Origin: Candidatus Thorarchaeota archaeon
GTDB taxonomy: Archaea > Asgardarchaeota > Heimdallarchaeia > Hodarchaeales > Hodarchaeaceae
Length of the DNA stretch: 32,000 nt
Direction of reading: 5' to 3'
Assembly: GCA_048882505.1 (NCBI GenBank)
Contig: JBHLRO010000002.1
Span: forward strand, 390,001 to 422,000
Shown here: positions 1-32,000 of the stretch, piece by piece
Position numbering within the stretch: position 1 is the first letter of the stretch
Layout of the letters: every line of letters begins with the position of its first letter
Notes under the pieces: model-generated
The model's database searches: none
What the model was told of the DNA's origin: nothing
The model's input: only the letters and a program-made list of their open reading frames with translations
Translations under genes and position numbers: made by a program

Positions 1-1
1 A

Positions 2-1474
2 CGAGACGAACTCCAAGCCAAAGAGGCAGATATTCAACCGTTACGACTGGAGATCGAAAACCTTCGAATGCTTCTTGGCAAAAGAGATGAGGAGATCGCA
101 CAATTGAAGAGTCAATCAGGGGTTTTTTCGGGGAAAGTAGAGGATCAAATGCAGGAGCTTAATCGTCTTCAGGAACAACTAGATGAAAGTCAACGAGATT
201 TAAAGCAAGCCCGGAAGGAGCGCGAAAAAATCGAGGCTGAATTTGAAACGGTTGGCAACACTCTTATGACCACAAGGCTGGAGATTGAAGAACTCCAAAC
301 CGCCTTGGCGAATAAAGACATTGAAATCGAGAACCTAAAAGCCGAGAATAAGGTTTTGGTTTCCCATACCGAGGAAAACGTTCATCTCAAAGATGAAAAT
401 CAAAAACTTGGCGAAAGACTTGACCAGTTGAAAACTCAGTTTCAGGACGTAAGTAGACAAAAAACCATGTACGAGGCAACTGTCAATGAACTCAAGGAAC
501 AAATTTCTCGACTGGAGCAAGAAAACGAGGATCTGCTTTTAGACTCTGGTGAGACCAGTCAAACGGCTGTAACGCTCAAAAATCAGTTAGACAATATAAA
601 AAGTCAGTTAAATCAAAAAGAAAGTGAAATTCGGGAGATTACAAATCGTTTGGGAGGCGAAATTACTGCGTTAAAGGAAGAACTAGTTGAGAAATTAGCG
701 CGAACCCAGACGGTTCAAAATAAACTGGATGAAGCCAATGAGGCCATGGAAGAACTAAGAAGGAAAAATCGCGCACTTGAGACCGAAGTGGAGGACATAA
801 AGGTCGATCAGAAAGGGAAAAACCTTCGTATTGATTCTATTGAATCTGAGCGCGATAAATTGCGTAACCAACTTGCAGATGCAAGAATCGAGAACGAACA
901 GCAAAAATCAGAGATTTCTAATCTCCAATCTCAAGTAAAAGCCCGTGAGCGGGAGCTGAATGTACTCCAAAATGATCTAGAAGTTATACGTCAACGTCAA
1001 GAGGAAATCGCTAAACAAGCTTCTGATTCTCGTGGAGCCAAGGCGGAAGTTGAGCGTCAAAAGGATTTATATGAGGTGCAACTCCAGAATCTTCAGTTAC
1101 AGATCGAAGATATCACAGAATCTAAAGAAAACCTTGAAAGAAAGCTTGAGGATTCAGCAAAAGAACTAGTAAGAAAGAACGACGAAATCGAGTCGTTAAT
1201 GACCAACCAAAAGCGGTTGGGGACTAGGAACGAAAAACTTTCTGCGGCAGTGGAAACGTTACGTATTAATCTTGCAAAGAATCCGAAATATGCAATTCTT
1301 TTCGTCTTACAAGACATAAAACAGGCTAGCGTCGGTGAACTAGCAAAAACCGTTGCTATCCAGCTGGTTTTTGCGGTGCGTTTGGTAAAAGAACTTGAGT
1401 CCGATGGATGGGTAGATTTCGATGAAGACCAAGGTATTGTTCGATTAAAGCGACCATTATTAGAAAATGATTAG
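2..1474 (+). CDS. Long coiled-coil protein with C-terminal winged-helix domain (5'-truncated by window edge)
   Basis: The frame is open from base 2 (RDELQAKEADIQPLRLEIENLRM...), so the ATG at 68 is probably internal. About 400 aa are E/K/Q/L-rich and heptad-like. The last ~65 aa (PKYAILFVLQDIKQASVGELAKTVAIQLVFAVRLVKELESDGWVDFDEDQGIVRL) have a helix-helix-helix-beta-hairpin wHTH pattern. Confidence 0.85.
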   Translation, partial: RDELQAKEADIQPLRLEIENLRMLLGKRDEEIAQLKSQSGVFSGKVEDQMQELNRLQEQLDESQRDLKQARKEREKIEAEFETVGNTLMTTRLEIEELQTALANKDIEIENLKAENKVLVSHTEENVHLKDENQKLGERLDQLKTQFQDVSRQKTMYEATVNELKEQISRLEQENEDLLLDSGETSQTAVTLKNQLDNIKSQLNQKESEIREITNRLGGEITALKEELVEKLARTQTVQNKLDEANEAMEELRRKNRALETEVEDIKVDQKGKNLRIDSIESERDKLRNQLADARIENEQQKSEISNLQSQVKARERELNVLQNDLEVIRQRQEEIAKQASDSRGAKAEVERQKDLYEVQLQNLQLQIEDITESKENLERKLEDSAKELVRKNDEIESLMTNQKRLGTRNEKLSAAVETLRINLAKNPKYAILFVLQDIKQASVGELAKTVAIQLVFAVRLVKELESDGWVDFDEDQGIVRLKRPLLEND

Positions 1475-1525
1475 GTAGTAGTTCTTTCGAATTGTCAGCT
1501 TATCCAGTGGTTGGAGTGACCCGTT

Positions 1526-2398
1526 GTGGATATTGAAACCATAACAAGAGAATGTCAACTTAACCTTGTCGGCCTGGAGACTGAAATTCGATTAATACTC
1601 GCTGCCATTGAAAACCAAATTGCAGTGGTCATTGAGGGAGAATCAGGCACAGGAAAGACGGAACTTGCGAAAACAATAGCAAATGCCTTGCGGCGTCCTT
1701 TTTATCGTGTTGATGGGGATGAAAATCTGACCATCACCCACCTTAGGGGTTGGTTTGACCCTCCCCTTGTCATGCAGTCAGGATTTGGGGAAAAAAGTTT
1801 CATCCCTGGGCCTCTTGTTAAAGCAATGCAAGAAGGAGGTTTTTTTTTCTTTAACGAGGTCAATAGGGCACCCAGTGAGGCAATAAATGGTGTCTTAGCT
1901 GCGATGGATAGGACAGAACGCCAAATAGAGATTCCACAACTATCTCGGATTACGGCTGCCGAAAAATTTTATTCCATATTTACGCTTAATCCTGCTGCCT
2001 ATATTGGTACAAATCCGCTACCAGAAGCATTTTTTGACCGATGTATACGTATCCGATTGGATCATAAAACGGGAGAGGAAGCTAAGCAAATCGTACGCCT
2101 TCGGACTCAGTGTACTGATCATTCCCTCATTGATAAAGCCGTTGAGTTCACTGAACAGACACGGACCTCAGGTATGTTTGAATCAGGGGCCAGTATTCGT
2201 GCAACAATACAGCTCACCCAATTATTAGACCATCAATCCCTGACTCCCAGAAAAACTTTTGCTACCTTAAATGCCGTCTTTTCTAAAAAGGTGAAACCTC
2301 ATCCTGACGAATCTCGATCCGTAGAGGACTGTTTGGAAGTTCTCGCATTGTCAGTTTTTTTTCCAGATGAAAAAAAAAAAGGAAAGAGCAACGGCTAA
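1526..2398 (+). CDS. MoxR/CoxD/CbbQ-family AAA+ ATPase
   Basis: Walker A GESGTGKT, Walker B FFFNEVNR (N replaces the usual D), sensor-1 TLNP, and LPEAFFDR. GTG start preceded by GGAGTGA at 6 nt. Confidence 0.92.
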   Translation: MDIETITRECQLNLVGLETEIRLILAAIENQIAVVIEGESGTGKTELAKTIANALRRPFYRVDGDENLTITHLRGWFDPPLVMQSGFGEKSFIPGPLVKAMQEGGFFFFNEVNRAPSEAINGVLAAMDRTERQIEIPQLSRITAAEKFYSIFTLNPAAYIGTNPLPEAFFDRCIRIRLDHKTGEEAKQIVRLRTQCTDHSLIDKAVEFTEQTRTSGMFESGASIRATIQLTQLLDHQSLTPRKTFATLNAVFSKKVKPHPDESRSVEDCLEVLALSVFFPDEKKKGKSNG

Positions 2399-2481
2399 AA
2401 TATGCAAAAGCATGGAATGATTCCACGATTTCTGAAAGAAAGTCACAAGATTCACTTCTAGAAAGAATATATGAATATAAA

Positions 2482-3414
2482 TTGCAACAACGGCTGGATT
2501 CTGAAACTTCAATTGAGTTTACGAAGGAGGCTGTGAAACAGCGAAATATACGGGCAATTGAAGTTCTTGCAGCGACTTATCCCAGAGTTATAGCAAATCT
2601 CCTCCCTATTGACCCTGATCACTTGGATCTTATACTTGAATCCAGTTCGCTGGTTTTTCAGCTCCGACCCTATTTTTCACAAGAAGAAAAACAGATTTTA
2701 CTTCGGAAACTTATCCCCGCCCTATATCGGCAAGCTAGGCGTATATTCAAGGAAATTTATAGAAATAAGTATCCAGAAACAAGCCCCTATGATCCAGGCC
2801 GTCCTTGGAACGTAGAAAAAACACTTGAAAACTACCTCCAATCTGGGGATCCATTTTTTACCTATCAACACGTATTATCTATCAGGAGGTTACGCAGTCA
2901 CTATCCCGTTGTCCTTTTAGTAGATAAATCACATTCGGTCTTGCAGTATCTTAGATTAATCATATTAACATCGATCTTGTTGAGTCTCTCGATTGATATC
3001 AAAAATCTCGCCATAATTGGATTTGATGCTCTGCCTGACATTCTAAAAGGTTTTCGGGACTCCTGGATGACTCCAACGGAGATCATACAGCGTTTGATTG
3101 AACTACCATCTGGTGGAAAAACGAACATCTTCCTAGCTGTACAGGCCGCGATGAAGGAGTTTGAAACTCAAATCAGCTCACATAGGACTGTGATTCTAAT
3201 GTCTGATCTTTTGGCCACTAGCGGAAAAGACTTTATACCTCTATTGGCAAAATTTAGAGATGTACGAATTATCATTACCCCTCGGAGGCATCTGTATCAG
3301 CTTACCAAGCCTATCCTTGGACAACTAAGGCGATTAGAAAACATTCGATTATATTATATGCCAGTTGAGGCGCAAAAAATACCTAAAATGCTCGAAAAAT
3401 TACTTTTTAGCTGA
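2482..3414 (+). CDS. VWA (MIDAS) domain protein, CoxE-like partner of the MoxR ATPase; true start uncertain
   Basis: MIDAS DxSxS (VLLVDKSHS), Thr in GGKTNI and Asp in ILMSD. It follows a MoxR gene. The frame stays open upstream to 2371 and no RBS is visible before the TTG at 2482. Confidence 0.88.
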   Translation: MQQRLDSETSIEFTKEAVKQRNIRAIEVLAATYPRVIANLLPIDPDHLDLILESSSLVFQLRPYFSQEEKQILLRKLIPALYRQARRIFKEIYRNKYPETSPYDPGRPWNVEKTLENYLQSGDPFFTYQHVLSIRRLRSHYPVVLLVDKSHSVLQYLRLIILTSILLSLSIDIKNLAIIGFDALPDILKGFRDSWMTPTEIIQRLIELPSGGKTNIFLAVQAAMKEFETQISSHRTVILMSDLLATSGKDFIPLLAKFRDVRIIITPRRHLYQLTKPILGQLRRLENIRLYYMPVEAQKIPKMLEKLLFS

Positions 3415-4941
3415 TCATGCACTCATACCTGGTTGTGGTTTATCATCCGATTCTTTTGACACCTGTACAATGCTTTGGTACTTATCGGGGTAATAAGTCC
3501 TGAAAATCTTCAAAATTCGATCTCGGAATGATGGATGATCCTCATCCCCCTCTGGGATTTGGAACAACTCGTGTTCGAAAACCATTTTTTCCTTTTCTGC
3601 TATTAACGTGCCGATAAATCCTTCTATCTCTTCAGTATCAAGGAATTGATCCGAATCAGAATCGAAATGTCTCCAATCAATGGTTTTTTGTTTTAAGATA
3701 GTGGGTGTAAAATCCTGATTTTGGTCATCTAAGTCCGCAAAATATTTTGCCCTTCGTTGTAGAAGTGTCGGTACGGCGCGTGTTATTAATTGGTTCCGCA
3801 TTTCCCTATCCAATTCAATTCCATAATTTTTCACCAGTTGATCGAGTTTCTCCTCCAAAAAAAGACGAGGGGCGATTTCACGTGCAACATCTTCATCAAG
3901 CTGGGTTTTAGGGAACCGTTGGTAAATCCCTCGAGTAAAGGAAGATGAGGGTTTTTTTTCATCAGAGAGACTTTCCAGCCATTCAATTTCTCGTGTTAAG
4001 ACTTGCATGGCTTCACTTCGTTGTCCAAGGTGAATGAGGGCATTGATTAAAACCTCGGCTCCCATCAATTGAGCGGAAAAAAAATCCGCCAGATATTCAG
4101 CCTGATGATTTGCTGCATAAAGGAACTTCAAAGTAAAGCGAGTCACAATCGCAACAACAAGGTAGATAAGGACAAGAAACAGCAATCGTTCAATAGCAGC
4201 CAAAATATTAAATGAATCAAAAACCGCATTTAAAATTCCAGTGAAAATCTGGAGATATATGAAAACATATGCAAGATTAAGGAAGAGACGCGGGATAGAA
4301 AGTACCAATCGAACCAAACTGTCACCATGACTCACGTGGGCAAGTTCATGGGCAATAACAGCTTCAATTTCGGGATCGCTAAGTATTTCCAAGACATTAG
4401 TATTTAACACCAGATAAGGTCGTCGGAAAAATGGGATTGGAAGCAGATCGAGACTAAACGCGTTGGGAACCGCTTTGCGGTACACAAAAATCTTGGTTAC
4501 CTTGATTTTCACTCTCGCAGCCGTATGTGATACAAGTTTAAGCGTCCGGTCAACAGTAGGGGCCTCTTCGGCTGCATAAGCTGGGCCATACAATGGCTCA
4601 GGATAAATTTGTACCATGTTTTTATTGGAAAAAACTATTGATACTAAAAAAGCCAACAAGAGTAGCTGCAATCCTGCAGTTAATAGGACTAAGACGGCTG
4701 TTTGCTGAAGGTCAGCAAATGGATTGATCGATATGAAGAACCCTAGTATTCGAGGGTTTCCTTCTATTCCAATTAATGATGGTAGGGGTTTCCATGGCTC
4801 TGACTTAGGTTCCTGACTGATGGATATCCAGCTGACAATGATAATCTGAGCAAAAGTGAGAATGAAGAAGGCGGCTGCATTTATTACCCGGAAAAACCTC
4901 GCTCTGTTCATTCCAAATTCCTTTTGATCCAACGCTTTCAC
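3415..4941 (-). CDS. M48 (HtpX-like) membrane zinc metalloprotease with a large C-terminal insertion carrying an EF-hand-like loop
   Basis: Two N-terminal TM segments, NAF, HELAH zinc motif, two further TMs, third ligand in NHQAEYLAD, and terminal HPSFRDRI. The insertion contains FDSDSDQFLDTEEI. Confidence 0.9.
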   Translation of the reverse strand: MKALDQKEFGMNRARFFRVINAAAFFILTFAQIIIVSWISISQEPKSEPWKPLPSLIGIEGNPRILGFFISINPFADLQQTAVLVLLTAGLQLLLLAFLVSIVFSNKNMVQIYPEPLYGPAYAAEEAPTVDRTLKLVSHTAARVKIKVTKIFVYRKAVPNAFSLDLLPIPFFRRPYLVLNTNVLEILSDPEIEAVIAHELAHVSHGDSLVRLVLSIPRLFLNLAYVFIYLQIFTGILNAVFDSFNILAAIERLLFLVLIYLVVAIVTRFTLKFLYAANHQAEYLADFFSAQLMGAEVLINALIHLGQRSEAMQVLTREIEWLESLSDEKKPSSSFTRGIYQRFPKTQLDEDVAREIAPRLFLEEKLDQLVKNYGIELDREMRNQLITRAVPTLLQRRAKYFADLDDQNQDFTPTILKQKTIDWRHFDSDSDQFLDTEEIEGFIGTLIAEKEKMVFEHELFQIPEGDEDHPSFRDRILKIFRTYYPDKYQSIVQVSKESDDKPQPGMSA

Positions 4942-5064
4942 CCTCTTATTTCCAAAAACGGGATTGCCGTGATTTATACATGCATGTTCTGAACTAAAAA
5001 CTGTTCCCCTTAAATTATTATGCCTTTGGTTCCAGTGAAATATCAGTCGGATATGGGTTGATGT

Positions 5065-7857
5065 TCACCAATATCCTCCAAGATTCTTAAACCTGGGGAC
5101 TCTTTTTGCGAGGAAAATACGGATTTCATCAGTAACAATAAGTAAACTTGCGATAGAGATGACTATTATCCAATCGCCGATCCCAAGACCTGTAGTTTCG
5201 AATATAGGTTGAAAAATTGGAAGATACATAATTATTAGGTGGAGTCCGATCGAACTAAAAACCGCTAATAATAGGAATGGATTTCGAATTAACTCGCGAC
5301 CAAATAACGAATGTTCTTCCTTTCGGATTTGCAATGCCATTACCATCTGAAACATGATCAGTAGGGTGAATGCGGCAGTTCGGGACGTAAGAAGAGCATC
5401 AGTATCAGGTACCTGGCTAGAGGCTAAATGTGGTGTCAAATACAAAAAGAAAATGAAAAGAGTGCCCAAACCTATCGCTATTCCTGAATATAGGATGAAG
5501 TAGATGGACTTTCGAGTTAAAATCGATTCTCTAGGGTCTCGAGGTTGTCGTATCATTATATCAGAGTCAGGGGGGTCAACGCCCATTGCCAACGCTGGCA
5601 AGCCATCTGTTACCAGATTTACCCAGAGGATCTGGATAGCCAGCAATGGAAGCGCGGGTTGTCCAAATATTATGGTAGTCAACAACATGCCAAAGAACAT
5701 CACCGCAATTTCGCCTGCGTTACATGACAGAAGGTACAGAATAAATTTCCGCATGTTGTCATAAATGGTGCGGCCCTCCTGTATCGCCCGAACTATCGTT
5801 GAAAAATCATCATCCGCCAATACCATATCAGAGGCCTCTTTCGATACATCTGTCCCAGATATTCCCATTGCCACTCCAATATCGGCTCTTTTTAACGCTG
5901 GAGCATCATTAACTCCATCTCCTGTCATAGCCACGACTTGGTTATTTGATTTTAACGCAGATATTAGTTTGAGCTTATGTTCAGGTGAGACACGAGCAAA
6001 TACATTAATATCCAAGACCGATTTTGAAAGCTGGTCATCGCTCATTTCCGCCAATTGAGCTCCTTCTATATACTTTGCAGAGTCTTGAGATTCGATTAAA
6101 CCGATTTCTATTGCTATTGCAAGCGCCGTTTTAAGATGGTCCCCTGTAATCATTAATGGCCGAATTCCTGCAATTTTACACGTGTCAATAGCATCTTTAG
6201 TTCCCTCACGTGGAGGATCCATAATGGCAACTGATCCCACATAGATCAATCTCGATTCAATCTCTTCTGTATCCTCTGATAATATTTCGCGATCGGCCAG
6301 ATCTGGTTCCAGTGTCTTATATGCCATGCCTAACATTCTATATCCTTTTATAGCGTTCTGCTGTTCTTTTTCTTCTAGATGCTTGCGCACAGTGTCGTTT
6401 AGTGCTCTGATCTCCCCGTTAGAAAGATAGTATTCACATAGATCAATGAGGATCTCTGGGGCGCCCTTTGTAAAAACTAAAAACTCATTATTGTCATTTT
6501 TTACCACTACACTCATACGCTTTGAGGTTGAATCGAAAGGTATCTCGTAAAGTCGTTCGAACTGTGGATAAACCTCATATGTGGCTCCGAGCTTGAGAAG
6601 GGCAAGCTCAGTAGGATCACCAATGTCCGCATCTATTCGAATCTCCGATGTGGAAGGACTTGAGACGCTCACGGATTTCTGGCTTGAATTCGCCAACTGT
6701 GCATTATTGCACTCAACACCGATCGAAAGGATTTTTCTTATCGAATCATCAAGAGCCAAAGAGTCTGAAATATCATATTCTGCATCGACTGTAAGAATTC
6801 TACGTGCTGTCATCTCGTTTTTTGTTAGAGTACCAGTTTTGTCTGAACAGATAACTGTTGTAGACCCAAGAGTTTCAACGGAGGGGAGACGACGAATAAT
6901 GGCATTTTTTTTGCTCATTCTCTGGACTCCGAGAGCTAATGCTAATGTTACAACAGCAGGGAGACCCTCAGGAACAGCAGCGACAGCAAGTCCAACAGCG
7001 ACAATAAACATTTCGATAACCTCTTGATTTAAGAGTATACCGAAAATAAATATTACAAAACAAATCGTTAGACTCCCAATCCCAATCCACTTTCCTAATT
7101 CTTCCATTCTCAGCTGTAAGGGCGTTTCTTCCTCCTGAGTTACAAGAAGGCCAAGTGCGATTCGACCGAATTCCGTACGCATTCCTGTTTGCGTGACGAT
7201 AGCATGAGCTCGTCCTCGTGTAATATTGGTGCCAGAAAACACACAATTCCAACGCTCAGCAACAGGAGTCTGGGGTTTTATGTCGGAACCAACCTTCTTC
7301 ACTACTGGATAGGATTCCCCAGTTAATGCTGATTCATCTACTCGTAAAGAATGAGCTTGAATTAGCCGTGAATCCGCGGGAACTTTATCCCCTTCTTCTA
7401 GAACTATTACGTCTCCAGGTACAAGAGTATTAGCATCGATTCGTAGTTTCGTTCCATCTCTGATGACGGTCGTTGTGGGTGCTGCCATTAATTTAAGTGC
7501 TTCAATGGCTCTTTCCGCTTTATATTCCTGTATAAATCCAAATAGAGCGTTAAAAAGGACAATTGTTGATATTGCCAACGCATCAATCGCATATTCGATC
7601 TGTTCTCCTGGATCTGTTGAGAGTGCTCCTATTAAAAGTGAAATCAATAGTGCCAACAAGAGAATAATCACTAAAGGATCCGTGAACTGCTCTAAAAAAA
7701 GGAATATGGGGTGCTTCTTTTTCGTTTTTTCAAGTTCATTGGGCCCATATTCATCGAGTCGCCGTTGTGCTTCGGTCTCAGGGATTCCAAGCTCAGGATT
7801 CGTTGATAATTTTTTGATTAAGGATTGAAGATCTTCAGCGTGCCACTGGGTACTCAT
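5065..7857 (-). CDS. P-type ATPase, subclass 2A (SERCA/PMR1-like, probably Ca2+-transporting)
   Basis: TGES, PEGL, DKTGTLT phosphorylation site, KGAPE, DPPR, TGD and GDGVND. M5 YLLSCNAGE and M6 [11 protein letters not shown] match SERCA Ca2+ ligands. M8 has Gln (FQM) where SERCA has Glu908. Confidence 0.95.
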
Positions 7858-7867
7858 AGATCATCAC

Positions 7868-7885
7868 ACAGACTCACAAGTCTGT
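7868..7885. promoter_or_regulatory. Inverted repeat just upstream of the P-type ATPase start (candidate operator or RBS-adjacent hairpin)
   Basis: ACAGACT-CACA-AGTCTGT is a perfect 7-bp stem ending 10 nt upstream of the ATG at 7857. Confidence 0.35.
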
Positions 7886-7953
7886 TGAACCATCAATTTC
7901 GGGATGAATTAAACTGATTTTCACAAGTTCCAGTAATGGGAAATGATGCCGGC

Positions 7954-7965
7954 CTTGACGTCAAG
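7954..7965. promoter_or_regulatory. Perfect 12-bp palindrome, candidate operator
   Basis: CTTGACGTCAAG lies in the intergenic region about 100 bp upstream of the ATPase gene. Confidence 0.3.
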
Positions 7966-8117
7966 ATCAATCGACCAAGGATTATTTTATCCAAGGAGGG
8001 TGGTAAAGGTTTCTTATTGAGTTTAGTTCGCCTCCAAATCGTTTTGCGTATTTTTAAAAACCTGCTGATAGCCGAACCAAAGAAATCGGGCCTAATCCTG
8101 ATTCATTCCTGCCTTGC

Positions 8118-9305
8118 CTATGTAAATACCTGGATTACATCCCCATCAGACAAGTTACGATCCAAACCAACCTTTTCTCCATCAAAAGAAGCCGAAGATC
8201 CCCATATTCGTGCAAAACGAAAATGTTTGAGCATCTTTTTTGAAAGAACCTCTATTGCGCTTTGGACAGTCGCCTGGTGTGTGTCCAAGATGATGGGCCG
8301 TTCGGCTATCTCACCATTGGTGTCACGGGTATAGATACGGATCTTTTGCAATGAGCCAAAGATTTTTTCCTCCAATCCCTCGAATCCTTCTTGTGGATAC
8401 GTTGAGACAGGCACAACTTCGAAGGACAAACCTTTTTCTCTTAGATAATTAATTAGATTCGTAAAATTCTGCTTTGAACCTTCTAGATCGCCTTTTGTAG
8501 CGATCATTATTCCTGGTAGATAGCTAATGCTCCTATCCAGAGCATCAAGAAATTGGTCAACTGAGGTTGGACCATGAAAGCGTACAATAGCATTAAGAAA
8601 ACCATTCACTCTCATGATTTCAATAACGGCTTCTTTTCCTTTTCCCGCAAAAAAGTGGCTATTAAACACCTGTATATTCCCAGAACCTACTTTCTCAATT
8701 GTAACTGCAGGCCTAGTAACGTTTACACGAATTTTCCCTTTATCCAGTTCATTAAGGACCAGCTCCAGCTGCTGGATTGGATCTTGTGATAGATCTATAG
8801 ATATTAAAAGACAATCTGCGTTTCTAATTCCTGCAAGAACTAACTTACCTGACATTTCTCCCCTCGAACTTCCCTTCACAATGGCAGGTAACTCAACAAG
8901 TTGTATACGGGCGCCCTTTGCTGTAATTGATCCCACAGCTGGTTTAACTGTGGTAAAAGGATAGGCCCCGACCTTGGTAGCCTCCGCCTGGGCAAGGTTA
9001 TTAAGAAAAGATGATTTGCCCGAATTGGTGGTTCCAATTATCGCCACCTGGGCATCTTCCCCTTTGGGTATTAGCCATTTCTCGCCAGATCCTTTCTTAG
9101 ATTGGCGTAATTTTTCTTGTTGTGCCTTCAAACGTTTTAATTTTTGTTTAACCATTCTAAGGTGGTTTTCCACTCCCTTGTGCTTGACTACCACGCCTAA
9201 AAAGCGTTCCAAGTGCATAATCTGTTCTTCAGTTCCTGAGGCTTGTAAATATTTATCCCACTCTACCTGGGCTTCTCGATTTAGGTTTGTTGGCAATTCT
9301 TCCAC
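8118..9305 (-). CDS. drg: DRG/Rbg1-like OBG-family GTPase with C-terminal TGS domain
   Basis: DRG-type N-terminus HKGVENHLRMVKQKL, G1 GTTNSGKS, G2 YPFTT, variant G3 ELPA, G4 TKGD, and TGS tail LSDGDVIQVF. Confidence 0.9.
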   Translation of the reverse strand: MEELPTNLNREAQVEWDKYLQASGTEEQIMHLERFLGVVVKHKGVENHLRMVKQKLKRLKAQQEKLRQSKKGSGEKWLIPKGEDAQVAIIGTTNSGKSSFLNNLAQAEATKVGAYPFTTVKPAVGSITAKGARIQLVELPAIVKGSSRGEMSGKLVLAGIRNADCLLISIDLSQDPIQQLELVLNELDKGKIRVNVTRPAVTIEKVGSGNIQVFNSHFFAGKGKEAVIEIMRVNGFLNAIVRFHGPTSVDQFLDALDRSISYLPGIMIATKGDLEGSKQNFTNLINYLREKGLSFEVVPVSTYPQEGFEGLEEKIFGSLQKIRIYTRDTNGEIAERPIILDTHQATVQSAIEVLSKKMLKHFRFARIWGSSASFDGEKVGLDRNLSDGDVIQVFT

Positions 9306-9828
9306 CTACTTGAAACTTCTGTGAGTGACGACGGAGGGAGGTGAGCTAAATCAGGTAGAATAGGGATTGATGAAATCTGAGAGACAGTAGCTGTTGACTT
9401 TTAAGTATCTTCGGGTCACGACTACTACTGCCAATTCTTCAATTTTGTTCGGTGGTAATAGCTCTTAAGAGGCACCGATGTTATATTGAATCCATTTCAG
9501 GAAATCTGATGAATGAAGTTTAACATTTTCAAAGCTGAAATGCGTACATTCGTCTATCTACCCACCTAACTTGTCATTAGCTGCCGAAGGGGGGGTAAAT
9601 TCCCTTTGCGAACCAAATTTTGGGGATTATTATCAATGAGGGCCCTGAATAAACAAATCTTCAAAATTAAGGTAATTTCGTGGTCTTTGCACAGGTCTAG
9701 AAAAATCTGGATAGGAATAGTAACATAAGGGGATGATATGACGGGATTAGAATCCTTTATGTGAATTAGAACCATCTTAGGAAAATTTTAATTAAAGCCC
9801 AATCGAATACGCGGAATGACTTCAATCG

Positions 9829-10623
9829 ATGATAGAGTCACTGAATGCTAATGAATTCCTGGCAGTTGGACCAACCTTATCCTGGGGAGGTTTAAGTACG
9901 GCGATCAGAGCTTCAACGAAGGCAGTCCTTTTTGACCTTGATGGTACCTTGGTCGACTCAATCAGGATCTTTCCTCAACTAATTGTACAGGAATTTTTCC
10001 CCACAGATAAGCCTAATGCAATTCAAATTCGGAATTATCTTAAACGGTTAGGAAAATTCTACAATTCAGGCAAGAGACACAGTTGGTTCAAAATGAACCT
10101 ATTCCGTGCGATTCGTGGGGATTTCAACCTTTCATGGTATGGTTTTTTACGTGGCATGATGCGTGCTGTCTGGCAATTCTATCAATGGGATAAAGATCTA
10201 CATGTTTTTCCTAGTGTCCCAAAAACTCTCAAAAAACTGAAACAGCACGGTTATTTGCTAGGAATTGTTACAAATGGATCCCCGTATCTATTACGAAAAC
10301 GTTTTGCCCCTTATCTTTCTCTTTTCGATGTTTTAGTTGATTCTAAGAGTATTGGTGTCAGGAAACCTTCCTCAATCCCCCTCCAGATTGCGATAAAAAA
10401 GCTCAGAGTTACCAAAGAAGAAGTGGTTTTTGTAGGAGACACACTCGTAGATTTGTTAGCCGCAAAAGAAGCCGATATTTCAATCATTTTAGTCAGAACG
10501 GGCGTTTTTTCGAGTTATTTTCCTTCAATTGGATATTCTCCTTTGGCTGTAGTTTCGTGCGTTGGAGATGACCTTTTTCAAGAAATAACCGCCCAAAGAA
10601 CCAACCGTGGTGCGAGATCATGA
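9829..10623 (+). CDS. HAD-superfamily hydrolase (phosphoglycolate-phosphatase-like); start approximate
   Basis: Motif I FDLDGTLVDS, motif II IVTNG, motif III KP, motif IV VGDTLVD. Confidence 0.9.
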   Translation: MIESLNANEFLAVGPTLSWGGLSTAIRASTKAVLFDLDGTLVDSIRIFPQLIVQEFFPTDKPNAIQIRNYLKRLGKFYNSGKRHSWFKMNLFRAIRGDFNLSWYGFLRGMMRAVWQFYQWDKDLHVFPSVPKTLKKLKQHGYLLGIVTNGSPYLLRKRFAPYLSLFDVLVDSKSIGVRKPSSIPLQIAIKKLRVTKEEVVFVGDTLVDLLAAKEADISIILVRTGVFSSYFPSIGYSPLAVVSCVGDDLFQEITAQRTNRGARS

Positions 10624-11153
10624 CTCTCTATTCCCAAGAAACGAATGAAGGAACAGCCTGGGCAGGTACTTTGGTGGATCGGGCTTTCCAAAATCTCGCC
10701 GCGATCCCATATTCGGATCCTCCTACAATCCTTTTTCGAGGAAGTTTGCCTTGGAGGCAGGGACGAAACTATGTTTTCCAAGCTGTTCAAATAGGTGGGA
10801 CTGAATTAACTTGGTTTGCGATGTTTGATCAAAAAAAATTCCAACTAGGCGATCATTCTAGAAAGATACGATTTGATTTTAGCGAAATTCATCGTCCCAT
10901 CATAGTAAATATCATCCTCAAGGAATTGCGCTGTTACATATATAAATTTCAGCAGAACATCACGAAATTAGAAATCCACAGAGCTTTTATCCAGCTCATG
11001 GCAGGCCAAGCCGCGATTCTCGAACCTTATTGTCTCTCAGATGCAGAATGGAAAAAACTACGCTCCAAACCAATTACTTCCGCTGATATCATATCAAAGG
11101 CCAAACAGAAATACGAGAAATTACCATATTACTATAAGGATCAGGATTTCTAA
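10620..11153 (+). CDS. Hypothetical protein, possibly a degenerate SprT/YgjP-like zincin fold
   Basis: ATGA overlap with the HAD stop codon and protein-like composition. IILKELRCY...IHRAF resembles HExxH...H-x-x-F without the His ligands. Confidence 0.7.
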   Translation: MTLYSQETNEGTAWAGTLVDRAFQNLAAIPYSDPPTILFRGSLPWRQGRNYVFQAVQIGGTELTWFAMFDQKKFQLGDHSRKIRFDFSEIHRPIIVNIILKELRCYIYKFQQNITKLEIHRAFIQLMAGQAAILEPYCLSDAEWKKLRSKPITSADIISKAKQKYEKLPYYYKDQDF

Positions 11154-11300
11154 ACCAGCTCCAATAGACAAGATTAATCTCTCAAGTAATGGATTTACTC
11201 TGATAAGATCATATCGAGCTTCCATCTGTGAATTTGGCGTTCCAAAGTTCTTATTAGATCCTCATATTTTGGGTCAAAGCTGACCAATGGCCAAACTTGA

Positions 11301-12428
11301 TTAAGTTTCTCTCAACGTTAAACGACTACCAAACAGGAATAAGACAACAAATAGAAGCTGAACTATCAAGTCTACATTCCAGGGTGTGAGTATGAGGCCT
11401 TCGATGGAAATTTGACGTAGAAGGTGTACTCCATAAGTTGTGGGTATGAGGTATGCTACCCAACGCACCACCTCTGGAATTTGATTAAGGGGAATGATAA
11501 TGCCTGACAAGAGGAGCGCTGGAAGGATCACTATGGGTACAAATTGAATAGCTTGAAATTCATTACGTGCATAGGAGGATAAGAAAATGGCAAGAACAAG
11601 ACCTGTCCACCCACAAACCACAGCTCCAATGTATAATGAAGCGAGTTCCGCCAATCCGAATGCCAGCTGAATGTTAAACAATATACTCGCGGCGATTAGA
11701 ATTACAGTGGTTTGGAAAAACGATAAGATGCTAAATGCTCCTAAATATCCAAAAATGATCTGTCCTTTGTCGTACGGACATTGAAGAAGGAGATCGAGAG
11801 TTCCTGCCTTTCTTTCTCCAATAAGGTTCATGATAATTAGGATGAAAGATAAAAAGAAGACACCAAAAATAATCATGGCCGGGGCAAAGAATTCAATTGT
11901 CGTTAGATCCTCTCCATAGGCGTACGAAATTTCAACACCTAAATTTCCGCGAAATTCCCCAATCGCATCCTGAAATGCTTGTTGAAAAGCCGCTAGGACC
12001 ACCACCCCTACTTGCGGGTTAGAATTATCGAGATAGAGTTGAATCGAAACATTTTCACCGCTTAGAGAAGCGACGTTTGATGTGAAATTCTCGGGGATAA
12101 TGACTGCACAAATAAATCTTTTTTCTTCGACCGCTCGTTTTGCAGTATCAAAATCATCAGTTAAATTGATAACGTCCACTTTTTGGGATTCCTCCAAATT
12201 AGTTTTCATCTGTTTACCAATGGAGGGGATAAGAAATGGAGGAAAAATTACAGCTGCGTCTGTGTCCTGATTTATGACGATAATCGGGACGTGGTTAATT
12301 TCTCCTCCAAATGCCACGCCAAAAAGCGCAATATACATTAACGGGGCCATGAAAGCTAAACCTAAGGTTCGGCGGTCACGAAGAAGTTGCTTCCATATTC
12401 GTTTTGTTACAAGGTAAGCCAACCACAT
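11301..12428 (-). CDS. ABC-2 type exporter permease (YbhS/YhhJ-like)
   Basis: N-terminal TM, extracytoplasmic domain (PIIVINQD), five C-terminal TMs and ERKAGTL. Starts 1 nt after the ATPase stop. Confidence 0.93.
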   Translation of the reverse strand: MWLAYLVTKRIWKQLLRDRRTLGLAFMAPLMYIALFGVAFGGEINHVPIIVINQDTDAAVIFPPFLIPSIGKQMKTNLEESQKVDVINLTDDFDTAKRAVEEKRFICAVIIPENFTSNVASLSGENVSIQLYLDNSNPQVGVVVLAAFQQAFQDAIGEFRGNLGVEISYAYGEDLTTIEFFAPAMIIFGVFFLSFILIIMNLIGERKAGTLDLLLQCPYDKGQIIFGYLGAFSILSFFQTTVILIAASILFNIQLAFGLAELASLYIGAVVCGWTGLVLAIFLSSYARNEFQAIQFVPIVILPALLLSGIIIPLNQIPEVVRWVAYLIPTTYGVHLLRQISIEGLILTPWNVDLIVQLLFVVLFLFGSRLTLRET

Positions 12429-12429
12429 G

Positions 12430-13176
12430 CTATAGAACCCCCGTTCGAGTATTAGAAATCAGATTGAGAAACATTTCTTCCATATTTTGAGCATGGGTTT
12501 TCGTGATTAAATTCCGAGGAGTATCAATCGCAACCATCCGCCCATCTCGCATCACACCAACTCGATCGGCCCATTCGGCCTCATTTAGATAATGGGTAGT
12601 TACCAGGATCGTTGTTCCATCTTTACGGGCCTTTTCTCGAAAATATCGCCAGAAATCCCGTCTTAATACGGGATCAAGGCCGACAGTTGGTTCATCGAGA
12701 AATGCAATTTCAGGATTATTTACCATAGCAGCTGCTAAAGCAGTCCGTTGTTGAGTTCCCCCAGATAAATGAACAGCCAATTTATCTTGATGATCAGTGA
12801 GCGAGAGCTTCTCGATCATAAGATCCGTATTGATTTTTGTCTGATCACTGGAAAGCCCTTTAGCTTGTGCAAAGAATCGGATATTTTCACGTGCCGTAAG
12901 GAGATCATATAACGCTCGTTTTTGCGGCAAATAACCCATTATCCTACGTAATCTCTTTTTTTCTTGAGGGATAGTTAATCCTTTAACCTGAATCCTTCCC
13001 CTAGGTTCCGCATTCAAGATTCCCAAGAGGAGTCGAATTGTTGTGGTCTTGCCCGCTGCATTCGGCCCCACCAGGCAGAAAACTTCTCCCTGATTAACTT
13101 GGAGAGTAAGGTCGTCAACAGCAACCACATCCCCAAAAAGTTTTGAAACATTCGAAATCTCAATGTCATTAACCAT
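12430..13176 (-). CDS. ABC exporter ATP-binding subunit
   Basis: Walker A GPNAAGKT, signature LSGG, Walker B AFLDEP, H-loop TTH. Start reassigned to ATG 13176 because GGTGA (13182-13186) lies 5 nt upstream. Confidence 0.95.
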   Translation of the reverse strand: MVNDIEISNVSKLFGDVVAVDDLTLQVNQGEVFCLVGPNAAGKTTTIRLLLGILNAEPRGRIQVKGLTIPQEKKRLRRIMGYLPQKRALYDLLTARENIRFFAQAKGLSSDQTKINTDLMIEKLSLTDHQDKLAVHLSGGTQQRTALAAAMVNNPEIAFLDEPTVGLDPVLRRDFWRYFREKARKDGTTILVTTHYLNEAEWADRVGVMRDGRMVAIDTPRNLITKTHAQNMEEMFLNLISNTRTGVL

Positions 13177-13277
13177 TTGTATCACCGACATGATGAAAAC
13201 AATTGAGGTACGAATAGAAGGCAAAAAGCATTTCAGACAAGGATGATTTCACTACATCAGGTTTGTTAGAATTAAAC

Positions 13278-14183
13278 TCAGTAGGTCATGAATATTTTGC
13301 GGGTCTGATCTAAAAAATTCTCGTTCAGCTCTTCCATGGTTGAATAAGCTCCAAGTAGTTCGTCGAGCTGTTGTTCGATTGTTGCTCTGTTTGGAAGAAC
13401 ACTACGGAACAATACTGGGAAGAGAACAACCACAAGACCGTAGTTCGCGCCGATGGTATTCTGTATCCGCTTATCAGTGAATTTTTTTGACACCATTTGA
13501 AAGGCATACACCAAACCGCGATACTTTTCATAATTAGGAACAGGAAGTTCATAGAGGCCTCGGGCATAATCGTGGCCAGCTCCCGTTGCTGACATATAAT
13601 ATGTGCCGATTTTGATCAGGAAGTTTTCTTTCTCCATATCTGTGATTGAATCCTCAAACGGTAATTTTGATGTCAAAAAAGGCTCTGGACCGACCTCTCC
13701 GAACTTAAAAACAGATACAGAGAGTTGTTCTGGGTTTTCTGCTAGTTGTCGGGCTAATACGGTCTCTTGTCGTGCCCGATGTTCAAGCAATACCCGAGTT
13801 ATGGTTTCTTTCAAGTTATCAGGTTCAAACATCTCTTCTTTGGTTAAATAATCTTGAATTCCCAGTTTCATTGCTTGTACAGCAACTCGTTCCGACCCTA
13901 GACCAGTTATCATGATGATTGGTATCTCTCGATTTAGGCGGCGAATTTCCTCGATGACTTCGATTCCTGATTTTCCAGGGAGGGAGTAATCCACAAGTAT
14001 TAGATTAAAGTCATTACCTTCTTTAATTTTTTTAATAGCATCCTCTCCAGTTTCAAATACCATGATGCTATTGATTCCAGCTTCTTTTATTCTTTTAATG
14101 AAAAGATATTGATGGTCCCGGGAATCTTCAACAAGCAAGACCTTTGCGTCAACTATAGGGTCAAAATCATCCTTCGATGCCAT
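13278..14183 (-). CDS. Response regulator: canonical receiver plus ~150-aa non-HTH output domain (longin/uDENN-like by inference)
   Basis: LLVED acidic pocket, phosphoacceptor D65 (LILVDYSLP), T93 and K115. The C-terminal domain begins LSVSVFKFGEVGPEP. Confidence 0.9.
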   Translation of the reverse strand: MASKDDFDPIVDAKVLLVEDSRDHQYLFIKRIKEAGINSIMVFETGEDAIKKIKEGNDFNLILVDYSLPGKSGIEVIEEIRRLNREIPIIMITGLGSERVAVQAMKLGIQDYLTKEEMFEPDNLKETITRVLLEHRARQETVLARQLAENPEQLSVSVFKFGEVGPEPFLTSKLPFEDSITDMEKENFLIKIGTYYMSATGAGHDYARGLYELPVPNYEKYRGLVYAFQMVSKKFTDKRIQNTIGANYGLVVVLFPVLFRSVLPNRATIEQQLDELLGAYSTMEELNENFLDQTRKIFMTY

Positions 14184-14389
14184 GCCTAATACCTAACATC
14201 AAGCTAAACAATTTTAGGCCACGTTGGTACAATTCCAACCTGGGACATTCCAATTAATCCAATCTTGCACTGCAGAGTAAATTTCTTTCTGGAATAATAG
14301 GTCGGTTTTAGTTCTAAACCTTTTCTTATAACTTATTAGATTGCTTTAATTTATCCTTCTTCGAGGAAGATTTCTGAGCCAAGACTCAA

Positions 14390-15400
14390 TTACAGCGGCA
14401 AATAACCATGGTTTTTGAACCATTCGTATGATTCCAGAATCGTTGTCTCCATATCTTTTTGAGGGCTAAACCCCAGTTCATCTCTAATCTTCTGGTCGTT
14501 AAAACGTCTTGAAGATGCAAATTTCGTGACTCTATATCTGTTAAGAGTGGTTTGCCTCCCCGTAATCTTAGCAAAAATCTCAGAGAGTACCGCGATCGTG
14601 TAAACCAGACGATAATTTAAATGCCGAGGAGGCTTGGACGGTTTAATGGTATCTACAATAAAATTAATGAAATCAATAAATAGACATTCAAAAGATTTTA
14701 AATTATAGGCCTGCCCTTTCGACTTATGCTGTTTTTCTGCTATAAGTAACAATCCTTTACAGAGGTCAAAAGGATGAATCCAGGTTGTATAGACTTGTCC
14801 ACTACGAAATATCGGGAGTTTTCGTTCATAAATCGCCTTGAAGATCTGAAACATCGTTTTTTTGTCTCTTGGCCCAATGATACTTGGGGGGCGGACGATG
14901 CTAAAATTTTTCCAACCTTGGATCCGTGAAAAATCCCAGATACACTTTTCCTGGTAAGCCTTACTTTTTTGATAAATTCTTGTAGGATTAAATGCGGTGT
15001 TTTCGTCTATGGGTATATCAGGTATAAAATGGCCATAGACCCCAGTAGAGGAAACGTGTGCGATGAAAGGATCTGTGCTAGACTGATAACAGGCGTCAAT
15101 CAGGTTATTCATACCTTCTACGTTTACCTTATATAACTCAGTCCAGCCAGCCCAGTCATCTACTAGTGAAGCTAGATTGTAAACAACATCAACATCTTTT
15201 AATGCATCTTTCAAACTACGGGCATCATTCAAATCAGCTTTAACCGGAATGAGCCCTAGTGCCTCAATATTGGCTTTACCAACTGTGTCTCGGTAGATTA
15301 CTCGAATAGAATCGTCCTTATTTCCATAAGTATTGATCAAAAGTTCATTGAGGAAACCCCCCAAGAAACCTGTTCCTCCAGTTACTAGCGAAACCACCAA
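14390..15400 (-). CDS. NAD-dependent epimerase/dehydratase (extended SDR, 3beta-HSD/OleD-like)
   Basis: VTGGTGFLG, HVSSTGVYG, catalytic YQKSK, and IVRPPSIIGP. Confidence 0.92.
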   Translation of the reverse strand: MVVSLVTGGTGFLGGFLNELLINTYGNKDDSIRVIYRDTVGKANIEALGLIPVKADLNDARSLKDALKDVDVVYNLASLVDDWAGWTELYKVNVEGMNNLIDACYQSSTDPFIAHVSSTGVYGHFIPDIPIDENTAFNPTRIYQKSKAYQEKCIWDFSRIQGWKNFSIVRPPSIIGPRDKKTMFQIFKAIYERKLPIFRSGQVYTTWIHPFDLCKGLLLIAEKQHKSKGQAYNLKSFECLFIDFINFIVDTIKPSKPPRHLNYRLVYTIAVLSEIFAKITGRQTTLNRYRVTKFASSRRFNDQKIRDELGFSPQKDMETTILESYEWFKNHGYLPL

Positions 15401-15513
15401 TATACCTCAGGGTGGGCTAAAACGCCGGATTTCAACGCTTTTCACAGGAGGATTCCAATCTATTTTACGTTATAAGACCTTTCCGTTCGGAAAATGTAGA
15501 CAGACTTCATAGT

Positions 15514-16284
15514 TTAGCCATTTTTAAGACCCCAACCCAAAGTTTCTAAAGTTGTGTGATTTTGGATCATCTCATAATCTTTATCAGAGACTGTAAATCC
15601 CATGAATTTTCTTTTGTTGCGTAAGCATGCTATTAACAAGTGATTAGATGCCAAAAAAGGATCCAAAACCAAATCCCCTTCATTACTAGCAATTCTAATA
15701 CATTTTTCTAGAATGTAACCTCCCACCGATTGATCAATTTCATCAATTCTGGATTGATGAGAGGCAATCCAAACGTCCTCAAAATAGAGTTTCCCCTTCG
15801 AACTAGAATATTCACCAATTCTATTGAAGACTCGGTTCTTATCCTCTTTAAGTGACAATTTTGTGATGTATAGAATATGGGAGTGGATGGGATTAAATCG
15901 TTTTTGTGAACTCACGCCATGGTTGGGGACAGGATGTTGCCAGATGATATGGTTAACCAACCGAAACCCTGTGATATTAATTGCATTCAGTAGAAATCGG
16001 AGATTCCTCCAGTGGCAGAAAATAAACCCACATGCGGTATAACTCATTGCTCTCTTTGCTTGATTTAACCATTTTACTGAAAAATCCTGATAATTTTTTT
16101 TTGGAATAAAACCATACCTATTTTGAGAATGCTTTTGAAATCTAATGGACGATAGAGTACGCTCCAGAGGGTCGGTTTGATATACTGGTTCCGTTACCAG
16201 GAGATCAACACTAGAAGATCTGATTTTCGTCATGCCAATTCTACAATCTTCAGTGTAAATCATATTAGGCTTAAGATATTCCAC
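15514..16284 (-). CDS. Beta-class N4/N6 DNA methyltransferase homologue with degenerate active sites
   Basis: Layout IYTEDC...VDLLVTEPVY...NHIIW...GDLVLDPF...RKFMG. DPPY has become EPVY and FxGxG has become FLASN. ORF intact, with GGAGT RBS 7 nt before the GTG. Confidence 0.85.
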   Translation of the reverse strand: MEYLKPNMIYTEDCRIGMTKIRSSSVDLLVTEPVYQTDPLERTLSSIRFQKHSQNRYGFIPKKNYQDFSVKWLNQAKRAMSYTACGFIFCHWRNLRFLLNAINITGFRLVNHIIWQHPVPNHGVSSQKRFNPIHSHILYITKLSLKEDKNRVFNRIGEYSSSKGKLYFEDVWIASHQSRIDEIDQSVGGYILEKCIRIASNEGDLVLDPFLASNHLLIACLRNKRKFMGFTVSDKDYEMIQNHTTLETLGWGLKNG

Positions 16285-16289
16285 AGTAT

Positions 16290-17672
16290 TTACTCCACCA
16301 ATGACAAATTAGGGGGTATTAATTGCCGAACTATATCCTTATAAATCATTGCGAAGTCATTCATTGATTTTAACATGATGAATTCATCAGTGCCATGGAT
16401 AGCACCTCCTTCTGGTCCAAGATCTATGACAGGAATGTTATAGCTCGACGGATATCGAGCATCAGATGCCCCTTCCTGTTCACATGGTTCAGAAACCATT
16501 GAATGTTTCTCCAAAACTGAACTGGCAGTAGTAACCAAAAGATGTTCTTTTGAAGTATAAAGATAGCCAGATGAACGCCTGGTTTCGATGTCTGCATTTA
16601 TCGAAAATGCATTAAGCCTGGATTTGATTGCGTGAACCAGAATAGGAGCTTTTTCAGGAGACAAGAAAGCGCGTACGTCGAATTCAACCTGAGTACCATT
16701 AGTGGAGGAATATGTAACGATATTTGGGTTCACGGTAATTCCAAATTCGCTAGGAATTTCGGTTTCAAGTTGCGTTCCATCAAGAAGAACCATTCCCCTC
16801 ATGGCTCGCAAGATCGCGGTTAAATGTTCATCATAGGTCTGAATGGAACCGTTAGAAGTTGGCTTAACAACTGTAGCAACACAATCATCTGGAATTACAT
16901 TTTTCTTAATCCATGATCCTGTTAAATCCTGAATTTTCCAGTTTCTATTGAGATGAAGTAGTTTAGAAAGAGTTAAAATCGCATGCTGATCCACACCACG
17001 CACAAAATATGCAGAATGTCTATTTGGGTCTCCAAATATCTTGGTATATGTTTTTAATTTTTCTATCTTTCCATTAACGGATTTAATAACTGGAGGAATA
17101 ATTAGGGAGACTCCAAAACCTGCTCGACGCTTATAAACGACACGAGAACCCCCATCGACATTTATTACAAATTTCGGTAAAATTCCTTGCTTGTTTGCTT
17201 CATCAAAAAACAATTTTGCACCATGTTGCCCTCCCGTTTCCTCATCTGTTGAGAAAAAAAATCCAATCTTTGCAAAACCGTCAACCTGTTGTTGACAAAG
17301 ATCTTGGTACATTAACAAACACGATACAACCGAACCTTTACAGTCTTTACTTCCTCGTCCATAGGCTCGGTCATTTTCAATCCGGAGAGAAAAGGGATCC
17401 GAACTCCAGCCATCAGTCACTGGAACAACATCCAGATGTCCCATAAAGAGAATATCTGCTCCATTGTCCAAGTTAGGGGTCAAATAGATAGAGGCATAGC
17501 TCTGATCACGAAATATCTTCGCTTTGATATCAGGATTCCAAACGGCAATCAGGTCTTTGACATAATCCAGAATCTCAACATCTGGAATTAACATTTTTTG
17601 AGGGTCATTCACAGTATTAATACTTATTAACTTGCCCAATATCTGTTTACCATTAATATGATTCCTTGTCAT
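16290..17672 (-). CDS. M20 metallopeptidase, PepV-like dipeptidase/deacylase
   Basis: GHLDVVP, GRGSKDCKG, TDEETG, Asp ligand in INVDG, IHGTDE. Extended lid with HSA, NVIP and FDVR. AGGAG RBS. Confidence 0.9.
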   Translation of the reverse strand: MTRNHINGKQILGKLISINTVNDPQKMLIPDVEILDYVKDLIAVWNPDIKAKIFRDQSYASIYLTPNLDNGADILFMGHLDVVPVTDGWSSDPFSLRIENDRAYGRGSKDCKGSVVSCLLMYQDLCQQQVDGFAKIGFFFSTDEETGGQHGAKLFFDEANKQGILPKFVINVDGGSRVVYKRRAGFGVSLIIPPVIKSVNGKIEKLKTYTKIFGDPNRHSAYFVRGVDQHAILTLSKLLHLNRNWKIQDLTGSWIKKNVIPDDCVATVVKPTSNGSIQTYDEHLTAILRAMRGMVLLDGTQLETEIPSEFGITVNPNIVTYSSTNGTQVEFDVRAFLSPEKAPILVHAIKSRLNAFSINADIETRRSSGYLYTSKEHLLVTTASSVLEKHSMVSEPCEQEGASDARYPSSYNIPVIDLGPEGGAIHGTDEFIMLKSMNDFAMIYKDIVRQLIPPNLSLVE

Positions 17673-17694
17673 TCAGCTCTCAACTCCTAATTCA

Positions 17695-18891
17695 TCACAT
17701 TCGAGCCAGATATTGTTGAAGCCTTTTTTCTAATCGGTTGCTGAGTCCAATTAGTATTGATTTCTGGGAACCTAAATCCAGCACTTCCAATATTTGAAGA
17801 AGGGCAGCATTCTGTGCATTAAATCCTTTCAATATCATCGTTTTGCTGAAGTGATCCTTTGTACTCGCCCACCAGTTGGAACATGAATACTGTGATCGCG
17901 CTACTGCTTTTAAAGCCTGATGTACATCGCCATCCGTTTCATCAGGCCTTTGAGACAACAGGAATTCCGCCAGTTCCGATATTAAGTCTGCGTGGAAGTT
18001 CAATAAATTATGAATAGCGTTATCTGGATATGCCCATAAAGGAAAGGAAATTCCCCGACATAGGTCTTCTTCAGTTGTACTCCAGCTACTACTTCTGAAA
18101 CTCCGAACTGTTTCAGTAGGAAGCGTTAAGAGATCTGAAATTGTCCTAGTTTCTCCGAACTTGAGAAGTTCGATGAAGAACCTGTAATAATGCTTATGAT
18201 GTTCACCAAAAGTTTCTATATCGGTAGCCAAGACTAGTGTACCATCAGGGTTTGATCGGAGAAGAAAATCGAAATGTTCCTGAGCATTGGACAGCGCAGG
18301 ATACCTCTTGAAGGAAATGTTATTCGAAATTTCACGATTCCGATTGACCAAGAAAAGATCCATAGCCTGATCGAGATGATATAGATGTGTAGTTAAGGGA
18401 GGAGGTGTGAAAGAATTCGATCTTATCGCGATCTCTGGTATAATTAAGTACTTATAACCAAAGTTTTCTACCAATTTAACCAATTCGTAAGATACTGCGA
18501 GTTCGGGAGGCCAAAATCCGGTTGGTGTCCAAAGGTTGCCAAATACTTCCTTATTGATTTGATGATTCAATTTAATCTGAAAAGTGGCCTCTTTAGGGGA
18601 AATTAAAGGAAGAATGGGGTGATAGGCTCCTGACTCTAGAAACTCGATTTGGCCGTTCCTCGCTAGTTCTTCATATCCTGCAATTACATTCGGATAATCA
18701 AGCGTCAACTGCTCAGTAAGGCTTGCATTAATATTGAGCGTGATTTTTGTTTCAGGGAACGAAGCTAATTGTTCTGTTACTGGGATATAACAATTTTCAA
18801 CAATGCGTTTCAATATCTTTGGATTTTGTGATGGAGGTTGGTAGGCATGGAGAACAGCCGCAATTGGGATTGAATGAGGAGCCGCTGCCAC
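17695..18891 (-). CDS. Glycoside hydrolase family 57 (alpha-amylase/amylopullulanase/glucanotransferase-like)
   Basis: GH57 regions HAYQP, IEFLESGAYHPILPL, nucleophile Glu in FWPPELA, acid/base Asp in ATDIETFGEH, and C-terminal SNWW. Confidence 0.92.
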   Translation of the reverse strand: MAAAPHSIPIAAVLHAYQPPSQNPKILKRIVENCYIPVTEQLASFPETKITLNINASLTEQLTLDYPNVIAGYEELARNGQIEFLESGAYHPILPLISPKEATFQIKLNHQINKEVFGNLWTPTGFWPPELAVSYELVKLVENFGYKYLIIPEIAIRSNSFTPPPLTTHLYHLDQAMDLFLVNRNREISNNISFKRYPALSNAQEHFDFLLRSNPDGTLVLATDIETFGEHHKHYYRFFIELLKFGETRTISDLLTLPTETVRSFRSSSWSTTEEDLCRGISFPLWAYPDNAIHNLLNFHADLISELAEFLLSQRPDETDGDVHQALKAVARSQYSCSNWWASTKDHFSKTMILKGFNAQNAALLQILEVLDLGSQKSILIGLSNRLEKRLQQYLARM

Positions 18892-18921
18892 AGCGTGAAC
18901 GCCCTGTTATGGATAAGCGGT

Positions 18922-19983
18922 CTAGGATCCACGTGTTAATTCCCAAAGTAGTCTGTTTAGTTCTGCCCTTCTCGACTTTGAAGGCTTCTCATCCTTTCCC
19001 TTCTCATCCATTTGAGTTTCGGGACGGATCTCTTCTATTGGTGGCATCGGAGGCGGTTCGAGTAGGTCAGATGGTTCATCCTCCCTATCATTTGCGGCAG
19101 TTGTATCATCTTCAATCTCGCGGCCAGGTTCAGGTTCTTTTTCTACTAGATTTGCTATGCGTGCGGTATCTGAAGAGGTATCTTGGATTGCATTCTCAGG
19201 ACTGCCAAAGAAATTCTGGGCCAAATCTTCCAACGATTGATATGCATCGTCTGTTTGCTCTTCAGCAACCGTTTCAGAATTCATCCGAAAAACGGTATCC
19301 TCTGATCCCTGAAAAAGATCATACGTTCTTTCTTCATCGTACCTCCGCGGATCGACCTCTTCCTCAAGGAGTAGTTCTAATGGACTCTTTTCTTCAGGAA
19401 CCTGGTCTGTTTCAAGCTCCTGCACGCCAAAAAAAGAAGCCATATCAGTTTTTTGGTCAAATATTTCGGATTCGGGTACGGAATTTGAATCCTCAGTTGT
19501 CAAAGGAGTTTCTTTTGAAACGCTAGCTTGCTCAAGCGATTGAAGCCGATCAGATGGGAGCATGACGAAGGGTTCTGGAGGTTTTGAAGAAGAATCGTCC
19601 AGAGGTAATTGGGGGGGAATTCTTTCGGTCGGAGCTGTAGAAAATGATTCCGCAGGGACTTCAGACTCTGTCTGAGGCAGTTCAGAAATTCGGGTTTCTG
19701 GAATAGGAATTTCCTCTTGACCAGGGATAAAATGCGGTCTTAGGGTATCTTGAGATTCTGTAAAAGGTTCAGGGGATGTTTCAGGTTCCTTTATCGCGCC
19801 TGAAGTTTTTAATAAATTTACAAAGGAATCGATCTCTGATTTTGCGATGTCAACCTGAAAATCTCCCGATGTGATACGCAGCGTAATAATCCGGTCGTCA
19901 AGCATGATTCCACTCAGGCAAATTTGACCGCCATCATAATCTAGGCACCAGGAAACCTCTTTCCTTCGGAATTCGACATTCAT
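18922..19983 (-). CDS. Hypothetical protein: ~60-aa folded N-terminal domain, long acidic Pro/Ser/Glu-rich disordered region, C-terminal amphipathic helix
   Basis: ATGA overlap with the upstream gene. Strongly biased E/D/P/S composition. Ends SRRAELNRLLWELTRGS. Confidence 0.85.
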   Translation of the reverse strand: MNVEFRRKEVSWCLDYDGGQICLSGIMLDDRIITLRITSGDFQVDIAKSEIDSFVNLLKTSGAIKEPETSPEPFTESQDTLRPHFIPGQEEIPIPETRISELPQTESEVPAESFSTAPTERIPPQLPLDDSSSKPPEPFVMLPSDRLQSLEQASVSKETPLTTEDSNSVPESEIFDQKTDMASFFGVQELETDQVPEEKSPLELLLEEEVDPRRYDEERTYDLFQGSEDTVFRMNSETVAEEQTDDAYQSLEDLAQNFFGSPENAIQDTSSDTARIANLVEKEPEPGREIEDDTTAANDREDEPSDLLEPPPMPPIEEIRPETQMDEKGKDEKPSKSRRAELNRLLWELTRGS

Positions 19984-20192
19984 TTTTCAAACCCGACTGT
20001 GTCCAAGAATTGATCAAGAAATTCGAGAAACTGGTGAATTTCCTGCTCCTTCAATACAAATTGATGGTCACCCGCCTTTAAGGTGACACTTCTTGCACCA
20101 TGCTCATAATTGATCAGATGAACCTCAAGGAGATGACCGGACTCTAACCTTAATCCCGTAGTTGAGTCAATTGCTTTATCAATAATTTTCAA
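19980..20192 (-). CDS. Small 70-aa protein, apparent paralogue of the N-terminal domain of the next gene
   Basis: Its TGA overlaps the next ATG (ATGA). SVTLKAGDHQFVLKEQEIHQFLEFL aligns without gaps to TLRITSGDFQVDIAKSEIDSFVNLL. Confidence 0.8.
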   Translation of the reverse strand: MKIIDKAIDSTTGLRLESGHLLEVHLINYEHGARSVTLKAGDHQFVLKEQEIHQFLEFLDQFLDTVGFEK

Positions 20193-20511
20193 TTTTCTTA
20201 CCGAACCCGAACCGTCCTACTGAATATCCTCTATAGATAAATTCTTCTTAAGCCTTTTCAATTATCAAACTTGGATTAATTGGTTTTAGACTCCATTACA
20301 TACCTCCGACAATTTCAGGCATTATGTAGGGATATGTTCCTCTGCGCAATACAATAAGGATAAAGCGTTCTTACCCCCTTAGCGGGAATCATTCACAGAA
20401 AAGGTGGGAATTCTGCGTTTTCATACAAGGTTCCCTGCTTGATAGTTATCTAAAACCTTGGAAATATTTATGTGAAACCTGAATACAGAATCCCCATTCC
20501 ATCATGAGAAG

Positions 20512-20841
20512 CTAACGATAAAAACGCAATAGGTCATCCCTTCCCTGATCTTCTTCAGTGAAGCTTTGAATTATATGAAACAAGTCCCAAACCAGCTCGC
20601 TCGCTCTTCGGCCCCGTTTGGTTAGCACATAATGATTTTCGATCCCTCCCTCTCCCATTTCCCGATACACAAGACCAAGTTCGTGCATATCATTCAGTCT
20701 TGAAAGAGCTAGAGATGGTTTTTTGCATCCAATAGCGGTACAAATCTGCTCAAAACTTCTTCCTTTAGGATTAAAATGCAAATACTGAAGTATAAGAAGC
20801 GAGTATTCTTTTTCAAGGCGTTTTAATGGATTAGAAGGCAC
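20512..20841 (-). CDS. Winged-helix transcriptional regulator (HxlR/MarR-like)
   Basis: LLILQYL...RSFEQI...LSRLNDMHELGLVYRE...HYVLTKRGRR is a typical HxlR/MarR wHTH pattern. Confidence 0.85.
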   Translation of the reverse strand: MPSNPLKRLEKEYSLLILQYLHFNPKGRSFEQICTAIGCKKPSLALSRLNDMHELGLVYREMGEGGIENHYVLTKRGRRASELVWDLFHIIQSFTEEDQGRDDLLRFYR

Positions 20842-21057
20842 GTGGGGATTCCTCGACCCATTATCAGGGGCTAACTCTCATTTTATCATTGTTTCATTAA
20901 GAGTGATTATGAATTCACAGATTATTCCACGGTTTCTATTTATTGCCTGAAATAATTTTTGTAGTAAAATCCTATCTTTGGCCTGCCCTCTTTCAATAAT
21001 TTCAAGTATCAATGTTTCGGTATTTAGCAGGAAACACCTCCAAAAGACAAAGAAAGT

Positions 21058-22548
21058 TCATTGCTTCGGTATCTTTATCCTTACTACCGATCCTTTGTTT
21101 TTTCCAGAGGATTCAATCTCGATCTTTCCGAACAAGATTTCCTCTACAATCTTCTTAGTGATAGATAGCCCTAATCCCGTTCCTGTGGATCCTGATTCGA
21201 ATTTTGTAAATGGAGTAAACACTCGTGTTAAATCCTGCGCCGTAAACCCATATCCGTTGTCTTTTACAGTAATATGAACGTATGATAGATTTTTTACCCG
21301 TTGTTCTTCCAAAAACACTTCTATCTTTCCCGTTTCCATTGGTGAATACTTGATTGCGTTGTCGATGATATTCTGTAAAACACGTATGATCAATTCCCGA
21401 TTTCCTACGATTTCAAGCTCAGAGGGAAGAAACACCTGTAAATCTTGATTTCTTTGAATTAATTGGGGAAGAAATGCGATTTTGAGCTCATCAATCAGCT
21501 CCACCAGGTCAAAGGTTTCTTGATTGCTGATATACTTGTCCCGCTGATAATCCAAACGCTCATATTCAAGGATCGAGTCAATCATAACCACCATACGCTT
21601 AGAATTACTGATAATAACTTCAACGTGCTTCTTTACTTCAGGAGAAATAGGTCCTATAAGTCCATCACGTAATAGCTCCCCGAATCCCAGAATTGCAGAT
21701 AACGGAGATTTGAGATCATGAGTTACCGAGGAAAGGAGTTGACTCTTCTCGGCAAAACGTTTCTTCAAGTCTCTGTATTTAATTACATAAAAAAAGTCGG
21801 TTTCCTGTTTTTTTAGCTTTAAATCATCCTTTACTTCGACTAGTGGCAGTAAATGTGCCAAAGATGCCTCTAAAATATCATTTTGTGTCTTTGTAAGGAA
21901 GAGTTCTTTATTTAAACGATCCTTCTCCAATTCCTTGAGTTTTAATTCCTCGAAAAGTAGCCATATCGGTTGATAAATCTGTCTGAGGCTTGATGGAAAT
22001 GATTCTTCTCCTTTTTTTTCACTGTAAAAGAGATTTGGAAGAATTTGTGAGGGGTTTAGGCAGAAAAAAGGGTATCGTTGTGCGATTTTAAACGTCATTG
22101 GCGATTTCAGTTTTTTTTCCAAGAAAATCGCATATATTGAATACTTGATATCCCTATCAATTAGTTTCAAGATGAGCGTGGTTTCCGCATAAAGGACAAA
22201 TTTTTTTGATACAGCGACACGGGAAAAATCAAGATAGATTGCAATATGGTTAATGGAACTGGGCAACAACGATACGATACTTTCCAGTTCCTTTTGAAAT
22301 CTAATTCTAAAGGTTTTTGAGAGAGTTTTCCTGGGTGGAAGAGTAATATTATGGATATCGAATCCCTCTCTTTGATAGGAAGGAAGGTTATCCAGGTTAT
22401 AGCTTTTCTTTGAGAACAAAAACAAGTAATTACTCTGTTTTCTCCGTGAAAGAGCAGACTTGAGAAAGGAGGCCAGAACGCTTTCGTCATCAAACAAACA
22501 GAAAATTCTATCTGGTTCTTCTACCATATCCACGGTTTTTTGCTCCAA
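21058..22548 (-). CDS. Soluble sensor histidine kinase (divergent MEDS-like sensor, coiled coil, HisKA, HATPase_c)
   Basis: H-box SVTHDLKSPL, N-box QNIIDNAIKYS, G1 VKDNGYG, G2 GTGLGLSI. No TM segment. The N-terminal domain ends RYPFFCLNPSQILPNLFY, like the MEDS HP...NPxY terminus. Confidence 0.92.
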   Translation of the reverse strand: MEQKTVDMVEEPDRIFCLFDDESVLASFLKSALSRRKQSNYLFLFSKKSYNLDNLPSYQREGFDIHNITLPPRKTLSKTFRIRFQKELESIVSLLPSSINHIAIYLDFSRVAVSKKFVLYAETTLILKLIDRDIKYSIYAIFLEKKLKSPMTFKIAQRYPFFCLNPSQILPNLFYSEKKGEESFPSSLRQIYQPIWLLFEELKLKELEKDRLNKELFLTKTQNDILEASLAHLLPLVEVKDDLKLKKQETDFFYVIKYRDLKKRFAEKSQLLSSVTHDLKSPLSAILGFGELLRDGLIGPISPEVKKHVEVIISNSKRMVVMIDSILEYERLDYQRDKYISNQETFDLVELIDELKIAFLPQLIQRNQDLQVFLPSELEIVGNRELIIRVLQNIIDNAIKYSPMETGKIEVFLEEQRVKNLSYVHITVKDNGYGFTAQDLTRVFTPFTKFESGSTGTGLGLSITKKIVEEILFGKIEIESSGKNKGSVVRIKIPKQ

Positions 22549-22575
22549 ACCCTACAATTGAAAACGGCACTTATC

Positions 22576-22581
22576 TTTAAA
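22576..22581 (-). promoter_or_regulatory. TATA-like box for the histidine kinase gene
   Basis: TTTAAA about 28 bp upstream of the TTG start at 22548, a spacing compatible with a leaderless archaeal transcript. Confidence 0.35.
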
Positions 22582-22887
22582 GGATATTCTCAATCACCTA
22601 GTAGGTTTTTTCAATTCTGGTTTTTGGTTCTGGGATTAATATTGCTGTCCATCCTATTTATTTATTTTCGAATATGCTTGTACTAAAGAATCAAAGGCCC
22701 ATTCAGCTGATGCCAGCGAATTCTGTCATTTAAAAACAGCAAGGTGGAAAAATCCTAGAAGCTTATGACTTTCATGCACGTGATACAACTGTGTCCAGAT
22801 CAAAAGCCTAAAATAAAGTAGTTACGATCTTCCTTCTTGCCGATATTAGATCTTTTAGCTTAAAATCCAAATACAGCCTGATTGGAC

Positions 22888-23427
22888 TCATTTCTCGAAT
22901 TCATATGGAGTTCCCAAACTGTTATGATTCAAAAGATCTCTCATCGATCGTTTATAACCTTGTGATCCTTCATCCATGGCTGCTCCAATAGGAACCAAAG
23001 CTATTGTTGTGAGTCTTTCATCCTTGACTCCCATCAACTCATTGATCGCTTCCTGATCGAACTCAACTAGCAGGTTACATCCCAATCCCATAGCCGTGGC
23101 CGCCATCATTAACTGAGACGTTGAAATGATGGCATCTATGATATTTGTATCATCAGCTTCCTCGGATTCGTCAGAAACAACCACTACCACTGCGAAAATA
23201 GCAGTAGCATCGGTTACCCATTCAGATGCTGGCACCAGTTGGATTAAACTTTCTTTTAATGTTGGATCGGAAACTAAGATGAAAGTGTAGTTCTGATTTT
23301 CAGATAACGAAGGAGAGAGCTGAGCACAGGCCATCAACTGCTTTAATTGATCTGAATTCAATGCAGGTTGTCCTGATTTGAATTTTCTGTGCCGTTTGTT
23401 CCGAATTACAACCTCGAAATAATCCAT
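22888..23427 (-). CDS. Nitroreductase-family flavoprotein
   Basis: IRNKRHRKF, AQLSPSLSENQ (variant of APSxxNxQ), QLMMAATAMGLGCN, and C-terminal LVPIG...KRS. Confidence 0.88.
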   Translation of the reverse strand: MDYFEVVIRNKRHRKFKSGQPALNSDQLKQLMACAQLSPSLSENQNYTFILVSDPTLKESLIQLVPASEWVTDATAIFAVVVVVSDESEEADDTNIIDAIISTSQLMMAATAMGLGCNLLVEFDQEAINELMGVKDERLTTIALVPIGAAMDEGSQGYKRSMRDLLNHNSLGTPYEFEK

Positions 23428-23475
23428 TTACCGATCCTCTGGTAGAATCGTTATAACTCGCCCATCCATAGCCGG

Positions 23476-23487
23476 AATTTATAAATT
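23476..23487. promoter_or_regulatory. Palindromic TATA box in a divergent promoter region
   Basis: AATTTATAAATT is a perfect 12-bp palindrome between the divergent genes starting at 23427 and 23629. Confidence 0.45.
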
Positions 23488-23628
23488 GGCCTTAATCTTC
23501 CCAGGCCTTAGAATTCAATCATTTATCTTTTACATCCTCCCCAATAAATCCATGTTTCGATTCAGATTTGCCCGTCCTTTGATTCCCGAGAGTTGCCTCT
23601 GCTAAAGGATAATTGTTGGTAGATTTGG

Positions 23629-24516
23629 TTGGCATCCAATAAGGAAAGACTCAAACTTCATTATGATCAGCAGAAACGCATTATTGAACAATTGCGATCA
23701 ATGCGAAACGAATTGAACCAGGAACAACGTTCAGCGACTCGATTTCGCAAGGTTCGTGACAAGTATAAGACAGAACGTCAAACTTTATTGGCAAAAGCCA
23801 CACCAGAGGTCGAATCACGCGATTCTCAGAGAACAGTTGTGGAGAGTCTGAGGAAACGTCGAGATTTTCTTCGACGGCAGGCCCAACCGGATTCAGGGCA
23901 GGTTTTTAGCCTTCTATCGGATTCTCAACTTGAGAGATTAACTCTTGTCGAACTGAAATTTCATCTCTATGAACTTGAATTTAAACAACAAACTACTACA
24001 TTGTCTCAAGAAGATGAAGGAATTTTAATAGACGAGATAAAAAGGATCGAAGATCGAATTGCCCTACTAGAGAAAAGAGATCAGGCAATAGTGGCGGAAT
24101 ATCTTGATGAAGTTCCCGAAACCAAAGAAAAGATTGAACAAGAAATTCGGGAGATAGAGACAAAGTTGGCCCAGGAAGAATCAGTTCGGAGAGAAACTAG
24201 TCAGAAAATTAGTGAATTATACGAACGGATCCAGCCCCTAAAAGATGAAGAGGACAAAGCCCATCAGAACTTCGTGGCCCACTTACAACGGGTCGAAGCA
24301 CTCAAAGTCGAGATCACCACCAAACAAGAGGAACTAGATTCTTTGAAAGGAAAGATTTCAAAAGTCAAAAAACTGATTGCTGAAGAGGAACATCAGGAAC
24401 GTTTCGGTGAAATTGAAAAAAAAATTCAAGAACTGCTTCGGAAACGTGACCGAGGTGAAGATTTAAGTCCAGATGAACAGGAGTTTTTAATGGGATATGG
24501 CTATGCTCCATTCTGA
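23629..24516 (+). CDS. Archaeal coiled-coil protein (COG1340-like)
   Basis: All-helical, charged sequence. QQTTTLSQEDEGILIDEIKRIE, KAHQNFV and C-terminal RGEDLSPDEQEFL match the family pattern as recalled. Confidence 0.8.
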   Translation: MASNKERLKLHYDQQKRIIEQLRSMRNELNQEQRSATRFRKVRDKYKTERQTLLAKATPEVESRDSQRTVVESLRKRRDFLRRQAQPDSGQVFSLLSDSQLERLTLVELKFHLYELEFKQQTTTLSQEDEGILIDEIKRIEDRIALLEKRDQAIVAEYLDEVPETKEKIEQEIREIETKLAQEESVRRETSQKISELYERIQPLKDEEDKAHQNFVAHLQRVEALKVEITTKQEELDSLKGKISKVKKLIAEEEHQERFGEIEKKIQELLRKRDRGEDLSPDEQEFLMGYGYAPF

Positions 24517-24519
24517 TAC

Positions 24520-24525
24520 TTTTTT
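24520..24525 (+). terminator. Oligo-T terminator candidate
   Basis: T6 run 3 nt after the stop codon at 24516. Confidence 0.35.
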
Positions 24526-24652
24526 CCATAAAATACCCTCTCTCCTCTGCTAAATTCTGAAAACCCACCTCAACTTTCGCTTTTGCTTCATAACGAAAAC
24601 CCAATAAAGGGGCGTCTTACATCCTGATTAGACCGCATTTGAGGTTTCTCTT

Positions 24653-25834
24653 GTGGATCTTGCAAGCCTGAAACATTATGATGAATTCTTTATTTGTGCC
24701 TATTGCGCATATTGCGTGGATAACCAGGCTGCATGTCCCACGTTTCTGTCGGTTCGGCACGAAATTGTCACGGGCCGAGGAAAGATGATCACAGCTCGGA
24801 ATTTGGCTCAAGGATTGCTCAAGGAAGATGAGGGCCTGGATGCTTTAACCCGCGGATTATTCGAGTGTACCTTTTGTAAGGCATGTGAGGACGAGTGTCT
24901 CGTTGATATTCCGTTAATAGACGTGTATACCGAGTTGAAAACCCTAGTTCAAGATAGATTGCCAAAATATACCCAGAAGCTCTTTAGAAATTTACAAGAA
25001 CACCATAATATCTATGGATTGGATCAAGAAGATAGAAACCTTTGGACTTCTGGATCTATTCACTGTGAGGAAGAATACCAAGCTTTTGTAAATCAGCCAG
25101 CAGAGATAGGGTACTTCATTGGTTGTGTTGGTAGTTACTCGGGTCGTGCAGCGGGAGGACCTGCCGCAATCGTTAAGCTGGCGAAGCTCGCAGGTGAGAA
25201 GATTTCAGTTTTTTCTCCGGACGAATTTTGTTGTGGTAACCCATATTGGTTGGGAGGAAACCTAGAAGCCGCCAAGCGATTGGCTGAACATAATCTTAAG
25301 GTAATTAAAAATTTAGGAATCAAGACACTGTTTGTATCCTGTGCCGGTTGTTATCGGGTCATCGGAAAGGTTTACCCAGAACTAACAGGGAAACCATTAC
25401 CCTTTGCCCTGATTACACATATGGAATTTCTCATCAAGCTTCTCAAAAAAGGTACACTTCCTTTGGAAAAAGGAAATCCAGTAGCGGTATCATTCAAAGA
25501 CCCATGTGAGCTTGGACGCCATTGCAACGTGTACGACGAGGCACGTGATCTTATCAGTCTGCTGCCTGGCGTTGAAAATCGGGAACTAGCCAATAATCGG
25601 GAAAACGCCCTATGTTGCGGAGCTGGTGGATTACTTAAAGTGAACAATCCAAAGATGGCAGGAGAAATTGCAGGTAGACTCATCAAGCAAATGGAGGAAG
25701 TTGGAACAGAATACTGTCTGAATGCATGCCCATCGTGCCTTCTCAACATTGACCAGTACTTACGTCGTAAAAACTCTCCCATCAAATCCATAGACATTGC
25801 CCAATTAGTCCACGACCGGACGAAGCTAGTGTGA
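24653..25834 (+). CDS. HdrD/GlpC-like Fe-S protein (two 4Fe-4S motifs plus two CCG domains)
   Basis: CAYCAYC..CP and CTFCKACEDEC. CCG domains FIGC/EFCCG/SCAGC and KDPC/LCCG/ACPSC. GAGGT RBS 7 nt before the GTG. Confidence 0.93.
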   Translation: MDLASLKHYDEFFICAYCAYCVDNQAACPTFLSVRHEIVTGRGKMITARNLAQGLLKEDEGLDALTRGLFECTFCKACEDECLVDIPLIDVYTELKTLVQDRLPKYTQKLFRNLQEHHNIYGLDQEDRNLWTSGSIHCEEEYQAFVNQPAEIGYFIGCVGSYSGRAAGGPAAIVKLAKLAGEKISVFSPDEFCCGNPYWLGGNLEAAKRLAEHNLKVIKNLGIKTLFVSCAGCYRVIGKVYPELTGKPLPFALITHMEFLIKLLKKGTLPLEKGNPVAVSFKDPCELGRHCNVYDEARDLISLLPGVENRELANNRENALCCGAGGLLKVNNPKMAGEIAGRLIKQMEEVGTEYCLNACPSCLLNIDQYLRRKNSPIKSIDIAQLVHDRTKLV

Positions 25835-26712
25835 CTTCTTTCGATGTTTTGAAAATATGTGTACTTCAGCCTACTCGGTATCTAGGAGACTTTCGAAAGA
25901 ACCTCAAACAGTATGAGCGGCTGCTAGAGGATCATTCTGCGTCTCTTGAGCAGTCTCACATATTGTGCCTTCCTGAATACTGGAATGGGATTGGTTCTCA
26001 TAAATTTTCCTTCTCACTCCACCAAAAGTCAATTTCCTTCTTAACTGATCTGGCGGTCTCCTTCCATACCTGGATTATCGGAGGTAGTCATCTAATTGAA
26101 AATCAGGGTAAATACTATAATCGGTGTCATGTTTTCGATCCGACAGGAAAATTGATGGGCACCTACGATAAGAGACGTCCGTTTGGATATGAAAAGGCCA
26201 GAGGTTTAACAGCGGGGACTAGTGAACTAATATGGTCAATTGGAAAATGGAAAGTAGGAGTACGCATTTGCAATGATCTTTGGAATGTCAGTGATTACGC
26301 CCAGCTGATCAAGAAGGAGTTAGATGTATTATTCTGTCCCATTCTAACAACAGTTCCTAATAAATCCTTTACCAACTACGGACGATTTATGTGGTACAAT
26401 TTAGCTTTGATCAGGGCCAAAGAGGGAGCCACGGCGCTGGTAGTTAGTGATTCAGCAATGTCTCCGATTCGTGAACCTTACTGGAGTACTGGAGCAAGTT
26501 GTATTGCGGATCCTTCGCAAAGGTTCCAAAATTCAGATGAGATAGGGTTAGGCCTTCTTACGACAATATCTAATGGAGAAGAAGGAATTTTAATTAAGAA
26601 ACTGAATTATCAGGCGATCAGAGATCAAAGGCATTATCGTATGGAAATGGGGCTTTTGGATAGTCAATTAAATCCCCCCGTCGGTGGCTTTGACGGTGAA
26701 AATTCACCATAA
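25831..26712 (+). CDS. Carbon-nitrogen hydrolase (nitrilase superfamily)
   Basis: Catalytic triad E (LPEYW), K (YDKRRPF) and C (RICNDL). GTGA overlap with the Fe-S gene. Confidence 0.92.
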   Translation: MTSFDVLKICVLQPTRYLGDFRKNLKQYERLLEDHSASLEQSHILCLPEYWNGIGSHKFSFSLHQKSISFLTDLAVSFHTWIIGGSHLIENQGKYYNRCHVFDPTGKLMGTYDKRRPFGYEKARGLTAGTSELIWSIGKWKVGVRICNDLWNVSDYAQLIKKELDVLFCPILTTVPNKSFTNYGRFMWYNLALIRAKEGATALVVSDSAMSPIREPYWSTGASCIADPSQRFQNSDEIGLGLLTTISNGEEGILIKKLNYQAIRDQRHYRMEMGLLDSQLNPPVGGFDGENSP

Positions 26713-26772
26713 TTGAATTAAAGAACAGAAAAAGAAAGAGGGGGAAGAGTGGGGTCACAGATTGTCCGATGG

Positions 26773-28590
26773 CTAAAACGAAAATCCACTGATCACCATA
26801 AAGATTCCCAGCAGGATGACAACCCACATGAATAGCCAATTCAGCCCAGACCACCTGTTATGAAATTCTTGACCATCCTCGGTAAGAATTTTCCAAACTT
26901 GAAGTATCGGGGTCGGTTGACGATGATACCAGCCGTATGCTCTGACATTTCGGCCTTGAAGTTCCCCCGCTCGAAACAGTGCAAAGAAGAACGACATAAG
27001 ACCTCCGATAATGGGGATGGCTGGCGAATAATCCAAGGTGATTATCCCCGTATTATCTTGGATAACAAGATCCTCACTGAGGAAATATCCAGGTGTTCCC
27101 CGTCCTACCACTTTTCCCTCAATCACAGCTTTCTTACCTCGTAACGGCGATGCCTCATAATATCCATTCTTGGTTTGGTCCGTCAAACAATGAGTCACCG
27201 TTACTGTAGGATCACTCAACCGTACCTTAGGATACTTCTCCCGACGACGCCATTTCCAAATGAGTCCACAGAGAATTAAGGCAAGTCCTGCACCAATGGT
27301 TCCATTCATGAAGGAGATTCCAGCTGGTCTTACTATTTCACCCAGGAAGAAACCCAATATTGGTAAAATGAAGAAAAGAAAGGGAGCAATATATTGGAGA
27401 AATATATCGATGATAAATTCATCCCAAAGTGATTCTGGAAGTTTTACCTTTCCAACGCCTGGAAATTCAGGAGCCTGACCCTTTTCTTCCTGCATACGAT
27501 TCAGGGCAATTATTCTTTTGGCTGGAAGAGGATGGGTGGATGACAGCTCTAGGAATCGACCCCATGGGTTTGAAAGATCCCATTGGGCCGCCTTGGCTAC
27601 ATTTTCGTCATTCAGTTCTATTCCACGGCCGTATGCGGAATAAGCCAAATTCTTGGCACCTGCAACATCAAAGATACCCAATGAACGCATTCCGGTGTAG
27701 AAGGCAGATTGTTTAGAGGCTTGTCTTCTGGCTGTCGGGGAAAGAGATTCGTCATGTATCCGTTCGGCTACTGCCGCGTCTTCTTTCACCATTCCGTAAG
27801 CAATTTTCACTAACGCCCTCGATAATGCACCAGGCTGCCCTGTAGCTTCGGCCGAAAAACTATCGGCATAAAATTCTCGTACTCGAGACAGAAACAGTAC
27901 TATATAGCGTGAAAGAACATAAGCTATGAGCGCCCCTACTGCCGCAACAGCAGCAATTACCCCCACACTTGCGGCGTCATCACTCCCGCGGCGTCCGCCC
28001 CTGCTTTGTGTACTGTATCTAGCAAAAGTCCATAGACCCTGATAGAATGAATATGCAATCAGAGGAATTGCCGCAGCTACGGTCATCCAGATAAAATCTC
28101 TGTGGACAATGTGTCCAGATTCGTGTGCAACTACTGCGATTTGCTCCTCCTCTGTCAGATAGTTTAAAATTCCCTCCGTAATTGCCATACGAGCTCTTTT
28201 TTTAGTGTGGCCATAAACAAATGCGTTAGGATTGTTATCATGGATGATGGCCACCCATTTGAGGGAAAAATTATTCAATTCCATTTCGTGCCGGAGATAA
28301 CCAACAAGATGGGGAGGAAGATCTTCAACCTGGTATTTGGTCGCATTAAATACCCAACCAATCGTAAAATCCATGATCCATGGAGATATCAAATACTGGA
28401 TAAAAACTACAACAAGTGCGAATAGGATAGGTAATAAAATAATCATGTACTCGGATCCAGGTGGAAACAACCCAGGTACGGTTAGTGAAGCCACTGCAAT
28501 TAGGGCCATACCCAAAATAAATATAAGCCCCCATAGCGCGGACATGATGAATAGACTACGGATGTACAAGTTCCTTGGCATTTTTGACAC
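26773..28590 (-). CDS. htpX: Long-form HtpX (M48) zinc metalloprotease with C-terminal membrane-anchored OB-like domain
   Basis: PNAFVYG, HESGH, SRVREFYAD and STHPLPAKRI, followed by two TMs, a beta-rich domain (EGKVVG...DLVIQDNTGIITLDY) and a terminal TM. Confidence 0.9.
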   Translation of the reverse strand: MSKMPRNLYIRSLFIMSALWGLIFILGMALIAVASLTVPGLFPPGSEYMIILLPILFALVVVFIQYLISPWIMDFTIGWVFNATKYQVEDLPPHLVGYLRHEMELNNFSLKWVAIIHDNNPNAFVYGHTKKRARMAITEGILNYLTEEEQIAVVAHESGHIVHRDFIWMTVAAAIPLIAYSFYQGLWTFARYSTQSRGGRRGSDDAASVGVIAAVAAVGALIAYVLSRYIVLFLSRVREFYADSFSAEATGQPGALSRALVKIAYGMVKEDAAVAERIHDESLSPTARRQASKQSAFYTGMRSLGIFDVAGAKNLAYSAYGRGIELNDENVAKAAQWDLSNPWGRFLELSSTHPLPAKRIIALNRMQEEKGQAPEFPGVGKVKLPESLWDEFIIDIFLQYIAPFLFFILPILGFFLGEIVRPAGISFMNGTIGAGLALILCGLIWKWRRREKYPKVRLSDPTVTVTHCLTDQTKNGYYEASPLRGKKAVIEGKVVGRGTPGYFLSEDLVIQDNTGIITLDYSPAIPIIGGLMSFFFALFRAGELQGRNVRAYGWYHRQPTPILQVWKILTEDGQEFHNRWSGLNWLFMWVVILLGIFMVISGFSF

Positions 28591-28708
28591 CTTTTAGGTT
28601 TAATAAAGTTTAGGTCTAGATCAATACAATGGATTTGAAAAACCTTTAGGTTGCCGAAGGTGTGTATTTTTGGCATTCAGCGGCGACACAGCATGCCCAC
28701 GATTACGT

Positions 28709-28720
28709 AAAGAAAAAAAA
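28709..28720 (-). terminator. Oligo-T terminator candidate after the MFS gene
   Basis: Minus strand reads TTTTTTTTCTTT about 32 nt after the stop codon at 28753. Confidence 0.5.
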
Positions 28721-28752
28721 GGTAGCCCCCTCTAGATGAAGGTACAAGCCGT

Positions 28753-30054
28753 TCATTTGAATTGAGTGTTGGCCTGTTGAGCTCGTTCTTGCAGAATTCT
28801 TCTGATTTGCAATGATTCCCTATCGATCTTTGGGATGCAAAGTGCCCAGGCAAGTGCTGCCACTCCATAAAATCCGAGACTTACAATGAACACGATACTG
28901 TAAGTTGTAACACTAAGCCAAAGCGTTCCCACAATAATTCCGATTATTGCGCCGATCTGATCGGTGATTGAAAATAACGCCCCCAGGCTTCCCCGGTGTT
29001 CCGGTAACGACACTTCAAACATTAAAGAGGTACGGTTCGGGCCAGAGCCGCCCCCAATGAAGCTTCCTAACCAGAAAAATATACTAAAAAGTAAAAACAA
29101 AATCCAAAATGAATCCATGACCAGGAATGCTAGGAAAAACGCTACAGCCTGGCCTATCATACAATAGGCTGCGATTTTTGCCCTTACCTTTGGAGTTTCC
29201 CGTTTCTTCATCATCACATCTCCAAGACGTCCAAAAACGGGATAACCTACCGCCCTTCCACTAGCAATTGTAATGGCAATTACACTTGCCATTCCGATAG
29301 GGATTGACAATCCCGTGGCAAGATAAGATACAAGGAAGTAGGTAAAAATGGTTCCAGGTATTAAAGCAAAAACCCCTTGCAGCATTAACCAAAATATGGT
29401 TCGAGAGGCAAGAATCTCTGGAAGATGAAAGATCTGGATCCTCCATGGATAATCATATTCATCCAAGTGGTGAAATGCCGGTTCTTGCCGCGCCCGCTGG
29501 GGCATTTGGAGGAAAAACAGCCAAATTAAAAGAATCATGCCAATAACAGAGATTACACCAAAGGATGTTCTCCATGTGGTAGGGGTAGCAAAGAGCCCTC
29601 CTAAGAGAATACCCGCCGCTGAAGATCCCACCCAAGAAAGGTTCAAACCTGACGCGATCACTCCTCGATCGTCATACGCCGCAAAGTCTGCCAACAACGA
29701 ATAGGCAAGTGGTGAAAACGTTGACAGTCCAACAGCCATCCCCCACCTTCCTAGGACGTACAAACCTAAGTTTACGGGAGAGAGATAAAGCGTAAATGAG
29801 GGAATAAGCCACAAGACAACTCCAATTCCGAGGAGTTTTTTCCGTTCGAATCGATCAGTAATATATCCCCAAGCCAAGGAGCAAAAAGCTGAAATCGTTA
29901 AGTAACCCGCTTCAACTAATCCCATCAATGGAAATTCAAATGTATTTGCAAGTAAAGTCAGGTATGGTATCGGGAGTGTCGTTCCGATCCCATTGATCAG
30001 GATTAAAGTAAAAAGGAAGGTGAGAGAAAATAATTGACTTAATTGTCTTGCCAG
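28753..30054 (-). CDS. MFS transporter; start extended to a proposed CTG at 30054
   Basis: Motif A WGYITDRFERKK, second-half FGRLGD and about 12 hydrophobic segments. The TM1-like stretch QLFSLTFLFTLILINGIGTTLPIPYL lies upstream of the track's TTG start (29928). AGGAG sits 10 nt before the CTG. Confidence 0.85.
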   Translation of the reverse strand: MARQLSQLFSLTFLFTLILINGIGTTLPIPYLTLLANTFEFPLMGLVEAGYLTISAFCSLAWGYITDRFERKKLLGIGVVLWLIPSFTLYLSPVNLGLYVLGRWGMAVGLSTFSPLAYSLLADFAAYDDRGVIASGLNLSWVGSSAAGILLGGLFATPTTWRTSFGVISVIGMILLIWLFFLQMPQRARQEPAFHHLDEYDYPWRIQIFHLPEILASRTIFWLMLQGVFALIPGTIFTYFLVSYLATGLSIPIGMASVIAITIASGRAVGYPVFGRLGDVMMKKRETPKVRAKIAAYCMIGQAVAFFLAFLVMDSFWILFLLFSIFFWLGSFIGGGSGPNRTSLMFEVSLPEHRGSLGALFSITDQIGAIIGIIVGTLWLSVTTYSIVFIVSLGFYGVAALAWALCIPKIDRESLQIRRILQERAQQANTQFK

Positions 30055-30117
30055 GTGGATATCTCTCCTCAGCTGGAGCTTTTCATCCCAAGGTGACTTA
30101 GGCTTTTGAAAAGATAA

Positions 30118-31656
30118 TCAGGAAAAAATGGAGCTAAGAGATCCCAAACTTATGCCAATGAAAGATAAAGCAGCTCCTACGTATCCTATCAATTTTGCTC
30201 CCAACACCTTGAAGTAGTGTACCAAATCACGGTGGACAGTTATAACAACGGACTTGCCGCTTAATATTCCCTCGGTTTCAGTTGACATTGCAACATTCAC
30301 CACATGCGTACCATGCCGATTTGGGCGAAATTGCAGACTAATGGCATCCCCCACCTGAAGAATACCACTCACCAAGCCAAGTACGTCAACTGGTTCGGTA
30401 GTAGAGGTGAACTCTAAATGAGTATCCGTTGAAGGGATTTCCAAGGTTCCTTCGTCCAATAATAGTGTCTGGGAGGCATCATCTGGATCAAGAGAACTCA
30501 TGGAGGTTTGTGCTTGAATTTGAACCATTCTTTTACGTTTTGTTAAATTCAAGACAAACACTAGGATTCGAAACGGATCAATGTTTCCCATCACTGAAGT
30601 TGGGTGTGTTATGCTTACATATTCCTGTTGCTTCCTCAATAGACCAAGATTATCTTTGACTAGCACAAAAATACGTTGCACAAGCTCGAAAACTTGGGGG
30701 ATCTCATCTTTTATGTCTCGCAGAATTACCCGAAGCGTGTTTTCGCTAATCCCGCTCTCCCATCCTGCTTGCAAACTTCCCAGATAGTTCGGAGCGATAA
30801 TTTCGCTTAGCTCTCGTTGAAAAACATTGTCGGTCATTAGTTCGGGTTTAAATTCTCTTAAATATGTCAGTAGAAAAATTTTCTCGCGAGCTCGTTCCAA
30901 TCTAGTTTGTTCGTCCAGTTTAGGGAGATATTTCGGATGAAGGTGTTCAACGATTGATTGAGACCATTCATCAAAATGAATTCGGGTAATCGGATCGAGT
31001 CTGACTAGGATTGAATCAGTTAGAATATTATCTAACCTGATGGGCAAACTTTTTGGGGAATAAAAGCGCATCAGGCCGCCTGGATGTAGAGCAGTTTTGT
31101 TCGGTAAGCGTAAAAGTAGTGACGCTCCGCTGGAAATTGCCAAAAGACCAATGCTAGCTGTAAAGATGAATAGGCGCCCAATTTCCGATATTTCTTGCAG
31201 GGAGATTGCAGAGACGAAAACAGCGAACGAGATAATAACTGTAATCGTTACCGAGTACGAACCTCGATATAAGAGCCGTATTCTACCATCCACCTCATCA
31301 AATCCTTCTACACCTTCTATCAGTAGTCCAGAACCAGTTATCTTCTTAATTTCCTCGTTAAAAGCCCTTTCCTGCATGAACCCATTAACAGCGAAAGGGA
31401 AAGCTGCAATGATAAGCAGCAGGTATGTTACTACAGTCATATCCCGGATGAATTGAATAAATGCTCCTGGCTCTGATGGAACACCAGCAATATCAGGAAT
31501 AAGCAGATTCCATCGTGAATCCGTTAAATCACTGGGAATAATGGCTTGATAGTAAAGCAATATGGCCAAAACTATCGGAAGTAATCCTAAAAAGATTATT
31601 CCAAACCGCTTGCAATACGAATTTAACATTGAATCAAAATCCATTGGCGATACCAT
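30118..31656 (-). CDS. Uncharacterised multi-pass membrane protein
   Basis: 512-aa ORF with about four N-terminal TM segments, a soluble helical middle (RLDPITRIHFDEW), a beta-rich C-terminal domain and a hydrophobic C-terminus. Confidence 0.85.
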   Translation of the reverse strand: MVSPMDFDSMLNSYCKRFGIIFLGLLPIVLAILLYYQAIIPSDLTDSRWNLLIPDIAGVPSEPGAFIQFIRDMTVVTYLLLIIAAFPFAVNGFMQERAFNEEIKKITGSGLLIEGVEGFDEVDGRIRLLYRGSYSVTITVIISFAVFVSAISLQEISEIGRLFIFTASIGLLAISSGASLLLRLPNKTALHPGGLMRFYSPKSLPIRLDNILTDSILVRLDPITRIHFDEWSQSIVEHLHPKYLPKLDEQTRLERAREKIFLLTYLREFKPELMTDNVFQRELSEIIAPNYLGSLQAGWESGISENTLRVILRDIKDEIPQVFELVQRIFVLVKDNLGLLRKQQEYVSITHPTSVMGNIDPFRILVFVLNLTKRKRMVQIQAQTSMSSLDPDDASQTLLLDEGTLEIPSTDTHLEFTSTTEPVDVLGLVSGILQVGDAISLQFRPNRHGTHVVNVAMSTETEGILSGKSVVITVHRDLVHYFKVLGAKLIGYVGAALSFIGISLGSLSSIFS

Positions 31657-31742
31657 CCAAGAAGATCAGACGTAATCACCCGTTCAACTTTCCTTCAGAA
31701 ATAAAATATCTGCTGAAATAGCGAAATTCCCTACCTACCCCC

Positions 31743-31749
31743 TTATAAA
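31743..31749. promoter_or_regulatory. TATA-like box in a divergent intergenic region
   Basis: TTATAAA between the divergent starts at 31656 and 31806. Confidence 0.35.
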
Positions 31750-31805
31750 CGGTAGCCACCACTACTTAAACCAGGAAACGAACACCAATTTAGGAATGAA
31801 AGCTA

Positions 31806-32000
31806 TTGGAAGACCCTCCCGATCCGCCAGAACCATCGGATGACCAAGATGATAGAAAATCGGTCCTGTTTCTTTGCACACATAATAGTGCCCGATCTCA
31901 AATGGCAGAAGGTATCCTTAAGGCAAGATTTTCCTCTAAATACAAAGTATATAGTGCTGGAACCCATCCAACCTCTGTGAAACGCGAAGCCATCCAAGCT
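31806..32000 (+). CDS. arsC: Arsenate reductase / LMW-PTP family protein (3'-truncated; absent from the ORF track)
   Basis: Manual translation gives MEDPPDPPEPSDDQDDRKSVLFLCTHNSARSQMAEGILKARFSSKYKVYSAGTHP..., with P-loop CX5R and SAGT. TTG start follows an in-frame TGA (31797-31799), and TAGGA lies 10 nt upstream. Confidence 0.92.
   Translation, partial: MEDPPDPPEPSDDQDDRKSVLFLCTHNSARSQMAEGILKARFSSKYKVYSAGTHPTSVKREAIQA

Follow-up and report, generated by a model that had tools for sequence, protein, structure and literature searches.

Introduction

In the Hodarchaeales genome studied here, the gene of a membrane protease carrying an apparent EF-hand lies beside that of a calcium pump, which raises the question of whether the two proteins form one calcium circuit and, if not, what a calcium-binding loop may do inside a protease. 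A preliminary description of the locus had favoured the circuit and placed the protease 123 bp downstream of the pump on the same strand, and the ORF coordinates agree with that arrangement. In the window, by which we mean the whole stretch of 32,000 nt that was analysed, the gene of an HtpX-like M48 zinc metalloprotease with an EF-hand insertion occupies 3415..4941 (ORF and translation) and that of a P2-type (P2A-like) Ca2+-ATPase of 930 aa occupies 5065..7857 (Pfam and NCBIfam), both on the minus strand, as are all the features described below.

Results

Identity and membrane topology of the protease

The protease ORF codes for 508 aa counted from GTG 4941. The true start is likely the TTG at 4932, with the Shine-Dalgarno-like site GAGGGTGA (4938-4945) found 5 nt before it; the starts of the orthologues read [A/T]TG GTT TCA and are preceded by a GGTG-type site. 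Pfam Peptidase_M48 (PF01435) matches aa 136-305 with 56.3 bits (cut-off 20.3), and the fold comparison points most closely to ZMPSTE24/Ste24 and the HtpX domain. The M48 motif set, as defined in PMC7950410 (HExxH, a Glu further downstream that supplies the third zinc ligand, and HPx4R), is complete. The zinc-binding and catalytic motif HELAH is found at aa 198-202 (4336..4350), EYLAD, in which E282 is the third zinc ligand, at aa 282-286 (4084..4098), and HPSFRDRI begins at aa 469 with the plug motif H469-P-S-F-R-D-R475 (3517..3537); H198, E199 and H202, E282, L284 and D286, and H469, P470, R473 and R475 do not vary among 46 relatives. The best NCBIfam matches are HtpX models, at scores (30-55 bits) far under their cut-offs of 245-422 (NF003965, the best, 55.2 vs 245), and thus the protein is not an HtpX equivalog.

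Kyte-Doolittle windows delimit four hydrophobic segments at aa 23-41 (4819..4875), 82-100 (4642-4698), 212-237 (4231-4308) and 253-271 (4129-4185), with which the helices of the AF2 model agree. Since Lys and Arg account for five of 21 residues at the N-terminus, whereas the two odd loops have 3/41 and 1/17, we place the N-terminus, the catalytic domain and the C-terminal domain in the cytoplasm; as judged by hydropathy and the positive-inside rule, a cytoplasmic catalytic domain is compatible with the four segments and the positive N-terminus. HtpX (MEROPS M48B), which serves membrane-protein quality control in bacteria and archaea, shares the HExxH motif, the downstream Glu ligand and HPx4R; it too has four hydrophobic segments, the second and third of which flank the catalytic domain, but it is devoid of the ~125 extra residues that in the EF-hand protease follow the Glu ligand and precede the plug. 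The protein belongs to a conserved, HtpX-like subfamily of integral-membrane M48 zinc proteases, and is a novel domain variant within a known protease family. Public records label the EF-hand M48 proteins merely 'M48 family metallopeptidase', and our literature search found no paper on an EF-hand in a protease of the M48 or HtpX kind.

The insertion and its predicted dimer

The AF2 model places an alpha-helical insertion, predicted to be cytoplasmic, between the third-ligand helix and the plug (aa 305-466; 3544..4029). The distance from the third ligand to the HP pair is 187 aa, the corresponding figures being 62 aa for the classical HtpX-size paralogue of the same genome and 114 aa for the second M48 protein of the window (26773-28590), so that the insertion amounts to ~125 aa relative to classical HtpX and is just ~73 aa longer than the corresponding part of the second in-window protein. 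An insertion of more than 100 aa, as formerly described, therefore stands against the classical paralogue and not against the second in-window M48, from which it had been said to be absent; the latter has an extra segment of its own, in which we found no EF-hand likeness. For the insertion as a whole, Foldseek, VIA and Atlas searches brought up no clear match and no recognised fold, and its profile matches solely M48 proteins of 420-500 aa, which form ~55 clusters at 50% identity.

A helical hairpin of the insertion, aa 362-393 (3763..3858; residues 58-89 of the insertion), makes up the interface of a predicted homodimer and may hold two protomers together. The prediction scored 0.53 against 0.00 for the best control, a mark attained by 20 of 30 proteins whose solved structures are same-chain pairs and by one of 23 whose structures are single chains, and it was run on the isolated insertion with its own alignment and a riding ligand, a setting that differs from the tool's calibration. 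Contact agreement between the runs was at least 62% and partner pLDDT at least 58. The predicted interface leaves out the EF-hand.

One EF-hand inside the insertion

The loop DSDSDQFLDTEE (aa 427-438; 3628..3663) presents D1, D3, D5, Q6, L8, D9 and E12, and DSDSDQFLDTEEI fits PROSITE pattern PS00018, with oxygen ligands at positions 1, 3, 5, 9 and 12 and position 8 hydrophobic. The pattern occurs 18 times per 1.48 M six-frame residues of the genome and 4-8 times in shuffles, and a chance match in a 508-aa protein is thus unlikely. Conservation makes a stronger case than pattern frequency. Asgard genomes of six families, 49 in all, and bacterial relatives retain loop positions 1, 3, 5, 8, 9 and 12. 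Throughout the 49 genomes, position 1 is D, position 3 D or N, position 5 S, N or D, position 8 L and position 12 E, with no exceptions, position 9 is D, E, S, N, T or Q, and positions 2, 4, 10 and 11 vary freely; within the genus of the window D1, D/N3, S/N/D5 and E12 are invariant in 21/21 members, at 57-94% protease identity. The Gly usual at position 6 is absent, being replaced by Gln in the window protein and by Q, Y, R, S or F across the genus, and the replacement could lower the affinity or alter the geometry of the loop. PS00018 permits Gln6, and Tyr or Phe at this position fall outside it. Among 50 representative clusters of the wider family 17 have the canonical Gly6, and D1 is lost in three (P0089, P0096 and P0112).

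The AF2 secondary structure and the PDB profile matches delimit a single predicted helix-loop-helix at aa 406-448 (3598..3726). In the model, a short and kinked entering helix (406-411, 413-418 and 423-426) is followed by the loop (427-438) and the exiting helix (436-448), with a pLDDT of 92-94 across aa 421-450. Searched against the PDB, the profile of the insertion finds calbindin D28k at an E value of 2.3e-11 (2.2e-4 for the best single stretch), with secretagogin, calmodulin, CaBP1 and oncomodulin as further matches, and the PDB matches on profile positions 99-157 are exclusively EF-hand proteins. The best Pfam E values in family members are 1.7e-5 (EF-hand_6), 8.1e-5 (EF-hand_1) and 1.7e-4 (EF-hand_7); the window protein alone stays below every Pfam EF-hand cut-off (EF-hand_7: E 0.11, 13.3 bits vs 30).

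EF-hands usually function in pairs. One hand only is matched here, both by Pfam EF-hand_7 (positions 8-32 of 67) and in the PDB alignments. Searches of the 94.5% complete genome with Pfam EF-hand_7 and EF-hand_6 gave no match, nor did the EF-hand model built from the family itself detect a second copy. Judged from sequence and profile, the insertion contains one genuine EF-hand and more than a chance match. The EF-hand-like loop of the preliminary description is thereby borne out by the PS00018 scan, the profile matches and the conservation of the Ca2+-ligand positions in orthologues and distant relatives. The helix-loop-helix geometry expected with it is suggested by the secondary structure of the model, in which the entering helix is short and kinked. 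No partner hand was found, and the family, with its bacterial relatives, is not exclusively archaeal.

The neighbouring ATPase and its relation to the protease

The ATPase has a TGES motif at aa 179, PEGLP at aa 296-300 (with E297; 6958-6972), DKTGT at aa 339-343 (6829-6843), the M5 ligands N713/E716 (5710-5721) and the M6 ligands N747/T750/D751 (5605-5619). We take its M4, M5 and M6 Ca2+ ligands to be equivalent to those of SERCA, and the SERCA-type ligands previously attributed to the pump are all kept. Its closest PDB matches are LMCA1, SPCA1 and SERCA, aligned over the full length at E values of 6.5e-168 to 1e-155. With LMCA1 (Listeria), SPCA1 and SERCA it shares TGES, PEGLP, DKTGT and the Asn, Glu, Thr and Asp of M5 and M6; it differs in that its NCBIfam scores are just under both the PMR1-type (727 vs 798.3) and the SERCA-type (692.8 vs 703.4) cut-offs. 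The PMCA-type model is passed (519.5 vs 507.05), yet with a lower score. The transported ion is probably Ca2+.

The spacer between the two ORFs measures 123 nt in the window (4942..5064) and contains the TATA-like ATTTAAGG at 5008-5015, a run of five T at 4996-5000 and TATAAAT at 4972-4978. A TTTAAG-type box is found 62-73 nt 5' of the protease start in ~15/21 members of the genus, and 83 nt 5' of the start (74 nt from GTG 4941) in the genome of the window. The TATAAAT that had been taken to suggest a separate promoter is indeed present on the minus strand but is not the conserved promoter-like box. As far as a conserved TATA-like box of its own can tell, the protease gene is separately promoted from the ATPase.

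The ATPase adjoins the protease in 21/21 genomes of the genus. This adjacency carries little weight because ~ten flanking genes (among them those for Dus, an Obg-like GTPase, a VWA protein, MoxR, a coiled-coil protein and HypF) are syntenic there too. Beyond the genus, no ATPase was found within up to 8 kb of the protease at any of the 19 loci that were informative in five other Asgard families, nor next to its relatives on three bacterial contigs; the adjacency is thus not kept across independent lineages, and a conserved two-gene module is not supported. A TldD/PmbA pair and a Ras-like GTPase are recurrent neighbours of the protease outside the genus. Co-occurrence, which had been put forward as a check on the module, does not speak for it either: of 400 Asgard genomes, 374 have pump homologues and 101 encode the EF-hand protease. 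The pump is probably not a dedicated partner, and the adjacency is best read as a genus-level accident of gene order.

Discussion

The HPx4R motif forms an autoinhibitory active-site plug in BepA and is conserved across PF01435, and in BepA the plug histidine (His-246) fills the fourth coordination position of the zinc and has to be displaced before catalysis can occur (PMC7950410); the mechanism has been demonstrated for this periplasmic enzyme and not for HtpX-type enzymes. Because the motif is shared with BepA and conserved in the family, we propose that movement of the plug sets the activity of the present protease as well, and because the EF-hand ends ~20 residues before HPx4R, we prefer control of the plug by Ca2+. 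A helical domain with one EF-hand expands the segment between E282 and the H469-R475 plug, and in this mechanism the hand would bind Ca2+ in the cytoplasm. The flexible linker of ~20 residues, which includes a low-confidence part ahead of the plug (aa 461-470, pLDDT 62; 464-466 <50), would tether the hand to the plug histidine, and Ca2+ binding would therefore move the plug, shifting its position or mobility and so setting protease activity. Calcium may thus switch the protease on or off. The adjacent P2A-type pump would be an ordinary, near-universal Asgard calcium exporter and a chance neighbour in the genus. Taken as a whole, an EF-hand M48 protease with a Ca2+-set plug and a pump devoid of a dedicated role is our best explanation, for which belief and doubt weigh about equally; the specific claim that the single hand, on binding Ca2+, draws the histidine of HPx4R away from the zinc (or towards it) is put forward tentatively, as something rather less probable.

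The hand could instead be a structural site, constitutively occupied by Ca2+ (or Mg2+) and stabilising the fold or the dimer of the insertion in a housekeeping quality-control protease with no signalling role. Conservation of the ligand positions would be expected equally in that case, a lone unpaired hand lying against other helices at high pLDDT is typical of such sites, and, with no other EF-hand match from EF-hand_7, EF-hand_6 or the family model in the 94.5% complete genome, a broader network of EF-hand signalling is hardly in evidence. However, cytoplasmic free Ca2+ is normally sub-micromolar, as established for bacteria and assumed for archaea, so that a cytoplasmic hand of canonical affinity would not be constitutively filled, and a structural role hardly explains why the hand is placed directly upstream of a mobile plug, with a flexible linker between the two; we consider it unlikely, though deserving of serious attention. 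It is very improbable that loss of Gly6 in the genus ended metal binding altogether and left the helix-loop-helix as a scaffold in a substrate-binding, lid or dimerisation domain. The Tyr and Phe of some congeners, the sub-threshold Pfam scores of the window sequence, the dimer interface predicted elsewhere in the insertion and the clusters without D1 would fit such a decay, but a scaffold would not need D1, D/N3, S/N/D5 and E12 to be invariant in 21/21 genomes, and Gln6 is allowed by PS00018.

As to the single circuit of pump and protease, in which influx would activate the protease and the pump would reset the signal, we regard it as decidedly unlikely in spite of the common strand and the 123-nt distance, the SERCA-type ligands of an ATPase whose best solved relatives are Ca2+ pumps, and an adjacency that has persisted in the genus while the proteases diverged to 57-94% identity. 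The equally syntenic flanking genes, the 19 Asgard loci and three bacterial contigs lacking the ATPase, the unequal distribution of the two families, the other recurrent neighbours elsewhere, and a spacer of 100-230 nt with a TATA-like box conserved in position all argue against it.

The preferred reading, a plug set by Ca2+, has partial parallels in known systems. BepA of E. coli has the HPx4R plug motif in common with the EF-hand protease; it is soluble and periplasmic, whereas the latter is membrane-anchored and predicted to face the cytoplasm, and it is regulated via its TPR domain and the BAM complex, whereas here the candidate regulator is the EF-hand directly upstream of the plug. Calpains are proteases under the control of attached EF-hands, a functional analogy only, with no homology implied or found: they are soluble cysteine proteases of another fold, with five paired hands in a penta-EF-hand domain, in contrast to the one hand of the M48 protein. 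Fusions of prokaryotic EF-hands to membrane-associated signalling or enzymatic domains have been described by Schaffer, Iyer, Burroughs and Aravind 2020 (PMC7016017), in which calmodulin-like dyads accompany 7TM, Tic110-like, haem oxygenase, NOS, NADPH oxidase, sulfatase and thioredoxin domains. M48 is not mentioned in that bacterial EF-hand survey, and its fusions are appended dyads, unlike the single hand inside the protease domain described here.

How the plug is released in M48 proteases (HtpX, Oma1, Ste24, BepA) is an open problem, to which the answer for BepA is just emerging. The trigger of the BepA plug is a protein complex; a small-ion sensor fused beside the plug would provide a simple test system, in which Ca2+ is added or chelated. 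Hodarchaeales are the closest known archaeal relatives of eukaryotes, and calcium signalling in Asgard archaea is, to our knowledge, essentially uncharted. The eukaryotic EF-hand toolkit has been traced to bacteria in the published survey (PMC7016017). If the proposal is true, the protein would be the first membrane protease of a prokaryote to be gated by Ca2+ of the cytosol and a natural example of the release of the universal M48 plug, and a switch of this kind in a member of the Hodarchaeales in which Pfam EF-hand_6 and EF-hand_7 searches gave no other EF-hand match would speak directly for Ca2+-dependent regulation among Asgard archaea.

The insertion and the active-site plug

The focal protease, encoded by a 508-residue open reading frame at 3415-4941 (minus strand), can be assigned by its sequence to family M48, the Peptidase_M48 model of Pfam being matched over aa 136-305 with 56.3 bits (cut-off 20.3), and it carries the motifs HELAH (aa 198), EYLAD (aa 282) and HPSFRDRI (aa 469). 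The AlphaFold2 model of the whole protein (46-row alignment, mean pLDDT 82.9, pTM 0.82) matches ZMPSTE24/Ste24 and the HtpX domain in a fold search. The window belongs to the genome of an Asgard archaeon, and the nearest public proteins carry the name of Heimdallarchaeota or of Hodarchaeales. HtpX models are the top NCBIfam matches, with scores far under the equivalog cut-offs, which the protein fails; its predicted topology is similar to that of HtpX. On the basis of hydropathy, which gives four hydrophobic segments (aa 23-41, 82-100, 212-237 and 253-271), and of a Lys/Arg-rich N-terminus, the N-terminus, the catalytic domain and the entire C-terminal region would be cytoplasmic, as in HtpX.

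There are six M48 paralogues in the genome. The spacing between the glutamate ligand and the HP motif is 187 aa in the focal protease, 114 aa in the second M48 protease of the window (605 aa; 26773-28590, minus strand; HESGH, EFYAD, HPLPAKRI) and 62 aa in a paralogue of classical HtpX size, so that the insertion of well over 100 aa given in the preliminary description is correct with respect to classical HtpX. The second protease likewise has an extra segment, of about 50 aa, which shows no likeness to an EF-hand. This second enzyme also has a C-terminal extension of about 240 aa after the HP motif, with more hydrophobic stretches.

In M48 proteases the HPx4R motif, conserved across the whole Pfam family including HtpX, forms an "active-site plug"; in BepA its histidine is the fourth zinc ligand, and the plug occupies the substrate position and has to move for catalysis (PMC7950410). 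In the focal protease the plug motif is H469-P-S-F-R-D-R475 and is invariant in the family. The exiting helix of the EF-hand ends at aa 448, and within the C-terminal domain the model is least certain in the linker from there to the plug, where the pLDDT is 62 over aa 461-470 and less than 50 over aa 464-466. The insertion thus fills exactly the stretch from the third-ligand helix to the plug, and its final element is the EF-hand.

Fold searches with a model of the insertion only gave no clear match against the PDB with Foldseek (best E 1.0), with VIA-align wide (best Z 7.0, covering residues 1-66 only) or in the ESM Atlas (TM at most 0.42); the EF-hand part was barely tested in them, and these failures do not show a new fold. 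A feature-based protein atlas search, with scores of at most 0.86, returned leads only.

Evidence for the EF-hand

The loop DSDSDQFLDTEE (aa 427-438; 3628-3663, minus strand) matches PROSITE PS00018 exactly where the preliminary description had put the EF-hand loop. This pattern by itself is weak evidence; the genome gives 18 matches in 1.48 M six-frame residues, against 4-8 in shuffles, and the others are mostly DxDxDG repeats in large proteins. The case is made by three independent lines, namely conservation, profile similarity and structure.

D427, L434 and E438 are invariant in about 45 orthologues (57-94% identity) and in five relatives (about 29%). Searching 400 Asgard genomes with the profile of the insertion (A2, aa 305-466), we extracted the loop in 49 genomes, which represent six families and in which the ligand positions of the D-x-D-x-D...E arrangement are kept: position 1 is always D, position 3 is D or N, position 5 is S, N or D, position 8 is L, position 9 is D, E, S, N, T or Q and position 12 is always E, while positions 2, 4, 10 and 11 vary freely. 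Such a pattern is the one expected from selection on metal ligands. Position 6 is Q, Y, R, S or F in the genus of the window, and the focal EF-hand lacks the canonical Gly6. A search of 1.84 billion representative proteins found the same insertion at the same place in about 55 clusters of M48 proteins of 420-500 aa, with the canonical Gly6 in 17 of the 50 aligned clusters, e.g. DFDHSGALDREEL.

Compared with all PDB sequences, the A2 profile matched calbindin D28k with an E value of 2.3e-11 (2.2e-4 for the best single stretch), together with secretagogin, calmodulin, CaBP1 and oncomodulin, all of them aligning on profile positions 99-157, i.e. aa 403-461. The focal protein scanned singly against Pfam and NCBIfam gave no EF-hand family at E <= 0.1, its score with EF-hand_7 (13.3 bits) being under the cut-off of 30; however, 18 of the 46 family members scanned singly touched EF-hand_7, and the best ones reached E values of 1.7e-5 (EF-hand_6) and 8.1e-5 (EF-hand_1). 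The signal therefore emerged only from the family profile and the scan of each member. AlphaFold2 predicts helices at aa 406-411, 413-418 and 423-426, then the loop, then a helix at aa 436-448, with a pLDDT of 92-94 over aa 421-450 (46-row alignment). A single hand was detected in the focal protease, the expected site of a second loop being occupied by the HP motif of the protease itself. By pattern, profile and predicted secondary structure, the focal protease contains an EF-hand.

In the genome Pfam EF-hand_7 and EF-hand_6, the two models searched, gave no hit, and the family's own EF-hand model matches the focal gene only. On contig C28 of the same genome, an open frame of 1378 aa at the contig end contains eight DxDxDG-type acidic repeats (e.g. 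DTDGDGLLDG) and matches PS00018; these look like extracellular calcium-binding repeats rather than EF-hands.

Distribution of the EF-hand M48 proteases

The EF-hand M48 is single-copy and patchy within the Asgard archaea, where it occurs in 101 of 400 genomes. It is present in 20/21 genomes of the window's own family, in 2/2 and 1/1 of two sister families, in 11/12 and 2/12 of two further families of the same class and in 64/89 of a group of families in another class, and it is absent from Asgard families with 31, 19, 14 and 135 genomes. Hodarchaeales, Thorarchaeota and Odinarchaeota are among the named public members. The family is not exclusively archaeal, because a GC-rich group with the canonical Gly6 sits on contigs of clearly bacterial gene content, which includes an ECF sigma factor, a multi-S1 protein, DUF1501 and Pkinase-WD40; this group is assigned to bacteria from that content. 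A search with the alignment of the bacterial group, in which only the HExxH-region pattern was used, retrieved 80 generic M48 loci of various prokaryotes, and the insertion is in none of them.

The calcium pump and other neighbouring genes

The P-type ATPase reading frame (930 aa; 5065-7857, minus strand) lies 123 nt upstream of the protease on the same strand, as had been reported. All Pfam P-type domains are present, the nearest solved relatives are LMCA1, SPCA1 and SERCA, and the best NCBIfam models are of PMR1 type (727 bits vs a cut-off of 798) and SERCA type (693 vs 703). The motifs comprise TGES, PEGLP, DKTGT, N713/E716 and N747/T750/D751, of which we take PEGLP and the last two groups to be equivalent to SERCA E309, N768/E771 and N796/T799/D800. 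By its sequence it belongs to the P2-type pumps, and among them to the P2A kind, and the SERCA-type M4/M5/M6 Ca2+ ligands attributed to it are indeed retained. Most genomes of the genus have a second P2-type paralogue elsewhere, about 59% identical to that of the window (e.g. 1994294-1997047 on contig C1 of the compared genome G067).

Pump and protease had been joined in a candidate module for Ca2+-gated proteolysis. Their adjacency is found in 21/21 genomes of the genus, within a syntenic block of about ten genes whose members include Dus, an Obg-like GTPase, the ATPase, the M48 protease, VWA, MoxR, a 650-aa coiled-coil protein, a 190-aa protein and HypF. Outside the genus, loci reaching as far as 8 kb to either side of the protease were compared in 20 genomes of five other Asgard families; none of them has an ATPase match, 19 being informative for the upstream side, and the ATPase is also absent at nine further short loci and on three bacterial contigs. 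As almost every Asgard genome has a pump of this family, with homologues (E <= 1e-100) in 374/400 genomes and in 89/90 high-quality ones, vs 101/400 for the protease, the co-occurrence of the two genes carries no information.

Within the spacer, the orthologues have in common a ribosome-binding site of GGTG type and, after it, [A/T]TG GTT TCA; in about 15 of the 21 genomes of the genus a TTTAAG-type TATA-like box precedes the start by 62-73 nt. In the window this position-conserved box is ATTTAAGG (5008-5015, minus strand); the TATAAAT proposed earlier at 4972-4978 exists but is not conserved as a promoter. The GTG start at 4941 falls inside the Shine-Dalgarno-like site GAGGGTGA (4938-4945, minus strand), and comparison with the orthologues makes TTG at 4932 the likelier start rather than this annotated-style GTG. 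On balance the protease gene seems to have its own promoter and the pump to be an ordinary neighbour; the calcium-pump module reading should be dropped.

Outside the genus two features recur beside the EF-hand M48, a tandem pair of TldD/PmbA metallopeptidase genes and a Ras/Roc-type small GTPase. Of the loci of one Heimdall-class family, 4/4 have the TldD/PmbA pair and 3/4 have the GTPase nearby; of those of a Thor-like family, 7/12 have the pair and 8/12 have the GTPase, here upstream and on the same strand (loci L042-L045, e.g. L042:10045-12830; L047-L056, e.g. L049:9853-12662 and L049:12711-13265; L003:7501-7920). Due to this recurrence in two distant lineages, they are better candidates for a functional link than the pump. 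In the window, genes for a MoxR-type AAA+ protein (AAA_3/AAA_5) and a CoxE-like VWA protein (1526-3414, plus strand) run tail-to-tail into the protease gene and abut it at 3414/3415 without a gap. On the contig of a bacterial relative (protein cluster P0076), the gene immediately upstream of the EF-hand M48 encodes an 866-aa VWA protein and follows that of an ECF sigma factor, and a MoxR gene lies 9 kb away; the presence of VWA and MoxR in both places may be a coincidence.

Proposed mechanism

Our preferred reading is a Ca2+-controlled plug, in which we infer every step past the sequence anatomy: cytoplasmic Ca2+ would bind the EF-hand, this binding would shift the position or the mobility of the plug, and the changed plug would set the activity of the protease. 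The likeness to calpain would be a functional analogy only. The main rival explanation is that the EF-hand represents a constitutive structural metal site, and a lesser one is that the hand has lost metal binding.

Complex prediction supports a homodimer of the isolated insertion, formed through a helical hairpin at aa 362-393 (3763-3858, minus strand). The score of 0.53 (best control 0.00) is reached by 20/30 proteins solved as one-chain pairs and 1/23 solved as single chains; our prediction departs from that calibration in using an alignment made by us and a riding Ca2+. At least 62% of contacts are common to the runs, and the partner pLDDT is 58 or more. We also considered that the lone hand might pair with its twin in such a homodimer, and rejected it, the EF-hand lying outside the predicted interface.

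Among the many partner domains that a published survey gives for EF-hand fusions in prokaryotes there is no M48 (PMC7016017), and full-text literature searches for an EF-hand combined with HtpX or M48 returned nothing relevant. The EF-hand of the focal protease is a candidate Ca2+ binder that lacks Gly6 and for which no partner hand was detected. We class the finding as a known sensor motif that stands, within a protease family already known, at a new and mechanistically suggestive position.

Follow-up and report, generated by a model that had tools for sequence, protein, structure and literature searches.

The gene lying at positions 13278..14183 on the minus strand of the window (the 32,000-nucleotide stretch of DNA that we analysed) encodes a 301-amino acid response regulator, P0001, recognised from the open reading frame list and its translation. 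It comprises a receiver (REC) domain, a helical linker and a C-terminal domain that is predicted to adopt the longin fold, of the type found in folliculin (FLCN) and NPRL2. We put at about one in two the chance that P0001, from a Heimdall-group (Hodarchaeales-like) archaeon, is an orphan response regulator of the two-component kind in which a longin gated by phosphorylation regulates a small GTPase, possibly as a GAP. A class of receiver-longin proteins has already been published, and P0001 is a further member.

Residues 15–128 (13800..14141, minus strand) match the Pfam family Response_reg (PF00072) with E = 5e-23 and a score of 81.8 bits, where the cut-off is 30.2. The same region is modelled as a (βα)5 domain, and is aligned by Foldseek with the receivers of CheY, NtrC1 and PhoB with TM scores of up to 0.94 by target. 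In an alignment of 32 orthologues the CheY catalytic set is found as E19/D20, D65, T93, Y112 and K115, with the spacing of D12–D13, D57, T87, Y106 and K109 of CheY. All 32 keep D20, D65, T93, Y112 and K115 unchanged, and the full set is invariant or nearly so. To judge by this set of residues the receiver is catalytically complete, and D65 (codon at 13989..13991, minus strand) is the predicted phospho-acceptor.

The full-length AlphaFold2 model (pLDDT 84) shows the (βα)5 receiver, a 29-residue helix that runs from α5 of the receiver into the linker (residues 121–149 by DSSP; 13737..13823, minus strand), and then a domain with the order β-β-α-β-β-β-α-α. The structures aligned with P0001 over its whole length by Foldseek are proteins in which a receiver is connected through a helix to a GAF or GGDEF domain (6oaq and 6zxb). 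There are 35 full-length orthologues of about 301 amino acids, labelled as Hodarchaeales, Heimdall or Promethearchaeota, with 51–94% identity over residues 140–301. Among the 32 that were aligned 88 positions are invariant, and 40 of these lie at residue 147 or later. The existence of these 35 orthologues, together with the 157 cluster representatives that carry the C-terminal domain (see below), shows that the observation is not due to chance.

The preliminary description had recognised a canonical receiver in this open reading frame, followed by a domain of about 150 residues having no HTH, GGDEF or kinase motif, and both are borne out. For residues ~150–301 neither Pfam nor NCBIfam gives any match at a threshold as lax as E ≤ 10, and the Pfam search at that threshold gave no match of P0001 to longin, Folliculin (PF11704), NPR2 (PF06218) or Robl_LC7. 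Searches of PDB sequences with profiles made from alignments of the P0001 domain and of the family of P0198, a second protein of this kind discussed below, returned only matches at the level of chance (for example McrB, TOM1 and DBF4; E 0.4–1.4). A longin-like fold had been proposed from a putative first hairpin and a guessed order of strands and helices. The hairpin string VSVFKFGEVGPEP is found at residues 156–168, and the guessed order is that given by DSSP for the AlphaFold2 models, with strands at 155–161 and 166–171, a helix at 182–200, strands at 209–214, 222–231 and 246–255, and helices at 263–278 and 288–297.

A Foldseek search with the whole protein was swamped by receiver matches and was thus uninformative on the output domain. 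We therefore modelled the domain alone, from an alignment of 133 copies of the C-terminal domain. The resulting AlphaFold2 model (pLDDT 89.3, pTM 0.85) has the order ββαβββαα, with strands in its own numbering at 8–14, 19–24, 62–67, 74–84 and 99–109, and helices at 35–54, 119–131 and 141–152. The sheet has no N-terminal helix lying against it and there are two C-terminal helices, which is the topology of a longin. By the AlphaFold2 model, Foldseek, VIA-align and the ESM Atlas the longin domain extends over residues 153–301 (13281..13727, minus strand). The chain ends four residues past the last longin helix, with no DENN or other C-terminal domain.

Structural searches place longins at the top, in agreement with the fold originally proposed, and no DNA-binding or enzymatic family was matched in them. 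The first PDB match by Foldseek is 8yqg, the longin of a Lokiarchaeal Roadblock-Longin protein (E 8e-5, TM 0.57, probability 1.00), with further matches to Npr2/NPRL2/NPRL3, FLCN/FNIP2, Ykt6, DENND10, TRAPP longins and Lst4. In an exhaustive search over 48,161 chains using VIA-align, 8yqg is again at the top with Z = 12.7 (132 residues, 3.0 Å), and is followed by the Lst4 longin (11.2), FLCN (10.2) and C9orf72–SMCR8 (9.3), all four alignments spanning 125–138 residues. Next come AP-3 sigma (8.9), FNIP2 (8.7), NPRL2 (8.3), TRAPPC (8.2), Npr2 (8.1) and Mon1–Ccz1 (7.9). Roadblock structures reach only Z = 6–7, and their alignments end near residue 135 of the model, before the two C-terminal helices. 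With no Pfam Robl_LC7 match and a topology that is that of a longin rather than α-β-β-α-β-β-β, nothing places the domain in the roadblock/LC7 (MglB-like) family.

The nearest fold clusters in the ESM Atlas are Asgard proteins; Pfam Folliculin is found on 23% of the members of one cluster, and NPR2 on 19% of those of another. Asgard proteins fused to Arf or Ras GTPases are also among the fold neighbours, as is eukaryotic C9orf72. On the strength of these models we conclude that the predicted output domain is a longin of the folliculin/NPRL2/SMCR8 type, and not a DNA-binding domain. The tie to the eukaryotic GAP longins is made by fold and short motifs, and is thin at the level of sequence.

Three motifs stand out in the 133 aligned copies of the domain. 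A GP motif (G165–P166; 13686..13691, minus strand) lies at the end of the β1–β2 loop, directly before β2, with the glycine present in 97% and the proline in 79% of members. In the β4–β5 loop is the sequence D237-K-R239 (13467..13475, minus strand), of which the aspartate is conserved in 96% and the arginine in 95%; the model has its lowest confidence in this loop (mean pLDDT 64 for residues 238–247), which is probably flexible. The third, G201-A-G203 (13575..13583, minus strand), is at the end of helix α1 and is GQG in most of the family (G201 90%, Q202 77% and G203 97%); it is followed by G209 and P214, each 98% conserved. In longins the strands of the sheet lie in the order 2-1-5-4-3, by which the β1–β2 and β4–β5 loops should both be located at one end of it.

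The combination of a GP motif just before β2 and a neighbouring arginine finger is common to FLCN, NPRL2, SMCR8 and a class of Heimdallarchaeial longins; C9orf72 has the GP motif and not the arginine finger, and the longins of FNIP2, NPRL3, adaptors, TRAPP and DENND proteins do not have the GP motif (PMC12290439). R147 of SMCR8 has been seen in the active site of ARF1 (PMC8213707). By its conserved residues the domain family fits this description of the GAP-type longins, and R239 is a candidate arginine finger only, whose putative counterparts would be R164 of FLCN, R78 of NPRL2 and R147 of SMCR8.

The domain is widely distributed in one group of organisms. A phmmer search of a library of 1.84 billion representatives found at least 157 cluster representatives at E ≤ 1e-3, in which the domain is a discrete module of ~140 amino acids that is usually C-terminal. 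Every named member comes from an Asgard metagenome-assembled genome, and the family is Asgard-restricted. Within the phylum we applied a profile of the domain to 201 genomes. It matched all 44 of the other genomes that were sampled from six families of the class to which the window belongs, and outside that class only 6.

Among 120 members scanned with Pfam the partners of the domain are PAS (28), TPR (27), REC (22) and GAF (8), and some 20 of the 133 aligned copies are stand-alone proteins. At the N-terminus the family members carry input modules of signalling proteins, so the domain behaves as an output. In six members (P0099, P0145, P0158, P0161, P0172 and P0182) a Ras-family GTPase is followed by the domain, which retains the GP, GQG and D-x-R motifs. 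This gene fusion supports a tie between the family and small GTPases. Folliculin is the sole Pfam family to match at least three of the 133 copies (it matches four, with a best E of 3e-4), and P0001 is not among these. In a FastTree phylogeny of the domain the orthologues of P0001 form one clade with a support of 0.97. Elsewhere REC-fused, GTPase-fused and stand-alone members are mixed, including within one clade with 0.997 support, pointing to repeated shuffling of domains.

The surroundings of the gene name no partner. The window has a G+C content of about 41%, and the nearest named relatives of its proteins are found in Hodarchaeales, Heimdallarchaeota and Promethearchaeota, which marks the source as an Asgard archaeon. 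Upstream of the P0001 gene the methylase-like and NAD-epimerase genes are kept in four other assemblies, while the content downstream is variable, with a DRG-type (Obg-family) GTPase located between 0 and 4 genes away. We rejected the DRG-type GTPase as a target; the order of all the genes hereabouts recurs too and DRG is not a member of the Ras superfamily, so the association is one of synteny only. In the window a pair of ABC-2 transporter genes begins 53 nt downstream. This was also rejected as a target, since the pairing is not kept in the four related assemblies and P0001 has no DNA-binding domain.

It had further been suggested that the kinase encoded at 21058–22548 might be the partner of P0001. 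This gene, six genes away, encodes a genuine HisKA/HATPase_c kinase. However, no kinase is called within 8 kb in the four related assemblies, so that conserved gene order lends no support to the suggestion and we have discarded it as the cognate kinase. None of the neighbours conserved between the window and the four related assemblies encodes a histidine kinase, a small GTPase or a roadblock protein. The P0001 gene is an orphan, and its conserved neighbours look like synteny at the level of the order.

The genome has 13 matches to REC, about 10 to HisKA, 56 to the Ras family and 11 to roadblock (Robl_LC7), and several of its proteins are single-domain receivers. The domain profile has eight matches including P0001, and thus seven others, none of which is fused to a GTPase by Pfam. 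When the GTPase half of P0099 (residues 1–190) was used to search the genome, 34 matches were obtained with a smooth fall from 39% identity and no target that stood out.

A second protein of the same genome has a more informative setting. P0198, encoded on contig C6 (L013), is a protein of 299 amino acids with a receiver, a helix and a domain of ~160 amino acids. It is part of a cluster that also encodes a TPR protein, a Ras GTPase, an Arf-like GTPase, a GAF-PAS kinase, a single-domain REC protein, a RagA/Gtr1-like GTPase, a second Ras GTPase and a REC-PAS-PAS hybrid kinase, the last lying directly upstream of P0198. Orthologues of P0198 in three other assemblies are found in clusters of the same type, which encode kinases together with GTPases of the Rag-, Arf- and Ras-like kinds.

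The C-terminal half of P0198 has the invariant motifs WDExxGP and D..VRGG.RQF, and so includes both a GP motif and a loop arginine. The spacing of WDExxGP is that of W33–D34...G38–P39 in C9orf72 (PMC12290439). The Atlas model of P0198 matches an Asgard cluster, 23% of whose members have Pfam Folliculin (TM 0.75), Asgard GTPase fusions (0.73), SMCR8 (0.71) and uDENN domains of the FLCN/SMCR8 type (0.71). A comparison of the two families by hhalign is collinear, with GP aligned on GP, but is not significant (probability 0.3, E 0.18), and we treat the families of the P0001 domain and of P0198 as separate in sequence with a common fold. P0001 is an orphan, whereas a conserved cluster of genes for kinases and for GTPases of the Rag, Arf and Ras types surrounds that of P0198. 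This context gives independent support to the view that Asgard receiver-longins work with small GTPases generally, and does not thereby name the partner of P0001. The clustering with kinases and GTPases makes P0198 the better experimental handle of the two.

Beyond the domains, fold, motifs and GTPase fusions that are observed, we infer phosphorylation control, binding to a GTPase, GAP chemistry and the kind of target in the following manner. A histidine kinase encoded elsewhere would phosphorylate D65. The signal would then pass through the α4–β5–α5 face and along the long α5/linker helix (residues 121–149), as in the REC-helix-GAF and REC-helix-GGDEF proteins, and would alter how the longin domain is paired or exposed. 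The domain would bind a GTPase of the Ras superfamily (Rag-, Arf- or Rab-like) through the face on which the GP motif and the β4–β5 loop lie, and R239 might serve as an arginine finger for GAP action. The more specific proposal that P0001 is a phosphorylation-gated GAP for a Rag- or Arf-like Asgard GTPase, in which R239 is the finger and the pocket owes its shape to the GP motif, is one that we hold only tentatively and regard as somewhat doubtful. If it were true, then in the lineage nearest to the eukaryotes a bacterial-type two-component system would occupy the position, upstream of FLCN and GATOR1, that belongs to nutrient sensors, and would constitute a living intermediate of the logic of Rag/TORC1 nutrient signalling.

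Many longins are not regulators of GTPases, such as those of SNAREs and the sigma subunits of adaptors, and in SNAREs and adaptor complexes longins have a role in assembly. The longin of P0001 might likewise be a pairing module that acts independently of GTPases, where phosphorylation of the receiver controls homo- or heterodimerization with longin or roadblock proteins, and a scaffold is built or dissolved. We think this rather unlikely. 8yqg, which comes nearest among the solved structures, is a homodimer of longins; the longins of adaptor sigma subunits, VAMP7, Sec22 and Ykt6 are matched at Z = 6.7–8.9; and with the seven further domain-profile matches and 11 Robl_LC7 matches in the genome, and no GTPase gene adjoining that of P0001, there is something to be said for such a role. 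Complex prediction with two copies of residues 118–301 gave a score of 0.01, to which we attach no weight for or against dimerization. Yet the conserved GP and loop arginine occupy the positions found in GAP longins and not those of SNARE or adaptor longins, there are members of the family fused to Ras-type GTPases, and in VIA-align longins of the FLCN, Lst4, C9orf72 and NPRL2 types outrank those of SNAREs and adaptors. These same fusions are hard to square with another idea, that the C-terminal domain is a second input with a GAF- or PAS-like pocket, and that its conserved glycine-rich segment (A-x-G-Q/A-G...G...P) serves to bind a small molecule, either a metabolite or a nucleotide, by which the protein would integrate phosphorylation and ligand.

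The idea of a second input draws on the α/β sandwich that is common to longin, roadblock, GAF and PAS domains, and on an alignment of the full-length model with the REC-GAF protein 6oaq over ~290 columns (TM 0.43). Foldseek also lists LOV and PAS domains, with a probability of 0.3–0.7, the ligand-binding domains of IclR and VqsR are matched at Z = 5.9–6.1, and such a pocket would give a role to the conserved G201-x-G203...G209 motif. Nevertheless, matches to PAS, GAF and ligand-binding domains have Z of about 6 where longins have 10–12.7, PAS and LOV are absent from the top 50 of VIA-align, and the domain is usually placed C-terminal to PAS, GAF and REC sensors in the manner of an output. There is only an outside chance that it is a sensor. 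It is very improbable that P0001 acts mainly as a phosphate sink or connector, with a functional receiver that takes phosphoryl groups from a kinase and a longin tail only for localization or stability. An orphan gene with no cognate kinase or target nearby, in a genome having several single-domain REC proteins, might be read in that way, but in the 32 orthologues conservation of the longin half equals that of the receiver half (40 of the 88 invariant positions), and residues in surface loops are invariant across the family. Such conservation argues for a specific activity of the longin half, and we return to regulation of a small GTPase under phosphorylation control as the preferred reading.

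Longins of the FLCN and NPRL2 kind switch off Rag and Arf GTPases in eukaryotes, where the longin-domain GAPs FLCN–FNIP, GATOR1 and C9orf72–SMCR8 control these GTPases in nutrient signalling and membrane traffic. Eukaryotic GAP longins are heterodimers, with DENN or another C-terminal domain. Asgard archaea have small GTPases by the dozen, and to our knowledge almost none has been paired with a regulator. Receiver-longins bear on the question of the origin of the longin-domain GAPs. Since they are small, soluble, single-chain proteins that should be switchable using BeF3- or acetyl phosphate, they would offer a practical test of GAP activity in Asgard archaea and of control before TOR. The value of P0001 itself is limited, because its architecture has been published and it has no adjacent target.

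The published class to which P0001 belongs was presented by Liu et al. (bioRxiv 10.1101/2020.10.19.343400), whose Fig. 5c shows Asgard NPRL2-like longins fused to two-component domains. P0001 resembles these in being an Asgard protein that joins an NPRL2/FLCN-type longin to a two-component module, here REC. In the 2020 preprint the treatment consists of one sentence and a figure panel, without motif analysis, structural model or biochemistry; the inference made there, of a prokaryotic phosphorelay feeding into regulators of eukaryotic type, is likewise drawn for P0001. The preliminary description had taken a direct link between a phosphorelay and a small-GTPase regulator to be a feature of this protein. 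The longin fold, the six GTPase fusions and the GP motif with its arginine favour such a link, by which GTPase regulation would be the function; the link is not new, having been made by Liu et al. Our literature searches on archaeal longins and response regulators, and on Asgard kinases, GTPases and longins, found no description of a receiver-longin fusion, and there is no mention of receiver fusions to Heimdall longins in PMC12290439.

Amongst proteins of known structure the domain is most like 8yqg, which is also from an Asgard archaeon and for which our literature search found no paper. The two have 13–17% identity, and while 8yqg is fused to a roadblock domain, that of P0001 is fused to REC. 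P0001 has the longin fold in common with FLCN–FNIP, GATOR1 (NPRL2–NPRL3) and C9orf72–SMCR8 (Z 8.1–10.2 to FLCN, FNIP2, NPRL2, Npr2 and C9orf72–SMCR8), and it shares with the eukaryotic longin GAPs and the GP-motif longins of Heimdallarchaeia the GP before β2, and has in a neighbouring loop a conserved arginine that may correspond to theirs (PMC12290439; PMC8213707). It differs from the eukaryotic longin GAPs in its N-terminal receiver, in having no DENN domain, in that no heterodimer partner was found, and in having no match at the level of Pfam. A bacterial parallel is provided by Myxococcus, in which MglA–MglB and the receivers RomR, FrzX and FrzZ allow a His-Asp phosphorelay to control a Ras-like GTPase via a regulator of the roadblock/longin superfamily (PMC6785124, PMC13408092). 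There the receiver is a protein distinct from the roadblock GAP, whereas in P0001 the receiver is part of a single polypeptide with a longin in place of the roadblock.

The regulator gene, which encodes the receiver-linker-longin protein (13278-14183, minus strand), has just two constant neighbours. These are a methylase-like gene (15514-16284) and an NAD-dependent epimerase gene (14390-15400), both on the minus strand, and their order and strand are kept in all four related loci, the neighborhoods of its orthologues in four other assemblies. On the other side, an ABC-2 transporter pair (11301-13224, minus strand) comprises an ATPase (12430-13224) and a permease (11301-12428). Since the regulator stop lies only 53 nt from the start of the pair on the same strand, it is possible that they are co-transcribed. 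The pairing is not kept across the four related loci; of these, only L004 contains an ABC-2 pair, which lies further downstream.

Also downstream we find a DRG-type GTPase with MMR_HSR1, MMR_HSR1_Xtn and TGS domains (8118-9305, minus strand). Of the four related assemblies examined, three share this arrangement with the present genome, in that such a GTPase is encoded on the same strand as the REC-longin gene and zero to four genes downstream of it; in the fourth, L004, there is none within 8 kb. This proximity probably reflects order-level synteny rather than a functional link.

We have also looked at the eight matches within this genome to a profile of the longin domain. Three of these have a divergent Ras-family match 1.5-2.8 kb away, at C4:34544-36998, C8:86048-88655 and C6:105496-108973. 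The 4.3 Mb contain 56 Ras-family matches, so that one would expect ~0.6 of the eight to lie within 3 kb of one; the rough binomial p is ~0.02. The three are the weakest of the eight, with E values from 2e-8 to 7e-4. Two further Ras-family ORFs of ~355 aa (C23:25487-25969 and C4:210909-211391) extend past the GTPase domain by ~190 residues, and this extension gives no match to the longin profile. Both are possibly Rag-like GTPases whose tail is a roadblock or a divergent longin. Two very long proteins, P0061 (4023 aa) and P0115 (2751 aa), matched the longin query solely through many short repeated stretches aligned to query residues ~30-65, with each single stretch being non-significant. These are probably repeat or compositional matches rather than longin domains.

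Two-component genes and small GTPases are mixed within one cluster on contig C6 of the same genome (C6:45000-60000; L013:391-12879). The former encode a GAF-PAS kinase, a single REC protein, a REC-PAS-PAS hybrid kinase and a second REC-longin protein, P0198, of 299 aa with a WDExxGP motif. The small GTPases are two of Ras type, one Arf-like and one RagA/Gtr1-like. This type of cluster is seen again in three further Asgard assemblies (L014, L015 and L016). The C6 cluster is a better handle than the orphan REC-longin gene for matching a longin to its GTPase.
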